Assembly: GCA_030039795.1 (NCBI GenBank)
Contig: JASHUU010000051.1
Coordinates: 24,028-88,027, forward strand
Direction of reading: 5' to 3'
Source: Nitrososphaerales archaeon
GTDB taxonomy: Archaea > Thermoproteota > Nitrososphaeria > Nitrososphaerales > Gagatemarchaeaceae
Length of the DNA stretch: 64,000 bases
The notes beneath the pieces are model-generated. The model was not told the DNA's origin. It saw nothing but the letters and a program-made list of their open reading frames with translations, and ran no database searches. Shown in pieces: positions 1 through 64,000 of the stretch. Position 1 is the first letter of the stretch. Each line of letters starts with the position of its first letter. The translations under genes and the position numbers were made by a program.

Positions 1-2
1 GC

Positions 3-710
3 GTGGACATAACGAAGCAGAAGATGGAGGTCGCCCCCACGGTCCACTACCAGATGGGAGGGGTCAGGGTCGACCCTGAGACGTGCGAGACCACCGTGAA
101 GGGGATGTACGCGGCTGGGGAGGTCGCATGCGGGCTGCATGGGGCCAACAGGCTCGGGGGCAACTCGCTCTCAGACATCCTGGTGTTCGGGAGGAGGGCC
201 GGCGAGGCGGCGGCGGCCGCGGTGTCAGGGATGGAGCTGCCCGCGTTCGAGACCTCCGACGTCGAAGCCGAGATCTCCAGGGTGCTGGCGCCCTTCTCTG
301 TGACAGACGGCACGAACCCGTTCTTCATCAAGGACGAGATAGCGGAGAACATGTGGAAGCATGTCGGCATCGTCAGGAACGAGAAGGACATGACCGCGGG
401 GCTCCGCGAGATCGAGAGGCTCAGGGGCGAGGCGGCCCGCGCCAAGGCCGTTGGCGGCCGCGCCTTCAACGAGTCGTGGCTGAGCTGCCTCCAGGTGGCG
501 GACATGCTCCTGGGCAGCGAGGCGGTGATCAGGTCGGCGCTCGAGCGGAAGGAGAGCCGGGGCGCGCACACGAGGTCGGACTTCCCTCAGAAGCAGGACT
601 CGTGGCTGGTAAACATAATAACGGTGCAGCGTGAAGGAAAGATCACGCACGAGACCAGGCCTGTACCGAAGATCCCGCCCGAGCTCCTGGCTCTCGTCGA
701 GAAGGAGTGA
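3..710 (+). CDS. sdhA: Succinate dehydrogenase/fumarate reductase flavoprotein subunit, C-terminal part (5' end lies outside the window)
   Basis: The ORF contains [10 protein letters not shown] and [24 protein letters not shown], which are typical of SdhA/FrdA FAD subunits. The Fe-S subunit gene starts 1 nt after its TGA stop. Confidence 0.85.
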
Positions 711-711
711 G

Positions 712-1587
712 ATGGTGAGCCAGCAGGCGGCCGCGACGGTGAGGCTCAAGGTCAGGAGGGGCGCGGCGGGGGACGCCGCCCCGGCGAGGTACGACTACTT
801 CGAGGTCCCGCGGGAAGACGGCATGGTGGTCCTCAACGCCATACATTACATCCAGTCCCACCTAGACCCGTCCCTGAACGCGAGGTGGAACTGCAAGGCG
901 GGGAGGTGCGGCTCCTGCTCGGCGGAGATCAACGGGCGTCCGCGGCTGATGTGCAAGACGCCCGTGGACTCGATCGAAGGGGAGATAGTGGTGGAACCCA
1001 TGAGCGCGTTCCCTCTGATCAGCGACCTGGTGACCGACGTGACGGAGAACTGGAAGGTCGCGGCGATGATACCCCCCTTCACCCCGAAGACCCCGAACAG
1101 CAGGGAGTGGAGGTTCTACCAGCAGGACGTGGACAGGTCCAGGGAGTTCCGGAAGTGCATCGAGTGCTTCCTCTGTCAGGACGTGTGCCACGTCGTCAGG
1201 GAGCACGAGGCCGACTACGTAGGCCCCAGGTGGGTGGTGAAGGCGGCTTCTCTGGACATGCACCCCATGGACTCGGTCAACAGGGCGAAGTTCATGAAGG
1301 ACGTGGGGGGGCTGGGATACTGCAACATCACGAAGTGCTGCCAGGAGATCTGCCCAGAGCACATCGTCATAACCGACGACGCGATCATACCTGAGAAGGA
1401 GAGAGTAGTGGACAGGCACTACGACCCGATCCTCTGGGTCTACAGACGGCTGTCGAAGAGGGTGCCGAAGGGCGAGCAGGTGGAGAACGGTGTCATGAAA
1501 GCCCTCAAGGTCGCCTTCTGGGGCTTGCTGATGGCGCCTGTCGTGATAGTGCCTCTGCTCTACCTGGTCATGGCGTTTCTCAGATAG
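712..1587 (+). CDS. sdhB: Succinate dehydrogenase/fumarate reductase iron-sulfur subunit with an extra C-terminal hydrophobic helix
   Basis: ATG at 712 is preceded by AAGGAG. Three Cys cluster motifs are present: CKAGRCGSCSAEINGRPRLMC, CIECFLCQDVCH and CNITKCCQEICP. The last 31 aa (VMKALKVAFWGLLMAPVVIVPLLYLVMAFLR) are hydrophobic. Confidence 0.85.
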   Translation: MVSQQAAATVRLKVRRGAAGDAAPARYDYFEVPREDGMVVLNAIHYIQSHLDPSLNARWNCKAGRCGSCSAEINGRPRLMCKTPVDSIEGEIVVEPMSAFPLISDLVTDVTENWKVAAMIPPFTPKTPNSREWRFYQQDVDRSREFRKCIECFLCQDVCHVVREHEADYVGPRWVVKAASLDMHPMDSVNRAKFMKDVGGLGYCNITKCCQEICPEHIVITDDAIIPEKERVVDRHYDPILWVYRRLSKRVPKGEQVENGVMKALKVAFWGLLMAPVVIVPLLYLVMAFLR

Positions 1588-1598
1588 TCAGCCGGGCT

Positions 1599-1778
1599 TC
1601 ACTTCAGGACGACCGACGAGACCAGGAAGGCGAACCCCACCAGAGCGACGCCGGCTATGTCCGAGGCGGACGCCTTCTCCGCGTTGGCCACCAGGCCGCC
1701 CAGAACTATCACGACCAGGCCCGTCAGGAAGAGCGGGTAGCGGGCCCTCTTCGGCATCCGCTGCTTGCTCCCTATCAT
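1599..1778 (-). CDS. Small (59 aa) predicted two-helix membrane protein. It is below the ORF-track length cutoff.
   Basis: Hand translation gives MIGSKQRMPKRARYPLFLTGLVVIVLGGLVANAEKASASDIAGVALVGFAFLVSSVVLK*. The ORF starts 2 nt after the stop of the upstream membrane-protein gene. Confidence 0.3.
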   Translation of the reverse strand: MIGSKQRMPKRARYPLFLTGLVVIVLGGLVANAEKASASDIAGVALVGFAFLVSSVVLK

Positions 1779-1780
1779 CG

Positions 1781-2479
1781 TCAGAACCTCAGGAGCGTGG
1801 CGTCCAGGTGGAGCCCCGCGGCGAGCCCTCTGATGTACAGGTCAGCGAAGATTATCGTCAGCAGGCTCACCCAGGCGAGGGCCTCGTGGTGCTTGTTGAG
1901 CCAGCTCTGCTTGTCGTAGATCTCCTTCCTGACGCCGCCGGCGGCCACGCAGCTGTAGCAGTCGATGTTCCCCCCGACCACGTGCCGGACAGCATGGCAG
2001 GACAGCGTCCAAGCCGTCAGCAGGAGGGCGTTGGCCAGAAGGACGAGGCTCCCGATTCTCAGCGAGTCGTAGGCGAGGAGCGAGTGCGCGAAGTCGAGAT
2101 AGAAGAAAGGCAGGATGGCTATGCCCGCGTACATGAAGTACCTGTGCAGGTTCTCCAGCTGGAACACGGCGTTCTTCTCTCCAGTGTAGGTCCTCGTCGC
2201 GGCATCTCCCCGGTCGGCGTTGGAGCATCCGAGAGGGTGCTTGAAGAGGTGCCTGTGGTAATCCTTCCGGTAGGCGTAGCACGTGAGGCGGAACGCGCCG
2301 GGCAGCGGGACTATCAGCACGGTCGGGCTGTAGAACGGGTCGATGTACCCGTGGTACTGCCCCACGGGGAAGGCGGTCAGCGCCCAGAACCCCACGGCGA
2401 GAATCGCGATGAACGACCAGAGCCTCCAGTTGGGCTCGAGGAGCTCGTAGGGGAGGAGGGACTTGATGCTCGTGCTCAA
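1781..2479 (-). CDS. Polytopic membrane protein rich in conserved-looking His/Cys; function unknown
   Basis: This 232-aa ORF has about 5-6 hydrophobic segments and the motifs YRKDYHRHLFKH, CHAVRHVVGG and CYSC. It lies 60 nt downstream of sufU on the same strand. Confidence 0.6.
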   Translation of the reverse strand: MSTSIKSLLPYELLEPNWRLWSFIAILAVGFWALTAFPVGQYHGYIDPFYSPTVLIVPLPGAFRLTCYAYRKDYHRHLFKHPLGCSNADRGDAATRTYTGEKNAVFQLENLHRYFMYAGIAILPFFYLDFAHSLLAYDSLRIGSLVLLANALLLTAWTLSCHAVRHVVGGNIDCYSCVAAGGVRKEIYDKQSWLNKHHEALAWVSLLTIIFADLYIRGLAAGLHLDATLLRF

Positions 2480-2538
2480 GGGTTGGCCCTTGGCGCGAGG
2501 AGCCGCAGGTTGGGGCTAAAAGGCCTTCGAGCGGGCTG

Positions 2539-2958
2539 TCAGCTCGGGCCGGCCGGTTCCGTACCTTCTGCTCCGGAGCCTAGGTATCCGTAAACGCCTG
2601 TTTTCAGTACCTTCATGCCCAGCAATGCGCACTTCACTCTGGAGGGGCCCAGGTCGGACGTGCCCAGGAGCTTGAAGATGTCTTCCTTCGACAGCTCCTT
2701 GACCCACTCGAGGGGCTTCCCCTTCGCCAGCTCGGTGAGCATGGACGCGGACGCCTGGCTGATGGCGCAGCCCTTGCCCGAGAACCTGATGTCTTCGATC
2801 TTGTGTCCTTCGCCGACCTTGATCTGTATGTCCACCTCGTCCCCGCAGAGAGGGTTGGTGTCGTGCGCCTCGATGTCGAAGGTCTGAAGCGTCCCGAAGT
2901 TCCTTGGGTTCCTGTAGTAGTCCAGGATCAGCTCCTTGTAGATGTCCGCCGTGCTCAT
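2539..2958 (-). CDS. sufU: SufU/IscU-type Fe-S cluster scaffold / sulfur acceptor (NifU N-terminal-like)
   Basis: The sequence MSTADIYKELILDYYRNPRNFG...NPLCGDEV...GKGCAISQASASM...RVKCALL carries the three conserved Cys of the SufU/IscU family. Its ATG overlaps the sufS stop (ATGA). Confidence 0.85.
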   Translation of the reverse strand: MSTADIYKELILDYYRNPRNFGTLQTFDIEAHDTNPLCGDEVDIQIKVGEGHKIEDIRFSGKGCAISQASASMLTELAKGKPLEWVKELSKEDIFKLLGTSDLGPSRVKCALLGMKVLKTGVYGYLGSGAEGTEPAGPS

Positions 2959-4196
2959 ACCTTGAACACCTCGTTGGCTCTTTCCAGCCCTGCCTTCAGC
3001 GCGTCCACGTCCTCGGGCGAGTTGTACAGGTAGAAGCTCGCCCTGCTGGCGGCGGGGATGTCGAGCCACTTCATCAGCGGCTGGGCGCAGTGGTGCCCCG
3101 AGCGGATGGCTATTCCCTCCTCGTCGAGAATCGTCGCAAGGTCGTGCGGGTGGATGTCCGCGAGGTTGAACGACAGGACGCCCGCCCTGGCTGCGGGATC
3201 GGCCGGGCCGTAGAACCTGAAGCCCTTCACCCGCTGAAGAGTCTCGATCGCGTACTTCAGGATGGCGACGTCGTGCCTTCTGACTCGGTCCATGCCGAGC
3301 TCCGAGAGGTAGTCGACGGCCGCTCCGAGACCGATCGCGTCCGCGATGTTCACCGTGCCCGCCTCGAACTTGTACGGCACGTCGTTCCAGGTCGAGTGGT
3401 CGAGGAAGACCTCCTTGATCATCTCGCCGCCCCCGTGGAACGGCTCCATCTCCTCGAGGACCTCCTTCTTCCCTACCAGTCCTCCTATGCCGGTGGGCCC
3501 GAGCATCTTGTGTCCGGAGAAGGCGTAGAAGTCCGCTCCCATGGACTCCACGTCCACGGGCATGTGCGGGACCGCCTGCGCCCCGTCGACTACGGTCGTG
3601 GCGCCCGCGCGCCGCGCCTTCGCGCAGATGTCCGCGACGTCGTTCACCGTGCCCAGGACGTTGGAAGAGTGCGCGACCGCCACGAGCTTCGGGGACTGGC
3701 CGAGCAGAGCTTCGAGCTTCGCGGCGTCAAGCTTCCCGTCCTGCGTGAGGCCCACGAACTCGAGCCTGGCCCCTGTCGCCTGCGCCAGGAGCTGCCACGG
3801 GACTATGTTGCTGTGGTGCTCCATGAGCGTGGTGACCAGCAGGTCGCCCTTGTGGACGGACCTGTGCCCCCAGGCGAACCTGACCAGGTTCGTGGCCTCT
3901 GTCGTCCCCCTGACGAACACGAGGTTCTGCGCCTTCGTCCCTACGAACCGAGCCACCTTCTCTCTCGAGGCCTCGTACGCCGCGGTCGCCTCTTCTCCGA
4001 GGGTGTGGACTGACCTGTGCACGTTCGAGTTATATCGCGAGTAGTAGTCCGAGAGGGCGTCGATCACTCGTTTAGGCTTCTGCGACGTGGCGGCGCTGTC
4101 AAGATAGACCAGCCTCTTGCCCCTGACAAGCCTGGTCAGTATCGGGAACTCGGCGCGGACCTTCTCGTTGTCAAGAGCCTCTGTCTCGAGCGTCCC
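2955..4196 (-). CDS. sufS: Cysteine desulfurase SufS (class V PLP enzyme); the start codon is unresolved
   Basis: The track ORF 2955..4067 begins at a GTG. The same frame stays open to 4196 and encodes DNEKVRAEFPILTRLVRGKRLVYLDSAATSQKPKRVIDAL, the canonical SufS N-terminus. There is no ATG, GTG or TTG between the TAA at 4197-4199 and the GTG at 4067. Confidence 0.9.
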   Translation of the reverse strand, partial: GTLETEALDNEKVRAEFPILTRLVRGKRLVYLDSAATSQKPKRVIDALSDYYSRYNSNVHRSVHTLGEEATAAYEASREKVARFVGTKAQNLVFVRGTTEATNLVRFAWGHRSVHKGDLLVTTLMEHHSNIVPWQLLAQATGARLEFVGLTQDGKLDAAKLEALLGQSPKLVAVAHSSNVLGTVNDVADICAKARRAGATTVVDGAQAVPHMPVDVESMGADFYAFSGHKMLGPTGIGGLVGKKEVLEEMEPFHGGGEMIKEVFLDHSTWNDVPYKFEAGTVNIADAIGLGAAVDYLSELGMDRVRRHDVAILKYAIETLQRVKGFRFYGPADPAARAGVLSFNLADIHPHDLATILDEEGIAIRSGHHCAQPLMKWLDIPAASRASFYLYNSPEDVDALKAGLERANEVFKV

Positions 4197-4207
4197 TTAC
4201 GCCTCCT

Positions 4208-4516
4208 TCATACCTCGACGAAAATCGTCCCGTCCTCTATTTTAACATTGAAGCGCCTGAGCGGCGCCGTAGCCGGCGGGTTCAGGACCGCCCCCGTCCT
4301 GAGGTCGAACTGCGAGAGGTGGAGCGGGCAGACGACCCTCTCCTCTATCATGAACCCAAGGCCGAGGTCCGCCTCTTCGTGGGTGCACGTGCCGTCCACC
4401 GCGTGGACCTGTCCCCCGATGTTGGAGACCAGTATCCGGATGCCTCCGATCTCCACGGACCTCATCGAGCCTTCCGAGAGGTCGGCGACCTTCAGCGCAG
4501 GGGCGAACTCGGCCAA
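4208..4516 (-). CDS. Rieske-type [2Fe-2S] ferredoxin domain protein
   Basis: Carries the CTHEEADLG...CPLHLSQFD motif (CxH...CxxH). It is 102 aa, starts at a TTG 6 nt after the sufD stop, and lies inside the suf operon. Confidence 0.8.
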   Translation of the reverse strand: MAEFAPALKVADLSEGSMRSVEIGGIRILVSNIGGQVHAVDGTCTHEEADLGLGFMIEERVVCPLHLSQFDLRTGAVLNPPATAPLRRFNVKIEDGTIFVEV

Positions 4517-4522
4517 GTCTCG

Positions 4523-5947
4523 CTACCGATACTTGTAGTGCCTTTCGAATATGTCCTCAGTCTGCCTTACCTCCGGCGTGGTCTCCCCTTCCTCAGCCAA
4601 GAGGGTCTCCCTGTCGACCAGGCGCCTCTTGACCCCGTCCCATTTGCCTTCGATCATGAACCTCGCGCCTTCCCTCGTCTGCTCTATCGGGACGCGCGAG
4701 AGGACAGGCTCGAAGAAGCCCAAGACCACCATCCTCTTCGTCTCGTCGAGGGACAGGCCCCTGGCCATGAGGTAGAAGAGCTGCTCTTCGTCGATCTGTG
4801 CCACGGACGCGGAGTGGGTGGCTTTGACCTCGTTGTTGTCGATCTCGAGGCCGGGTATCGCGTCTGACTTGGCAGTCCTCTCCAGCAGCATCGCATGGTG
4901 GGCAAGATAGGAACGCGAGTTCTTCGCGGCGTTGACTATCTTGATCATCCCCTTGAAGATGGACTGGGACTCCCCCTTCAGGACGCCCCTCGCCTGAGTG
5001 GAGCCCGTCGAGTCGGGCGAGTTGTGGAACAGGTTGGTTTCGAAGTCATACCTTTGCTTCGCGTCCGTGAAGAAGATCTCGAAGCCTTCTGCGAGGGACC
5101 CCCGTCCGTTCAGGAGGAAGTTCGTCCTCGAGCGGGAGACGGCGGCGCCGAGCTCGAGGGAGCTGACGGTGGCCTTCGCGTCGGCCAGAGTCTCCACCGC
5201 GCGGTTCGAGACGTGGAGCGCCTGTTCGTCGAGGAGCTGGATGGAGGAGAGGTCGACCTGGGCGTAGGGCCTCGCGCGGACCTCGACCGTGGACGCGACC
5301 ATCGAGGAGGCCGCAGGGCCCTTCGAGTACAGCTCCTCGAGGAAGACCACCTTCGAACCCTCCTCGGCGCAGACGAAGGTCTGGTCGATCACCCCGGACT
5401 TCGGTCCGTCCAGAAGGAACATCCTGCGCAGCGGCCGGTCTACGGCCACCCCCCGGGGCACGTAGACTACGGTGCCGCAGTTGAAGAACGCGCCGACGAA
5501 CGCCACGAACTTATCGCTCTCGGGCCTGGCCAGCCTCTGCTCGAACAGCGACCTCACCAGCCTCTCGTCCTTCCTGAGGGCTTCCTCCATCGAGAGCAGC
5601 ATCACTCCCTTGGAGGCTAGGTCGTCGTCCAGCTCCGCGTGGACCTGGGTCTCGTTCCCCTGGAGCAGGATGTTCCGTTCCTTCCCCGTCAGGTAGCCCT
5701 GGAAGAAGCTGCGGAAGTCTATCTTGGCCGGAACGGGACTGACGCCCACTCCTGAGATGTCGAACCCAAAGGTGCTGGCGTACTTCGTGTACAGAGGGTT
5801 CCGCTCGGTCGGAAGCTCCTTGAACTTGCCGTATGAGTCCAGCCTTATGTCTCGGAGCCACCTCGGCTCCGACCGCGACTCCGACAGTGCCGACGCGAGG
5901 CTCTCGTCGAAGGCGCCCAGCTCTTTCTGAGACACGACTGCTATCAA
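4523..5947 (-). CDS. sufD: Fe-S cluster assembly protein SufD
   Basis: This 474-aa SufB/SufD-family sequence has the C-terminal motif VKATHSASVAQIDEEQLFYLMARGLS. It sits between sufB and the Rieske/sufS genes. Confidence 0.85.
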   Translation of the reverse strand: MIAVVSQKELGAFDESLASALSESRSEPRWLRDIRLDSYGKFKELPTERNPLYTKYASTFGFDISGVGVSPVPAKIDFRSFFQGYLTGKERNILLQGNETQVHAELDDDLASKGVMLLSMEEALRKDERLVRSLFEQRLARPESDKFVAFVGAFFNCGTVVYVPRGVAVDRPLRRMFLLDGPKSGVIDQTFVCAEEGSKVVFLEELYSKGPAASSMVASTVEVRARPYAQVDLSSIQLLDEQALHVSNRAVETLADAKATVSSLELGAAVSRSRTNFLLNGRGSLAEGFEIFFTDAKQRYDFETNLFHNSPDSTGSTQARGVLKGESQSIFKGMIKIVNAAKNSRSYLAHHAMLLERTAKSDAIPGLEIDNNEVKATHSASVAQIDEEQLFYLMARGLSLDETKRMVVLGFFEPVLSRVPIEQTREGARFMIEGKWDGVKRRLVDRETLLAEEGETTPEVRQTEDIFERHYKYR

Positions 5948-5963
5948 CCCCGGCAGGCCGGCC

Positions 5964-8450
5964 TCAGCCTACGGCGTTCGTCATCTCGAGGGACATCAGG
6001 CGGTTGAACTCCACCGCGTAGGTCATCGGGAGCTCCTTCGCGAACGGCTCGAGGAACCCGTTGACGACCATGCTCAGGGCGTCGCCCTCGCTCATCCCCC
6101 TAGACATCAGATAGAAGAGCTGCTCCTCCCCAACCTTCCCGACGCTGGCCTCGTGGGTGACCGTGGCGTCGTCTTCCTGGATCTCCATGTACGGGTAGGT
6201 CGCGGTCGTGCTCGCCTGGTCAAGCAGGAGCGCGTCACATCTGACGGAAGACTTCACGTTCTTGGCGCCCTTCGCTATGTGGAGCAGGCCCCGGTACGCC
6301 GTGTGCCCCCCTCCCTTGGAGACCGACCTCGAGATGATCTTGGAGGTGGTGTCCTTCGCCAGGTGGACGGCCTTGCCTCCCGTGTCCTGCACCTGTCCCG
6401 GTCCGGCGTAGGCCACCGAGATTATGTCCGCCCTGGACCTCGGACCGAGGAGGTAGATCGACGGGTACTTCCTGGTAAGCTTCGAGCCTCCGTTGAAGTC
6501 GACCCAAGACACCGTGGCGTCTTCGTAGGCGTGGGCGCGCTTTGTAACCAGATTGAACACGTCCCTGGACCAGTTCTGGAGCGTAGTGTACTTGACGAGC
6601 GAACCCTTCCTGGCGACGATTTCTACGATTGCCGAGTGAAGCGACTGAGAGGAATAGACAGGCGCACTGCAGTTGTGGACGGCGAATCCCTTGACGAGAT
6701 ACGTCTCGTCGCCCTCCACTCCTATGTTGTACACCCGCCCTTCGAACTTGGACGAAAGGACCTTCTTTATGGGGACGAAGAACCTGTTCCCCTTCCTCCT
6801 TACGGCGCTCCACTTCTTGCCCTCCGTGTACTCCACGATGTACTTGTCCTTCCGGGCTATCTTTCTCCCGGCTATCGTGTCTTCCGACCCCTTCCTCAGA
6901 TTGACGTTCGCGAACACGCCCGCCCTTCCAAGGAGCTCCTGGAGCTGGAAGGCAAGCAGTCGGCTCGCGGTCGACGCCCGAATCATGACTGAGTTGTCCG
7001 CCTTCTTCACGTACCGGTTTCCGTCCCCCCTCAGGTAGTACCTCAGAAAGGTCTCTTGCCTCGTCGGAGGGAGGTGCATCAGCCGTTCGTCGAGCAGCTT
7101 TGTGGCCGCTCCTGTCCCGCAGGACTTCCTGCAAAGGTCGATCAGCTTCTTGGAGTAGGAGGTCACTACCCAGTACTTGCCCCTCGACCTGTACATGCTT
7201 GCCTTCTCCCCCGTCGAGTGAATCAGGCTGAGAAGCTCCTTCGCAAGCGACTTCTCCGACTCGGACTTTCCGAAGCTGAACTCGAGCACGTCCCGTCGGA
7301 GGCTGACGCTGTAGGAGACTGACCCCTCGGCGAGATAGACGCCTAGAATCTTCAGGAGAGCCTCAGAGAGAGAGGAGTCGTCTGCTTCCTCGTCAGGAAC
7401 GACATAGACCAGGAAGTCTCCCACCTTCAGGTCTCCGGCTTCGACGAATTCGGGCTCGGCGCTCATCAGCTTGGCAGTGGACGCTTCGGGGAGCCATCCG
7501 TTCCGGCCCGCCCTCACGACGACGGACTCCCTCCTCACCGCGAGCACCGGATGCTCGGGGGTGAGTCTGAATGAGCTGGCGCTCGACTGCGGGACGATGG
7601 TCAGCATCTGGCCGTTGTGTGGATGGACGTAGGTCTCGTTTACGAGCCTCTTCCTTCCTTCGTGAGTCACCACCCTCTCCCCGCGAGAGACCTCGTGAAT
7701 CTGCTCCATGGCGGAGCCGAGGCTCACCAGCTCGTCGGCCGGCAGGCAACCTTCAATGTATGTGACTTCACTGTAGGGCTCTCCCACGATCAGGGTCCTC
7801 TCGAACTGTCCCATGTTACGCTCGTTTATCCTGAAGTACGCCTGCAGAGGCATAGTCACCTTCACTCCCTCCGGGACGTAGACGAAGCTCCCTGCGCTCC
7901 AGACGGCTGTCTGCAGGGCGGCGATGAAGTTGTCCTGGTAGGGCACGACCGTGCCGAAGTACTTCTTCATGATGTCAGGGTACTCCTTGAGCGCGGTCAC
8001 GGTGTCTGAAAAGACGACGCCCTGCTTCTGCAGCTCGCCTTGGATGCTGTGGTACACCGCCTCGCTTTCGTAGATCGCACCCACGCCAGCCAGGAACTTC
8101 TTCTCTGCGTCCGTGATGCCCAGCTTGTCGTAGGTCCGCTTGATGTACTCAGGGAGCTGCTCCCAAGAGTCGGCCGCCTTCCCCGTCGGGTTCGCGTAAT
8201 AGTAGAAGCTCTGATAGTCGATGTCGGCCAGGTCCGGAGCCCAAGCGGGAGGCTTCATTTCGAGGAAGTGCCGCAGGGCCTTCATCCTCAGCTGCTCCAT
8301 CCAGGCCGGCTCGTCGTGCAGCCTTACTATCTCCTGGACCACGCGCTCCGAGAGGCCCTTTATCCCCTTGACCGCGTACTGGTCTACGGGGTCGCTGAAC
8401 CCGTACTTTTCCTTGTAGTCCTCGGTCACCGTGTCTGTTTTCGAGGCCAT
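5964..8450 (-). CDS. sufB: Fe-S cluster assembly protein SufB, interrupted in frame by an intein
   Basis: The ORF is 828 aa, versus about 470 aa for a typical SufB. The exteins read ...EVTYIEG|CSAPVYSSQSLH... once aa 235-593 are removed. The C-terminal motif THEASVGKVGEEQLFYLMSRGMSE is present. Confidence 0.95.
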   Translation of the reverse strand: MASKTDTVTEDYKEKYGFSDPVDQYAVKGIKGLSERVVQEIVRLHDEPAWMEQLRMKALRHFLEMKPPAWAPDLADIDYQSFYYYANPTGKAADSWEQLPEYIKRTYDKLGITDAEKKFLAGVGAIYESEAVYHSIQGELQKQGVVFSDTVTALKEYPDIMKKYFGTVVPYQDNFIAALQTAVWSAGSFVYVPEGVKVTMPLQAYFRINERNMGQFERTLIVGEPYSEVTYIEGCLPADELVSLGSAMEQIHEVSRGERVVTHEGRKRLVNETYVHPHNGQMLTIVPQSSASSFRLTPEHPVLAVRRESVVVRAGRNGWLPEASTAKLMSAEPEFVEAGDLKVGDFLVYVVPDEEADDSSLSEALLKILGVYLAEGSVSYSVSLRRDVLEFSFGKSESEKSLAKELLSLIHSTGEKASMYRSRGKYWVVTSYSKKLIDLCRKSCGTGAATKLLDERLMHLPPTRQETFLRYYLRGDGNRYVKKADNSVMIRASTASRLLAFQLQELLGRAGVFANVNLRKGSEDTIAGRKIARKDKYIVEYTEGKKWSAVRRKGNRFFVPIKKVLSSKFEGRVYNIGVEGDETYLVKGFAVHNCSAPVYSSQSLHSAIVEIVARKGSLVKYTTLQNWSRDVFNLVTKRAHAYEDATVSWVDFNGGSKLTRKYPSIYLLGPRSRADIISVAYAGPGQVQDTGGKAVHLAKDTTSKIISRSVSKGGGHTAYRGLLHIAKGAKNVKSSVRCDALLLDQASTTATYPYMEIQEDDATVTHEASVGKVGEEQLFYLMSRGMSEGDALSMVVNGFLEPFAKELPMTYAVEFNRLMSLEMTNAVG
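6672..7748 (-). mobile_element. SufB intein (359 aa) with a LAGLIDADG homing-endonuclease domain
   Basis: It starts with Cys (CLPADELVSLGS) and has block B LTPEHPVLAV. There are two LAGLIDADG-like motifs, LLKILGVYLAEGSV and FLRYYLRGDGN. It ends ...GFAVHN, followed by the +1 Cys of the extein sequence CSAP. Confidence 0.9.
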
Positions 8451-8465
8451 TCTCTCACCACCGGT

Positions 8466-8480
8466 TATAACATAGGTTAT
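8466..8480. promoter_or_regulatory. Candidate operator in the sufB promoter: TATAACATAGGTTAT (copy 1 of 2)
   Basis: This 15-mer is an exact duplicate of 9314-9328 and has inverted-repeat arms ATAAC/GTTAT. It lies 16-30 nt upstream of the sufB ATG, between an A/T-rich TATA-like element (8488-8497) and the start codon. Confidence 0.45.
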
Positions 8481-8501
8481 TTTCCATGTTAAAAGCCTTG
8501 C

Positions 8502-9275
8502 CTAGGCAGGCTGCTGGGCCGCTTCCTCTTCCTTGTAGCCCGTTATCCAACTGTACCCCTTCTCTTCGAGGAGTCTCGAGAGCTCCTCCCCGCCCGACTG
8601 GATTATCCTGCCCTGATGCATGACGTGGACGAACTGCGGCTTCACGTACTTCAGTATCCTCTGGTAGTGAGTTATCAGAAGCGACCCGGTATCAGGGCCC
8701 GAGACCTTGTTTATGCCCTCAGCGACTATGCGCAGCGCGTCGATGTCCAAGCCGGAGTCGGTCTCGTCGAGGACGGCGAACTTCGGCCGCATCAGCGCCA
8801 TCTGGAGTATCTCTGCCCTCTTCTTCTCGCCTCCGGAGAAACCTTCGTTCAGGTACCGGTTCAGGAACGTCTCGTCCATGCTGAGCATCTTCAGCTTGGC
8901 CGCTACCTCCTCCCTGAACTCGAAGATCGTCGGAGGTTCGGTCCCCGGCGGGCGCGAGTTGTTGTAGGCGGCCCTCAGGAATGAGAACATGCTGACTCCC
9001 TGCACGCTTACAGGATATTGGAAGGCTAGGAAGAGCCCTTTCTTGACTCTCTTGTCCGGAGTGAGTTTGATTATGCTCTCCCCTCCTATCAGCACATCCC
9101 CGGACGTCACCTGATACTTCGGGTGTCCCATCAGGGTATAGGCTAGCGTCGACTTGCCTGAGCCGTTCGGGCCCATGAGGGCGTGCGCTTCCCCCTGCCC
9201 TATCGAGAGGTCGACCCCCTTGAGGATCTCCTTCCCCTCGACCGAGGCGTGCAGGTCCTTTATCTCGAGTTTCAT
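8502..9275 (-). CDS. sufC: Fe-S cluster assembly ATPase SufC
   Basis: Carries Walker A GPNGSGKST, the ABC signature FSGGEKKR and Walker B AVLDETDSGLD. Confidence 0.95.
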   Translation of the reverse strand: MKLEIKDLHASVEGKEILKGVDLSIGQGEAHALMGPNGSGKSTLAYTLMGHPKYQVTSGDVLIGGESIIKLTPDKRVKKGLFLAFQYPVSVQGVSMFSFLRAAYNNSRPPGTEPPTIFEFREEVAAKLKMLSMDETFLNRYLNEGFSGGEKKRAEILQMALMRPKFAVLDETDSGLDIDALRIVAEGINKVSGPDTGSLLITHYQRILKYVKPQFVHVMHQGRIIQSGGEELSRLLEEKGYSWITGYKEEEAAQQPA

Positions 9276-9313
9276 GAGAAGTGAGGCTTTCGTCGCTTGA
9301 ATCTATTTAAGTC

Positions 9314-9328
9314 TATAACATAGGTTAT
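9314..9328. promoter_or_regulatory. Candidate operator in the sufC promoter: TATAACATAGGTTAT (copy 2 of 2)
   Basis: Identical 15-mer to 8466-8480. It lies 39-53 nt upstream of the sufC ATG and directly abuts a TTAAATAG TATA-like box (9301-9313 on the plus strand). Confidence 0.45.
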
Positions 9329-9337
9329 ACCGGCGCG

Positions 9338-9832
9338 CTACCACCGGCTGGCTATCTTCCTAGCCACGGCCTCGAGGAACTCGCCGTCCACGGCGGAGAA
9401 GGCGTCCAGCTCGTCGCTGTCCACGTCTATCTCGCCTACGACCGAACCTTGGGCCTTGATGGGGACCACTATCTCCGCCTTCGTCGAGAGGAAGCACTGC
9501 AGGTATCGCGGGTCCTTCGTCACGTCGGACACTATCTCCGTCCTTCCGGACTTCGCCGCGTATCCGCATACGCCCTTCCCTATCGGGATCCTGGTGTGCT
9601 CGGTCGCGCTCGGGCCCGACCACGCGTCGAGGACGAGGTCCTTTCCTTCAACGACGTATATTCCCACCCAAGAGTACGACGGGATCGAGGAGTTCAGCAG
9701 CCTCACGGACGCCTCTCTGGCGGACCGCCCGGATGCCGACGCGATCGCCGACTCCAGCTCGACCAAGACCTCCTTGGCCCTCTCCCTGCTCATCCTGAAC
9801 GCCGTGGCCTTCAAGTCTAGAGTGCTCCCCAC
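9338..9832 (-). CDS. GAF-domain protein, free methionine-(R)-sulfoxide reductase-like
   Basis: The 164-aa sequence contains GKGVCGYAAKSGRTEIVSDVTKDPRYLQCF, which resembles the fRMsr/YebR GAF family with its conserved Cys. Confidence 0.65.
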   Translation of the reverse strand: MGSTLDLKATAFRMSRERAKEVLVELESAIASASGRSAREASVRLLNSSIPSYSWVGIYVVEGKDLVLDAWSGPSATEHTRIPIGKGVCGYAAKSGRTEIVSDVTKDPRYLQCFLSTKAEIVVPIKAQGSVVGEIDVDSDELDAFSAVDGEFLEAVARKIASRW

Positions 9833-9854
9833 TGGAATTATTTATGCCGTATCC

Positions 9855-10547
9855 TCACTTCTCTCGGCCCTCCACCAGGTGGTGGTAGGCCAGGCCCGCC
9901 GCGATCCCGCCGATCACAGGTCCGACGATGTAGATGAACCAATATGCGGGGAAGGGCGAGACGAACAACATAGGGCCTAGGGCCCTCGCGGGGTTCATCG
10001 CCGCCCCGGTGAGGTCTCCTGCCACCATGACGTCGGCCACTACGGCTAGGCCTATCGCAAGCCCGCCGATCCGGGGTCCCTTCGCGTCGACGGCCGTCCC
10101 ATAGACCACGAAGACCAAGACGAAGGTCAGGAGCGCCTCGATGGCTATCCCCTGCCAGTCGGTCAGCGCGGCCGAGAGCGCGGGAGCGCCCCAGCCAGCC
10201 GCCTTTCCGATAGACGAGGGGAAGGAAGCGAAGAGCGCCAGTCCCGCGGCCGCCGCCCCGACCATCTCGGCGACGATGTACAGGGCCGTCTCCTTCGCGC
10301 GGAGCTTCCTCCCCACAAAGAGGCCGACCGCCACCGCGGGGTTCAGGACTCCGCCCGAGATGCCCATGGTCGCTGAGACCGCGACCCCGAGGCCGAGGCC
10401 GTTCGCCAGCGCCGCGACCACCAGCGAGGCCGAAGGGTCGGCGCCCGAGGGGGTCCCCAAGGCCGAGCCCGCCCCTACGAGCACGAAGACGAACGTACCC
10501 AGAAACTCGGCGGCTAGCTTCCTCGAAAGGCCAGGGGCCGCAGACAA
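9855..10547 (-). CDS. aqpM: Aquaporin / MIP-family channel
   Basis: Two NPA boxes are present (GGVLNPAVAVG and GAAMNPARALG), along with six hydrophobic segments. Confidence 0.9.
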   Translation of the reverse strand: MSAAPGLSRKLAAEFLGTFVFVLVGAGSALGTPSGADPSASLVVAALANGLGLGVAVSATMGISGGVLNPAVAVGLFVGRKLRAKETALYIVAEMVGAAAAGLALFASFPSSIGKAAGWGAPALSAALTDWQGIAIEALLTFVLVFVVYGTAVDAKGPRIGGLAIGLAVVADVMVAGDLTGAAMNPARALGPMLFVSPFPAYWFIYIVGPVIGGIAAGLAYHHLVEGREK

Positions 10548-10663
10548 CCGGCGCTCCCTGCGAGAGGTTCCGACTTAAGATTAGCGCCAGAGAGGACTGC
10601 TCTCAGGGGCCGGTGCGGCACGAGAAAATCATTTAAACACCAGGTTGTATACCGGCGATTCAT

Positions 10664-12307
10664 ATGTCAGCTGGAGGACAGCCCGTCATAATCCTGAAGG
10701 AGGGGACCGGCGAGTCGAGAGGTAGAGAGGCTCAAAGGAACAACATCACCGCGGCCAAGCTCATCGCAGAGGTCGTCAGGACCTCGCTCGGGCCCAGGGG
10801 CATGGACAAGATGCTCGTCGACTCGATGGGAGACGTCACAATCACGAACGACGGGGCGACGATGCTGAAGGAGCTGGACGTCCAGCACCCAGCAGCGAAG
10901 ATGATGGTCGAGATAAGCAAAGCGACGGACAACGAGGTAGGTGACGGCACGACCTCGGCCGTGGTCGTGGCCGGCGCGCTGATAGAGAAGGCCGAGGACC
11001 TGATAACGAAGGACGTCCACCCGGTGGTCATCGTAGAGGGATACGCGAAGGCGGCGGAGAAGGCCCAAAGCATCCTCGAGGAGATAGCCGAGAAGGTCGA
11101 CCCACAGGGAAGGGCGGACCTCTTGAAGGTCGCGAACACGAGCATGCTCACAAAGCTGGTGAGCGAAGACGCGCCTCACCTTGCCGGCGTCGTGGTCGAC
11201 TCGATTCTCCAAGTGGCGGAGAAGGCGGAGAAAGGGTTCAAGGTGGACATCGACAACGTGAAGGTGGAGAAGAAGCCCGGAGGAGCGCTCACCGACACGA
11301 AGCTCGTCCAAGGGATAATCCTGGACAAGGAGGTAGTGCACTCGGGGATGCCGAAGCGGGTCGACGAGGCGAAGATAGCCCTCGTGAACTCGGCACTCGA
11401 GATCGAGAAGACGGAGTTCTCGGCGGAGATCAGAATCAACGACCCCCAGCAGATGCAGCAGTTCATGGAGGAAGAGAACAGCATCCTGAAGGGGATGGTC
11501 GACCAGGTGAAAGAAGCGGGGACGACCGTGCTGATCTGTCAGAAGGGGATCGACGACCTCGCGCAGCACTTCCTCGCAAAGGCGGGGATCCTGGCCGTGA
11601 GGAGAGCGAAGGAGAGCGACATGACGAAGCTCTCGAAGGCCACGGGCGCGAGGATAGTTACCAATCTGGACGACCTGACGGGGAAGGACCTAGGGTACGC
11701 CAAGCTGGTCGAGGAGAGGAAGCTCGAAGACGACAAGTGGGTATTCGTCGAAGGCTGCAAGAACCCGAAGGCGGTGACGATACTGGTAAGGGGCGGAACG
11801 CAGCGCATAGTCGACGAAGCCGAGCGGGCCCTCCATGACTCGCTGATGGTGACGAAGGACGTGGTCGAGCTGCCCGCGGTCGTCGCAGGGGGCGGGGCGC
11901 CCGAAGAAGAGGTCTCCTTCCAGCTGAGGGCGTGGGCTCAGAAGCTCTCCGGCAGAGAGCAGCTCGCCGCGCTGAAGTTCGCGGACGCGATCGAGAGCAT
12001 CCCGCTGACGCTCGCGGAGAATGCGGGCATGGACCCCATCGACACCCAGGTCGAGCTCAGGGCCAGGCACGGGAAAGGGGCGAAGTGGTTCGGCGTCGAC
12101 GCCCTCAACGGCAAGTCCGCCGACATGTACGCGAAGTCGGTGTGGGAGCCGCTCGCGGTGAAGCTGCAGATCCTGCGCGCCTCCACCGAGGCGGCATCGA
12201 TGATCCTGCGGATCGACGACGTGATCGCGGCGAGCAAGATGAAGGCGCCGCCCACTCCACCGGGCGGAGGTGGAGGGGGGATGGGCGGCATGCCCCCGAT
12301 GGACTAG
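10664..12307 (+). CDS. ths: Thermosome subunit (group II chaperonin)
   Basis: Contains LGPRGMDKMLVD, ITNDGATMLKELDVQHPAAKM and VGDGTTSAVV, with a GGGGGMGGMPPMD tail. A TATA-like CATTTAAAC lies about 28 nt upstream of the ATG. Confidence 0.95.
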   Translation: MSAGGQPVIILKEGTGESRGREAQRNNITAAKLIAEVVRTSLGPRGMDKMLVDSMGDVTITNDGATMLKELDVQHPAAKMMVEISKATDNEVGDGTTSAVVVAGALIEKAEDLITKDVHPVVIVEGYAKAAEKAQSILEEIAEKVDPQGRADLLKVANTSMLTKLVSEDAPHLAGVVVDSILQVAEKAEKGFKVDIDNVKVEKKPGGALTDTKLVQGIILDKEVVHSGMPKRVDEAKIALVNSALEIEKTEFSAEIRINDPQQMQQFMEEENSILKGMVDQVKEAGTTVLICQKGIDDLAQHFLAKAGILAVRRAKESDMTKLSKATGARIVTNLDDLTGKDLGYAKLVEERKLEDDKWVFVEGCKNPKAVTILVRGGTQRIVDEAERALHDSLMVTKDVVELPAVVAGGGAPEEEVSFQLRAWAQKLSGREQLAALKFADAIESIPLTLAENAGMDPIDTQVELRARHGKGAKWFGVDALNGKSADMYAKSVWEPLAVKLQILRASTEAASMILRIDDVIAASKMKAPPTPPGGGGGGMGGMPPMD

Positions 12308-12360
12308 GCCCGAGTCGAGACAACCAGCCTCAGCGGAAAGACGGTCGGGCGTCGAAAGGG

Positions 12361-12603
12361 TTACTGTTCTTCCTTCTTCTCTTCGGTCTCCGGCTTGCCC
12401 CACCTTCCGACCTTGGGCAACCCCTTGGTCCGGAAGAGGGACATCCCCTGCTGGTACCTTTGGAGCTCGACTTCCAGGAACCTGATGTCCGAGGTGACGG
12501 CCGCGACCTGCTTCTCTGTGCCCTTCCTGCCGGTGAGCTCAGCGAGCCTTGCCTTCTTCTCGTTCACCATCGAGGAGAGAAGCTGCTCGTACTCGGTGGT
12601 CAA
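12361..12603 (-). CDS. Small (80 aa) coiled-coil protein with a Lys/Glu tail; function unknown
   Basis: The ORF has a heptad-like helical sequence and ends in TAA. No family was recognised. Confidence 0.4.
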   Translation of the reverse strand: MTTEYEQLLSSMVNEKKARLAELTGRKGTEKQVAAVTSDIRFLEVELQRYQQGMSLFRTKGLPKVGRWGKPETEEKKEEQ

Positions 12604-12660
12604 GGAAGAGCCGCGGGCGGCGTGTCTAAACTATAAAGGCGTTGTTCGGGCGAGAAGCCC

Positions 12661-12927
12661 GTGAGGTCGCAGCTCTTCGTAGGGGGCACGATGGTCATGC
12701 TGCTCGGCGTGCTCTTCTACGTGACGGTCCTGCCGCTGACCTTTGCCTGGAGCTTCCCGTTCATAGTAGGAGGCGGAGTGATGGTCGTCGCGAGCCTCTT
12801 TGCCCCGGAGAGCTCGGGCCCCGTCGGCCCCCCGGAGGGGTACAAGTTCTGCGTCTTCTGCTCCACCCCGGTGCCCGTCGCGGCGGAGAGGTGTCCCCAT
12901 TGCAACGGCCCCCAGCCAAAGGAGTGA
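12661..12927 (+). CDS. Small membrane protein with a C-terminal zinc ribbon
   Basis: Two hydrophobic helices are followed by FCVFCSTPVPVAAERCPHCNG (CxxC...CxxC). Its stop overlaps the GTG of the next gene (GTGA). Confidence 0.5.
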   Translation: MRSQLFVGGTMVMLLGVLFYVTVLPLTFAWSFPFIVGGGVMVVASLFAPESSGPVGPPEGYKFCVFCSTPVPVAAERCPHCNGPQPKE

Positions 12928-13394
12928 AGAGCGCGCCCAGCGGGGCGGGACATGAGCCAGTCGCGCGGGGTGTCGTCGCCTTCCGCGGCCATCCGATGGT
13001 CAGGTCGCTCCACCCCACCACGATAGAGGTGACGACCGAGGGGCACCTGACTCCCAGGGGCGACTGCATCATCGGCGTCTCGGCTTCGAGCGGGTGCGCG
13101 GAGCTGGACGAGCGACTGAAGGACGCGATAAGGCGGCGCGGGTCAAGGGTGGCGCTGAAGATAGTCGTGGGGTCGGAGGCGTTCTCGATATGGGCGCAGG
13201 GGAGCCCGGGGCTGCAACTCTCCGACGAGCACGACATAGTGGTCAGGAAGAGCGACTTCGTCAGCGACAGGACGCTCGCGGTCAGGGCGAGCGCGGCGGC
13301 CGCGGACATCCCGAGGACCATCGTGTCGCGACTGAGGGACCCCGACTCGGCCGGGAGCCTCCGCATCGAGGTCTTCGGCCCGGGGCCGGAGTGA
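12924..13394 (+). CDS. DUF371-family protein
   Basis: VVAFRGHPMVRSLHPTTIEVTTEGHLTPRGDCIIGV matches my memory of the DUF371 signature (GH...H.TT.E.T...GDCI.GV). The GTG start at 12924 overlaps the upstream stop and is preceded by AAGGAG. The long track ORF 12642..13394 upstream of this point looks like frame noise. Confidence 0.6.
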   Translation: MKSAPSGAGHEPVARGVVAFRGHPMVRSLHPTTIEVTTEGHLTPRGDCIIGVSASSGCAELDERLKDAIRRRGSRVALKIVVGSEAFSIWAQGSPGLQLSDEHDIVVRKSDFVSDRTLAVRASAAAADIPRTIVSRLRDPDSAGSLRIEVFGPGPE

Positions 13395-13445
13395 CAAGGC
13401 GGAGCCGGGCTCAGCGCTATTATTGGGCAGTCGAAGGCCCAAGCC

Positions 13446-13661
13446 GTGAAGCCGAAGGCGAAGGTCCTCAGGGACTACCTGGGGGAGCTGGAGAAGGGCA
13501 AGGAAGGGCGCCCTGACCAGGTGAAGCAGGGCCTGGACATGTACATAGACCTGTGGAAGAGGGCCATCGAGAGGGGTGTTGTCTCCCCCGACGACGACAT
13601 GGAGTCGGCGCTAGAGAAGGTGGACAAGGGCGGCGGGCTGTATGAAGCCGCCGAAGGCTAG
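13446..13661 (+). CDS. Small (71 aa) hypothetical protein
   Basis: The ORF has a GTG start and a helical, charged sequence. No family was recognised. Confidence 0.35.
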   Translation: MKPKAKVLRDYLGELEKGKEGRPDQVKQGLDMYIDLWKRAIERGVVSPDDDMESALEKVDKGGGLYEAAEG

Positions 13662-13667
13662 GCGGCC

Positions 13668-14417
13668 TCAACGCAGGACCTCCCCGCCGTCGACGACCAC
13701 GACCTGGCCCGTGATGAAGCTCGACTCGTCGCTCGCGAGGAATAGGGCGAGGTTGGCCACGTCCGTCGGCTCGCCGAACCTGCGCATCGGAATCGCGGAA
13801 AGATAGGAGTCGCGCTGCGCGGCGTCGAGCCAGTCGACCCACGTCGTCCTGATCGACCCCAGGGCCATGCAGTTGACCCTTACATTCGGAGCCAGGGACT
13901 TTGCCATCATCCGCGTCATGGACACCACCGCACCCTTTGCGGAAGCGTAGGCGAGGCCGTCGGCGTCCCCGGCGAGCGCGGGAGTGGAGGCGATGTTGAC
14001 TATCGACGCGCCCCTCCCCATGAGAGGCAGGGCGCCCTGGATCGAGAGGAAGGTCCCGAAGGCGTCCACTTCGAACACGCTCTTCAGCATGTCAAGGGTG
14101 GTCTCGCCTATCTGCCGCGTCCATAGGCTCCTGTCTGAGAGGCCTGCGCAGTTGACCAGGACGTCCAGGCCCCCCAGCCTGCGCTTGACCTCCGAGAACA
14201 TCTCGCTCACGCTCCCCGGGCTGGACACGTCGCAGTGGATGGTGAGAGCCTCGCCCCCTTCCTTCAGGATCCGCTCCGCCACCTCCTCTTTGTGGGGAGA
14301 GGACAGCCTGTGGCTGACCACGACCTTCGCTCCCTCCTTCGCAAAGAGCGCCGCGACCTCAGCGCCTATGCCGCGAGAGGAGCCTGTGACGAGGGCGCGC
14401 TTTCCAGAGAGCCTCAT
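13668..14417 (-). CDS. Short-chain dehydrogenase/reductase (FabG-like)
   Basis: Contains the LVTGSSRGIGAE Rossmann motif, NCAG and YASAKGAV (YxxxK). Confidence 0.9.
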   Translation of the reverse strand: MRLSGKRALVTGSSRGIGAEVAALFAKEGAKVVVSHRLSSPHKEEVAERILKEGGEALTIHCDVSSPGSVSEMFSEVKRRLGGLDVLVNCAGLSDRSLWTRQIGETTLDMLKSVFEVDAFGTFLSIQGALPLMGRGASIVNIASTPALAGDADGLAYASAKGAVVSMTRMMAKSLAPNVRVNCMALGSIRTTWVDWLDAAQRDSYLSAIPMRRFGEPTDVANLALFLASDESSFITGQVVVVDGGEVLR

Positions 14418-14455
14418 GCCCGAGACGCGCCCTCCCGGAGTCTTAAGCGTAAGGT

Positions 14456-14965
14456 CTACGGCCTGGGCGCCCTCTCGCGGGCGCTCGGGCCTGCGGAGTA
14501 CGTCTTGAGGAACTTGATGTTGAACAGGGACGCCTTCGCGGAGTTCCTCACTATCTCGTCCTTGTCGTCGAGGGCCTCGGTCAGGACTGACTCGGAGTCG
14601 GGGCTCCCTATCGACCCTATGGCGGCCGCCGACTCGTGCCTGACTATGGAGTCGGGGTCCTTTCGGACGGCGAGCGCGAGGGCCCTGTTGCCCTCGGGCA
14701 GGCCTATCTGCCCGAGCGAGAAGGCGGCCTCGTGCCTGACCAGAGGGTCAGGGTCGTTGCGAAGGACGTCCGAAAGCGTCTCCACGCACCCGCTCCCTCC
14801 TACCTCTGCCAGGATGCACACCGCGTGGACCCTCAGCACCAGGCTCGGCTCTGTCTTGAGGACCATGACGAAGTACGACTCGTCCTTGCGGGACCACGCC
14901 TCCTCCATCCCCTTCATCACGTCCATGCAGTGGCCCTCGTCGTCGACCACCGTGTTCGTGTACAT
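14456..14965 (-). CDS. HEAT-repeat (PBS-lyase-type) protein
   Basis: From MYTNTVVDDEGH onward there are repeated D/NPDPLVRHEAAFSLGQIG and DPDSIVRHESAAAIGSIG units. The upstream part of track ORF 14456..15676 overlaps the next gene in another frame and is discarded. Confidence 0.7.
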   Translation of the reverse strand: MYTNTVVDDEGHCMDVMKGMEEAWSRKDESYFVMVLKTEPSLVLRVHAVCILAEVGGSGCVETLSDVLRNDPDPLVRHEAAFSLGQIGLPEGNRALALAVRKDPDSIVRHESAAAIGSIGSPDSESVLTEALDDKDEIVRNSAKASLFNIKFLKTYSAGPSARERAPRP

Positions 14966-15006
14966 TGGCCATCCCAGCCGGCGCTCGGGTATAAAGGAAC
15001 GCGCCC

Positions 15007-16170
15007 TCAGCGGAGGGCGGCCCTGAGGTCCGCGATGAGGTCTTCCGCGTCTTCGACGCCGACAGAGAACCGGACCAGTCCGTCGCCTATCCCCAAGCTC
15101 TCCCTTCTCTCCTTCGGCAGGCTGGCGTGGGTCATCGTAGCCGGGTGCTCGACCAGCGACTCCACGCCTCCGAGGCTCTCGGCGACAGAGAAGAGCCTCA
15201 GCCTCGACAGGAACCTTTCGACCTCCTTGATCCCGCCTTTCATCTCCGCCGACAGCATCCCTCCGGGCATCCGCATCTGCCTCATCGCGAGGGCGCGCTC
15301 CGGATGGGACTTCAGCCCCGGGTAGTGGACGGCAGAGAACCTCGGATGGCGGAACAGGAACTCGGCGACCGCGGCCGCGTTCTCGCTGTGCCTCTTCATC
15401 CTCAGGTGGAGCGTCTTCGACCCTCTGAGGAGGAGGTAGCAGTCGAAGGGAGACGGGACCGCCCCTATGGCGTTCTGGTTGAACTTGACCGACTCGTAGA
15501 GGCGGGAGTCGCTCGTCATCAGGGCGCCGCCTATCACGTCGCTGTGCCCTCCGATGAACTTCGTCGTGCTGTGCGCGACCACGGTCGCGCCGAGCTCCAA
15601 TGGGTTCTGCAGGAACGGGCTTGCGAAGGTGTTGTCGACCACGGTCACCGCTCCGGCCGAGCTTCCTATCGCGCATATCTTCCTGAGGTCGCAGACGTGC
15701 ATCAGGGGGTTCGTGGGGCTCTCGAGCCAGACCACGCGCGTGTTCCTCTTCAGCGCGCCCTCCACGGCCTCCGGCCTCCTCGAGTCGACGTAGGTGAACG
15801 AAACCCCGAACTTCGCGAGCGTCCGTTCGAAGAGCCGCACGGTCCCTCCGTAGAGGTCGTTCTCAGCCACTACGTGGTCGCCCTTCGAGAGGACCGACAT
15901 CAGCAGAGTGGTCTCGGCGGCCATCCCCGAGGAGAAGGCCAGAGCGTGGTCGGCGCCCTCGAGCGACGCCAGCCTCTTCTCCAAGGCGAGCCTGGTCGGG
16001 TTCCCGGTCCTGGAGTATTCGAGGCCCGCCGTGGGCTTGCCCGTCTCTCGCCTGGCGAACGTCGAGCTGAGGTGTATCGGCGCGTTCACATCCCCGAAGG
16101 AGGAGAAGTCCGGCTCCTCTCCTGTGTGGACCGCCCTGGTCCCGAACCCGAGGGCCCTACCTTTTGGCAA
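15007..16170 (-). CDS. Cys/Met-metabolism PLP enzyme (cystathionine gamma-lyase / gamma-synthase family)
   Basis: Contains YSRTGNPTR, VVDNTFASP and HSTTKFIGGHSDV (PLP lysine motif). It overlaps the 3' end of the CBS gene by 14 nt. Confidence 0.85.
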   Translation of the reverse strand: MPKGRALGFGTRAVHTGEEPDFSSFGDVNAPIHLSSTFARRETGKPTAGLEYSRTGNPTRLALEKRLASLEGADHALAFSSGMAAETTLLMSVLSKGDHVVAENDLYGGTVRLFERTLAKFGVSFTYVDSRRPEAVEGALKRNTRVVWLESPTNPLMHVCDLRKICAIGSSAGAVTVVDNTFASPFLQNPLELGATVVAHSTTKFIGGHSDVIGGALMTSDSRLYESVKFNQNAIGAVPSPFDCYLLLRGSKTLHLRMKRHSENAAAVAEFLFRHPRFSAVHYPGLKSHPERALAMRQMRMPGGMLSAEMKGGIKEVERFLSRLRLFSVAESLGGVESLVEHPATMTHASLPKERRESLGIGDGLVRFSVGVEDAEDLIADLRAALR

Positions 16171-17518
16171 TGTATCCCACCACGTCAGCGGCGGTCAGCA
16201 GGGCGAGGGGTTTCTGTCTTTCTGTTACGAGCACGGCCCCTCTGCCGCCGAGCATCGACCCGGGGACCATCAGGTGCCCGTGGACGTCCACCAAAGGGAG
16301 AGGGGGCTCCATCACTTCGGAGACCCTCCTGGGACCGCCTCCGGCGGACGCCACCAGCGTGGCTGGTGTCAAGCAGCCAAGCTGCACCCCTTCTTCTACG
16401 ACAGGGAGGAAGGAGACCTTGCGCCTTGCCATCACCGACATAGCATGTGAGACGCTGTCGCGAGGGCCAACGGCCGCGAGTCCCGCGCGGTCCCGCCGCG
16501 CGGACTTCAGCAGCGCCGAGACGCGGACCCGACGGGAGGTCGAAGGGGCGAACCCGTGCTCCTTCATCCAGTCGTCGTTGTACACCTTGCCGAGGTAGCT
16601 CCTCCCCGTGTCAGGGAGTATCACGACGGCCAGCTTGAGCCCCTTCAGCGCCCTCGAGGCCTTCAGGGCGCCCGCGACAGCTGCTCCAGACGAAGAGCCG
16701 GCGAGGATCCCTTCTTCCCTGGCGAGGCGGCGCGTCATGAGCATGGCCTCCTTGTCTGAGACCGTCACGAAACTGTCAATCACTTGCATGTCTAGGGTGC
16801 CGGGGACGAAGTCCTCGCCGATGCCTTCGACCTTGTATGCCCGCGCACGCGACTCCTTCCCCCCGAACTTCGAGGCGAGTATCGACCCCTCGGGGTCGAC
16901 GCCTACTATCTTGGCGGACGGGTTCTTCTCCTTGAGGTACCTGCCCGTCCCTGAGATCGTCCCTCCTGTGCCCACCCCCGCCACGAGGGCGTCGACCTTG
17001 CCCCCGGTCTGCGACCATATCTCCGGCCCCGTGGTCGCGTAGTGGGCCGCCGGATTCGCCGGGTTCCCATACTGGTTGGGCAGGTAGGAGTTTGGCGTCT
17101 CCTTTGCGATCCTCTTCGCCAGACTGATGTAGCTCGCGGGGTGCCCCGGCGGGACGCCGGAGGGCGTGACCCTGACCTCGGCGCCGACCGCCCTGAGGAG
17201 GTCGACCTTGTCCTTGCTCATCTTGTCAGGCACTGTGAAGACCACTCTGTACCCTCTCTGTACCGCGGCCAGGGCGAGGCCCATCCCTGTGTTACCCGAG
17301 GTGGGCTCGACTATGGTCGAGCCCCGCTGGAGGAGCCCCTTTCTCTCCGCGTCGCGTATCATGGCGAGCCCAATCCTGTCCTTGACGCTCCCTCCCGGAT
17401 TCAGGAACTCCAGCTTGGCGTACAGCGCCGGTTCGAGTCCTTCCGAAACCTTGGCCAGCCGCACCAGCGGCGTGCCTCCGACCAAGTCGAGGACGCTTTC
17501 GACTATTCGGGCCGACAA
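16157..17518 (-). CDS. Cystathionine beta-synthase-like enzyme (cysteine synthase fold plus a C-terminal CBS/Bateman pair)
   Basis: The N-terminal region carries GGSVKDRIG, EPTSGNTG and GVGTGGTISG. The C-terminal roughly 120 aa look like tandem CBS domains. Confidence 0.8.
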   Translation of the reverse strand: MSARIVESVLDLVGGTPLVRLAKVSEGLEPALYAKLEFLNPGGSVKDRIGLAMIRDAERKGLLQRGSTIVEPTSGNTGMGLALAAVQRGYRVVFTVPDKMSKDKVDLLRAVGAEVRVTPSGVPPGHPASYISLAKRIAKETPNSYLPNQYGNPANPAAHYATTGPEIWSQTGGKVDALVAGVGTGGTISGTGRYLKEKNPSAKIVGVDPEGSILASKFGGKESRARAYKVEGIGEDFVPGTLDMQVIDSFVTVSDKEAMLMTRRLAREEGILAGSSSGAAVAGALKASRALKGLKLAVVILPDTGRSYLGKVYNDDWMKEHGFAPSTSRRVRVSALLKSARRDRAGLAAVGPRDSVSHAMSVMARRKVSFLPVVEEGVQLGCLTPATLVASAGGGPRRVSEVMEPPLPLVDVHGHLMVPGSMLGGRGAVLVTERQKPLALLTAADVVGYIAKR

Positions 17519-17626
17519 CGGTAGGCCACGCCTTTCCGTCGCCTGGTGATAAAGAGTGACGCCCTCGGCGGGGGAAGCGCGGCTTTGGAGCCGCAGTGAG
17601 TGGCCGTCTGACCGAAAGCCGGAATA

Positions 17627-17992
17627 ATGGGCTTGTTGTCTCCGCTTGGCATGGTATCAAACGACTTCAGCGTTGCAGTCATGGTCTCGAACGCCAAGCG
17701 GTCCGCGGAGTGGTACCGCGAGATGCTGGAGTTCGAGACGTCAGAAGAGGGTCACTGGGTGACCGCCTGGCCGAAGGGCGCAGGATGGAAGCTCCATCTC
17801 TGTGAGGGAAAACTCGAGCCGGGCAACACGGGGATCGGGTTCTACAGCGAGAATCTCAAAGACGACGTGGCGAAGATGAAGAAGAAGGGAGTAAAGCTCG
17901 CACAGGACTACACTAAGACCGAGTGGGGAGAGGTCGCGAAGATCGAGGACCCGGATGGCAACGTGATCTGGGTCAGTCAGGGAGGACCATGA
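17627..17992 (+). CDS. Glyoxalase/VOC-family protein
   Basis: The 121-aa sequence VSNAKRSAEWYREMLEFE...IEDPDGNVIWV is typical of the vicinal oxygen chelate fold. Confidence 0.7.
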   Translation: MGLLSPLGMVSNDFSVAVMVSNAKRSAEWYREMLEFETSEEGHWVTAWPKGAGWKLHLCEGKLEPGNTGIGFYSENLKDDVAKMKKKGVKLAQDYTKTEWGEVAKIEDPDGNVIWVSQGGP

Positions 17993-18177
17993 GCATGGTC
18001 GGCGGAAACCTGCGGTCTATGTAGCTCACCGATGAGCATTCTCACCTCAGGGCGGGCGTCCCGGCCTTCACTTCGTGGAGTGAAGCGAGATGAAGTAGAA
18101 CGCGTAGAGGCCTATGCCCCGTTGACCATGAAGAGGATTCCGCCGCCGTTGCTGAACGCCGAGCGCCGCTGCAAACG

Positions 18178-18306
18178 CGGGCCTGGTGGGATTCGAATTC
18201 GTGGGCGCTGTTGCGCCTCCCACGACATGCTGGTGACTCCCACTGAGCTAGCTAAGAGCCAGCCGCTTCAGTCGCTTTCGCTCTAACCTGGCTGAGCCAC
18301 AGGCCC
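18178..18306 (-). tRNA. tRNA-Lys(CUU) gene with three introns; the mature form is 75 nt
   Basis: Removing 18264-18278 (15 nt), 18235-18252 (18 nt) and 18198-18218 (21 nt) gives GGGCCUG UG GCUC AGCCAGGUUA GAGC G GCUGG CUCUUAA CCAGC AUGUC GUGGG UUCGAAU CCCAC CAGGCCC G. All four stems are fully paired. U8, G18G19, U33, A37 and the T-loop UUCGAAU are present, and CCA is not encoded. Confidence 0.85.
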
Positions 18307-18330
18307 GCGAATCGGACGCGGTCCATGTCA

Positions 18331-18342
18331 GAATTAAAAACA
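18331..18342 (-). promoter_or_regulatory. TATA-like box (TTTTTAATTC on the minus strand) about 25-35 nt upstream of the tRNA 5' end
   Basis: This A/T-rich element sits in otherwise G+C-rich DNA at the spacing expected for an archaeal promoter. Confidence 0.35.
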
Positions 18343-18444
18343 TTCGTGAACTCAAGCGCCGGCGAACACGCCGAGCCATGGGAGAGAGGAGGACTCGCAT
18401 CTACTCTCGACTTCAAATAAGACCGCCTTGTCCGGCTTCCCACA

Positions 18445-19482
18445 ATGGGAAGCCTGGTCTTCGTGGGCCTGGGGCTCGGCCCCAAGGGGTGCTCCGTCCA
18501 GGGGGTCGAGGAGATGCGCCGGGCCGAAGTCAGGTATCTGGAGTACTACACGTCTCCCCACGAGCCAGAGATGCTGACACAGTTGAGGAAGCTAGGCCTC
18601 GAGATGACCGTCGTGGACAGGGGCTTCGTCGAAGATGGGAGTCGCATCCTGTCAGAGGCCGCGGAGAAGAAGGTCGCGCTCGCCGCATTGGGGGACCCTA
18701 TGATCGCCACGACGCACAACGAGCTCAGGACGCGCGCGATCAAGCTGGGCATAGAGACTCGCGTCATACATGGTGCGACCATCGCCTCGGCCGCCGCAAG
18801 CGCGTCGGGGCTTCACTCCTACAGGTTCTCGAGGACCGTGACTGTGACGAGGGAGTCTGTGAATAGGCTCTCCCAGGCATACCACATCCTCCACGAGAAC
18901 CTGCTCGAAGAGGCCCATACGCTGCTCCTCCTAGAGTACGACGTCCAGTCTGGCGAGGGCGTCTCCCCTGCAGACGCCATGCAAGGGCTGCTCCTCGCCG
19001 AGGCCAACTTCAAGAGAGGCGTGGTCGGCGAGTCCACGTTCGTCCTCGTGCTGTCGAGGCTAGGGAGGGCTGACGCGCGATTGGCGGCGGGAAGCGTCTC
19101 GTCTCTGGCGGGCAGGACCTTCGGCGAGCCGCCTCACTGCATCGTCGTCCCAGGGGCGCTGCACTTCACGGAGAAGGAGGCCGTCGCCGCGATCTTCTCG
19201 CTGGAGGAGGCCAGCGTCCAAGGGAACTCCGGGCCGGTCCTCAGGACCGCCCAGACGCTCGTGCCCAGATACGTCGCCAAGACGAAGCGGGCGCTCGAGC
19301 AGGTGCAGGGGAAGCTCGGGCATGAGTACGACGGCGTCGTTGAGAACGCTGAACTCTACATGAGGGACGCGGAGAGGTTCCTGGCGGAGGGAGAAGACGA
19401 GATGGCCATGCTGAGCGTTGGATACGCCGAGGGCCTCCTCGACTCGCTCTCCTTCTCCGGCGTGGCGAAGCTGGAGTGGTGA
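18445..19482 (+). CDS. dphB: Diphthine synthase with an extra C-terminal helical domain of about 85 aa
   Basis: LVFVGLGLG...YLEYYTS...ALGDPMIATTH...IHGATI...PPHCIVVPG is the tetrapyrrole-methylase-fold diphthine synthase. The ORF is 345 aa, versus about 260 aa for the typical enzyme. Confidence 0.85.
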   Translation: MGSLVFVGLGLGPKGCSVQGVEEMRRAEVRYLEYYTSPHEPEMLTQLRKLGLEMTVVDRGFVEDGSRILSEAAEKKVALAALGDPMIATTHNELRTRAIKLGIETRVIHGATIASAAASASGLHSYRFSRTVTVTRESVNRLSQAYHILHENLLEEAHTLLLLEYDVQSGEGVSPADAMQGLLLAEANFKRGVVGESTFVLVLSRLGRADARLAAGSVSSLAGRTFGEPPHCIVVPGALHFTEKEAVAAIFSLEEASVQGNSGPVLRTAQTLVPRYVAKTKRALEQVQGKLGHEYDGVVENAELYMRDAERFLAEGEDEMAMLSVGYAEGLLDSLSFSGVAKLEW

Positions 19483-20081
19483 CAGTGGACGACAGGCACG
19501 TCCTAGGGGCGGTCTTCGCGGTGGCGCTGAAAGGAAGTGCGACCCAGGCGGCGGTCGCCAGGCGTCTCGGAGTAGACGACGAGCACATCAGGAAGGCCTT
19601 CAAGAGGCTCAAGGACGAGGGACGGCTCGTCGCCTCGGGACGTATCCTCTCCCTGACGGAGAAAGGCAGGAGGTCGATAAAGGTGGTCTTCATCGGCGGC
19701 GGCTTCGAGGTGATTCATCCCGGTCACCTGCACACCATAGAGAGCGCGAAGAAGCTGGGCGACGTGCTCGTCGTAGCCGTTGCGACGGACAGCACCATAA
19801 GGAGGAGGAAGAAGAGAGAGCCCGTCTCCACGCAGGAGGTAAGGGCGAGGCTCCTGTCGTCCTTAAGGCAGGTGGACGCGGCCTTGGTGGGGTCCGAGGG
19901 AGACATCTACGAGACGCTGGAGAAGGTGCGCCCCGACGTGGTGGCGCTCGGCTATGACCAGTATCACATGGAAGGGGAAGTGGCAAAGGAGGCTGCCAAG
20001 AGAGGGATGAGAGTCAAGGTCGTCAGGCTCGACTCGCCAGAGCCCGACCTCAAGACAAGCGCGCTCCTCGCGGAGTACTAA
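19476..20081 (+). CDS. ribL: Winged-HTH domain fused to a cytidylyltransferase-like FAD synthase (RibL-type)
   Basis: The N-terminal roughly 60 aa (TQAAVARRLGVDDEHIRKAFKRLKDEGRL) look like a wHTH. The C-terminal part carries FIGGGFEVIHPGHLHTIESAKKLGD. The GTG start overlaps the dphB stop by 7 nt. Confidence 0.7.
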   Translation: MVTVDDRHVLGAVFAVALKGSATQAAVARRLGVDDEHIRKAFKRLKDEGRLVASGRILSLTEKGRRSIKVVFIGGGFEVIHPGHLHTIESAKKLGDVLVVAVATDSTIRRRKKREPVSTQEVRARLLSSLRQVDAALVGSEGDIYETLEKVRPDVVALGYDQYHMEGEVAKEAAKRGMRVKVVRLDSPEPDLKTSALLAEY

Positions 20082-20707
20082 GCCCTGCCCTTGGCCAGCT
20101 TCCGCTCGAGGCGCGCCATCGACCTGTTCACCTCCTCCCGCCTCGTCTCCTCAGCCAGGAGACCGCGCGTGTCCTCTACCAGCATCCTCGCCACGTCAAT
20201 CTTCCGCCTGGCGCCGTTGGCCACGTGGTCGAAGACCGCCAGGGGAGAGCACGCCGCGTAGATGCCCTCCATGGTCTCGAAGTACCGCCTCGCTTCGGCG
20301 AGCCTCCGGCGCATGATTGAGTCGAGCACGAGCCTCTTGAGCTCGCCTACGGTGTCCAGCAGCCCCAGCAGGTACGCCTCCGGCGAAGCGTTCAGGCTAC
20401 GCATGGACGGCACCGGCTTCCCTCGCGCGAGGGACATCACGGCCGATGCCTCGACGAGCTCCGCTTCGGGAGACACGAGATATCGAGAGACAGGTCCGTC
20501 CCCTGTCTTCTTCAGCTTCTGCATGAGCGACCGCGCTGTCGCCAGCTCCTTCTCTGCCTCCTTCATCCGCCTTGTGTGGACCGCGATTATCGCCTTCGAC
20601 GAAGCAGATATCACGTCCCTGCTGTCCTTGAGGACCCTCTCCCTCCTCTCCAACTGGCCTGAGAGATAGCCCTCTACATCCTGGACCGACCGCTTGATTT
20701 CCTCCAT
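20078..20707 (-). CDS. Translin-family protein
   Basis: MEEIKRSVQDVEGYL...EAYLLGLLDTVGELKRLVLD...NGARRKIDVARMLVEDTR resembles the archaeal/eukaryotic translin signature (GL.D..GEL.R). The start was chosen at M53 of the track ORF to avoid overlap with the divergent gene. Confidence 0.55.
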   Translation of the reverse strand: MEEIKRSVQDVEGYLSGQLERRERVLKDSRDVISASSKAIIAVHTRRMKEAEKELATARSLMQKLKKTGDGPVSRYLVSPEAELVEASAVMSLARGKPVPSMRSLNASPEAYLLGLLDTVGELKRLVLDSIMRRRLAEARRYFETMEGIYAACSPLAVFDHVANGARRKIDVARMLVEDTRGLLAEETRREEVNRSMARLERKLAKGRA

Positions 20708-20735
20708 CGCTCCTGTTGCAGTCCCCGGGGTAGCC

Positions 20736-21713
20736 ATGATAAGTCTACTCGTGCCGGGGTCGGAGGCCGGATGGCGAGTCTCGTTGGATAGGAAGTTCGG
20801 GGTCGCGCTGTCGCAGACTGCCATAGCGGCGGCTCTCTGGGGGACGTCATTCCCAGTGATCACTGTCGGACTAGAAGGCGGCCTGAGCCCCGTTTCGTTC
20901 CTGTTCTACAGGCTCGCCCTCGCCGTCCCGGTGATGCTGGGCGCCGCGGCGCTCGCGGGAAAGAAGGTCCTGCCGCTCATGCGGAGCAGGGCGGTCTGGA
21001 TAATCGGGTTCACGAACGCCGTGGCCTTCCTCTGCCAGTTCGTTGGGCAGGAGTACACAAGCGCGTCTGTCGCGGCGCTCCTAGTGAACCTGTCGGTGGT
21101 GGTGGCCGCGGTAGGAGGAGTGCTCTTCCTCGGCGAGAGGGTTGGCGCGGTGAAGGCCGCGGGAGTGGCTGCCGCCTTGGCGGGGACCGTGCTGGTCACC
21201 ACGAACGGGAGCCTGCAGGGCATCGGCGGCGGGCGTCTCCTCGGCGACCTGCTCTACTTCATAGCCGCGGCGTCGTGGGGAGGCTATATCGTCTATGCAA
21301 AGAAGAAGACTGACGAACTCCAGTGGGACCCCTTCTCTCTGGCCGTGTGCGTTGTCGTCGTCAGCGCGCTGCTGGTCCTCCCCGTGGCCCTCGTCCTAGG
21401 CAGCGCGCCGCCTGTGGGTCTCACGCCTCTGCTGGCGGTGGCCTACACGGCCGTCTTCAACACCGCGATCCCGTACGTCCTCTACCAGCAGGGTTTGAAG
21501 CGCCTCTCGGCGGTGGTGTCGGCCGTGGTGCTCACGCTGGAGATAGTCGTAGCGCTAGCTGTCTCCGCGGTCTTCCTCGGAGAGTCGTTGACCGCCTTTG
21601 CCTGGTCGGGCGCGCTCCTGATCCTCGCTTCAATAGTCATGGTCTCGGCGACCGGGACAGGACGGGTCTCGGGGCTGCGGCGCGGCCCTCACCAAGAACG
21701 TCGCCCCGCTTAG
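20736..21713 (+). CDS. EamA/DMT-family transporter
   Basis: The sequence has about ten hydrophobic helices and a two-repeat EamA-like architecture. The start codon is uncertain. Confidence 0.75.
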   Translation: MISLLVPGSEAGWRVSLDRKFGVALSQTAIAAALWGTSFPVITVGLEGGLSPVSFLFYRLALAVPVMLGAAALAGKKVLPLMRSRAVWIIGFTNAVAFLCQFVGQEYTSASVAALLVNLSVVVAAVGGVLFLGERVGAVKAAGVAAALAGTVLVTTNGSLQGIGGGRLLGDLLYFIAAASWGGYIVYAKKKTDELQWDPFSLAVCVVVVSALLVLPVALVLGSAPPVGLTPLLAVAYTAVFNTAIPYVLYQQGLKRLSAVVSAVVLTLEIVVALAVSAVFLGESLTAFAWSGALLILASIVMVSATGTGRVSGLRRGPHQERRPA

Positions 21714-21844
21714 AGTTTATCAAGCCAGAAAGTGCCGGTCTTATGCGTCGGATGACAGAAGGGGCACTGCCGTGACCGCTGCCGGGGTGAGACCTCTTTC
21801 CGAACCATAACTACGTCTCGGGCCGAGCAAGAGAGTACAGGACG

Positions 21845-22102
21845 ATGGAGATCCTCAGGAAGCAGGGGTGGATGGTCTCCAGGAGCGCGGCCTCCCATGG
21901 CGCGGTCGACGTCTTCGCCGCCAAGGACGGCAGGGTGTTACTGGTGCAGGTGAAGAGCGGCAGGGCGAGGGCGTCCAAGCAGGAGCTTGAGGAGCTCTCT
22001 CGTTGGGGGGAGAGCTGCAACGGCGACGCCGAGGTGTGGCACTTCAGAGGAAGGGGGACGCTCACGAAGAGGCGGGTCTACGCCGCCAGGAGGGGCGGAT
22101 GA
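21845..22102 (+). CDS. Short Hjc-like (PD-(D/E)xK fold) protein, probably degenerate
   Basis: ILRKQGWMVSRSAASHGAVDVFAAKDGRVLLVQVKSG aligns with Hjc (L..GF.V.RSAGS..VD..A....IEVK), but reads QVK instead of EVK. The segment GRAREYRT, which carries the first catalytic Glu, lies upstream of the only start codon. Confidence 0.45.
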   Translation: MEILRKQGWMVSRSAASHGAVDVFAAKDGRVLLVQVKSGRARASKQELEELSRWGESCNGDAEVWHFRGRGTLTKRRVYAARRGG

Positions 22103-22266
22103 AGCCGAAGTGTTTCTTCTGCGACACAGAGCTCGAGGTGGTCCTGCACGTCTTCAGGGTGGGTCCGAAGGATGAGCCGGTGTGCGAGGAGTGCAATACG
22201 AAGACGGTCAACAGGCGGGCCGCCAGAGAAGAGGAAGGCACGAAGGGGGCCGCTGGCTCAGGCTGA
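22099..22266 (+). CDS. Small (55 aa) zinc-ribbon protein
   Basis: MKPKCFFCDTELE...EPVCEECNTK contains CxxC...CxxC. Its ATG overlaps the stop of the Hjc-like ORF (ATGA). Confidence 0.4.
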   Translation: MKPKCFFCDTELEVVLHVFRVGPKDEPVCEECNTKTVNRRAAREEEGTKGAAGSG

Positions 22267-22617
22267 GGCGCAGGCGCGCTCGAGCTGCCTAAGCAGCGCA
22301 GAGCACTCCGTGAAGCCGTCATCATCGTCGCCCAGCTCGTAGCACTCGAGCGCCCGCTCGTACTCCTCCAGCGCAGAGAGCGCCTTCAGGGTGGGCTTGG
22401 AGCTAGGCTCCGCAAGTATCATCTTTCCCGCCGCCTCGTACCAGTTCGCCGCGTCGTGGTACTGCTCGAGCTGGAAGAAGCATCTGGCGATCTCCTCACA
22501 CGCGTCGACTTTCGCATGCGCCGCCGGGAATCCCTCTAGCTGTTCCTTGAGCTTGTACACGGCAGCGTTCCCGCTGTGCATCTTGTCGAACCCGAATCTG
22601 GACGCGAAGTCCTCCAT
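22258..22617 (-). CDS. Helical, TPR-like hypothetical protein
   Basis: The 119-aa sequence contains ARCFFQLEQYHDAANWYEAAG and ALEEYERALECYE helix-pair patterns. Confidence 0.4.
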   Translation of the reverse strand: MEDFASRFGFDKMHSGNAAVYKLKEQLEGFPAAHAKVDACEEIARCFFQLEQYHDAANWYEAAGKMILAEPSSKPTLKALSALEEYERALECYELGDDDDGFTECSALLRQLERACASA

Positions 22618-22678
22618 GTCGGATGTGAGCGCGACGGTCCGCTAATAGGAGGGTGCTCTAGTTTTGTTGAGCATGGAA

Positions 22679-23218
22679 TCAAGCAAGGAGGCGCCTGGTC
22701 TCGGTCGCCGCGTTTTCAGCCTCTCGGAGCTTCCTCCGCGCGACCGCGTCGCCGAATCGCATCTTCTCGTCGCGCGAGGTGAGGACGAGCTTGGGGATGG
22801 GGATCGGCTTGCCCTTCTTGTCCAGGGCGACGTAGGTCAGGTAGCATGAGCCTGTGTGCGTCTGCTTCCCGGTCCTGACATCGTGTGCTTCTATCCTTAC
22901 TCCCACCTCCATGGACGTGGTGCCCACATAGTTCACCGACGCCTTGAGAATGAGCACGTTGCCCACGTACACGGGGGCGTAGAAGTTCATCCTGTCGATG
23001 GACGCGGTGACGCAGTTCGTCTCGGCGTGGCGCCAGGCCACGATGCCGGCGATCTCGTCCATGTACTTCATTATAGCGCCGCCGAAGACGTTCCCCATCA
23101 CGTTTGCGTCCATGGGCATCATCAGCCTCGCGGTCGACATGGCGGATTCCGAGGGCCGCTTACCCTGGGGCCTTGGCATTCGTCTCGCGAAGTTCCCGGA
23201 AGTTGATAAAGTTGACAC
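22679..23218 (-). CDS. Acyl-CoA thioesterase (hotdog fold, YciA/BFIT type)
   Basis: Contains MPMDANVMGNVFGGAIMKYMDEIAG...SIDRMNFYAPVYVGN. Confidence 0.8.
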   Translation of the reverse strand: MSTLSTSGNFARRMPRPQGKRPSESAMSTARLMMPMDANVMGNVFGGAIMKYMDEIAGIVAWRHAETNCVTASIDRMNFYAPVYVGNVLILKASVNYVGTTSMEVGVRIEAHDVRTGKQTHTGSCYLTYVALDKKGKPIPIPKLVLTSRDEKMRFGDAVARRKLREAENAATETRRLLA

Positions 23219-23244
23219 CGGAGCTTCGTGGCGGCGGGCCTAAG

Positions 23245-23847
23245 ATGATGGTGAGGCAGATAGCGGTCGGGCCGATGGCCAACTTCACCTATCTGGTGGT
23301 GGAGGAGGCCAGCAAAGAGGCCATGGTCGTCGACTCCGGGTGGGAGACGGAGCCGATTGTGAAGGCCGTCGACGAGGCAGGGGCGAAGGTCGCGTACGTG
23401 GTCGCCACCCACGGCCACTTCGACCATGTGTCCACCCTCGGGAAGCTCGCACGGCAGCTCGGCGCGGAGACTGTCGTGCATGAGAGCTCGAGGGCGGACG
23501 CAGACCTGAAGGTCGGAGACGGGAGCGAGCTCGGTCTTGGGTCCGGCAAGGTGCGGGTCCTCCACACGCCGGGGCACACCCCGGACAGCGTCTGCCTGTA
23601 CGACGACGCCCATGTCTTCACCGGCGACACGCTCTTCGTCGGTTCCATCGGCAGGTTCGAGAGCGAGTCGGCAGAGGAGATATTCACCAGCATCCACAGG
23701 GTCATCCTCCGGCTGCCGCTATCCACCATGATGTACCCCGGCCATGACTACGGCGAGGTCAAGTGCAGGACTCTGGAGGAGGAGTCGAGGTCGAACCCGT
23801 TCCTTGTCGCCAGGGACTTTACGAGCTTCGCTTCACTCTTCGCGTGA
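23245..23847 (+). CDS. MBL-fold hydrolase (glyoxalase II-like)
   Basis: Contains the ATHGHFDHV motif and TPGHTPDS. The start was set at MMVRQIAVGP. Confidence 0.8.
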   Translation: MMVRQIAVGPMANFTYLVVEEASKEAMVVDSGWETEPIVKAVDEAGAKVAYVVATHGHFDHVSTLGKLARQLGAETVVHESSRADADLKVGDGSELGLGSGKVRVLHTPGHTPDSVCLYDDAHVFTGDTLFVGSIGRFESESAEEIFTSIHRVILRLPLSTMMYPGHDYGEVKCRTLEEESRSNPFLVARDFTSFASLFA

Positions 23848-24802
23848 GTATCGACGCGAGGAGGTCCAGGGATATGTTGCCACCGCTGACCACCAGTACG
23901 ACCTTCTCGCACTTCTCCTCCTTGAGCGGCCCTTTCATCGCCGCCAGCGGGGCCGCGCCGGCAGGCTCGGACAGCACGCGGGCGAGGCTCAGCAGGTCGT
24001 AGACCGAGTCCTCGATCTGGGAGTCCGTCACGAGTCCTATCTTGTCGACATACTCTCTGGCTGCATCGAGGGTCAGGCGGCCCGGCGTGGAGGCCTGCAT
24101 GCCGTCTGCTATGGTTTTGGAGGGTGTCACCTTGACCCTCCGGCCCCTCTTGACCGACTCGAACATCGAGGGGATCGCGACAGTTTCCGCGCCGTACACA
24201 GCCGGCCGCCCCAAGGACTCTTTGATGGCGAGCGCGGTCCCTGCGATGAGCCCGCCCCCGCCTATGGCCACGACGGCGGCGTCGAGGTCGGGCAACTGCC
24301 TGGCGATCTCCAGCCCGCACGTGCCTTGCCCAGCTATTATGTCGCGGTCGTCAAACGCGTGTATGAACGTCAGCCCCCGCTTCCTGGCAATCGAGAGGGC
24401 GTCGGCGTATGTCTCGTCGTATCCGCCGCCTGAGCGGATCACCTCAGCCCCCTCCTCCTTGATCGCCTTGAGCTTCTGGGGGTTGACGCTCTCCGGGACG
24501 CAGATGGTGGCCCTTACCCCGAAGAGACGCGACACGTACGCAATCGCGAACCCATGGTTGCCCGACGACGCGGTGATGACGCCCCTCCTAAGCTCGGACT
24601 CCCCCAAGGAGAGTAGCTTGTTGAGCGCGCCGCGGATCTTGAAGACGCGAATCGGCTGGAAGCACTCCAGCTTGAGGTATGCGTCCCGCCCCAGGAGGTC
24701 GGAGATGCCCTTTGAGCGCTCGAGCGGGGTGGGCGCGATGTACTTCCTTATCCGGGACTCGGCCATCTCCACCTCCTTCAGGCTCGGGAGTGCACCGCCC
24801 AT
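23819..24802 (-). CDS. Threonine dehydratase / serine racemase-like PLP enzyme
   Basis: Contains LKLECFQPIRVFKIRGA (PLP lysine), SSGNHG and GGGGLIAG. The ATG overlaps the FEN1 stop (TGATG). Confidence 0.8.
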   Translation of the reverse strand: MGGALPSLKEVEMAESRIRKYIAPTPLERSKGISDLLGRDAYLKLECFQPIRVFKIRGALNKLLSLGESELRRGVITASSGNHGFAIAYVSRLFGVRATICVPESVNPQKLKAIKEEGAEVIRSGGGYDETYADALSIARKRGLTFIHAFDDRDIIAGQGTCGLEIARQLPDLDAAVVAIGGGGLIAGTALAIKESLGRPAVYGAETVAIPSMFESVKRGRRVKVTPSKTIADGMQASTPGRLTLDAAREYVDKIGLVTDSQIEDSVYDLLSLARVLSEPAGAAPLAAMKGPLKEEKCEKVVLVVSGGNISLDLLASILTRRVKRSS

Positions 24803-25824
24803 CAGCCGAACCACTTCTCCAGCGTCTCTGACTCGTCCGACTTCGAGCGGAGCCTCTCGAGGGCCGACTCCACGCGCTCGCGCGAGAACGAGTGCTCGCC
24901 CACCAGGAAGGAGACGACCGCCTCTCTGTCGACCCTTCCCCACTCGGGCTTGACGTTCTTGACGGCGGGCGCATGAAGGTAAAAGTCTCTGACATCCTGG
25001 TACCTCACGTTTCCCAGCGCGTCGGCCAGCTCGGGTATGTCCTCGAGCCTGCCGTAGCTCTTCAGGTACTTCAGCGCAGTGACAGGCCCCACTCCCTCGA
25101 AGCCGTCGGGGTTGAAGTCTGTCCCGAGGAGTATCGCGAAGTCGACGAGCTGTTCTCGGCTGAGCCCCGTAGAGGAGAGCGTGGACTGCAGGTCGATGCG
25201 CTCAGGCTGGACGTTGATGACGATGTTCTTGCTGGGGAGCCGCCTCCGGCCCGAGATCGTCACGTTTCTCACGAGCACGGGGGCGCCGAAGACGAGCGAG
25301 TCGTGGTCCTGAGAGGCGACCGCGTTCACGGTTCCTTCGGCGGCCATCACGGCAGCCTGAGCCTCCCCTTCGGAGGGGGCGTCGACCCACGGTATCCCCA
25401 TGGCGTCGAGGAGCCCCTTCGCGTCCGAGACCATGTCCCTCCTCAGCACGGTCGAAGCCTCCGCATACTTCCGCGCCTGAGGCATGTCGCCTGTCTGGAG
25501 GGCCTTCAGGTACCTGTCCTTGGCTTCGCTGCGCGCAGCGGAGCGCCTCTGTATCTCCTCGGTCTTCAGCTCCGGGGGCTTGCCGTCGAAGACGTAGACC
25601 AGCTTGATGCCCAGCTCGAGGAGGTTGACATTCCGGTAGAAGAGCCCGGATATGTGGGAGGTGACCCGTCCCTTCGAGTCCTTGAGGTGGCTCCCGTCCA
25701 TCCCCCTGATTATGGCCAGGAACTGGTAGAGCGCGTTGTAGCCGTCGACCGCGAGCCTCCACCCTGAGATGTCTTCGAGCTTGATCTTCTCTCGGGGGAT
25801 CGAGTCGCCGAAGTCGACGCCCAT
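24802..25824 (-). CDS. fen: Flap endonuclease 1
   Basis: Contains AVDGYNALYQFL, VYVFDGKPPELK, APSEGEAQAA, SQDHDSL and GTDFNP. Confidence 0.95.
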   Translation of the reverse strand: MGVDFGDSIPREKIKLEDISGWRLAVDGYNALYQFLAIIRGMDGSHLKDSKGRVTSHISGLFYRNVNLLELGIKLVYVFDGKPPELKTEEIQRRSAARSEAKDRYLKALQTGDMPQARKYAEASTVLRRDMVSDAKGLLDAMGIPWVDAPSEGEAQAAVMAAEGTVNAVASQDHDSLVFGAPVLVRNVTISGRRRLPSKNIVINVQPERIDLQSTLSSTGLSREQLVDFAILLGTDFNPDGFEGVGPVTALKYLKSYGRLEDIPELADALGNVRYQDVRDFYLHAPAVKNVKPEWGRVDREAVVSFLVGEHSFSRERVESALERLRSKSDESETLEKWFG

Positions 25825-25861
25825 AGCTGGGTCCGGGACGCCCCTCGGCCGATTTATCCGT

Positions 25862-26110
25862 TCACTCGCTGATCTTCGGGACGCGAGGCTCGTCCGCCTG
25901 CTTGTCCACCAGCTCCACCCTGCGCTTGTCCTTCGAGACCCACCTTATGCTGACGAGCCCGAGGATCTCGAGCTGCATCAGCAGCTTGTCCAGCTCGTCA
26001 GGGGAGCACCGGGTGCCGTTCTTGTTCAGGACCTCAAGTAGCTCGTCGTCCGTGCCGCTCTTCTTCTGCTGGAGCCATTCGTAAGCCGCGTACCTTAATG
26101 GATATCTCAC
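25862..26110 (-). CDS. Small (82 aa) hypothetical protein, possibly wHTH-like
   Basis: ORF only. The LDKLLMQLEILGLVSIRW segment suggests a winged-helix wing. Confidence 0.4.
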   Translation of the reverse strand: MRYPLRYAAYEWLQQKKSGTDDELLEVLNKNGTRCSPDELDKLLMQLEILGLVSIRWVSKDKRRVELVDKQADEPRVPKISE

Positions 26111-26189
26111 GGGTTCGCACTGCCTCAGAAACGTCGGTCCCGCAACGCCGGCATGCTATAAAAGGTATCCCGAGGGCCGGCCCGTCGTG

Positions 26190-26477
26190 TCACTGGGGCG
26201 GTAGCCTGCTTGACATCCGGCTGACGCCGATGAGCTCGTACCCCCCTACCAGGGGCGCGGTCGACACCGACTGCTCAACCTTGTCCACCACTCCGTCCTC
26301 TTCGGGAGTCTCGACGTCGATGATCAGCGCAGACAGTCCGAAGGCTATCGGCTCGACCCTCTGGCTCCTCACCCTTGCTCCGGCCGGGAGAGACTTCGAG
26401 ACCGACTCCACGATCTTCTCGTGCGCCGTTGAAGTGTCCTCCGGGAGGACCTTGAGCCTTATGACGTAGGAGCCCAT
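26190..26477 (-). CDS. Translation elongation factor aEF-1 beta
   Basis: At 95 aa, it begins with MGSYVIRLKVLPED and includes EPIAFGLSALIIDV, and it is followed by the usual zinc-finger neighbour. Confidence 0.85.
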   Translation of the reverse strand: MGSYVIRLKVLPEDTSTAHEKIVESVSKSLPAGARVRSQRVEPIAFGLSALIIDVETPEEDGVVDKVEQSVSTAPLVGGYELIGVSRMSSRLPPQ

Positions 26478-26486
26478 CTGATCCGC

Positions 26487-26699
26487 CTACGGGCCTTCGA
26501 AACCGCAGTTGGTGCATTTGTAGTGCCGGGAGAACTTCCTGCACTTTTCGCAACGCCAGATGAGGGTCTCGTGGCAGTTGGGGCAGCTGAACTTCGCGGC
26601 CCTCTCGCCGGGCTTCACCGGTCGCCCGCATGAGTTGCACAGTGGCAGGGATACGGTGGTCTGCTCCATTTCTGGGTCGCCCCTTGGCTCCCCGCTCAT
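26487..26699 (-). CDS. Zinc-finger protein (DUF1610-type, four CxxC)
   Basis: Contains CNSCGRP...CPNCHETLIWRCEKCRKF...CTNCGFEGP. The position upstream of aEF-1beta is conserved in archaea. Confidence 0.65.
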   Translation of the reverse strand: MSGEPRGDPEMEQTTVSLPLCNSCGRPVKPGERAAKFSCPNCHETLIWRCEKCRKFSRHYKCTNCGFEGP

Positions 26700-26715
26700 A
26701 TAGATTGCTGACGCG

Positions 26716-27873
26716 TCAAGGACTCGGGTCGCGTTGGATGAGCGACCTCACCTCCGCCGAGCCCACGACCCTCGCCATCCTCAGCACGCCGGAGAGCCCC
26801 AGGGCGCCGAGGAGAGCCGACGCGTGGAAGTCGAAGTCCGACTGCGAGACCCTCGCGACGACCCTGGGGGTCGCCAGCATCTCTATCACCGACTCCATGT
26901 CGCGGTTGGAGAGCTTCTCGAAGACCCCGCGAACCCTCGCCATCGTGCTCATCTCCTTGCGGAAGACGGCATCCCACTCCCTCTGATAGTTGCCGAGCAG
27001 CGAAGGGTCGTCGCGTCGAACGCCCTCGCAAGCCCAGCGCGCCGCGCTGACCGCGCCTGCGACCGACGTCATGATGCCTCCTGCTGTCGTAGGCTTGACC
27101 TGGCCGGCAGACTCGCCCACGAATATGACCCGATGGTCGACGAACCTTCCCTTGGGGCCGCCGACGTAGATTGGCGCGGACACCCTCTTCAGTATCGTCG
27201 TCTGCTTCCCCGCGATGATCGCATCCAAGGCCCTGAAGGGGTTGATTCCCCGCCCGGCGGCGCCTACCTTGGCGCGGTGGCCGCCCGACGGGATGACCCA
27301 TGCGAAGAACCCAGGGTAGAGGTCTGCGTCAAGATAGACGTCCACGAGCCTCTGGCTTACCCAGTCGCCCTCCAGTTCGTACTTCGCCGCGGGCAGTATC
27401 CCGTCTCTCAGGGCAGGCGAGGGCCCGGTCGCGTCGACGTAGTACTTGCACTCCATGGACTCATCCCCCACTCTCACTGTCACGGCTTCCTGCGACTGGA
27501 GCGCCCCGTCGACGCGCGCGCCGGTCCTCACCGTCGCCCCGGCAGACTCGGCCTGGCGGGCGACCTGCTTGTCGTAAGCGCTCCTGTCGAGCACGACCAC
27601 TTCCAGGGCGGACGCGCTGACGGCGAAGCGCTTCCCTCCGGGGGAGTGGACTACTGCAGCCATGATCTGGTTCTGGATGACCTCTGGACGCGGCAGGTAA
27701 CCGAAGCGCCTCAGACCGCGCAGGCTGACCAGACCATCGCACTTCTCCGGCTCGCCGATCTCCTCGTGCTCCTCGACCACGAGGACTGAGGCGCCACGGC
27801 CGGCGGCCTCCGCGGCGAAGGTGAGTCCCGCGATGCTGCCTCCCCCGACGACGAAGTCGAAGCTCCGGGCCAC
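26716..27873 (-). CDS. Geranylgeranyl reductase-family FAD oxidoreductase
   Basis: Contains FDFVVGGGSIAGLTFAAEAAGRGASVLVVEE and EKCDGLVS, and the size of 385 aa fits the family. Confidence 0.8.
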   Translation of the reverse strand: MARSFDFVVGGGSIAGLTFAAEAAGRGASVLVVEEHEEIGEPEKCDGLVSLRGLRRFGYLPRPEVIQNQIMAAVVHSPGGKRFAVSASALEVVVLDRSAYDKQVARQAESAGATVRTGARVDGALQSQEAVTVRVGDESMECKYYVDATGPSPALRDGILPAAKYELEGDWVSQRLVDVYLDADLYPGFFAWVIPSGGHRAKVGAAGRGINPFRALDAIIAGKQTTILKRVSAPIYVGGPKGRFVDHRVIFVGESAGQVKPTTAGGIMTSVAGAVSAARWACEGVRRDDPSLLGNYQREWDAVFRKEMSTMARVRGVFEKLSNRDMESVIEMLATPRVVARVSQSDFDFHASALLGALGLSGVLRMARVVGSAEVRSLIQRDPSP

Positions 27874-27935
27874 CGCTCTACAGAACCTCGCTGTAAAGGC
27901 TTAATCGCACTCGTAATAACCATTCAAACAATCTC

Positions 27936-28280
27936 GTGAAGCAGGCAATCGTCGTGAGGACCGACGTCAAGATGGGCAAGGGGAAGCTCGCGGCGCAGGT
28001 CGCTCATGCCTCTCTTGCGGCCGCCGAGGAGGCGGCGAGGCGCCCAGATTGGTACTCTGAGTGGAAGGAGGGCGGCCAGGCGAAGATTGTGCTCAAGGTC
28101 AGCTCCGAGGACGAGCTTCAGGGCCTCTACCAGACGGCCAGGGCGGAGCGGCTGCCCGCGGCCCTCATCAGGGACAGAGGTCTCACCCAGCTGGAGCCCG
28201 GGACAGTCACCTGTCTGGGGATTGGGCCGGCGCCAGAAGACAAGATAGACAGTGTGACCGGACGACTCAAGCTCCTATGA
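27936..28280 (+). CDS. pth2: Peptidyl-tRNA hydrolase, archaeal type
   Basis: Contains VVRTDVKMGKGKLAAQVAHASL and GLTQLEPGTVTCLGIGP. Confidence 0.9.
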   Translation: MKQAIVVRTDVKMGKGKLAAQVAHASLAAAEEAARRPDWYSEWKEGGQAKIVLKVSSEDELQGLYQTARAERLPAALIRDRGLTQLEPGTVTCLGIGPAPEDKIDSVTGRLKLL

Positions 28281-29530
28281 GAGCCGCTCCCGACTGGGAG
28301 AGGGCGATGGGGATAGAGGTCTACGCGAGCGAGAGCCCTCCTTGCGGCGGGAGAGCGAAGGTCTTGGACGGGGACTTCGTAGTCGAAGAGTCTGCGTCGT
28401 TGTCCGGGCTGACCCAGGAGCCGGCGCCCGGCTACTACCCTCTGTACCGGGTGGAGAAGCGCTCCATAGACACCCTCCACCTCGAGGCGGAGCTCGCGCG
28501 GGCTCTCGGGAGTAGGGTCAGCTACGGGGGCCTGAAGGACAAGAGGGCTGTGGCCGTCCAGTACTTCACGGCCACCGGTAGGAGCCCCCGCAAGCGAGAG
28601 GCGGTGGAGGGCCGGAACTTCCGCGCGACGCTCGTCGGGTACGTCCCCAAGCCCATCGCGCGTGGGTCAGTCATCGGGAACAGGTTCGGCATCACCCTGA
28701 GGGGATGCGGCCCCGCCACAGCCTCGGCCGTGGAGGAGGTCTTTGGGCTTGCAGAGAAGAGGCTGCTGCCCAACTTCTTCGGCCACCAGCGGTTCGGGGT
28801 GCGTGGGGCCAGGACGTCTGACGTAGGCAGGGCGATGGTCAGGGAAGAGTTCGAAGAGGCGACGAGGCTGGTCCTCTGCGGGTGGCGCGGAGAGGAGGGT
28901 GGTGAAGGGGCGGCCGCCCGGGAGGCGTTCGCAGACGGCAGGTATGGTGAGGGCGTGGCCTTGCTGGGCCCCGGACAAGACACGGAGCGGGCGGTGGCCG
29001 CCAGCCTGGCGAAGGACCCCCTGGACCACGTAGGAGCCCTAAGGGCCATCCCAATCAGGCTCAGGAAGCTCTTCGTCCACGCCTACCAGTCTCTTCTCTT
29101 CAACAGGGCCATCAGCCTCGCCCTTGGGCGAGGCCTGGACATCTCGGCGTATCAGTCGGGAGACAACTGGGCGGACGGAGTTGGAGGGAGAATCCACGGA
29201 GTCAAGGAGCCTGCGCCGGACGGCGCGGTCCCCGTCGCACAGATACCAGGGTACGCCTACAGGGACTACGGCTCGAGGTTCGACGCCCTGGTCAGCGAAG
29301 TACTCTCTTCAGACGGGTCGAGAGCAGGCGACTTCTACGTCAAGCGGATGCAGGAGGTCTCGGCGGAGGGCGGGTTCAGGGTCCCTCACCTCGTGGCGTC
29401 CGATCTCTCCTCCGAGTTCGATGGGAGGGACGCCGTGCTCCGCTTCGCCCTGGCGAGGGGTCAGTATGCGACCGTCATCCTCCGCGAGGTCATGAAGCCT
29501 GGCGACCCTAGAGAGCTCGGGGTCTCTTAG
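28277..29530 (+). CDS. truD: tRNA pseudouridine synthase TruD/Pus7
   Basis: Contains YGGLKDKRAV, NFFGHQRFG and FRVPHLV. The ATG overlaps the pth2 stop (ATGA). Confidence 0.8.
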   Translation: MRAAPDWERAMGIEVYASESPPCGGRAKVLDGDFVVEESASLSGLTQEPAPGYYPLYRVEKRSIDTLHLEAELARALGSRVSYGGLKDKRAVAVQYFTATGRSPRKREAVEGRNFRATLVGYVPKPIARGSVIGNRFGITLRGCGPATASAVEEVFGLAEKRLLPNFFGHQRFGVRGARTSDVGRAMVREEFEEATRLVLCGWRGEEGGEGAAAREAFADGRYGEGVALLGPGQDTERAVAASLAKDPLDHVGALRAIPIRLRKLFVHAYQSLLFNRAISLALGRGLDISAYQSGDNWADGVGGRIHGVKEPAPDGAVPVAQIPGYAYRDYGSRFDALVSEVLSSDGSRAGDFYVKRMQEVSAEGGFRVPHLVASDLSSEFDGRDAVLRFALARGQYATVILREVMKPGDPRELGVS

Positions 29531-29831
29531 GCGTCGTCCCACTCGTTCCATGAGTTTGTGCCTGCCTGACCTTCCATGGACCGCGGCATTCGGCGTGTGT
29601 TCCTGTGAGGGACTAAGTGGACACGACCGGAGGGCAGGTAAGCCTGTCGAAGTGTCTGAGGTGACTGGAAGCGGTGCGAGCCTCGATGCGCGTGCATTAG
29701 CGACAACCGCAACGCTTTCCAGTTCGCTTCAACCTGAAGGCGTGCGAGAACCGCTAGTAAAGCCGGTTCTGTCGTTTATACAGGTGCGCACGCGTGTCCT
29801 CAGGTGGCACTATTCAGTTTGCTGGCTCTTC

Positions 29832-30854
29832 CTAGTGTGACGCGACACAATTCGCAGATATGAAGGATTCCGTGAACTCACCAAGAGCGGAGATAACTCC
29901 GCTGTACGCGTTGGTCACGCTGGTCCACGTCTGCCCGCCGCACCTGCTCCGCATGGAGTAGTCGTTGTAGTGGTAAGGAGAAGACTGGCTGAGGACTACC
30001 AGTCCTGCGGGGGCGTAGTAGTAGAGACCTATTATTGTCGTCGGATTGAAGGAGGAGATGGAATCCAGCCCGGCGTCCTCTCCTATGTACTGCGCGAAGT
30101 ACGGGACGTCCGATGGCGAGTTTTCCCCATCTAGCTTGTAAGAGATATCCCCGAGCCCCGAGCAGCCCCTTCCAGTCGTGGAGTCATACACTGAAAGTGC
30201 CCAGTCTGAGAGACTTCCGCCCACTAATGCGTCGTTGGTTATCTGTACCTCCACGTAATCGCCGGCGTTGGCTCTCAAGCATGTCACATAAGGAGAGGGA
30301 AGCAACTCATACCAGAGAAAATAGGTTGGCGCGCCGTTTAGGTTTGAGTCATTGACGCTTATGTCGCTGTCTGAGCCGGCCTGAATCAAGTCAAGCGGAC
30401 CGACGCCGCCGGCCGAGTTAGACATCCCAGTCCAGACGGAGAAGTCGCAGCCCCAATACGGCGGCGAGGGTGCGTCGTTTCTACATGTCTGGCCGGGCGG
30501 AATAGATGCTGTTGGCACGAGCCATGCCGCAGAGGTCTCGTAGACTTCCTTGTGAGCTCCAGATGCGAGGACATAAGCCTCGTACCCAGTCCAGTTGGTC
30601 GTAACAATCAACTGTGGGTCGCTGGTGTACACGACCCCGGCGTCAATCCAGCTCGTCGGCTCCACGCTGTCACTCATGGGGAAGGTCGTAGGGGAACTCC
30701 CATTCGTGGAGTACTCGGAAGCCTGGAGGAAATCGCTGTGCCCTAGGTTCTCGGTGTAGTTCGCCCCGGCGGTGGAAGACCCCGAACCTGGCGTCGCATA
30801 GTCCACTCCCACCGCGATATAGTCGTATGTGGTCGAGTCTGGTGCAAAGGACAC
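29832..30854 (-). CDS. Peptidase family G1 (eqolisin, glutamic peptidase)-like protein
   Basis: TNWTGYEA, VWTGMSN...LIQAGSDS, FLWYELLPSP and AQYIGED parallel SNWGGA, AWVGIDG...ILQTG, AWYEWYP and AEFIIED of scytalidoglutamic peptidase (recalled from memory). The Gln/Glu dyad positions are conserved. It has a GTG start, no signal peptide, and lower G+C than the surrounding genes. Confidence 0.55.
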   Translation of the reverse strand: MSFAPDSTTYDYIAVGVDYATPGSGSSTAGANYTENLGHSDFLQASEYSTNGSSPTTFPMSDSVEPTSWIDAGVVYTSDPQLIVTTNWTGYEAYVLASGAHKEVYETSAAWLVPTASIPPGQTCRNDAPSPPYWGCDFSVWTGMSNSAGGVGPLDLIQAGSDSDISVNDSNLNGAPTYFLWYELLPSPYVTCLRANAGDYVEVQITNDALVGGSLSDWALSVYDSTTGRGCSGLGDISYKLDGENSPSDVPYFAQYIGEDAGLDSISSFNPTTIIGLYYYAPAGLVVLSQSSPYHYNDYSMRSRCGGQTWTSVTNAYSGVISALGEFTESFISANCVASH

Positions 30855-30880
30855 GGCGGAGGAGGGACTAATGGTGACAG

Positions 30881-31297
30881 CTAGGGTTCCTTGCCAGTAA
30901 ACCAGATTAGATTATCACCTTTGCATGCGAACTCCGCAAAGGTGTAGTCCGACTTGTTCCAACCGGCCTGATACCACACGAAGTGGTAATCGAAGACCCC
31001 TCCGCAGCCTAGGAAGTAGAACGACGGGGAGACGACAGCCGTTCCAAGCCCGTAGCCGGCCCTAGAGTCGGCATCTGACGACCTTATAGGCACGAGCGGT
31101 GCAAAAGCGAACATCAGGGGCGCGACAGTCGCAACTGCGACTAAGACAGCAAAAAAGGTCTTTCGCTTCACTGTGCGAAGTGGGACGCCGAGTCTACTAA
31201 GGGTTTCTACACCAGGCTCGGGCCTGCTTCCTTGATGGAGCGTAGACAGGAGCGCTTCCGACATGGGGCGGGCTATCAACGGCAACTGGGGACTCAT
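30881..31297 (-). CDS. Signal-anchored or secreted small protein
   Basis: KRKTFFAVLVAVATVAPLMFAFAP is a signal-like segment, followed by a Cys-containing domain of about 70 aa. The ORF ends 26 nt before the G1 peptidase ORF, in a different frame. Confidence 0.45.
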   Translation of the reverse strand: MSPQLPLIARPMSEALLSTLHQGSRPEPGVETLSRLGVPLRTVKRKTFFAVLVAVATVAPLMFAFAPLVPIRSSDADSRAGYGLGTAVVSPSFYFLGCGGVFDYHFVWYQAGWNKSDYTFAEFACKGDNLIWFTGKEP

Positions 31298-31367
31298 CGG
31301 CGACGCGCGAGAACTCTCCTAGCGCGAGAACGCTTATACGCGGTTTGCAGATGGGCAGACCGAAACG

Positions 31368-32363
31368 ATGTCCGAGGACGTCTTCGACATCACAATAATC
31401 GGCGCTGGACCCTCCGGGCTGTTTGCCGCCTTCTACGCCGGCCTGCGGCAGATGAAGACCAAGATAATCGACGCGTTAGAGCAGCCCGGCGGCCAGGTGG
31501 CCGTGCTGTACCCAGAGAAGTACATATTCGACGTCCCGGGTTTCTACAAGATACTCGCCAAGGACCTCGTAAAGGAGCTCGTGCAGCAGGCGTTCCAGTA
31601 CAGCCCGACCGTGGTCCTCGGAGAGAGGGTCGTCACGCTCCGGAGGGTCGACGGCGTGATAGAGCTAGGCACGGACAAGGGCACCAAGCACCTCAGCAAG
31701 TCTGTGCTCGTGGCGGCGGGCGTGGGGGCGTTCTCTCCCAACAAGCTGGAGGCGCAGGGCGCGGGCGACTACGAAGGAAAGGGGGTGTACTACTTCGTCA
31801 AGGACAAGAGCGCGTTCAAGGACAAGAGGCTGCTCATAGTGGGGGGCGGCGACTCGGCGGTGGACTGGGCCCTCAACATAAAGGACATCGCCCAGAAGAT
31901 CACCCTGGTGCACAGGCGTGACGTCTTCAGGGCGCACGAGGGGAGCGTGACAGAGCTGATGAAGTCTAGCGTGGAGGTCAAGCTTTTCCACGAAGTCAAG
32001 AGCGTGTCCGGGGACGGGTCGAAGGTTACCAAGGTGGTCGTCTTCGACAACAGGACCCAGGCGGAGTCGACCCTAGACGTAGACGCGGTCCTGGTCAACA
32101 TAGGCTTCAGGGCCGACCTCGGTCCGATAAAGGACTGGGGCCTGCAGATTGACGGCAGGGAGATAGTGTCCAACGGGAAGATGGAGACGAACATCCAGGG
32201 GGTGTACGTGGCAGGCGACATCGCGGGGCCTGCGGACGGCGTGAAGCTCAACCTGATAGCTACCGGTTACGCCCAGGCGGCACTCGCGGTCAACGTCGCA
32301 AAGGCGTTCGTGGACCCGAGCTCCAAGATATTCCCAGGCCACAGCAGCGAAATGAAAAGGTAA
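31368..32363 (+). CDS. Thioredoxin-reductase-like ferredoxin-NADP+ oxidoreductase (YumC type)
   Basis: Contains FDITIIGAGPSGLFAAFYAG, IVGGGDSAVDWA and VYVAGDI, and lacks the CxxC redox motif. Confidence 0.8.
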   Translation: MSEDVFDITIIGAGPSGLFAAFYAGLRQMKTKIIDALEQPGGQVAVLYPEKYIFDVPGFYKILAKDLVKELVQQAFQYSPTVVLGERVVTLRRVDGVIELGTDKGTKHLSKSVLVAAGVGAFSPNKLEAQGAGDYEGKGVYYFVKDKSAFKDKRLLIVGGGDSAVDWALNIKDIAQKITLVHRRDVFRAHEGSVTELMKSSVEVKLFHEVKSVSGDGSKVTKVVVFDNRTQAESTLDVDAVLVNIGFRADLGPIKDWGLQIDGREIVSNGKMETNIQGVYVAGDIAGPADGVKLNLIATGYAQAALAVNVAKAFVDPSSKIFPGHSSEMKR

Positions 32364-32366
32364 GGC

Positions 32367-32828
32367 TCAGCCCGTCGTCCCGAGCGCCCTGCGGTAGTCG
32401 TAGTCCTTCTTTATCGAGGCGCGCTCAGGGTCCACGAGTATGCACTCGAACCACGCATGGATCCCGTCCTTCCATACAGGGTAAGACCCCATCAGCACCA
32501 TGTTGGGGTGCCGTTCCGACACCCTCCTCTCGGCCACCTGCTGGGCCGAAACGTCCGACTTCATCTTCAGGACGCCCATGTGCTTCGGCCTGCGCCCGGA
32601 CGTGGGCCTCTGCTTCCTCATCCCCCCTCTGGAGACGCGCATTCTGACCACCACGACCCCTTCCTTTGCCTTGTACCCGAGGGCCCTTGCCCTGTCGAGG
32701 CGCCACGGCCGTTCGACCCTCAGCATCGCAGGCTCCTTCCTGAGCTGGACCGCCCTGGCCCTGATGTCGCCCTTCTTCTCGTGGAAGATGCCTTGCCATG
32801 TCTTCGAGATGTGGCGGTACGCGGACAT
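32367..32828 (-). CDS. rpl15e: Ribosomal protein eL15
   Basis: Contains MSAYRHISKTWQ...RLDRARALGYKAKEGVVVVRMRVSRGG. Confidence 0.9.
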   Translation of the reverse strand: MSAYRHISKTWQGIFHEKKGDIRARAVQLRKEPAMLRVERPWRLDRARALGYKAKEGVVVVRMRVSRGGMRKQRPTSGRRPKHMGVLKMKSDVSAQQVAERRVSERHPNMVLMGSYPVWKDGIHAWFECILVDPERASIKKDYDYRRALGTTG

Positions 32829-32867
32829 CGAAAAACGCTCGGCGACAGTCGGCAGATAAACGTTAGG

Positions 32868-33776
32868 TCAGCCTTTCGCGAAGAAGTCGGAGACCTTCTC
32901 TGTAATCACCCTCGCCGCGTCGGTCTGAGCCTCCGCGGTCTGGCCGCCTATGTGGGGGGTCAGGATCACGTTCGGGGCCGTGAGTATCGCCCCCGTGGGC
33001 GGCTCCTTCTCGAAGACGTCAAGAGCGGCCCCCGCGAGCCTCCCTTCCTTTAGGGCCGAAGCCAGACTCTCCTCGTCCACGACCTCGCCCCTCGACGTGT
33101 TAACGAGGAACGCGCTCCCTTTCATCTCAGAGAGCCTCCGCTCGTCTACCATGTGCTTGGTCTCTGCGGTCATGGGGACGTGGAGGGTGATGAAGTCGGA
33201 GGACCGGAATATCTCGTCAAGGCCCACTATCCGCAGCTCGAGCCTGGCTACCACGTCTGGCGGGATGGGAACCACGTCGTAGGCGAGGACTGACATGCCC
33301 ATCACCTTGGCTATCTCCGCGATTCTCCGGCCGATCCTTCCCAGGCCGACTATCCCGAGGGCCTTCCCCTTCAACTCCGATCCGACGAGCGAGTTCTTCT
33401 CCCACCGGCCCGCCTTCGTCGACTCGTCGGCCGGGACCAGCCTCCTCGCCATGGCCAACATGAGTAGCAGGACGTGCTCGGAGACCGCCTCGACCAAGGA
33501 CTCCGGGCTGTTGACCACGGCCACGCCCTTGGCGTGCGCGTACTCCACGTCGACGTTGTCCAGGCCCGTCCCCTGGCGGGCCACCAGCCTGAGGTTCGAA
33601 GCCTTGTCGAGGACCTCTCTGTCCACCTTTGTCCTGGACCTGACGACTAGAGCTTCGTATCCGCCTACGACCTGGAGGAGCTCCTCCCTGGCGATCGTGG
33701 GCCGGTAGTCCACGTCAGTCCCCCGAATCGACGGGCGCCCCGCCTCCATCTGGTCGCAGACCAGCACCCTTACCAC
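32868..33776 (-). CDS. D-isomer-specific 2-hydroxyacid dehydrogenase (phosphoglycerate dehydrogenase-like)
   Basis: Contains GIVGLGRIGRRIA and TPHIGGQT. The GTG start (VRVLVCD) gives 302 aa and overlaps the 3' end of the upstream gene by about 60 nt. Confidence 0.8.
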   Translation of the reverse strand: MVRVLVCDQMEAGRPSIRGTDVDYRPTIAREELLQVVGGYEALVVRSRTKVDREVLDKASNLRLVARQGTGLDNVDVEYAHAKGVAVVNSPESLVEAVSEHVLLLMLAMARRLVPADESTKAGRWEKNSLVGSELKGKALGIVGLGRIGRRIAEIAKVMGMSVLAYDVVPIPPDVVARLELRIVGLDEIFRSSDFITLHVPMTAETKHMVDERRLSEMKGSAFLVNTSRGEVVDEESLASALKEGRLAGAALDVFEKEPPTGAILTAPNVILTPHIGGQTAEAQTDAARVITEKVSDFFAKG

Positions 33777-35025
33777 CGACCCCACGCCTCCATGCGATTC
33801 CCTGCCTAGCCGCCTGAAGCAGGAGCGATATATCGGTTGATTCGCCCAGGTCCGCGTAGGCGAGAGACGAGAGGCTGACGGACTGGGAAGCCAGGAGCGA
33901 CAGCGGCGGCGAGAGAGACGGCAAGGACGCCCCCGCCATCTGGGCTCCCAACAACCTCCCGGAGCAGGAATCGTAGACGAGCGAGCACGTGGAGCCATCC
34001 CGTGACACGGTCGACTCCACCGCGTCGAGGCCCAAGTGGCGCGCCTGGGACAGGCTCAGGCCCGCGCATGCGAGACCGACGCCGAACACCCTGGCACCGA
34101 AGGAGCCCACTGGCCTGAAGGTGAGGAACCGCCCGGCGGCGTTCGCGCCGGCTACGCGGCTCGAAGGGGCGCAAGAGTAGTGGAGCGACAGAGTTCGAGT
34201 AGCCGAAGCTGCAGAGACACCCGCCAACTCGGCGCAGCCTCCCGCGGCGTAGCAGTCTCTGATGGAGGACTCCATGCTGGCACCTACCAGCGCCCCTCCG
34301 CAGGGCCCCGTCCGAAGGTCGCCCGCAGGGAGGCTCGGGACTAGAGAGGGTACCACCACGAGGGCGTCGCACGCGTGGACCTCGCCGTCGAGGACCACGG
34401 CCTCCACAGACTCTGTCCCGACCGCTTTCACGCTCTGCCCCGAGAAGAAGGAAGCCCCTCTCGCCTCGGCTGCCTTCCTAAGCACGAGGCTTGTGGAGGG
34501 GTCGAGCCTCGGGTCTGATCTGCCGTCAGGGCCGGCTACGCACACGGTCCTGCCGCCCTCCAGCAACGCGTCTGCCACGCGCAGGGCGCGGAGGCCCCGG
34601 CCGAGGACGACCGGTCGCTCCAAGGAGATCCTTTCCCTTGCAAGCCTCAGGCAGTCCTCGAACGTCGCCAGGACGAAGACTCCTCTCTTCGTGACGCCGG
34701 GGAAGGGGCGCATAAGAGCAGAAGAACCGCTGGCAAGCACCACGGAGTCGAAGGGGCGCGTGCCCGCGGCCGTGTACACGCGGCATCCGGAACCGACGGC
34801 GAGGACATTCACCCCAAAGACGGCTTCCACACCACGCGGGGCCGACGCCCTTGGGGACGGGGGCGCGGTCCTTGGGGACCGGATGAAGTCGGGCCAGTCG
34901 TCAGATGGAGGTGGAGCGGCCTCATGCCGCTCGAACAGCGTGACTTCCGCCCCGCAGTCGGACGCCTCGGCCGCGGCGGTGGAGCCCGCGGTCCCCCCTC
35001 CGACGACGCAGACCTTCACCATCAC
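33715..35025 (-). CDS. FAD/NAD(P)-dependent pyridine-nucleotide-disulfide-type oxidoreductase (divergent)
   Basis: Contains VCVVGGGTAGSTAAAEA and a second Rossmann-like motif VVLGRGLRALRVA. No redox-active Cys motif was recognised. Confidence 0.65.
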   Translation of the reverse strand: MMVKVCVVGGGTAGSTAAAEASDCGAEVTLFERHEAAPPPSDDWPDFIRSPRTAPPSPRASAPRGVEAVFGVNVLAVGSGCRVYTAAGTRPFDSVVLASGSSALMRPFPGVTKRGVFVLATFEDCLRLARERISLERPVVLGRGLRALRVADALLEGGRTVCVAGPDGRSDPRLDPSTSLVLRKAAEARGASFFSGQSVKAVGTESVEAVVLDGEVHACDALVVVPSLVPSLPAGDLRTGPCGGALVGASMESSIRDCYAAGGCAELAGVSAASATRTLSLHYSCAPSSRVAGANAAGRFLTFRPVGSFGARVFGVGLACAGLSLSQARHLGLDAVESTVSRDGSTCSLVYDSCSGRLLGAQMAGASLPSLSPPLSLLASQSVSLSSLAYADLGESTDISLLLQAARQGIAWRRGVGGKGAGLRPDGGGAPVDSGD

Positions 35026-35076
35026 GTGGTCCGACGGGCCGGATGGTTATAACGCACCAAGAAACGCGCAGGCGGC

Positions 35077-36288
35077 GTGATCGTGGGAGTCGTCGGCAAA
35101 CCTAATGTCGGAAAGTCGACCTTCTTCGCGGCGGCCACTCTGAAGGACGTTCCTATAGCGGACTACCCTTTCACCACGATACAGCCCAACGTCGGGGTGG
35201 CATACCTCAGGACGAAGTGCGTCTGCAAGGAGCTCGGAGTCACGGACAAGCCCAGGAACTCCACGTGCGCGGACGGGATCCGGCTCATCCCGGTGAAACT
35301 CGTGGACGTCGCAGGACTGGTCGAAGGGGCGTCGCAGGGCCGGGGCCTCGGCAACCAGTTTCTGGACGAGGTCAGCAGGGCCGACGCGCTCATACACGTC
35401 GTCGACGCCTCCGGCTCCACAGATGCCGAGGGGAGGAAGGCTGCGATGGGGTCGCACGACCCTGCGGGAGACATCGAGATGGTGGAGCGCGAGTTCGACC
35501 TGTGGATCTACGGACTCATCATGAAAGACTGGGAGAGAGCCTCACACGTGCCGGACCAGACCGGAGGAAAGCTGGTAGAGCACCTCGCCACCAGGCTCTC
35601 CGGGCTCTCTGTGAGCCTCGAGGACGTAGAACAGGTCGTGCTCACCGTCGGGCTGAAGGCGGAGAGGCCCGCCGCCTGGAGCAGCGACCAGTTGCTGGAG
35701 CTTGCCTCAGGCATAAGGAAGTTGACGAAGCCGTCGTTGATAGCCGCGAACAAGGCGGACCTTCCGGCGGCGGAACGCTATGTCGAAGGGCTGAAGGCGA
35801 CTGGCAGGAGGGTGGTCCCGTGCGCGTCGGAGGCCGAGCTGCTTCTGAGGAGGGCCACCGAGCGCGGGATGGTCAGGTACACCCCTGGAGACTCCAAGTT
35901 CGAGGTCCTGGAGCCCGCGAGGCTGTCCCCGGCACAGTCCGGAGCGCTGGAGATGGTCGAAGAGAGGGTGATGAGAGTCTACGGAAGGACGGGCGTGCAG
36001 GAAGCCATCGACCAAGCATTCTTCGGCCTCCTGCAGGCGATCGTGGTGTACCCCGTCGAGGACGAGAACAAGTTCTCAGACAAGGCGGGTCAGGTGCTGC
36101 CGGACGCGTACGTCATGAGGGGAGGTTCGACCGCGCTGGACCTCGCGAGGACGGTCCACACGGACCTCGCGGAAGGGTTCCTCTACGGCGTCGACGCGAA
36201 GACAGGCAAGAGGCTGGCCTCCGACCACAGGCTGGCGAACGGAGACGTGGTCAGGATAGTGTCCAGCAAGGCCACCAAGAAGGCGTGA
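35077..36288 (+). CDS. YchF/OLA1-family GTP-binding protein with a C-terminal TGS domain
   Basis: Contains GVVGKPNVGKSTFF, YPFTTIQPNVG, DVAGLV and NKAD, with the tail LANGDVVRIVS. Confidence 0.85.
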   Translation: MIVGVVGKPNVGKSTFFAAATLKDVPIADYPFTTIQPNVGVAYLRTKCVCKELGVTDKPRNSTCADGIRLIPVKLVDVAGLVEGASQGRGLGNQFLDEVSRADALIHVVDASGSTDAEGRKAAMGSHDPAGDIEMVEREFDLWIYGLIMKDWERASHVPDQTGGKLVEHLATRLSGLSVSLEDVEQVVLTVGLKAERPAAWSSDQLLELASGIRKLTKPSLIAANKADLPAAERYVEGLKATGRRVVPCASEAELLLRRATERGMVRYTPGDSKFEVLEPARLSPAQSGALEMVEERVMRVYGRTGVQEAIDQAFFGLLQAIVVYPVEDENKFSDKAGQVLPDAYVMRGGSTALDLARTVHTDLAEGFLYGVDAKTGKRLASDHRLANGDVVRIVSSKATKKA

Positions 36289-36334
36289 CAGGGCCGTTGA
36301 GTATGTCAGACGCGCGCGGGCCTGAGAACGTAAG

Positions 36335-36958
36335 CTAGGCGGCCACCGGTGCGACCTGCTCGACCTTTCTGGCCTCGGGCCTCGAGATCAGCTTGCTCTT
36401 TCTGACGCCCACGTGTCTGAGGTGTGTCACCTTCTTGGCTTCGTTGTAGACGTCCGACGCCACCTTCTGGAGGACCAGCTCCTGGACGAAGCCTTCGAAG
36501 TTCATCCCCGAAGCTTTCTCCCTGATCACGGTGTCCATGATCACCCTCAGGTCGTGCTTCTTCGAGCTGTTCATCTTGCCCTGCGACAGGGCCGTGCAGT
36601 AGACTCTCACGACATAGCCGTCCTTGGTCGTGTAGTCCTTGATGAAGTCTGACATCGAAGACCCCCGCCTGATGAGGCTGCGGAGGAATTCGCGCGAGTA
36701 CTCATGGCCCTTGAACACGGTGTGAGCCGTCTGGCCCTCCACCCCGTCTATCTGGAAGAAGAGCTTGAAGGCATAGTGTTGAGGGTCCTGCTTCAGGATG
36801 TCGTAGAGGGTGGTCTCGATCACCCTCCCCACGGCCTTCTCCGCGTCGGTGACTGGGACCATGGAGATGGGGGCGTTGCCGAAGGATGGAGAGGCGGTCA
36901 CCGTCAGCCACGTCTTCAGCTTCCACTTGTCCCTTACCTTCGCGACCTTCTTCGGCAA
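36335..36958 (-). CDS. rps3ae: Ribosomal protein eS1 (S3Ae)
   Basis: Contains KVRDKWKLKTW and GRVIETTLYDI...AFKLFFQI. Confidence 0.9.
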   Translation of the reverse strand: MPKKVAKVRDKWKLKTWLTVTASPSFGNAPISMVPVTDAEKAVGRVIETTLYDILKQDPQHYAFKLFFQIDGVEGQTAHTVFKGHEYSREFLRSLIRRGSSMSDFIKDYTTKDGYVVRVYCTALSQGKMNSSKKHDLRVIMDTVIREKASGMNFEGFVQELVLQKVASDVYNEAKKVTHLRHVGVRKSKLISRPEARKVEQVAPVAA

Positions 36959-36990
36959 GAAGCCGGCCGGCTTTCGTCCGGCTTATAACC

Positions 36991-38268
36991 TCATTGACGC
37001 CTGAGCGACTTCGTCTTCCCCATGTAAGGGTGCAGGGCCTCCGGTATGTCCACGGTGCCATCCGGCTGCTGGAAGTTCTCGACCATCGCGACCAAGGTCC
37101 GCGTCACGACGGCGGTGGAGTTCAGGGTGTGAACCAGGGCGGTGGGGTCGCTGGTCCGCTCCCTGTACCGGATCTGCAGCCGCCTCGACTGGTAGTCCGT
37201 GACGTTGCTGGCCGAGGCCATCTCCCTGTATTTGCCCTGCCCCGGAAGCCAGGCCTCGAGGTCGTAGGTCTTGGCCGACATGAACCCGGTGTCGCCGGAA
37301 CACAGGGCCACCACCCTGTAGGGTATCCCGAGGGCCTGGTAGATCTTCTCGGCGTTGGCTATCAGCTCCTCGTGCAGCGCCCAGCTCTCGCCCGGCCTCG
37401 CGAACAGCACCTGCTCGACCTTGTAGAACTGGTGGCCGCGGAAGATGCCCTTGGTGTCCTTGCCGTGCGCCCCTGCCTCGACCCTGAAGCACGGGCTCAC
37501 CCCGCAGTAACGCAGCGGGAGGGACGACCCTTCGAGGATCTCGTCCTTGTGCATCGCCACCAGCGAGTGCTCCGAGGTCGCTATCAGGTGGAGGTCCTCG
37601 CCCTCGATCTTGTAGATCACGGGCCCGAAGTCCTCTAGGTTCACGACGCCCTCGTATGCCGCCTTGTTGAGCATGAATGGAGGCTCGACGGGCGTGAATC
37701 CTCGCTCTGCGAGGAAGTCGATGGCGAATCGCATTATGGCGTGCTCGAGCTTCACCGCGTCTCCCTTCAGGAAGAAGAACCGCGAGCCGGCGACCTTCGC
37801 CGCCCTTTCCATGTCGACCATCCCCAGCCCTGAGAGGACGTCGATGTGGTCCCTGGGCTGGAACCTGAGGTCGCGCCGCTCGCCCCACGTCCTTACCGTG
37901 ACGCTCTCCGTCTCGTCCTTCCCTTGGGGGACGCTATCGTGCAGGATGTTTGGAAGGCCCATCAGGGCCCTGCTGAGCCTCGAATACTGCTCGTCTGCCC
38001 GTCCTTCGACTTCCTTGATCTGGCGCGGGACGTCCTTTACCTCCGCCATCTTCCCTTCAATCGGCGAGCCCTTCTTCCTCAGCTCGGCTATCTCGACCGT
38101 GAGCTCGTTCTGCCTGTGCCTGAGCCTCTCCGCCTCTGTCTTCAGCCTTCTCCACTCCGCGTCTGCCTTCGCGGCCTCATCGACCAGCGGCGCCTTCTCT
38201 GCAGCGCCCCGCCTCTCGAGGCTCCGGATTATCGCCGCAGGGTTCTCTCTGACTACCTTTACGTCCAT
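36991..38268 (-). CDS. serS: Seryl-tRNA synthetase
   Basis: MDVKVVRENP leads into a coiled-coil arm. Class II motifs are FRVEAGAHGKDTKGIFRGHQFYKVE and GDTGFMSAKTYDLEAW. The start is at M33 of the track ORF. Confidence 0.95.
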   Translation of the reverse strand: MDVKVVRENPAAIIRSLERRGAAEKAPLVDEAAKADAEWRRLKTEAERLRHRQNELTVEIAELRKKGSPIEGKMAEVKDVPRQIKEVEGRADEQYSRLSRALMGLPNILHDSVPQGKDETESVTVRTWGERRDLRFQPRDHIDVLSGLGMVDMERAAKVAGSRFFFLKGDAVKLEHAIMRFAIDFLAERGFTPVEPPFMLNKAAYEGVVNLEDFGPVIYKIEGEDLHLIATSEHSLVAMHKDEILEGSSLPLRYCGVSPCFRVEAGAHGKDTKGIFRGHQFYKVEQVLFARPGESWALHEELIANAEKIYQALGIPYRVVALCSGDTGFMSAKTYDLEAWLPGQGKYREMASASNVTDYQSRRLQIRYRERTSDPTALVHTLNSTAVVTRTLVAMVENFQQPDGTVDIPEALHPYMGKTKSLRRQ

Positions 38269-38546
38269 CAACCGCGCGGCGCCTCCATGACTCTGGTCTC
38301 CCCTGAGCTCGATAAAAGCCGTATCTGTTCGAACAGGGCGACGTCCTGCAGGAAGGACAGGCATGCGGAGAGGACGGCGGAGGGGGCGTCGGCTTTCACC
38401 TCGAAGACCACCGACATCCCCGAGCGGGTCATCGCGAGCTTCATGCCCTCGGGCGCGTCCTCGTTGTCAGGCGTCAGGACTGAGATTAGGGCCCGGCAGA
38501 CCGACGCCGATGAACACTTGACAACGAGCCTTGCGGACGCGGTCAA
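38268..38546 (-). CDS. Possible KEOPS subunit Pcc1-like protein
   Basis: The 92-aa sequence ...SASVCRALISVLTPDNED...VVFEVKADAPSAVLSACLSFLQDV follows the Pcc1 pattern (A..PD....L.....A.D...LR...NS.LR) only loosely. Confidence 0.35.
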   Translation of the reverse strand: MTASARLVVKCSSASVCRALISVLTPDNEDAPEGMKLAMTRSGMSVVFEVKADAPSAVLSACLSFLQDVALFEQIRLLSSSGETRVMEAPRG

Positions 38547-39955
38547 GCGCCGACCCGTCCGGCTACGGCGGCGTAGAACCGGTCCGCAGCCGACGCGGGT
38601 ATCTTTGCTCCGGCCGCCATCGAGTGGCCGCCGCCCGTGCCGCCCACAGACTCGGCCGCCTCCCTCATCAGGAGGCCGAGGTTGACCTCTCCTGCGAATG
38701 CATCTCCCTCTCTCGCGGAGATCTTGATTTCGGACTCGCCGCTCGCGGCGCTCCCGACTACGACGCTGTCCTTGAAGCCAGGCGAGGAGGTCAGGATGGA
38801 TATGACAGGTCCCAGCAGCCTCTCTTCGACTATGCCTTCGCCCCTCGCGAAGACGACCTTCCCGTGCCTTTCGATCCTGTCTCCGCTGTTCGCCAGCGCG
38901 TCGAGCGCCTTGTTGAGAGCCAGCCTGTACTCACCCAAGGTCTTCAACGCGTCCTTGAGCGCGGCGCCCCTGTCTCCGAGGCATATGGCGATGCCTGTCC
39001 CTGACGCGCCCATCCTTCCGCACGAATTGAGGAGCGTCCCGAACTCCCTCGCGTCTCTGAGCGGGGTGAACGAGTCCTCCGGCTCGAGCGTGAAGACATC
39101 TCCCACTAGCGCCGAGATAGCGTCGCTCGCACCCGCCGACGCCCCCACCACGCTCGCGAGCACCTCGGTCAGCTTCATCTTCTCTTCGGGGGTGAGAGAC
39201 GAGATCGTCCGCCACGACCCTCCCTCCTTTAGTGGGAGACCGGACTGGTGGAGCAGCGCCAGGACAGAGTCTTTGCTCCCTGTCAGGCCTCTCAGGTATG
39301 GCGTCGAGGTCAGGGCAACAGACTCGTGGATGGGCCTCGTCTCCCGCCCCGTGAACAGGAGGTCCTTCGACACGGTCAGAAGGCCCGCGGCGCCCGCGTC
39401 GTCGGCAGCTGCCTTGTTGAGCCCGATCAGGGACCGCTCGTGGCCCCTGTCCTGCCTGTCGGCCAGAGCGCCTATCACGGCGAGCGGCGAAAGGTCCGTG
39501 TTCCTAGGGTCCAGCGCCAGCGCGAAAAAGTAGGCCATGGATGAAGAGCAAGCTTCGGCACCTCCGTCGTAGCCGTAGGCCCAGGCGTTCACCACGGAAG
39601 GCCTCTTCATGTCGTCTTCGGCCACCTGGTGGTGGTCGATGACCAGGTACCTCCCCCCGAGTGCAGACTCGAGCTCCGAGATCAGAGACGAGGCGAGGTC
39701 CGTGAAGATGTAGAGGTCGTACCTCTGCGATGCGAGCGAGGCTATGGTCCCCGCGTCGAGCTCCGGAACCGTCCTGACCGCGACGTTGACGCCCTTCCTC
39801 ATCAGGGAGGCGAAGACCACGGAGCCGCTGCACAGCCCGTCCGCGTCTATGTGGGTCACAACGAGCACCCTCCGCGCCGCGGCCGACTTCACGATCTCGA
39901 GGCCGAGCGTCTGGTACTTCGCGGTCAAGCCCTCAAAGTCGGCAGGCAGGGCCAA
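38543..39955 (-). CDS. Archaeal RecJ-like DHH/DHHA1 phosphoesterase (GAN/Cdc45-like)
   Basis: Contains VVTHIDADGLCSG, YLVIDHHQ and GGGHSMAAGA. Confidence 0.8.
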   Translation of the reverse strand: MALPADFEGLTAKYQTLGLEIVKSAAARRVLVVTHIDADGLCSGSVVFASLMRKGVNVAVRTVPELDAGTIASLASQRYDLYIFTDLASSLISELESALGGRYLVIDHHQVAEDDMKRPSVVNAWAYGYDGGAEACSSSMAYFFALALDPRNTDLSPLAVIGALADRQDRGHERSLIGLNKAAADDAGAAGLLTVSKDLLFTGRETRPIHESVALTSTPYLRGLTGSKDSVLALLHQSGLPLKEGGSWRTISSLTPEEKMKLTEVLASVVGASAGASDAISALVGDVFTLEPEDSFTPLRDAREFGTLLNSCGRMGASGTGIAICLGDRGAALKDALKTLGEYRLALNKALDALANSGDRIERHGKVVFARGEGIVEERLLGPVISILTSSPGFKDSVVVGSAASGESEIKISAREGDAFAGEVNLGLLMREAAESVGGTGGGHSMAAGAKIPASAADRFYAAVAGRVGA

Positions 39956-39967
39956 GCCCTCCTCAGA

Positions 39968-40417
39968 CTATGCCAGCTGAGCGACGACGGCGGTGTACTT
40001 GAAGTCCTGCGGGAGTATTCCTCTCTCCTTGTAGTACTTGGAGAGCCTGTAGATCTTCGCTTCGATCAGTTCCAAGGAGTGGACGTTCTTCCTGTCGCTC
40101 CCATGACCCTGCAGGTGCCTCTGGACGCGCTGGGCTCTGTCGATCAGGTCTTGGAGGTCTTGGGGCAGCTTGGGCGCGCTCTTCCCTTCCGCGAGCACTT
40201 CGACGAGGGACTTGCCGAGGATGGGTTTCACCAGCGGCACGCCGTGGTCGTCCCTCAACACCATGCCGATCCTGCTTGGGGATACGCCTTCCTTCGCGAG
40301 CTTCAGGGCCGCGGCCTTCACGTCCTCGGGCTTCGCCGTTATCCAGGAAGGAGGGGCCTTGCTCGTCGGCCTCGTCTGGTGGGACTTCCCGTGCCTGTGA
40401 GAGTGGATCCTAGCCAA
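39968..40417 (-). CDS. rps15: Ribosomal protein uS15 (S13e type)
   Basis: Contains MARIHSHRHGKSHQTRP...HLQGHGSDRKNVHSLELIEAKIYRLSKYY. Confidence 0.9.
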   Translation of the reverse strand: MARIHSHRHGKSHQTRPTSKAPPSWITAKPEDVKAAALKLAKEGVSPSRIGMVLRDDHGVPLVKPILGKSLVEVLAEGKSAPKLPQDLQDLIDRAQRVQRHLQGHGSDRKNVHSLELIEAKIYRLSKYYKERGILPQDFKYTAVVAQLA

Positions 40418-40479
40418 CTGCGACCAGCGTCAGGCGGCTCCGACGGGTTGGGCTGATAAACGTTCTCGGGAGGCTCGGC

Positions 40480-41118
40480 TCAGACTACGCGTGCGTACCT
40501 CCCTCTCCTCTCGATGGCTCTGAGCTGTCCGGCCACAGCCCTGGCCCTCTTCGCGCCGGCCGAAGACGCATACCCCTCTAGGAGCGACTTGAGGGCGGGC
40601 GGAGCCGCTGCGGGGTGGGCGCCTTCAATCGTCTCCTTGATCAGCCGGAGGTCGACCGCATGGTCCTCGACCCTGGCCGTGTGGGCGGCGAGCCCGAAGT
40701 CCAAGAAGGCCAGGCGACCGTCCCTTGCCATCACGTTGGCGGTGGTGAGGTCGCCGTGCATGATGCCCGCCGCGTGCAGGGTTGCGACGTCCCTCCCGAG
40801 GCTGCGGAAGAGGTGCAGGACTTCAATCGAAGGGAGCCCTTCCCCCACCAGGTCCTTCAGCCTCCTTCCTGGCATCAGTTCCATGACGAGAGTGGCCTCG
40901 CGAGGGCCCACGTAGAACAGGCGCGGGACGTCCAGGCCCGCCTCCCTCGCCGCGCGCATCATCTGGGCCTCGTGGACGGTCCTCTGGTGCCTGATGGCCT
41001 CGTCGAGGACACTGAGCCTGTACTTCAGAGGGCGCCTCACCTTGTAAACCGCGTCCAGCCCCTGCCACGAGCCTGCGACTATGTCGGCCTCGGCTCCCCG
41101 GTACAGCAGCCTCCCCAA
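40480..41118 (-). CDS. Bud32/PRPK atypical kinase (KEOPS subunit)
   Basis: Contains GRLLYRGAEADIV, VMELMPGRRLKD, HGDLTTANV and FLDFGLA. A TTG start lies 5 nt after the kae1 stop and is preceded by GGAG. The upstream part of track ORF 40480..41859 overlaps kae1 in another frame. Confidence 0.8.
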   Translation of the reverse strand: MGRLLYRGAEADIVAGSWQGLDAVYKVRRPLKYRLSVLDEAIRHQRTVHEAQMMRAAREAGLDVPRLFYVGPREATLVMELMPGRRLKDLVGEGLPSIEVLHLFRSLGRDVATLHAAGIMHGDLTTANVMARDGRLAFLDFGLAAHTARVEDHAVDLRLIKETIEGAHPAAAPPALKSLLEGYASSAGAKRARAVAGQLRAIERRGRYARVV

Positions 41119-41123
41119 GCTCC

Positions 41124-42116
41124 TCAGGCCCTCCAGGGAGTGTCCACGGTGTCGAGCCTCCAGGACTGGCGGACCGACGCCTTCTCGATGGGCACCCGTG
41201 TGCCGCCGCCTAGGGCCAGGCATCCGGTCCAGGCTATCTGAGCGCCGCAGTCGCCGCTGTACTGGATTGGGGTCAGGAGGGTGCGCGACGAGTGTCTCCT
41301 CGCCATGGCCTGCATCATACTCCCGAGCCGCCTGTTCGCGGCAACCCCTCCGACCACGAGGACCTCCTTTCTGCCTGTGAAGGCGAGCGCCCTCTCGCAT
41401 ACTTCGACCACCATGGCGAATGCGGTCTCCTGAATCGAGTAGCACACGTCTCCGAAGGCCTTGCCCGAGTCGAGCATGTCCTTGGCCGACGTCAGCAGGC
41501 CCGAGAATGACACGTCGTTCCCCTTCACCGAGTACGGGAGCCTCAGGTATGCGCTCGAGCCAGCGGCGGCCTTCTCCACATCCCTCCCGCAAGGAGACGA
41601 CAGGCCGGCATGCCTCCCGAACTGGTCGATGAGCTGGCCGAGAGTGAGGTCGAGCGTCTCCCCGAGGACCCTCCACCGCGATCCCGAGTGGGCGATCACC
41701 ATGGTGTGGCCGCCCGACACCAGCAGCACGACCGGGTCCTTGGCGCCGGTCACGAGGCAACCCAGCTCGATGTGGCCGACCGCGTGGTTCACGGGGACGA
41801 GAGGGACGCCGAGAGTGACGGCCGCCGTCCTTGCCGCGACAGCGCCTACGCGCAGGCAAGGTCCGAGGCCCGGTCCCATCGAGTAGGACACCGCGCCTAT
41901 GTCGTCATTCCTCACCCCGGCGTCGGCCAGGGCCTCTTCCAGGACTCGGGAGGCGGCCCTGAGGTGGCTCTGGGCGGCCTCGAAGGGGTGGATCCCGCTC
42001 CCCTGCGGCGGCACGTACACGTTCTTCGCGTTCGAGAGAATCTCTCCGGACGAAGAGACCACCGAGGCGGAGAAGGTGTGGGCGGTGCTCTCGATTCCGA
42101 GCACTAGCTGTTCCAT
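41124..42116 (-). CDS. kae1: tRNA N6-adenosine threonylcarbamoyltransferase Kae1
   Basis: Contains LGIESTAHTFSASVV, VNHAVGHIE, LLVSGGHT and GDCGAQIAW. It ends ...RLDTVDTPWRA, like stand-alone Kae1 proteins. Confidence 0.95.
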   Translation of the reverse strand: MEQLVLGIESTAHTFSASVVSSSGEILSNAKNVYVPPQGSGIHPFEAAQSHLRAASRVLEEALADAGVRNDDIGAVSYSMGPGLGPCLRVGAVAARTAAVTLGVPLVPVNHAVGHIELGCLVTGAKDPVVLLVSGGHTMVIAHSGSRWRVLGETLDLTLGQLIDQFGRHAGLSSPCGRDVEKAAAGSSAYLRLPYSVKGNDVSFSGLLTSAKDMLDSGKAFGDVCYSIQETAFAMVVEVCERALAFTGRKEVLVVGGVAANRRLGSMMQAMARRHSSRTLLTPIQYSGDCGAQIAWTGCLALGGGTRVPIEKASVRQSWRLDTVDTPWRA

Positions 42117-42122
42117 CGCGAA

Positions 42123-42644
42123 CTACATCTTGCGCGTCTGCCTGTACATGTTTCCGAGGAGGTCGATGTAGGGTTTCACTTCGACGAGGAAGTCGTCGAA
42201 CTTGCCCCTCTCGAACGTGCTGGCATGCTTCCCTCCCTCGACGACTATCTTCGCCGCGAGGACTATGCCGGAACTTCGCTCCGGTCTGGCCTTGAGACGG
42301 GGGAAGTGGATCAGGGCACCGTACCCTGTCTTCCTCTCTCCCTTGGTGAACACTATGTTGTAGTACATGCTGAGCGTCTTGGTGAACTGGGCGAGCTGCT
42401 TCTTCCTGCTCTCGCTTCTCTTCACATGGTCGAAGTCAGCCGCCGCGAGCGAGTCGACCATCTCCTTGACCATCTTCATCTCGCTTACGCGGTTGGTGTA
42501 CCCCGCGTACTCGATGGGCATCTGGTAGACGCTCTGCATCACCGAGTCCCAGTCGTCCAAGACGACGTAGGTGTCGGTGTCGAGGTTCATCTCCCGCTTC
42601 AGCTCGTCGGAGAGGATGTCCTCGACTGTAAGCTTCCTCGGCAT
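42123..42644 (-). CDS. Hypothetical protein (173 aa); no family recognised
   Basis: The ORF runs from MPRKLTVEDILSDELK. A TATA-like TTAACAATAAC lies about 30 nt upstream. The remainder of track ORF 42123..43082 looks non-coding. Confidence 0.5.
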   Translation of the reverse strand: MPRKLTVEDILSDELKREMNLDTDTYVVLDDWDSVMQSVYQMPIEYAGYTNRVSEMKMVKEMVDSLAAADFDHVKRSESRKKQLAQFTKTLSMYYNIVFTKGERKTGYGALIHFPRLKARPERSSGIVLAAKIVVEGGKHASTFERGKFDDFLVEVKPYIDLLGNMYRQTRKM

Positions 42645-42804
42645 CAAGTGCACACACGGAGCGCATGTAGTTATTGTTAACTGACCTGAACAGGAACGGC
42701 CTGGCTCCAAAAGGCGGGGCGCCGAGGACGGCGTCTGGGCTCCTGCCGCACGCCTGCGAGACCGAAGCTCTCTCCGTTGGCTCTCTTCGCACTTCCTAGC
42801 CACA

Positions 42805-43080
42805 TCAGACCACCGCGGGCGACCCACATCTCCACTCCACGAGAGAGAATGACGAGGAAGGAGACCCTGGTCCGACAGATGCTGTGACGCGCACGTCGCA
42901 TCCAACCAAGTCGAAGGAAACGGACGCCAAAGCGCTGCCCTTGGCGTAGCCGTCCTTTGTGGGGCGATTCCAGCTCTTACTCGACGCAGGCGCGAACATG
43001 AAGAGCACGGCCAAGACGAAGAGCCCAACGATGGTCCATCTGAGTCTCCGCGTCGCGGCGAACCTGGTGCGGCTTGGCAC
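42805..43080 (-). CDS. Possible small secreted or membrane-anchored protein
   Basis: GTG start. RRLRWTIVGLFVLAVLFMFAPASS looks like a signal peptide. There is no other support. Confidence 0.25.
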   Translation of the reverse strand: MPSRTRFAATRRLRWTIVGLFVLAVLFMFAPASSKSWNRPTKDGYAKGSALASVSFDLVGCDVRVTASVGPGSPSSSFSLVEWRCGSPAVV

Positions 43081-43212
43081 AAACAGCCTGTCAGGTTTCT
43101 GTCTCCAAGAGACCCCGACCTCCAGCGTTCATTAGGCGGCTGTTCCTGCCGAGGGCCGGGCTGTCATGTTGAAGAGGCTAGAGCCAGGTATCGACCGCGG
43201 GAGCGCCCACAG

Positions 43213-43647
43213 TTGAAGGGACCCATCCAGTCGCTGACTGTCTCCTACATCCTCCATGCCACCGAAGATGGGAGGACAGTCCTAAACGCCGTCAGAGACC
43301 TTTGCTCAGGAGACGCCGAGCCTACGGTGGAGGAGTTGGAAGGACACTTTGGCAACAGGATCTCGCACGTGTCGTTCCACCTTACGGGAGACGAGGCTGA
43401 CGAGGCGTTCAGCCGGGTCGTCCGGAGCCTCGGTGAGGACGCGAAGGCTGAGCTCATCAAAAGCATCTCGTCCCATATCGACGAGCACTCCGCCCTCTTC
43501 CTCAGGCTCGACAAGCAGAGCGTGGTCTCAGGGAAGCTCCTCCTTGGGGAGACCGACCCGGTGAGGGTGAAGGTCAAGCCGAGGGCCTTCATGCTGAAGG
43601 GAGGCGGCCCGAGGTTCTATTCGGACCTCGTCAGGAGCGCGACGTAG
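43213..43647 (+). CDS. DUF54-type predicted RNA-binding protein (archaeal 'exosome-associated' family)
   Basis: A 144-aa ORF with a TTG start. The N-terminal YILHATEDGRTVLNAV resembles the HATED.EKV signature I recall for this family. Confidence 0.45.
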   Translation: MKGPIQSLTVSYILHATEDGRTVLNAVRDLCSGDAEPTVEELEGHFGNRISHVSFHLTGDEADEAFSRVVRSLGEDAKAELIKSISSHIDEHSALFLRLDKQSVVSGKLLLGETDPVRVKVKPRAFMLKGGGPRFYSDLVRSAT

Positions 43648-43649
43648 AT

Positions 43650-43952
43650 CTGGCGAAGAGGTACCTCCTGTACCTTGCGGGCGAGGAGCTCACGGAGGCC
43701 GACATGAAGGAGTTGGAGCGTGTGGTCGGGCTGAGGCATGGAAAGGCTAAGGTGATCCCTGTCGTGGGGAACCGCAGGGCGGTAATAGTGAAGACGACCA
43801 GCGATGCTGCCGGCCCCATGCGCGAAGTTAGCGGGAGTCTGAAGCTCGGAGGGAAGCCGCTGGCCGCGGTGCTCACCTCGGGGGCCATAGGTAAGCTCAA
43901 AAAGAGAGCAAAGGCGAGCGCGGTCGCGACCAATGGTCAAGTTCATGAGTGA
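43650..43952 (+). CDS. RNase P protein component Pop5/Rpp14-like; the start codon is unresolved
   Basis: AKRYLLYLAG..., RRAVIVKTT and AVLTSGAIGKLKKRA parallel KKRYIAFKV..., GIIRCDR and TLGVSGTIKRLKRKF of archaeal Pop5. The only ATG/GTG/TTG (43704) lies downstream of the KRYL strand. A CTG at 43650 follows the upstream TAG. Confidence 0.5.
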   Translation: MAKRYLLYLAGEELTEADMKELERVVGLRHGKAKVIPVVGNRRAVIVKTTSDAAGPMREVSGSLKLGGKPLAAVLTSGAIGKLKKRAKASAVATNGQVHE

Positions 43953-44310
43953 CGAGTACTTCGCGCAGCTGCAGGTCACCCTGTCTCAGGACGCGAGGTG
44001 GAGCGAAATCTCGAAGACGATAAAGACGAGCATCGCGCTCAACGCTTCAGACATCGGCCAGAACTACGTGCTGGCTGTAGAGAACGGGACCACCACCCTG
44101 CAAAAGGTCCAGCCAGGCGCAGCCGCGGAGTTCTCGCTCGACGGACCGTATGACTCGTGGTGCAAGGTAGTGAAGGGCGAGACCGACCTTCAGGCCGCGG
44201 TCCTGAAGGGGCAGCTGAAGTTCAGGGGCTCGATAACGAAGATACTCGTCTACAGGGACAGGTTCAGCAGGCTCGCAGAGGTCATGAGAGCCATGCCCGT
44301 CGAGTTCTAG
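43933..44310 (+). CDS. SCP2 sterol-carrier-like domain protein
   Basis: A 125-aa ORF containing GETDLQAAVLKGQLKFRGSITKIL, which is typical of SCP2. Confidence 0.7.
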   Translation: MVKFMSDEYFAQLQVTLSQDARWSEISKTIKTSIALNASDIGQNYVLAVENGTTTLQKVQPGAAAEFSLDGPYDSWCKVVKGETDLQAAVLKGQLKFRGSITKILVYRDRFSRLAEVMRAMPVEF

Positions 44311-44738
44311 GCGGCGACGAAGACGTAGTATGGACTTCCTTCCTTGCTCGACCTCGCCTCGACCCTGAGCTTCATCCCGGGCTTTGCCTCCTCTAGCTTC
44401 GTCCCCTCGAGCCATGCGAGGACCTTGGTCCCTCCAGGGAACTCCCCTATCGCGATGATGTACGGGTCGCTGTCCACGAAGCTCGCAGGGGTTATCTGAA
44501 CGTAGGTGAACGTGACGAGGGTCGCCTCCCTGCCCAGTTCCGTCCAGGTGAACTCAGACGCCATGCAGTTCGGGCAGTCCGCCTGAGGCGGGAAGGTCAC
44601 CTTGCCGCATCGCGCGCACTTGGTCGTCACGAACCTGCCCTCCTTCAGCGCAGCCCAGAACTCCTGGGTCTTGGATATGGGTATGTCGAACCTGAGCGTC
44701 AGGGAGCGCCGAGAGTGGAGGACCGGCTGGTCGGGCAT
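44307..44738 (-). CDS. DUF35 OB-fold/zinc-ribbon protein (thiolase partner)
   Basis: CARCGKVTFPPQADCPNCMA is followed by an OB-fold. The ORF starts 2 nt after the thiolase stop. Confidence 0.85.
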   Translation of the reverse strand: MPDQPVLHSRRSLTLRFDIPISKTQEFWAALKEGRFVTTKCARCGKVTFPPQADCPNCMASEFTWTELGREATLVTFTYVQITPASFVDSDPYIIAIGEFPGGTKVLAWLEGTKLEEAKPGMKLRVEARSSKEGSPYYVFVAA

Positions 44739-44739
44739 C

Positions 44740-45900
44740 TTAGCCCCTCGACAGGATGGTGACGTAGGCGTAATGGCCCGTTCCGCCGACGTTGTGGACG
44801 AGGCCCACCCCGTGCCTGATAGGGGCCTGCCTCGCCCCCGCCTCGCCCCTGAGCTGCTTGGTGATTTCTACGGCCATCGACACCCCGGTCGCGCCGATGG
44901 GGTGGCCCTTGGCCTTCAGGCCCCCGTCCAGGTTCACGGGTATCCTCCCTCCGACCTCCGTCTGGCCCTCCCGGACCAGCTTGGCGCCCTCTCCCTTCTT
45001 GCAGAACCCTAGGTCTTCGTACGCCATGAGCTCGGCTATGGTGAAACAGTCGTGACAGTCCGCTACGTCTATCATCTCGGGCGAGACCTTCGCCATTGCG
45101 TAGGCTCGCCGGCCGGCCTCTACTGAAGCGGCCAGGCCCACATAGTCGCCCCTCCTGCTGAGGTTCGCGGAGTCCGACGAGTAGCCGACGCCCCTGATCC
45201 ATATCGGAGTGTCCGTAAGCTTCTTCGCGGCCTCCTCGGAAGCGAGTATGACCGCCGCCGACCCGTCGGTGAGGGGGCACGCGTCGTAGAGCTTCAGGGG
45301 CCACGAGACGACCTGGGACCCCATCGCCTTCTCGATGGTTATCTCCTTCTGGAACTGCGCGAGAGGGTTCATGGAACCGTAGTGGTGCGCCTTGACTGCC
45401 ACCCTGGCCATGTCCTCCTCTGTGGTCCCGAACCTGTTCATGTGGGCCACGGCGTAGAGCGCGTAGTAGGCGGGGAACGTCATCCCATAGTTCTCGAACT
45501 CCCAGGTGTACGACCCCGCCCTCCCGATCAGCTCGACCGAGGTCAGGGTGTCCACCTCTGTCATCTTCTCCACGCCCACGGCCATGGCCACGTCGCACTC
45601 GCCGCTCAGTATGCTGCTGTACGCGGTCTTCACGGCCGCGCTCCCGCTCGCGCACGCGGCCTCCACCCTCATCGTCCCCACAGAGCTCAGGCCCGCGTAC
45701 TCGTTGACTACCACGGCCGGGAGCGACTCCTCGTACCAGCCGCCGGCCGACCCCACCACCACGTTGCCGATGTCCTTCCTGTCGACCCCGGCGTCCTCGA
45801 CCGCCTGCTTGATCGACTCGAAGGCCAGCTCCGCGACGTTGACGTCGTTCCTCCTTCCAAACTTCGAGTGCCCGATGCCCACTATCGCTACCCTGCTCAA
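44740..45900 (-). CDS. Thiolase (archaeal SCP-x-type acetyl-CoA C-acyltransferase)
   Basis: Contains VEAACASGSAAV (active-site Cys), CHDCFTIAE and GGLKAKGHPIGATG. Confidence 0.9.
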   Translation of the reverse strand: MSRVAIVGIGHSKFGRRNDVNVAELAFESIKQAVEDAGVDRKDIGNVVVGSAGGWYEESLPAVVVNEYAGLSSVGTMRVEAACASGSAAVKTAYSSILSGECDVAMAVGVEKMTEVDTLTSVELIGRAGSYTWEFENYGMTFPAYYALYAVAHMNRFGTTEEDMARVAVKAHHYGSMNPLAQFQKEITIEKAMGSQVVSWPLKLYDACPLTDGSAAVILASEEAAKKLTDTPIWIRGVGYSSDSANLSRRGDYVGLAASVEAGRRAYAMAKVSPEMIDVADCHDCFTIAELMAYEDLGFCKKGEGAKLVREGQTEVGGRIPVNLDGGLKAKGHPIGATGVSMAVEITKQLRGEAGARQAPIRHGVGLVHNVGGTGHYAYVTILSRG

Positions 45901-45910
45901 AGGCAGGGCC

Positions 45911-47071
45911 TCACTGGCCGTCCAGCAGTTCCCTGGAGAGGATCCATCTCTGGACTTCGGAAGTCCCTTCCACTATATCAAGAATCTTGGCGTCGCGCAG
46001 GTATCTTTCGAGGGGGAGCGTCTTGCTCACGCCGTAGCCGCCGTGTATCTGGATGGCCCTCTCCGCGACCCAGACGGCCGTCTCGCTGGCGAAATACTTC
46101 GCCATCGCGGCCTCCTTCATGAACTCCTGTCCGCTGTCGTGGACGGTCGCCGCGTGATAGGTCAGGAGCTTGGCCGCTTCGGTCCTCGTCGCCATGTCGG
46201 CGATCATGAACCTGATCGCCTCGTACTTCGCCAGTGGCCTGTCGAAGATGTTCCTCTTCTTCGCGTAGGAGATAGCCTGGTCGAGGGCCGCCTCGGCTAC
46301 GCCTATCGACGCCGCCGCAGCCCCTATCCTCGACTTGCTCAGGATCGTCATGGCGATGAGGAAGCCGTCCCCTGCGTGGCCTATCATCGCCGAAGCAGGG
46401 ATTCTGCAGTCCTCGAACACCAGTTCGGCCGTGGCCGTCCCTCTGGCGCCCATGACCTCGAGCCTCTGGCCCACCCTGAACCCCGGGGTCCCCTTCTCCA
46501 CGACGAACGCGGTTATGCCCGCCGCCCCGTCTTCCGGCGTCCCCGTCCTTGCGAAGAAGACGAGGAGGTCGGCGACCGCGCCTTGAGTGATGAATATCTT
46601 CGAGCCGTTGACGACGTACGAGTCCCCGTCCTTCGTCGCCCTCGTCGAGATTCCCGCGGCGTCGGAGCCGGCGCCAGGCTCTGTGAGGCCGTACGAGCAG
46701 ATGATCTCGCCCTTGACCAGCCTGGGCAGGAACCTGGACTTCTGCTCGTCCGACCCGAAGAGCGCCAGGACGCTCCCTGCGAGGCCGTTCTGGACCCCCA
46801 TTATGAAGCCCGCCGAGAGGCTGGCCTTTGTCAGCTCCTCGCCCACTATGACCGCGCCCGTCATGTCGAGTCCTAGGCCTCCGTACTCCTGGGGTATCGT
46901 TATGCCGAGGAGGCCGTACTCGCCCATCTTTCTGGCTAGCTCGAGCGGATACTCGTCGCTCCGGTCTATCTTCTCAGCTAGAGGAAGGACCTCGCGCGTC
47001 GCGAAGTCCCGTGCCCACTTCTGTATCTCAGCGTACTCCGGCTTGACGCGGACCTCTGGGAAGCCGCTCAA
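45911..47071 (-). CDS. Acyl-CoA dehydrogenase
   Basis: Contains YGLTEPGAGSDA, QIHGGYGV and ILDIVEGTSEVQR. Confidence 0.9.
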   Translation of the reverse strand: MSGFPEVRVKPEYAEIQKWARDFATREVLPLAEKIDRSDEYPLELARKMGEYGLLGITIPQEYGGLGLDMTGAVIVGEELTKASLSAGFIMGVQNGLAGSVLALFGSDEQKSRFLPRLVKGEIICSYGLTEPGAGSDAAGISTRATKDGDSYVVNGSKIFITQGAVADLLVFFARTGTPEDGAAGITAFVVEKGTPGFRVGQRLEVMGARGTATAELVFEDCRIPASAMIGHAGDGFLIAMTILSKSRIGAAAASIGVAEAALDQAISYAKKRNIFDRPLAKYEAIRFMIADMATRTEAAKLLTYHAATVHDSGQEFMKEAAMAKYFASETAVWVAERAIQIHGGYGVSKTLPLERYLRDAKILDIVEGTSEVQRWILSRELLDGQ

Positions 47072-47077
47072 CGTTCC

Positions 47078-49066
47078 TTAGTTCCCCTTGAACTCGGGGT
47101 CTCTCTTCTCGATCAGCGCCGAGATCCCCTCGCTGGCGTCCTCGGTCGCCAGGAGGTAGCCGAAGCCCATGGCCTCGAAGAGCTGCCCTAGGTCCGTCGG
47201 CACCTGCTGCGACAGGTTGAGCGCCTGCTTGGCGAACTTCAGGGACAGAGGCGGCTGCTTCGCAAGCTTCGAGGCGAAGTCTGTCACTCCCTGCTCGAAC
47301 TTCGACTTCGCGAACACCTTGTTCACCAGCCCGGCCTGGAGCGCTTCGTTGGCCGTGAGCCGCTGCGCGAGGAAGACCATCTCCTTGGCCTTCGCGAGGC
47401 CCACGAGCCTGGCCAGCCTCTGCGTGCCTCCCGCGCCTGGCATGAGCCCCAGGTGGGTCTCGGTGAGACCTATCTGCGCGTCGTCGGAGGCGAGCCGAAA
47501 GTCGCATGCTAGGGCCAGCTCGCATCCGCCGCCGAGGGCGAGGCCGTTGATGGCCGCAACCACAGGCTTGCTCATCTTCTCGACGAACGAGAACGACTCG
47601 TGCCATTCCCTCGCGAGGTCGAAGACCTTTGCGGGAGACGAGGCTCCGAAGGCCGTGATGTCGGCCCCGGACGTGAACGCCCGCTCTCCCTGTCCCCTTA
47701 TGACGACGACCCTGATGGACTCGTCGGTGTCGAGGGCCTTCAACGCAGCTGAGAGCTCCTGCACCATCTGCCTTGTCAAGGCGTTGAGCCTGTGAGGCCT
47801 GTCGAGGTAGACCCACGCCAAGGGCGGCGACCTCTTGACCGCCACCTCCTCCATCTTCGCCTCCCCAGCCGTGTAGTCGTAGAACCCCTTCCCCGCCCTC
47901 TCTCCGACGCTGCCGCTCGCGACCATCTGCAGAAGCATCGGGTCGGGCGCGTACGTCTTCCCCCCCGCGGCCTCCTTGGCCTTCAGCGCTCCCACCACCC
48001 TGTCGACCCCCCATCCGTCGGCCATCCTCAGGATGCCCTCGGGGAACCCCAGCCCGAGCTTGACGGAGCGGTCCAGGTCTTCCTGCGAGCACACGCCGTT
48101 ACTCAGCAGCCACGCGGCCGCGTTGACCGCGGGGGCGAAGATGGATACGGGGTCTACGCCGCTCCCCGCGTCCTTAGGAGTCTGTGGCCTGGTCCAGTTG
48201 CCGTCCTTGTAGGTATAGAATCCCTCGCCCGACTTCCTTCCTAGCTTCTTCTCGTCCACCATCTGCTTGAAGAGCGGGGCGACCTCCACGTTCGTGGGGT
48301 CGCGCGAGCTGACGGCGACTCCCGCCTTGTAGATGGTGTCTATGCCGCTGTAGTCCGCGAGCTCGAAGAGGCCCATGGGCAGACCTACGCCGTGGACCGC
48401 CATCGAGTCGACCGCCTCGACCGTGGTCTCGCCTCTCCCGACCGCCCACGCGGCCTCGTTGAGGAGGGGCCCGAGGACTCTGTTGACTATGAACCCCGGC
48501 ACGTCCTTGTTGCACACGACGACCTCCTTCCCGAACCTCTTGCCCATCGCCACGGCGAAGGACAGCGTCTCGTCGCTGGTGCCCTGGCCGCGCACCACTT
48601 CGAGCAGGGGCATCATAGGCGGAGGATTGAAGAAGTGCATGCCGACGAAGAGGCCCGGCCGCTCCACCGCTGCCGCTATCTCGGAGATGGGAAGAGTACT
48701 CGTGTTGGAAGCGTACACCGCTTCAGGCGCCGCGAGGCGGTCGACCTTCGCGAACAGTCCCTTTTTGATGTCGAGGTCCTCCGGCGCCGCCTCGATCACC
48801 AGGTCGGCCTCCCTCAAGGCCTCCTTCAGGTCGGTGGTCCCCCTTATCCTGTCCAGCGTTTCGTCGGCCTTCTCCTGGGCGATGACCTTGTTCTCGACGA
48901 ACTTCGCCACGCTCCACTTTATCTTGTCCAGGCCCGAGTCGACGAACTCCTCCTTGACGTCGTAGACGTTCACGTCGCATCCTGAAAGCGCGGCGACCTC
49001 GGCTATCCCGTGCCCCATCACGCCGGCCCCCAGTACCGCGACCGTCCGGACGGACTCGGCATCCAT
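47078..49066 (-). CDS. Fused 3-hydroxyacyl-CoA dehydrogenase (N-terminal) / enoyl-CoA hydratase (C-terminal)
   Basis: The N-terminal part carries VAVLGAGVMGHGIA. The C-terminal crotonase motifs are FTSGADI and AAINGLALGGGCELALACD. Confidence 0.9.
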   Translation of the reverse strand: MDAESVRTVAVLGAGVMGHGIAEVAALSGCDVNVYDVKEEFVDSGLDKIKWSVAKFVENKVIAQEKADETLDRIRGTTDLKEALREADLVIEAAPEDLDIKKGLFAKVDRLAAPEAVYASNTSTLPISEIAAAVERPGLFVGMHFFNPPPMMPLLEVVRGQGTSDETLSFAVAMGKRFGKEVVVCNKDVPGFIVNRVLGPLLNEAAWAVGRGETTVEAVDSMAVHGVGLPMGLFELADYSGIDTIYKAGVAVSSRDPTNVEVAPLFKQMVDEKKLGRKSGEGFYTYKDGNWTRPQTPKDAGSGVDPVSIFAPAVNAAAWLLSNGVCSQEDLDRSVKLGLGFPEGILRMADGWGVDRVVGALKAKEAAGGKTYAPDPMLLQMVASGSVGERAGKGFYDYTAGEAKMEEVAVKRSPPLAWVYLDRPHRLNALTRQMVQELSAALKALDTDESIRVVVIRGQGERAFTSGADITAFGASSPAKVFDLAREWHESFSFVEKMSKPVVAAINGLALGGGCELALACDFRLASDDAQIGLTETHLGLMPGAGGTQRLARLVGLAKAKEMVFLAQRLTANEALQAGLVNKVFAKSKFEQGVTDFASKLAKQPPLSLKFAKQALNLSQQVPTDLGQLFEAMGFGYLLATEDASEGISALIEKRDPEFKGN

Positions 49067-49104
49067 TCAGGGGTCCGCTGACCGGCGCCGTTATATTGTT
49101 AGTC

Positions 49105-50250
49105 CTACTGAATCGCTTTCGCCTTGAAGAGGGCCGTGATGTCCGCCTTGGAGTAGCCGAGCCTCCGCAGGATGCGGGAGGTGTCCTGGCCCAGTTCGGG
49201 CGCCCGGGTGAAGGGGCGGCCCCTTGAAGGGGGCTTGGAGCGCAGAGGGGTGTTGATCACCCTGTCCCCTCCCTTGACCTTCACGATCGCTCGCCCTGCC
49301 CTCGCCCAGTCGCTCTCCATCGCCTCGCGTATGTCCAGCACTGGAGTCGCGCACGTCTCTCTTCCCATCAGGGCCTCGGCCCACTGGTCCCGGGTCTTGG
49401 TGGCGAAGGCCCGCTCGAGAGCCTCGCGGACCTCGCCCCGCTCCTCGTCCGTCCCCAACCTCTTGGGCTCGAGCTCCGCCAGCATCAGTTCGTCGAGCAG
49501 GTTGCGCCAGAACTCCCCCTCGACCGCCGCGACCGCGACGCGCTTGCCGTCTGAAGTCCCGTAGAGCCTGTAGAACGGCGTGGACCCCAGGACCAGGCTC
49601 GACCCGGGGGCCGGTGCGTCTCCGGTCGCCAGGTACGCCGCGGCCGGGATCAGCATCCAGGAGAGGAGGGACGCGACCATAGGGACGTCGATGTACACCG
49701 GCCCCCTCCTCTTCACGAGCGCCCCGAGAATCCCGAGCGCGGCGTACATGCCGGATGCGATGTCGCTGAGCTGCAGCAGGGGAGCCTCGGGCCGAGGAGC
49801 GTAGCCGAGAGTGCCCGCCATCGCCTGGAAGTTGATGTCGTGCCCGGGCATGGAGCTCAGCGGGCTCCCCTGGCCGAACCCTGAGATGGAGCAATAGACG
49901 ATCCTGCGGTTGACCTTGCGCGCCGCTTCGAAGGAGAATCCCAGCCTGGCCATGGCGCCCGGACGGAAGCCCTCGACGAAGACGTCCGAGCCCTTGAGCA
50001 GCCTTCGCATCACCTCCTTCCCCTCGCGAGACTTCAGGTCCACCCCGATGCTCAGCTTGTTCCTGTTGACCGAGGCGTGAGCCGGGCTCCTGCCCTCCTT
50101 CGTCGGGGGCGTCGAGCGCATGTAGTCACCCGTGCCTGGCTGCTCGACCTTGATGACCTCGGCTCCCATGTCCGAAAGGAGCATCGTGCAGAACCCTCCT
50201 GGGAGGAGCCTCGTCGCGTCGAGCACCCTGACCCCGTCGAGGAAGCCCAC
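49105..50250 (-). CDS. Family III CoA-transferase (CaiB/BaiF / alpha-methylacyl-CoA racemase-like)
   Basis: Contains LDGVRVLDATRLLPGGFCTMLLSDMGAEVIKVE and DVFVEGFRPG. Confidence 0.85.
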   Translation of the reverse strand: MGFLDGVRVLDATRLLPGGFCTMLLSDMGAEVIKVEQPGTGDYMRSTPPTKEGRSPAHASVNRNKLSIGVDLKSREGKEVMRRLLKGSDVFVEGFRPGAMARLGFSFEAARKVNRRIVYCSISGFGQGSPLSSMPGHDINFQAMAGTLGYAPRPEAPLLQLSDIASGMYAALGILGALVKRRGPVYIDVPMVASLLSWMLIPAAAYLATGDAPAPGSSLVLGSTPFYRLYGTSDGKRVAVAAVEGEFWRNLLDELMLAELEPKRLGTDEERGEVREALERAFATKTRDQWAEALMGRETCATPVLDIREAMESDWARAGRAIVKVKGGDRVINTPLRSKPPSRGRPFTRAPELGQDTSRILRRLGYSKADITALFKAKAIQ

Positions 50251-50264
50251 GCTCAGACTCCCAG

Positions 50265-50585
50265 GTGGCGCAGATAAAGCCTAAAGCCGCCGGCCGCGGG
50301 TTCCGACAGACGCTCCCCGTCATAAGAGGAGAGGACCTCCTGTGCCCGTACTGCAGGCCTGAGCAGCAGGTCCGTCTGGTGAAGGACCCCGGCGAACTCG
50401 AGAGCATAGTGCGCGACGTCAGCAGGAAGTTCAACGTGCGGCCCCGCGCGAACTACCAGCTCGCCGGGCTGTGCGACGGGTGCTCGACCGTCTGGCTCGC
50501 GGAGGAGGTCGACCCGAAGACAAACGAAGGCAAGCCCTACGCGTGGGACAGGTTCTCTCCCTCTGGCCCGAGGTTCAAGAAGTGA
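50265..50585 (+). CDS. Hypothetical Cys-pair protein (CPYC...CDGC)
   Basis: A 106-aa ORF with a GTG start only 14 nt from the divergent CoA-transferase start. No family was recognised. Confidence 0.3.
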   Translation: MAQIKPKAAGRGFRQTLPVIRGEDLLCPYCRPEQQVRLVKDPGELESIVRDVSRKFNVRPRANYQLAGLCDGCSTVWLAEEVDPKTNEGKPYAWDRFSPSGPRFKK

Positions 50586-50874
50586 GCCAGCGCAAGGTTG
50601 ACGGTCTTGGTTCTGACGGTCCTCGGGCCACTTCCCTTCCGATGCGAGGTCCCGTTGTCTCCGACGGGTTGTGTCGACTATCTATACGCTAACACTCCGG
50701 CTGGCAGAAGCGCGGGCACGCTGACCGCGCTCCACTCGTGTTTTTGGTCAGACTGGGACGGCGTTCTCCTCATTCTTGTTTGGAATTGTCGCGAGGTCAT
50801 CATCCCGAACCGCCTTCGTTTGTTCTCGCGTTTAAGCCTCACTACATCCCGAATCCACAGGCTCCCCTCATGAC

Positions 50875-51174
50875 TCACTTGAGCGTCGTCCAAGCTGACG
50901 GAACGACAGGGCGCCCGAAACGGCATCCCATTGGGTCTGGATATCGCCCTCCCACCGCTATGGTGTAGTTGACCGAGACCGCTATGCCATCGCCGAAGCC
51001 AAGGAAAGCGCAACTAGGCGACTCGTATGTGACAAGAACGGCTGAGTGGCATCCATTCAGGAGGTTACAGAAAGTAAACTCTTTGGGAGAGTAAACCACA
51101 GGAGCAAGAGTGAGGGCGGCTGCCCCGAGTGCCGCGAGAACCAGAACGACGCCGGTGACAACCTTCCTTCTCAT
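50875..51174 (-). CDS. Small secreted Cys-containing protein (lower-G+C island)
   Basis: MRRKVVTGVVLVLAALGAAALTLAP is signal-like. SPSCAFLGFGDG is faintly similar to SPSFYFLGCGG in ORF 30881..31297. Confidence 0.4.
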   Translation of the reverse strand: MRRKVVTGVVLVLAALGAAALTLAPVVYSPKEFTFCNLLNGCHSAVLVTYESPSCAFLGFGDGIAVSVNYTIAVGGRYPDPMGCRFGRPVVPSAWTTLK

Positions 51175-51207
51175 GAAGAGTCGCCAACACCCCGCGTTAC
51201 TCACCCA

Positions 51208-51789
51208 TTAGGACGAAGCGTTGACCAGACCGATCCCGTAGAATCCATCGAGTTGGGAAAGAAAGACGACTCCGCACCTGAAGGACCCGCCATAGTATTG
51301 TGTCAGTGTGGACTCCTCGGCAGTAACTTTGGAACCAACCACTAGTGGGAAGCCGGGACATATGCCTGGGACCCACCATGAATAGGCACCTGTCGAGTTC
51401 ACGGACGTGGCAATCTGATACTCTACGGTCTCGTAGCCCTGAGTGACGGTGGCCGAGTACGGAGTGATGACGGCCTTCCAAACGGGAGCGCTGCTAGACG
51501 TGCCTTCACCAAAAGTAGGTAGAGACTGCCGCCGCTCCAGAAGTCCTGTTGGTACTGTTGGACGTAGGATGTGGGCCCATAGGTCACACAAACGAAACCT
51601 GTTGAATTAGAAGGGAATCAGCATCACAGCACCCGACTGAGGGTTCGAAGAGATTGGATGACCACAGGTGGGATTCACGCCGACTGTCAGAGTAGTCGTC
51701 TGCCTGTTGGTAACACCGCCAAGATAACCGGCGCCCAGACTGCATGCGACCAAGACTCCCAGCACCACTGCAGGGACTTCGTTCCTCAA
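51208..51789 (-). pseudogene. Secreted-protein reading frame (194 codons) interrupted by one in-frame TAA at 51607-51609
   Basis: Track ORFs 51607..51789 (signal-like VVLGVLVACSLGAG) and 51208..51591 share the same frame. They are separated only by a TAA and 5 sense codons. A/T-rich codon usage. Confidence 0.35.
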
Positions 51790-51915
51790 CCAAGGGGTGC
51801 TTGGCTAAAACTGGACACATGCCTACTCGGGAGCCAACGGCTTCACTCCCACTTCTGACCGGCGAGTCCGCGGAGCGCTTTTCTACAGGACTCGACCACG
51901 CGCGAGTCGAGACTA

Positions 51916-52404
51916 GTGAGCAGCAGAGCCAAGAAAACACCACGAGAGAGAAAGGAGGCGGAGTTCGTTTACTTTGAAGACAGAGGAAGTGTTTACGATG
52001 CTCCCATGGATGTCCTCTGGGACTTCATCCGGAATGACCGTGAGTTCCATCCCAAAGCCCATCAGAAGAGCCTCCGCGGCATGAAGTGGAAAGCCCTCAA
52101 CGAGATCACTGGGGAAGGCACTTGCGAGGTCATGAGAGCAGGGAAGTGGACCAAGATGCGATTTCGGATAACCACAATCTCTCCGTTCGTACGGATCGTT
52201 GAAGAATTTGGTGGGCGCTACGATGGACAAAAGATGGTATTCCTGTACACGGCGAAAGGAAAGCAGACGGCGACCGACGTCTTCGTCCTGACTCCGAAGG
52301 AGGTCGCAGAAGAAACTCGACGAACCCTGGCACAAGCATTCGAAGAAGACGAGCCCTCGCTTCGCGAGTTCTTGCGTAGTCGCGAAGGGCGAACGCCAAC
52401 ATAG
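51916..52404 (+). CDS. Hypothetical protein, possibly SRPBCC/START-like
   Basis: A 162-aa ORF with a GTG start. The VYDAPMDVLWDFIRND pattern is reminiscent of SRPBCC N-termini, but the resemblance is weak. Confidence 0.4.
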   Translation: MSSRAKKTPRERKEAEFVYFEDRGSVYDAPMDVLWDFIRNDREFHPKAHQKSLRGMKWKALNEITGEGTCEVMRAGKWTKMRFRITTISPFVRIVEEFGGRYDGQKMVFLYTAKGKQTATDVFVLTPKEVAEETRRTLAQAFEEDEPSLREFLRSREGRTPT

Positions 52405-52534
52405 CCAACCACCCTTTTCGTTTGAAGCAGACAAGCCGCCTCGGTCAGAGCCTGGAGCAAGACCTTCAGGACAAGTAGCTCTACGATGAGCAGAGCCGAA
52501 GACCAAGATAAGTATCGGTCAGACGGAGCTGTCG

Positions 52535-52720
52535 TTGTTGGCGAAGTCAGTGAAGGTCCACGATGACACCCACAGGGCGCTGAAGGAGCTGAAGGCCGAG
52601 AGGAGGAGCAAGAGCGTGGACGAGGTGATCAGGGAGATGATCAAGACGTCCACCGGACGGCCTGTCGAGAAGGCTTCGCCCGAGGAGTCCGACAAGCTCA
52701 CGTCCTACACCGGCGGCTGA
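52535..52720 (+). CDS. Ribbon-helix-helix / VapB-like antitoxin-type small protein
   Basis: KSVKVHDDTHRALKELKAERRSKSVDEVIREMI resembles archaeal antitoxin-like proteins (KTI.V.D..Y..L...K...ESFSDVI). No toxin gene is adjacent. Confidence 0.4.
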   Translation: MLAKSVKVHDDTHRALKELKAERRSKSVDEVIREMIKTSTGRPVEKASPEESDKLTSYTGG

Positions 52721-52762
52721 GTCGGCAACGCAGAAATAGTGAACCGGCCGGGACGGGCGACG

Positions 52763-52909
52763 ATGGCGAAGTTCGACGGGATAGTAGGAAAGGCGCTGCT
52801 GACCGTGGAGGAGAAGGAGGACGAGCTCACGCTTGTCTTCGCGGACAACAGATACCTCTTCGTGAAGCTCGAAGGCGGCAAGCTGAAGAGCGAAAGCGTG
52901 CCCGAGTAG
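52763..52909 (+). CDS. Small (48 aa) ORF below the track cutoff
   Basis: Hand translation gives MAKFDGIVGKALLTVEEKEDELTLVFADNRYLFVKLEGGKLKSESVPE*. Confidence 0.25.
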   Translation: MAKFDGIVGKALLTVEEKEDELTLVFADNRYLFVKLEGGKLKSESVPE

Positions 52910-53560
52910 CTATTCCTTCTCTAGGATCTCTACGGTCCGGGAACTCCCTACGAGCCGCTTGAACCTCTCAGCGTCCGCCCTGCTCCCCACTATCGACTCG
53001 ATGTGCATCGGCACGACGACCTTAGCCTTCATCGTCTTCGCGGCGTCAGCTGCTTCTTCGGCCGTCATCACGTAGGTCCCGGAGACCGGCAGCAATGCGA
53101 CGTCCACCTCAACGGCCTTCATCTCCGGGGTCGCGTCGCTGTCGCCCGCGTGATAGAACCTCTTCCCATCCAAGGTGACTATGTACCCCACCCTGCCTTC
53201 TTCCTTCGGATGAAAGACCTTGCCTGGCTCCGAGAACTTGTTGACGTTGTACGCGGGGATCGCCTCGATTGTCACGCCCTTGAGCTCAAGCCTGGAGCCG
53301 GGTGTGACGAACCTCTTCTCCTGGCCGAACCTTCTGAGTGGTGCCTCGCAGATCCTCGGCGCCACGAGCGTGGTCGCCGGACCGGCGAACTTCTTGATGT
53401 CCTCTTCGCTGAGATGGTCGAAGTGCTCATGTGATATGAGGAGGACGTCCGCCGTGTAGCCGCCTTTCGCCTTGAACGGGTCTATGACGACCGTCTTGGA
53501 CCCCTTCAATACGAAGGAGTCGTGACCCAGCCAGTGGACCTCGACGCCCCCGAACCTCAA
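52910..53560 (-). CDS. MBL-fold metal-dependent hydrolase (UPF0173-like)
   Basis: Contains LGHDSFVL, LISHEHFDH and YHAGDSD. Confidence 0.8.
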   Translation of the reverse strand: MRFGGVEVHWLGHDSFVLKGSKTVVIDPFKAKGGYTADVLLISHEHFDHLSEEDIKKFAGPATTLVAPRICEAPLRRFGQEKRFVTPGSRLELKGVTIEAIPAYNVNKFSEPGKVFHPKEEGRVGYIVTLDGKRFYHAGDSDATPEMKAVEVDVALLPVSGTYVMTAEEAADAAKTMKAKVVVPMHIESIVGSRADAERFKRLVGSSRTVEILEKE

Positions 53561-53571
53561 GCTCGACTCCT

Positions 53572-54171
53572 CTAGAGGCTGATTCCTTCCTCTTTGATGC
53601 CCGAGCTGTCTATCTTCAGGATGTCTATCCCGTTCCCGCTCATCGCGTCCCTTTCGATGGCAGCCTTCACGGCGGACACGAGGAGGTCGCTCGCCTCCTT
53701 CTGGCTCATGCCAGGACTGTATCCTGCCTCCACGACGCCTATCGCCGTCTCCTCGCCAGTTCCGACGGTCGCATACTGGTCGGAGATGACGCTTCCGAGG
53801 GGGTCCAGCACGTAGACCACCGGCTTGGCCCCCACCCCGCCCAAGATGACCTGGGTGAGCAGGGGAGCGTATCTGTTCTGGAACATGAGGTTCGACATCA
53901 GCTTCGCCACCGAGTTGGGACGAAGCGCCTTCCTCGACTCCAGCTCCTTCAGCTTAGAGTATACCGCGACCTCCTTTACGAGGTTCTGCATGTCCGCTAC
54001 CATCCCTGCGCACACCGCGCCGACGCTTTCGGTGACCTTGAAGACCTTCTTCCCGGACTTGCTCCTCACGAAGCTGCCCAACGTGATCCTTCTCTCCGCC
54101 CCGAGGACCACGCCGTCCTTGTACGCGATCCCTACCGCGGTAGCACCCGGGAGGTACTGCTCATATGACAA
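53572..54171 (-). CDS. Proteasome beta-type subunit paralog with Thr1 replaced by Ala
   Basis: LPG|ATAVGIAYKDGVVLGAERR reads ATA where active subunits read G|TTTVG. The rest of the beta fold is conserved (KKVFKV, ATVGTGEE). Confidence 0.85.
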   Translation of the reverse strand: MSYEQYLPGATAVGIAYKDGVVLGAERRITLGSFVRSKSGKKVFKVTESVGAVCAGMVADMQNLVKEVAVYSKLKELESRKALRPNSVAKLMSNLMFQNRYAPLLTQVILGGVGAKPVVYVLDPLGSVISDQYATVGTGEETAIGVVEAGYSPGMSQKEASDLLVSAVKAAIERDAMSGNGIDILKIDSSGIKEEGISL

Positions 54172-54249
54172 TGCGTTTCTTGCATGCCGACCAGCGTCGT
54201 CCTTTTAGACATTGTGCCGGCTGACCCTGTCCAACCGCGACTCGGAACT

Positions 54250-55314
54250 CTAGCGGGGCGCACTGTCTCCGGCCTTCGGCTCACCCTCGGGGAGGACCGA
54301 CACCGCCCAGCCGTCGGCGTCCTTTCTCGTCTCGAACCTGCACCCGGTGAAAGCCCTCGCCAGCGCTACGCCCGTCTCCAAGTGGGGCGAGACGCTCGAA
54401 ATCCTCACCGCCGAGGGTCCAGAGGCCAGAGACAAGAGTGGGATCACCATGTCAGCCGCGTTTGAGTCCAACCGAGCACCGGTCTTCACGTCCTTCACCA
54501 GCTTGCTGGCCGCGGTGGTCCCTACGTCCTCCGAAGGCCTGCCCCTAGCGCCCAGGGCGTCTGCGCCGAGGAAGGACCCGCCTCCGACGCGGCATGCCAA
54601 GATGGACGACCCGGGGGACTCGGCGTCCTCCGATGTTACTTTCGTCCTCTCCGGCCGGAGGCCTGCTTCCTCCAGCACGCAGACAGCCGCGGTCAGCTGC
54701 CGCTCGGCCACGTGACTGGGGAGTCGCGCGCACCTGCTGACCACTGAGACCTCCCCGCCCGCCGCGCCCGTGGGATTCAACGGCTTCAGAGAGTCGCAGC
54801 TCTCCACCGACGCCGTCACCCTGCCCCCGCCCTTGGGGTAGTAGCCCCTCCTGGCGGCCGAGGCCTCGAACGTCATCCCGACGGCCTTGAACGCCTCCCT
54901 CACCACGGTTTCAAAGTAGTCGAAGGTAGGGCTCCATGGCACGTCAGTCCCGCCCCTCAGTTCTAGCGACAGGCTCGCGCGCGACAAGGCGGCTGCAGGA
55001 ACGACTGCCTGAAGCACGAGGGTTATGCTGGCCGCCGTCCCCATGTCTATTGACAGCTCTCTTAGGCCGGGCTTGCCGGGGGCGAACGAGACCTCCGACG
55101 ACCCCTCGGTGGCGCCCCCCAGGTCCGCACCGAAGACCTTCGCGAGCACCTGCAGCGTGGACACGTGCTGTCTCATCAGGCCTGGAGTCCGCCTGCCCGC
55201 CCTGATGTTGAACACCTTGACGGGCCTTTGCTGGATGACGGAGAACGTCGTGGCCAGCCTGAGTACCTGGCCGCCCCCCTCGCCCATCGCTCCGTCTATC
55301 TTCAGGTACTCCAC
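54250..55314 (-). CDS. rtcA: RNA 3'-terminal phosphate cyclase
   Basis: Contains DGAMGEGGGQVLRLATTFS and RAGRRTPGLMRQHV. Confidence 0.9.
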   Translation of the reverse strand: MEYLKIDGAMGEGGGQVLRLATTFSVIQQRPVKVFNIRAGRRTPGLMRQHVSTLQVLAKVFGADLGGATEGSSEVSFAPGKPGLRELSIDMGTAASITLVLQAVVPAAALSRASLSLELRGGTDVPWSPTFDYFETVVREAFKAVGMTFEASAARRGYYPKGGGRVTASVESCDSLKPLNPTGAAGGEVSVVSRCARLPSHVAERQLTAAVCVLEEAGLRPERTKVTSEDAESPGSSILACRVGGGSFLGADALGARGRPSEDVGTTAASKLVKDVKTGARLDSNAADMVIPLLSLASGPSAVRISSVSPHLETGVALARAFTGCRFETRKDADGWAVSVLPEGEPKAGDSAPR

Positions 55315-55385
55315 GCGCTTCGCTGAGACGGAGGCGCCCGCGCCTTCTTAAATAGCCCACATGGCGGCTGAAAACTGAGCGCTTC

Positions 55386-55922
55386 ATGAGAACGGGCCTG
55401 TACGTGGGCCGATTCCAGCCGTTCCACCTTGGCCATCTGGAGGCTGTGAGATACGCGCTGAAGCATGTGGGCTACCTTTACGTGGTGGTGGGGAGCGCGC
55501 AGAAGAGCCACGAGAGGGACAACCCGTTTACGGCGGCCGAGAGAATCACGATGATCAAGGAGGCGCTCGACGGGAACGGGGTCGACCCTTCGAAGTGGAT
55601 GGCCATCCCGATCCAGGACGCCGACTCCCACTCGCTCTGGGTCGCTTCGGTGGAGTCGATGGTCCCAAGGTTTGACGTCGTCTTCACGAACGACTCCCTC
55701 ACCTACCTGCTCTTCGACGAGGAAGGGATGGAGGTGAGAGCCGTCCCGTTCCTCGACAGGAGCAGATACACGGCCACGAACGTCAGGGACAGGATACTCG
55801 AGAGGAAGGACTGGGAGAGCCTGGTCCCGCCGCAGGTCGCCAAGCTCGTGGTGCGGTTCGGAGGGGTGGAAAGAGTGAGGGCGCTTATGAAGAAGGACAT
55901 TCAGGGGCGCAAGCATGGATAA
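55386..55922 (+). CDS. nadM: Nicotinamide-nucleotide adenylyltransferase (archaeal type)
   Basis: Contains GLYVGRFQPFHLGHL and NPFTAAERITMI. Confidence 0.85.
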   Translation: MRTGLYVGRFQPFHLGHLEAVRYALKHVGYLYVVVGSAQKSHERDNPFTAAERITMIKEALDGNGVDPSKWMAIPIQDADSHSLWVASVESMVPRFDVVFTNDSLTYLLFDEEGMEVRAVPFLDRSRYTATNVRDRILERKDWESLVPPQVAKLVVRFGGVERVRALMKKDIQGRKHG

Positions 55923-57036
55923 GAGTCAGAAGCTGATAATGCTGCCCGGTCCGACGAACGTGTCGGAGAGGGTCATGCAGGCCATGCTGGGCCCCATAAT
56001 CAACCACAGAGGAGACTCGTTCAGGGAGCTCTACAAGGGCGTCCTCGACAAGACGCGCCGGTTCTTCCAGACGCAGGGAGACGTCGTGGTCTTCACTTCG
56101 TCCGGCACCGGCGGCGTGGAGGCCGCTGTCCTCAACGTGATAAGGCCCGGAGACGTCGCGGTGATCCCGGTCTTCGGGGAGTTCAGCGGCAGGCTCGCCG
56201 AGACGGTCGAGCTCGCGGGCGGGAAGGCGGTCCTCGTCGAGTCCCCGCCAGGGACGGCCCCGACAATCGAGGCGCTCAGGGCGGCCATGGAGAAGCAGAG
56301 GACCTTCAAGGCGCTGTTCCTGGTCCACAACGAGACGAGCACAGGCGTGGCGGCTCCCTACGTAGAGGAGGCGACCAGAATGGCCCACGAACATGGGGCC
56401 CTCGCGGTCATCGACGCGATCTCCAGCCTCGGCGGCTACGCGATCCCGGTCGACAAGTGGGGCGTCGACATGTGCATCACCGGCAGCCAGAAGTGCATCG
56501 CGGCCCCGCCCGGCCTGGCGCTTATGTCGGTCGGGAAGGGAGTGGTCGAGTTCCTCAGGAAGTCTCCGCCGAAGACAAGGTACTTCGAGATCCCCCGGTA
56601 TCTCGAGTACGGCGCGAAAGGAGAGACACCATTCACACCCGCCTTGCCTCTGTTCTACGCCCTCGACGAAGCCCTGAACGAACTCTTGGAGGAGGGGCTC
56701 GCGAGGAGGGTCGAGAGGCACGACGAGATGTCGGTGCTGCTGTACGACGGGCTGGCCAAGGCAGGCCTCAAGCCCGTGGCCGAGAAGGCAGTCAGGTCGA
56801 AGACGGTCGTCGCTTCATACTATCCGCCTGGGGTGGAAGATGCCGGGTTCAGGAAGGCGCTCGCGCGCGAGAAGGGCGTCGTGATAGCAGGAGGATTCGG
56901 ACCGTTCGCCGGCAAGGTATGCAGAGTCGGGTGCATGGGCCAGATCAACCGGTCGTACGTCGAAAGGACCCTGACGGCGATCAGCGAGATGTTGTCGTCT
57001 TCTCTCAACGCGCCAAAGCCTATAAACCCAAGCTGA
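55915..57036 (+). CDS. Class V aminotransferase (serine/alanine-glyoxylate or phosphoserine aminotransferase-like)
   Basis: Contains MLPGPTNV, VHNETSTGV and TGSQKCIAAPPG (PLP lysine). Confidence 0.85.
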   Translation: MDKSQKLIMLPGPTNVSERVMQAMLGPIINHRGDSFRELYKGVLDKTRRFFQTQGDVVVFTSSGTGGVEAAVLNVIRPGDVAVIPVFGEFSGRLAETVELAGGKAVLVESPPGTAPTIEALRAAMEKQRTFKALFLVHNETSTGVAAPYVEEATRMAHEHGALAVIDAISSLGGYAIPVDKWGVDMCITGSQKCIAAPPGLALMSVGKGVVEFLRKSPPKTRYFEIPRYLEYGAKGETPFTPALPLFYALDEALNELLEEGLARRVERHDEMSVLLYDGLAKAGLKPVAEKAVRSKTVVASYYPPGVEDAGFRKALAREKGVVIAGGFGPFAGKVCRVGCMGQINRSYVERTLTAISEMLSSSLNAPKPINPS

Positions 57037-57052
57037 AGTCCGGTCAACTCCA

Positions 57053-57919
57053 ATGCCACTTGAGAAGGGCGCCCTGATATTCGCCAACTACACGGCCGTC
57101 GTCAAGGACACGGGAGAAGGCATCGACACCACCTTGGAGGACGAGGCGAAGAAGCTCAACATCTATGAGTCGTCGAGGAGGTACGAGCCCAGGCTCGTGG
57201 CGGTGGGCGAGGGATGGCTGATCTCCGGCCTGGACGCAGAGGTCCTGAAGATGGGCGTCGGAGACAAGAAGCAGATCGACGTCCCTCCTGAGAGGGCTTA
57301 CGGCCTACGAGACCCGACGCAGGTCAGGAGCGTCCCCCTCCGCAAGTTTGGGGAGCGCGAGCACGAGCTATCGGTGGGCGATCAGGTGGAGGTGGACAAC
57401 CGCGTGGGCAACGTGCGGTTCATCGGGTCGGGGAGGGCTCAGGTGGACTTCAACCACAGGCTCGCCGGAAAGGTGATCACCTACGACTTCAATGTGCTAC
57501 GGTCGCTCGACGCCGACCAGGACAAGATAAGGGCCCTGATAGACAGGAGGTTCGCAGGCGAGGGCGGGAAGGTCACGTTCGACGTCTCCGACGGCGGAGA
57601 GATGACAGTGACGCTGCCCGAAGACCTCTTCCTGGTGGAAGGGCTGCAGATAATCAAGAGGGGAATCTCGAGCGACGTCTTCAAGTTCGTCCCGAGCGTG
57701 GCCACGCTCACCTTCCTAGAGAAGTTCAAGAACGAGAAGGCAGTTCAGAAGAAGGAAGAGGTGAAGGCTCAGCCCGTCCTGTCCTCCGCTGAGGCCGGGC
57801 CCGAGAAGCCGAAGCGGAAGAGGGCGCCCAAGAAGGCAGCGGGAACAGCGGCGGCGACGGACAAAGAGAAGCCCAAGCCACGCCAGAAGAAGGCCGCGGC
57901 CCAGGCCCAGACCGCCTAG
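57053..57919 (+). CDS. Long-type FKBP peptidyl-prolyl isomerase with an IF insert and a basic low-complexity tail
   Basis: Contains VAVGEGWLISGLDAEVLKMGVGDKK and VDFNHRLAGK. The C-terminal roughly 55 aa are rich in K/A/P/Q. Confidence 0.85.
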   Translation: MPLEKGALIFANYTAVVKDTGEGIDTTLEDEAKKLNIYESSRRYEPRLVAVGEGWLISGLDAEVLKMGVGDKKQIDVPPERAYGLRDPTQVRSVPLRKFGEREHELSVGDQVEVDNRVGNVRFIGSGRAQVDFNHRLAGKVITYDFNVLRSLDADQDKIRALIDRRFAGEGGKVTFDVSDGGEMTVTLPEDLFLVEGLQIIKRGISSDVFKFVPSVATLTFLEKFKNEKAVQKKEEVKAQPVLSSAEAGPEKPKRKRAPKKAAGTAAATDKEKPKPRQKKAAAQAQTA

Positions 57920-58935
57920 ATCACGCCAGTCGAACTGGCGAGGTCGGCGGCTGCCCTCTTCGTCAGCCTCCTGCGAGAGAGTATGGTGTAGCGGTCTGGC
58001 CTTATGGAGCTCGCCTTCACGAGCGACTCGACCACCTGGGAGTCGGCGAGGCCGACCTCCCCGGCCGAGACCGGGGCCCCGACGCTCCTGAGCGCGGCTC
58101 TGACCTTCCTCCAGTCTATCCTGTGGAGCTTCGCCATCATTATCGTGCCGAGACCGCACTTCTCCCCGTGCAGCCCCGACTCGGGCGCGATCATGTCGAG
58201 GTAGTGGCTGAAGAGGTGCTCCGACCCGCTGCAGGGCCTGGAGCTTCCCGCTATGCCCGCCGCGACGCCGGTGCTGATCAGGGCCTCCACGAGGTCGCGC
58301 ACGGCGTCCTTTCCGAACTCGCCTATCCTCCTCGACCCCTTCAGCACGACGTCCGCGCTCATGAGCGCCAGGCTGGCCGAGTAGCTGCCGTAGTACTCCC
58401 CGGTCACGCGGCTCGCCAGCTGCCAGTCCTTCACAGCCGTCAGCTTCGAGACCAAGTCACCGCACCCTGCAGCGAGGAGCCTTTTCGGAGCCGAGGCTAT
58501 GACGTCGATGTCCGCCAGGATCCCCAGCGGGGGCTTCGCCATTATCGAGTAGGGCCTGTCGAGCCCCTTCAGCGAGGCGAACGGGCTGGATATTCCGTCG
58601 TGCGACGCGCTCGTGGGCACCGAGTAGAACGGGAGGCGGCGCCTGAACGCGGCGAGCTTCCCTACGTCGACGCTCTTCCCTCCCCCTATCCCCACGATGC
58701 ATGCCGAGCCAGCCGTCTTCCCCGCGACTCGCTCGACGTTCTCCATGTCTGCGGCCGTGACCTCAACCCACTCCACCCTGTCTCCGAGCGCGGACTCCAC
58801 GGCTTTGCTGACCCTCGTCTGGACGTTAGACCCAGACGCCACCACGACCTTCCCCGGTCCGGCCGAGTCTTCTATGAACTCGCCCAGCTTGGAGATGACC
58901 CCGTCGCCGATGAGGACCTTGGTGGGCAGCTCCAT
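57916..58935 (-). CDS. egsA: sn-Glycerol-1-phosphate dehydrogenase
   Basis: Fe-ADH-fold motifs are IGGGKSVDVGK, PTSASHDG and GSEHLFSH. The start was set at MELPTKVLIG. Confidence 0.85.
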   Translation of the reverse strand: MELPTKVLIGDGVISKLGEFIEDSAGPGKVVVASGSNVQTRVSKAVESALGDRVEWVEVTAADMENVERVAGKTAGSACIVGIGGGKSVDVGKLAAFRRRLPFYSVPTSASHDGISSPFASLKGLDRPYSIMAKPPLGILADIDVIASAPKRLLAAGCGDLVSKLTAVKDWQLASRVTGEYYGSYSASLALMSADVVLKGSRRIGEFGKDAVRDLVEALISTGVAAGIAGSSRPCSGSEHLFSHYLDMIAPESGLHGEKCGLGTIMMAKLHRIDWRKVRAALRSVGAPVSAGEVGLADSQVVESLVKASSIRPDRYTILSRRRLTKRAAADLASSTGVI

Positions 58936-59180
58936 TAGGTGGAAGCGGGAGGCCACGTTTCGGCGAGGCCCGGAATCTCGATATAAGCGCGACGCGACCA
59001 CGAAGTACTCCAGGCTTGCCCGGAAGGAGGTCGGTGAGTGACGGCGACTAGAGGGAGAGAACTGGGGGCCAGCCTGTCTAACGGGTGAATCCCCATCGAG
59101 CCGGCAGAGTCCATGAAACGGATAATATTATAAAGGGACATCGCCGCTCGCCCCATTGTTCTTCTGGAAGGTTTTGACCG

Positions 59181-59852
59181 ATGTCGAGTGAACTAAAGCA
59201 AGGGCAGGGACGGACACTAGGCACCGCGGTGTACCATGGCACCACGACCGTAGGCCTCGTCTGCTCCGACGGGGTCGTGCTGGCGACGGACACCAGGGTC
59301 ACGGCTGGGGGCTTCATAGCCCACAGGAGGGGGAAGAAGCTTGTTCGCATCGACGACAACATAGCCATGACGATATCGGGCGGGGTCGCCGACGCGATGA
59401 ACGTGGTGGACGTCCTGAAGTACTACGTCAACCTCTACAGGATCGAGAAGGGGAGGCCCATGCCGGTGAAGGTCGCCTCCCAAGTCGTCTCCAACGTGCT
59501 CTTCTCCAACAGGCTCTACCCGCTGATAGCGGACGTGCTCGTAGGCGGCGTCGACCAGACCGGAGGCTCGATGTACAACGTAGATTTCTTCGGGTCCATC
59601 AACCAGGAAAAGATGCTCGCCACGGGCAGCGGCTCCCCGGTGGCGTATGGCGTGCTCGAGAACGAATTCAAGGAGGGGATGCCTGCAGCTAAGGTGTACC
59701 CCCTGGCGGCGAAGGCGATAATCGCGGCCATGAGGAGGAACGTCGCCACCGGCGACCACTTCGACGTCGCCGTGATAGACAAGGCTGGGTTCCGGGAGAT
59801 ACCCGAGCAGGAGAAGGACGGGCTGCTGGCCCAGTTCAAGACTGAAAATTAG
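59181..59852 (+). CDS. psmB: Proteasome beta subunit (active type, with propeptide)
   Basis: Contains ...VYHG|TTTVGLVCSDGVVLATDTR, KKLVRI and ATGSGSP. A TATA-like ATATTATAAAGG lies about 45 nt upstream. Confidence 0.9.
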   Translation: MSSELKQGQGRTLGTAVYHGTTTVGLVCSDGVVLATDTRVTAGGFIAHRRGKKLVRIDDNIAMTISGGVADAMNVVDVLKYYVNLYRIEKGRPMPVKVASQVVSNVLFSNRLYPLIADVLVGGVDQTGGSMYNVDFFGSINQEKMLATGSGSPVAYGVLENEFKEGMPAAKVYPLAAKAIIAAMRRNVATGDHFDVAVIDKAGFREIPEQEKDGLLAQFKTEN

Positions 59853-59884
59853 GATTGGAACAGAGAACAAACGGCGCGAGCCTG

Positions 59885-61768
59885 ATGAGCGCGATACTGA
59901 CCAATATCCCAGCGGAAGCTCAGATCACGCGCATCGAGTACGAGGGCCCTAGGATAGCCCTCTACACGAGGAACCCGGCGTACCTGCACAAGAACAGCTA
60001 CGTCATCTCGGAGATAGTCAACACGCTGAAGAAGAGGGTGGTCACCAGGACGGAGAAGGCCATCAGGAAGCCGGAGGCCGAGGCCAAGCAGGCGCTGCTG
60101 AAGGGGCTGCCCCCCCAGGCCGAAGCTTCCAACTTCTTCTTCGACGACGCGCTGGGCGAGATAACCATCGAGGCGGGCAACCCCGCGGTCCTCTCGCAGG
60201 AGGCCGGCTTCGACCTCGGGGCCCTCATGGAGCAGACCGGTTGGAAGGTCAAGGTGCGGAAGGCGCCTCACATCAAGTCGACCGCCATCGAGAACATGTA
60301 CTTCGCGCTGAAGGCCGGGAGCGACATCAGAGAGAAGTTCTACAGGGAGCTGGGGGAGGCGATATTCAGGCCCAGGATGGCCGCTGAGGAGCACGTCACG
60401 ATAAAGACGCTGGGCTCCTTTCAGGAGGTCGGAAGGTCGAGCATCCTAGTGGAGACCGCCGAGAGCAAGGTCCTCCTCGACTGTGGCATCCACCCCGGTT
60501 CGAGGAACGCGTGGGACGCCTATCCGAGGCTGGACTGGGCCGACGTGTCACCGAAGGACATCGACGCGATAGTCATCTCGCACTCGCACCTGGACCACAT
60601 GGGCTTCCTCCCCGCCATGTACAAGTACGGCTACGACGGGCCCGTGTACTGCACGGAGCCGACTCTCCCCCTCATGGCGCTGCTCCAGAACGACTTCGTC
60701 AAGATAGCCCAGATAGAGGGAGGGCGCCTGATCTACGAGCAGAAGGACATCAGGGACATGATACAGCACGCGATCACGCTGCCCTACGGGATGGTCACGG
60801 ACATCTCTCCCGACATCAAGCTAGTGTTCAACAACGCCGGGCACATCCTGGGGTCCGCCACCGTCCACCTCCACATCGGCGAGGGGGCCCACAACATAGT
60901 CTACACCGGGGACTACAAGTACGGGAGGACCCAGCTCTTCGACTCCGCCACCTGGAACTACCCGAGGGTGGAGACGCTGATCACCGAGAGCACCTACGGC
61001 GCGAAGGAGGACATCATGCCCGTCAGGGAGGAGGTCGAGATGAACTTCGTCAACGCGATCAACGGCACCCTGAGGGCCGGAGGGAAGGTGCTCATCCCGA
61101 CGCCCGCGGTCGGCCGCGCCCAGGAGATCCTGCTCGTCATAGACCAGTACATGAGGAACAAGGTCCTGGTGGAGGCCCCGGTCTTCATGGAGGGGATGAT
61201 CTCGGAGGCCACCGCGATCCACGTCTCCTACGCGGACTATCTCTCCAGGGAGCTGAGGGCCAAGATAATCAACGAGGGAGTCAATCCCTTCAAGTCGGAG
61301 TACTTCACAGAGGTGGAGCACCCCACCGACAGGGAGGAGGCGTACAGGGAGGGGCCGGCGATAATCATGGCGACATCGGGCATGCTCGAGGGCGGCCCGG
61401 TCCTGGACTACTTCGAGAACATCGCCCCCTCGGACAGGAACAAGATACTGTTCGTGTCGTATCAGGTCCAGGGGACCATCGGCCGCAGGGTCCTCGACGG
61501 CGGCAGCCAGGCCAGCCTGATGGACCAGAACGGGAAGATCAAGATCGTCGACGTCAGGTGCGGCGTCCAGAAGATAGAAGGGTTCTCAGGGCACAGCGAC
61601 TACAACCAGATCATCAGGTTCGTGGGCAAGGTGAGGCCCAAGCTCCAGCTCGTCCTGGTCAACCACGGGGAGAAGCGCAAGACGGAGAACTTAGCCTACT
61701 CGATACAGAGGATCTACAGGGTCCCTGCGATCCACCCGGCCGTCCAAGAAGCTATCCGGGTATACTAG
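59885..61768 (+). CDS. aCPSF1/FttA-type KH plus MBL plus beta-CASP ribonuclease
   Basis: N-terminal KH repeats (ITRIEYEGPRIALYT) are followed by ISHSHLDHMG, GDYKYG and the C-terminal GFSGHSD. The position next to psmB is the typical one. Confidence 0.9.
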   Translation: MSAILTNIPAEAQITRIEYEGPRIALYTRNPAYLHKNSYVISEIVNTLKKRVVTRTEKAIRKPEAEAKQALLKGLPPQAEASNFFFDDALGEITIEAGNPAVLSQEAGFDLGALMEQTGWKVKVRKAPHIKSTAIENMYFALKAGSDIREKFYRELGEAIFRPRMAAEEHVTIKTLGSFQEVGRSSILVETAESKVLLDCGIHPGSRNAWDAYPRLDWADVSPKDIDAIVISHSHLDHMGFLPAMYKYGYDGPVYCTEPTLPLMALLQNDFVKIAQIEGGRLIYEQKDIRDMIQHAITLPYGMVTDISPDIKLVFNNAGHILGSATVHLHIGEGAHNIVYTGDYKYGRTQLFDSATWNYPRVETLITESTYGAKEDIMPVREEVEMNFVNAINGTLRAGGKVLIPTPAVGRAQEILLVIDQYMRNKVLVEAPVFMEGMISEATAIHVSYADYLSRELRAKIINEGVNPFKSEYFTEVEHPTDREEAYREGPAIIMATSGMLEGGPVLDYFENIAPSDRNKILFVSYQVQGTIGRRVLDGGSQASLMDQNGKIKIVDVRCGVQKIEGFSGHSDYNQIIRFVGKVRPKLQLVLVNHGEKRKTENLAYSIQRIYRVPAIHPAVQEAIRVY

Positions 61769-61845
61769 AGGACCGAGTCGTCCGAAGAGCACGCCTGCAT
61801 ACGGCAGGGACTTGCCATCTAGGTCGGACTGGTCCGCGACTCGGC

Positions 61846-62142
61846 CTATTGTAGGCCGCGCCAGATCTTCACGCCTGGGGGCGTTATCACGACGCGCTCG
61901 TCGCCCAGCCTCGCGATGTCGCCGCCCACCGAGGTCGCGAACTCGTAGAGCTGCTCCACCGACGACTTCAGCTCGTCAAGGCTCTTCTGCGCCAGAGGCG
62001 TGACCTTTAGGATGACTATCGTCTTGTTCGTGACGTCCTCCTGGATCTTTGGGATGTCCTCTATGCTGCGGAGGGATGTGGCCTTCAGCAGGATCTCCTT
62101 GTTCTTCCCCTGCAGCTTGCCCTCTTGGATTACGTCAGACAA
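61846..62142 (-). CDS. sepF: SepF-like cell-division protein
   Basis: A 98-aa ORF containing LRSIEDIPKIQEDVTNKTIVILKVTPL and GGDIARLGDERVVITPPGVKI, with a TTG start. Confidence 0.75.
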   Translation of the reverse strand: MSDVIQEGKLQGKNKEILLKATSLRSIEDIPKIQEDVTNKTIVILKVTPLAQKSLDELKSSVEQLYEFATSVGGDIARLGDERVVITPPGVKIWRGLQ

Positions 62143-62400
62143 CTCTTGCTTTTCTCCTTGACCTCAAACCCATTATTAAGCGTAGACCGGCCGGCGCAGT
62201 TCTATCACAGTTGCTAATTTGTTAGACCAACTTGTAGAGTTATCTTGAGAAATGATAGAATCCGTGCTCAGAATATAAGGAGAGGGCTCGCCGAAACTGT
62301 TCTGCAGCAGTAGGTTGGGCGCGCGCCCCGCCAAGTTCGACGAGCGTCAGCCGCTCGCCGAGAGCGTCCCTGCAACGGTCGCGGGCGGCCATGTCGCAGG

Positions 62401-62880
62401 TCAGAGGCTCTTGTGGAGGTTCCAGTATCTGTCCCCGAGGTGATGGAGGTTCTTCAGGCAGATGCCCTTCGCCATCCCCTTCGCCTCCGCGCTCGTGACC
62501 GCCGCCGACCCGACTGTTATCGGCCTTCCCTTCGTCTCTTCCTTCACCACCACGAGCCTGCCGGCTTCGCCCCAGTCGTCGAGCGCCCGGATCCCCGGCC
62601 TCATGACGTCGGCGCCGTTGAGCAGGAACTTTATCGCACCTTCGTCGACCGTGGCGGTGGGAAACTTCCCCAGCGTGGTCTGCGACCCGAGGAAGGGGAC
62701 GAACGACTCCCCCGTCCGGACGAACTCGAAGCCGTCGAGGGCGGCGAACACGACCCCGTCCTCGGGCTCGGCACAGCTCACCTGCGCCGACTTCGGCAGG
62801 TCGAGCGAGACCTTCAAGGAAGACTCGATCTTCCCTATCATCTCCGCGGAGTCGCGTCTGGAGAGGACCCAGCGCCTCAA
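62401..62880 (-). CDS. PUA-domain RNA-binding protein (MCT-1/Tma20-like)
   Basis: Contains VDEGAIKFLLNGADVMRPGI and VVVKEETKGRPITVGSA. A TTG start (MRRWVLSRRD) was chosen so that the ORF stays clear of the Sm gene. Confidence 0.7.
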   Translation of the reverse strand: MRRWVLSRRDSAEMIGKIESSLKVSLDLPKSAQVSCAEPEDGVVFAALDGFEFVRTGESFVPFLGSQTTLGKFPTATVDEGAIKFLLNGADVMRPGIRALDDWGEAGRLVVVKEETKGRPITVGSAAVTSAEAKGMAKGICLKNLHHLGDRYWNLHKSL

Positions 62881-62944
62881 CTTGGCGCCGGGCGGATGAT
62901 TGCTTAAATAAATCCGTTCGGAACCGGGACGTGAAGGGATTCCG

Positions 62945-63175
62945 TTGTCCGTTGACATGGCAGTCAAGGCCCTCGACGAGAGCGTGGGCAAGGTCGTCCT
63001 GATCAAGCTGAAGGGCGGCAAGGTGATCAGAGGCACGCTCCAAGGCTTCGACCAGCACATGAACATCTCCCTCGAGACCGCGGAAGAAGTGGCCTCCGAC
63101 GGCAGGTCGAACAGCCTGGGCACCCTCATCGTGAGGGGCGACAACATCGTCATGATCTCGCCGCCCCCGAGCTGA
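62945..63175 (+). CDS. Sm-like archaeal protein (LSm)
   Basis: Contains VVLIKLKGGKVIRGTLQGFDQHMNISLETAEE and IVRGDNIVMI. An alternative ATG start lies at 62957. Confidence 0.9.
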   Translation: MSVDMAVKALDESVGKVVLIKLKGGKVIRGTLQGFDQHMNISLETAEEVASDGRSNSLGTLIVRGDNIVMISPPPS

Positions 63176-63231
63176 AGGGCGAACCAGCGAACCTATCTTT
63201 AATACCGAACCCGACACTGGCGGGCGCAGGG

Positions 63232-63897
63232 ATGCTCGATCTACTCACCGCCCTCGTCTCAGGGGGGGCCGGAGTGGCGGCGGGAGCGGTCGTCGTCTAC
63301 TTGGTGTTCTACTCCCGTCCCGAGCCTGAGAAGGTCGTGGTGGCGGCCCGCGACCCCAGGATGGGCGCCGTCGTGACCACCGTGTCCTCCTCCGACCTGG
63401 ACAGGTCGAAGAGGGAGATGCGCACGGTGATGGTGGAGAGGGACCTGCTCTCCTCTGCCCTGATGAAGCTCTACGAGGCGGAGAGCGAGGGGAGGATAAC
63501 GCGCGAGGAGAGGGAGGCGATCTCAAAGCGGTACAGCGAGCAGATCAAGGGCCTGCAATCGAAGCTCGAGGACGTCGAGCTCGTGGTGGAGGTGGGCGAG
63601 CTCGAAGGCCTGAGGAACGAGCTCATGAACCTCTTCGAGCAGAAGGTCCAGAACATCGAGTCCAGGCTCGAGGTCGCCAGGCAGAAGCTCGGGGTCACCG
63701 CGCAGCCCGAGGCGCCGAAGGCCCCCTCGGAGCCGAAGAAGGAGCGCGTCACAGACCTGGAGAGGGCCGTGGAGAAGCGGGCGAAGCCCGAGATGAGCGA
63801 GTCAGAGAAGAGGGTCAAGGAGCTCAGGGACGAGGTCATGGACGCCCTCACCCGCCTCGAGCAGATCGACATAGAAAAGAAGCAGCAGGAAAGCTGA
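63232..63897 (+). CDS. N-terminally membrane-anchored coiled-coil protein; function unknown
   Basis: A hydrophobic N-terminus (LLTALVSGGAGVAAGAVVVYLVFY) is followed by a long charged heptad-like region. Confidence 0.5.
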   Translation: MLDLLTALVSGGAGVAAGAVVVYLVFYSRPEPEKVVVAARDPRMGAVVTTVSSSDLDRSKREMRTVMVERDLLSSALMKLYEAESEGRITREEREAISKRYSEQIKGLQSKLEDVELVVEVGELEGLRNELMNLFEQKVQNIESRLEVARQKLGVTAQPEAPKAPSEPKKERVTDLERAVEKRAKPEMSESEKRVKELRDEVMDALTRLEQIDIEKKQQES

Positions 63898-64000
63898 TGG
63901 AGAGCCAGAGGCAGGCGCTGAAGGGAGTAGCCAAGGAAATCTCGAGAAAGCTCGGCCGCGGAGCCACGCTGGGCCTGGGCAGCGGCTCGACCGTGGCGGC
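63897..64000 (+). CDS. rpiA: Ribose-5-phosphate isomerase A, N-terminal fragment (runs off the window)
   Basis: KGVAKEISRKLGRGATLGLGSGSTVA matches the RpiA N-terminal GLG(T/S)GST motif. The ATG overlaps the upstream stop (TGATG). Confidence 0.55.
   Translation, partial: MESQRQALKGVAKEISRKLGRGATLGLGSGSTVA

Follow-up and report, generated by a model that had tools for sequence, protein, structure and literature searches.

The question raised by this locus is whether 129 nt on the minus strand of an archaeal contig, which are not called as a tRNA as they stand, encode a working tRNA-Lys(CUU) from which three short segments are spliced out. The locus lies in a 64-kb stretch of DNA that was analyzed as a whole and is referred to below as the window. 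We conclude that it is very probably a functional gene for tRNA-Lys(CUU) in a high-G+C member of the Nitrososphaerota, with three short introns of the bulge-helix-bulge (BHB) type at positions 22/23, 37/38 and 53/54.

Structure of the gene and its predicted spliced product

The pre-tRNA-Lys(CUU) coding region occupies positions 18178-18306 on the minus strand (129 nt) and consists of four exons and three introns, given here in their order along that strand:

18283..18306, minus strand: exon 1, tRNA positions 1-22 (5' acceptor strand, U8, G9, 5' D-stem strand, D-loop and G22)
18268..18282, minus strand: intron 1, 15 nt, AGCGAAAGCGACUGA, position 22/23
18253..18267, minus strand: exon 2, tRNA positions 23-37 (3' D-stem strand, G26, 5' anticodon-stem strand, and loop C32-A37 with the anticodon CUU)
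18235..18252, minus strand: intron 2, 18 nt, GCUAGCUCAGUGGGAGUC, canonical position 37/38
18219..18234, minus strand: exon 3, tRNA positions 38-53 (A38, 3' anticodon-stem strand, variable loop AUGUC and 5' T-stem strand GUGGG)
18198..18218, minus strand: intron 3, 21 nt, AGGCGCAACAGCGCCCACGAA, position 53/54
18178..18197, minus strand: exon 4, tRNA positions 54-73 (T-loop UUCGAAU, 3' T-stem strand, 3' acceptor strand and discriminator G73)

An earlier note on this DNA had proposed that the segments 18264-18278, 18235-18252 and 18198-18218 (15, 18 and 21 nt) are excised. Deleting them from the minus strand at exactly these coordinates leaves a 75-nt tRNA-Lys(CUU) identical to the 75-mer quoted in that note. 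The spliced 75-mer is recognized by ARAGORN as tRNA-Lys(ctt) and forms a 7/4/5/5 cloverleaf in which 21 of 21 stem pairs are Watson-Crick. Its predicted joints, written as RNA, are GGUUAG-AGCGGCUGG, CUCUUA-ACCAGC and GUGGG-UUCGAAUCC; CCA is not encoded at the 3' end of the gene.

ARAGORN, which had been suggested as a check on both forms of the locus, made no tRNA call on the unspliced sequence. In Rfam, the unspliced locus had no tRNA match, either at the gathering score or at E<=10, and no match to an intron family. The FMN and GNAS matches that Rfam returned at the locus were rejected as chance, with 16 and 13 bits versus gathering scores of 66 and 45. Self-splicing group I or group II introns, which take hundreds of nucleotides and a catalytic core, were dismissed as well, because the introns are only 15, 18 and 21 nt long. 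A split or permuted tRNA gene was likewise discarded, because the 129 nt hold every exon, contiguously and in the normal order. We also applied a crude motif scan, which combines a T-loop, a 7-bp acceptor stem and U8/G10/D-loop GG, to both strands of the window, and this locus was the sole tRNA-like match. The scan found no other interrupted tRNA in the 64-kb window, and in 124 loci of relatives it gave two long false hits only.

Orthologous loci and alleles that lack single introns

That standard finders miss the unspliced gene is compatible with a different reading, in which the locus is a decayed tRNA pseudogene with three insertions that is left unprocessed, while a separate, intact tRNA-Lys(CUU) gene does the work. 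Orthologous loci bear directly on this alternative. The pattern used on species-representative genomes was over-degenerate, and the matches listed were mostly bacterial tRNA-Ile and others; at least four orthologues were nevertheless among them:

L055, Nitrososphaerales archaeon: introns 1, 2 and 3
L086, Nitrososphaerota archaeon: introns 2 and 3
L053, archaeon FK2.bin78: introns 2 and 3
L099, uncultured archaeon: introns 1 and 2

A gapped pattern, which would also match an intron-less copy, gave at least 120 matches on metagenome contigs. Taken together, genomes and metagenomes yielded at least 97 distinct pre-tRNA orthologue sequences among the matches listed, the window included. Over kilobases, the loci of the relatives are approximately 70% identical to the window in nucleotide sequence, and in at least 100 loci the tRNA is adjoined by a divergently placed TP_methylase+DUF357 gene, the product of which is 59-72% identical in amino-acid sequence in the loci inspected. 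Identity on the kilobase scale, combined with this conserved neighbor, indicates that the loci are truly orthologous. The intron configurations among the matches listed were as follows:

introns 1, 2 and 3: 50 of 97 distinct sequences, the commonest form
introns 1 and 2: 21 of 97 distinct sequences
introns 2 and 3: 19 of 97 distinct sequences
intron 1 only: 7 of 97 distinct sequences

It should be noted that the search pattern fixed the D-loop and the anticodon stem, and that these frequencies describe a biased sample, namely the matches listed. For the same reason, the constancy of the D-arm in exon 1 was not used as evidence, that part being fixed by the pattern.

An important property of this set is that it contains alleles lacking each of the introns. 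Among the matches listed, intron 1 is precisely absent in 19 orthologues, intron 2 in 7 and intron 3 in 28, and the remaining sequence has exactly the predicted exon joints, GGTTAG-AGCG, CTCTTA-ACCAGC and GTGGG-TTCGAATCC. At the level of sequence, these alleles act as a splicing test set up by nature for every one of the three sites, and for excision in vivo they are indirect evidence. The intron sites originally proposed (D-arm, 37/38 and 53/54) are thereby recovered as exact joints in orthologues without the introns, and the same sites are supported by the covariation of the cloverleaf and by the conserved BHB helices, described below.

The exons themselves are conserved in the manner of a tRNA. 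All 13 distinct spliced products among the matches listed are tRNA-Lys(ctt). The Rfam tRNA model supports the tRNA reading as well, with 56.4 bits (gathering score 29) for an orthologue, L142, that shares the mature sequence of the window and has intron 1 only. We restricted the analysis of stem pairing to the 10 mature variants that are independent of the intron-1 register; their cloverleaf is 100% paired, versus 29-48% in the slid controls. In these variants, compensatory changes on both sides were found at 6:67 and 7:66 in the acceptor stem and at 49:65 and 50:64 in the T stem. Of the acceptor positions that the pattern left open, only 6 and 7 vary, and they are compensated at 67 and 66. 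Near-invariant, covarying exons in at least 97 orthologues, next to neighbor proteins with no more than 59-72% identity in the inspected loci, are difficult to reconcile with a decayed gene. The inserts, too, keep BHB geometry and covary, and no intron-less copy was found among the 97 distinct sequences in the matches listed, although the pattern could match one. The pseudogene reading is thus strongly disfavoured, and we regard it as extremely improbable; a functional gene with introns is the reading pursued in the following sections.

BHB motifs at the splice junctions

We enumerated all arrangements in the precursor that consist of a 3-nt bulge, a 4-bp helix and a second 3-nt bulge. Both splice sites of each intron were found in 3-nt bulges that bracket a 4-bp helix, and one or more flanking helices adjoin; the predicted cut, marked below by an arrow, follows the second nucleotide of the bulge.

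In intron 2, the 5-bp anticodon stem acts as the outer helix, and C32 U33 C34 U35 are paired with GGAG (one G-U) between the bulges UA↓G and UC↓A. The earlier note called this a canonical BHB. The 37/38 position, the CUCU/GGAG helix and both bulges agree with that description; however, in place of a proper inner helix there is just one C-G pair, so that the motif is a relaxed one and not a full hBHBh'. Intron 3 has an HBh' motif. C48 G49 U50 G51 are paired with CACG between the bulges GG↓A and AA↓U; a 5-bp inner helix GGCGC/GCGCC is present and the outer helix is absent. All these elements of the relaxed motif had been predicted and were found. The central helix of intron 3 takes up the 5' T-stem strand, and therefore the two cannot form together.

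Intron 1, at 22/23, also has an HBh' motif: G18 G19 U20 U20a are paired with GACU (two G-U) between the bulges AG↓A and GA↓A, and a 2-bp inner hairpin GC-GAAA-GC is present without an outer helix, which makes it the weakest of the three. Because of a repeated AGCG, cuts anywhere from 22/23 to 26/27 yield an identical product, so that the registers are indistinguishable from the mature tRNA alone. The relaxed motif and the D-arm location claimed for this intron both stand; the register given with them, 24/25 or 26/27, gives way to the conserved one at 22/23 (18268-18282), with the product unchanged.

Cutting at 24/25, where UUAG is paired with CUGA and the bulges are AG↓C, deserves consideration, since in the window this register offers a 4-bp helix with correct 3-nt bulges and the same product as 22/23; it is also the best fit for a minority of the intron-1 orthologues (6 of 78, among the matches listed). 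Yet in the window it lacks any flanking helix, where 22/23 has the GC-GAAA-GC hairpin, and the intron 1 of L055 is unable to form a helix at 24/25 when worked by hand. Among the matches listed, the best register is 22/23 in 55 of the 78 orthologues (47 with all four pairs) and 21/22 in 18, the latter forming a subfamily with a 17-nt intron. We therefore consider a cut at 24/25 in this gene to be unlikely, and intron 1 is best placed at 22/23.

Conservation of the motifs was assessed in the orthologues that carry the respective intron, among the matches listed. The 4-bp helix is present at 37/38 in 90 of 90 orthologues with intron 2 and at 53/54 in 69 of 69 with intron 3; for intron 1, the full 4-bp helix is found in 83% of 78. 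A 4-bp helix accompanied by at least two flanking pairs was observed for introns 1, 2 and 3 in 77%, 100% and 100% of cases, versus 2.4%, 5.2% and 1.5% for shuffled introns. In intron 3, 98.2% of the cells are paired (21-56% in the slid controls), and three pairs of the inner helix show compensatory double changes. The intron strand of the 22/23 helix occurs as GACU, GAUC, GGCU, GACC, GGCC or AAUC, and its pairing with the invariant G18 G19 U20 U20a is always kept.

The modest motif of intron 1 leaves room for another possibility, that only introns 2 and 3 are spliced, and the 15-nt D-arm insert is either kept as an enlarged D-loop or removed without EndA. Besides the two G-U pairs, the 2-bp inner helix and the missing outer helix, it is consistent with this possibility that approximately 17% of the intron-1 orthologues among the matches listed have no clean 4-bp helix in any register giving the same product (six with ...ACCTGAAAGCG), and that the Rfam tRNA model tolerates the insert as a D-loop insertion, as in L142. 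Conversely, the excess of complete motifs over shuffled introns and the six intron-side variants that all pair with the same invariant exon nucleotides are indicative of a structure maintained at the junction, and the insert is precisely absent from 19 orthologues among the matches listed. A retained insert of 15 nt that sequesters G18 and G19 should, moreover, disturb the D-loop/T-loop interaction. Position 22/23 is, like 53/54, a listed non-canonical tRNA intron site and is documented for EndA (PMC4090602). Retention of the insert, or its removal by other means, is accordingly very improbable, and we treat all three segments as BHB introns.

The motifs span precursor nt 19-40, 44-78 and 83-110 without overlap; thus, they can coexist and be cut independently. 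When the 129-mer is folded as a single sequence, the BHB motifs are missing from the minimum-free-energy structure (-57.4 kcal/mol), and the structure with all three has a computed energy of -39.6 kcal/mol. This preference of the energy model against the motifs is a weakness of the single-sequence evidence; we did not count it against the motifs, because the comparative data are much stronger.

Putative promoter and proposed processing pathway

Upstream of the gene, with positions counted from the 5' end of the mature tRNA, we found the following element:

18332..18345, minus strand: putative archaeal promoter, TATA-like TTTTTAATT at -34 to -26, preceded by the purine-rich, BRE-like GAATG at -39 to -35

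In the 97 distinct upstream sequences among the matches listed, positions -31 to -29 are 100% A/T and positions -38/-37 are approximately 80% A. The consensus box in these sequences is TTTTAAT or TAAATAT at -33 to -26, in a genome of approximately 63% G+C. In form and spacing the box matches a BRE/TATA promoter of archaea with a leader that is a few nucleotides long, which suggests that it would serve as one. Its conservation is a further argument against the pseudogene reading.

We infer that the gene is transcribed and that the transcript is cut by EndA and ligated. Transcription would start a few nucleotides upstream of G1, from the TATA/BRE promoter at -39 to -26. In the precursor, four nucleotides of each intron would pair with four nucleotides of the upstream exon, placing the splice sites in 3-nt bulges, and each site would be cut after the second bulge nucleotide. 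Intron 2 would be buttressed by the anticodon stem (an hBH-like arrangement), and introns 1 and 3 by their own inner hairpins only (HBh'). An RNA ligase would then join the exons; end trimming and the addition of CCA would yield the 75-nt tRNA.

Host and splicing endonuclease

The window has approximately 63% G+C and encodes a thermosome and an intein-bearing SufB, the intein being present as the earlier note had it; the DNA is archaeal. A 4.7-kb contig of GCA_030050735.1, which also encodes the thermosome protein, matches part of the window at 99.7% identity. We assign the host to the Nitrososphaerota (formerly Thaumarchaeota) and not to the Thermoproteales, an assignment that is good but not independent, because it is based on the submitters' names of two syntenic metagenome-assembled genomes, those containing L055 and L086.

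An EndA homologue was found neither in the 64-kb window nor in the fetched loci of relatives, using phmmer with M. jannaschii EndA as a query that was verified against 1A79; the type of the host enzyme is therefore deduced from the literature on the phylum. EndA is of the alpha2beta2 type in Thaumarchaeota, Crenarchaeota and Nanoarchaeota, in which multi-intron tRNAs abound (PMC4090602), and relaxed HBh' and hBH motifs are cut only by (alpha-beta)2 and epsilon2 EndA with a specific loop (PMC5829648). In the proposed pathway, cutting would be done by the broad-specificity (alpha-beta)2 EndA known from the phylum, which carries the Crenarchaea-specific loop.

Implications for annotation and intron evolution

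Mechanistically, this gene falls within the usual archaeal BHB-intron system, with no new mechanism. We tentatively suggest that it could be the first documented three-intron tRNA gene outside the Thermoproteales, situated at a recurrent syntenic locus of a widespread clade of Nitrososphaerota sampled largely from soil and peat; that the locus may segregate the forms with introns 1, 2 and 3, introns 1 and 2, introns 2 and 3, and intron 1 only, each on several mature-sequence backgrounds; and that the D-arm intron may lie at 21/22, 22/23 or 24/25 depending on the sublineage. If this is true, the tRNA-Lys(CUU) locus represents a natural series for gain, loss and sliding of BHB introns. The many alleles of this locus, which differ in having or precisely lacking each intron, are of use for studies of intron gain and loss.

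There is also a practical consequence. Orthologues that have only the D-arm intron are mis-typed by ARAGORN as Val, Gly, Arg, Glu or Ser tRNAs. Genomes of this clade that are annotated without an archaeal intron-aware tool will seem to lack tRNA-Lys(CUU) or to have spurious tRNAs, and tRNAs missed or invented in this way also distort completeness estimates of metagenome-assembled genomes.

Comparison with known systems

The earlier note held that multi-intron tRNAs are documented mainly in Thermoproteales and a few other lineages. For three-intron genes this is supported by the 2021 tRNAscan-SE 2.0 survey of 217 genomes, in which 16 of 16 such genes are in Thermoproteales (PMC8450103, Table S7); multiple introns as such are, however, documented for Thaumarchaeota too. 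The 11 Thaumarchaeota genomes of that survey have 39 two-intron genes and no three-intron gene (Table S7), with 107 non-canonical introns in 498 tRNA genes, and the phylum is known for multiple non-canonical tRNA introns (PMC8450103). The same source describes a Thaumarchaeota-specific BHB model in tRNAscan-SE 2.0 and gives up to three introns for archaeal tRNA genes. In the literature that we searched, we found no report of a three-intron tRNA in Thaumarchaeota/Nitrososphaerota.

The closest counterparts are the multi-intron tRNA genes of Thermoproteales (Pyrobaculum, Thermofilum and others) described by Sugahara et al. in 2007/2008, as cited in PMC4090602 and PMC8450103. Like the gene studied here, they have up to three short BHB-type introns, one at 37/38 and others in the D- and T-arms, with relaxed HBh' and hBH motifs that need a broad-specificity EndA, and they are missed by standard tRNA finders. 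The difference is in the hosts: Thermoproteales are hyperthermophilic crenarchaea, whereas the present gene belongs to a Nitrososphaerota genome of 63% G+C, the relatives of which come largely from soil and peat. The three-intron state is thus extended from one group to the other, and this wider range fits the idea that multi-intron tRNAs follow broad-specificity EndA and not habitat.

The non-canonical and double-intron tRNA genes of other Thaumarchaeota (Cenarchaeum, Nitrosopumilales and Nitrososphaerales) are from the same phylum and have the same kind of intron. Unlike the Thaumarchaeota genes surveyed in PMC8450103, the gene described here has three introns, and this is the commonest form among the 97 distinct orthologues in the matches listed. 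The pre-tRNA-Glu(UUC) of Methanopyrus kandleri resembles it in combining a D-arm HBh' intron with a 37/38 intron, and the processing of that D-arm intron is supported by RNA-seq (PMC5829648). The M. kandleri gene has two introns, however, and is served by a euryarchaeal (alpha-beta)2 EndA without the specific loop, which is poor on relaxed motifs (PMC5829648).

Finally, in the split and permuted tRNA genes of Nanoarchaeum, Caldivirga and Staphylothermus, the pieces are joined by the same BHB/EndA logic, and a split tRNA-Lys(CUU) interrupted at 30/31 is among the cases cited in PMC4090602. In contrast to these genes, the four exons of the gene described here are contiguous and collinear on one strand, behind a single putative promoter.

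Distribution of the introns among orthologues

Among the 97 orthologues of the tRNA-Lys(CUU) gene (distinct pre-tRNA sequences among the matches listed, including that of the window), four configurations, i.e., all three introns, introns 1 and 2, introns 2 and 3, and intron 1 only, each occur on several distinct mature-sequence backgrounds. It should be noted that one orthologue (L165) lacks intron 1, yet has an intron 3 identical to that of the window. The occurrence of each configuration on several backgrounds implies that introns 1, 2 and 3 were gained or lost repeatedly and independently, or that recombination took place, rather than a single gain or loss for each intron.

Some members of a 17-nt subfamily of intron 1 lack a clean splice motif. 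The D-arm insert ends in ...ACCTGAAAGCG in L140, L143, L148, L154, L222 and L230, and in the orthologues with this ending no register combines a normal mature sequence with a clean 4-bp helix and 3-nt bulges, the elements of the bulge-helix-bulge motif. The near variant ...ACCTGCGAGCG of the same subfamily fits perfectly at 21/22. Possible explanations of the misfit are a 4-nt bulge, A22 in the mature tRNA, or decaying alleles.

Automated annotation of genes with intron 1 only

ARAGORN called a tRNA in six orthologues that have only the D-arm intron, and every isotype was wrong (Val(gac), Gly(tcc), Arg(acg), Glu(ttc) in two cases, and Ser(gga)). An incorrect segment was read as the anticodon arm or as an intron.

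Orthologues with intron 1 only and a wrong ARAGORN isotype
L142, 1002-1092
L130, 7448-7540
L131, 484-574
L241, 589-680
L159, 2619-2709
L190, 371-462

The alignment of L142 to the Rfam tRNA model is correct, with the D-arm insert placed in the D-loop. When genomes of this clade are annotated, such isotype errors are likely to lead to false entries.

Genomic neighborhood

Other genes of the window (Pfam)
5964-8450, minus strand: SufB/SufD-family protein, 828 aa, interrupted by an intein
18445-19482, plus strand: TP_methylase (tetrapyrrole-methylase-family) domain fused to DUF357, divergent from and adjoining the tRNA gene
20078-20863, minus strand: Translin-family domain protein, 261 aa (E=6e-11)

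The TP_methylase domain is possibly diphthine-synthase-like. This gene shares an intergenic region of ~140 nt with tRNA-Lys(CUU), and the two are paired across the clade, in at least 100 related loci; synteny of the Translin-family gene is kept in at least 57. The SufB intein remarked on in the earlier note is borne out by matches to SUFBD_core, SufBD_N, LAGLIDADG_3 and, weakly, Intein_splicing; the intein carries a LAGLIDADG homing-endonuclease domain.

Interrupted tRNA genes in other archaea

Further interrupted archaeal tRNA genes came from a genome scan with a loose pattern (among the matches listed).

Interrupted tRNA genes found in the scan
L009, 641-780, plus strand: tRNA-Ile(GAU), D-arm insert and 37/38 intron, Bathyarchaeota MAG
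L115, 1076-1215, plus strand: tRNA-Ile(GAU), D-arm insert and 37/38 intron, Bathyarchaeota MAG
L020: D-arm or variable-region insert, Aenigmatarchaeota
L104: D-arm or variable-region insert, Hadarchaeota
L112: D-arm or variable-region insert, Thermococci

In both bathyarchaeotal genes the D-arm insert, ~19 nt long, lies directly 3' of GGTTAG, the same 21/22-22/23 site as that of intron 1 in tRNA-Lys(CUU).
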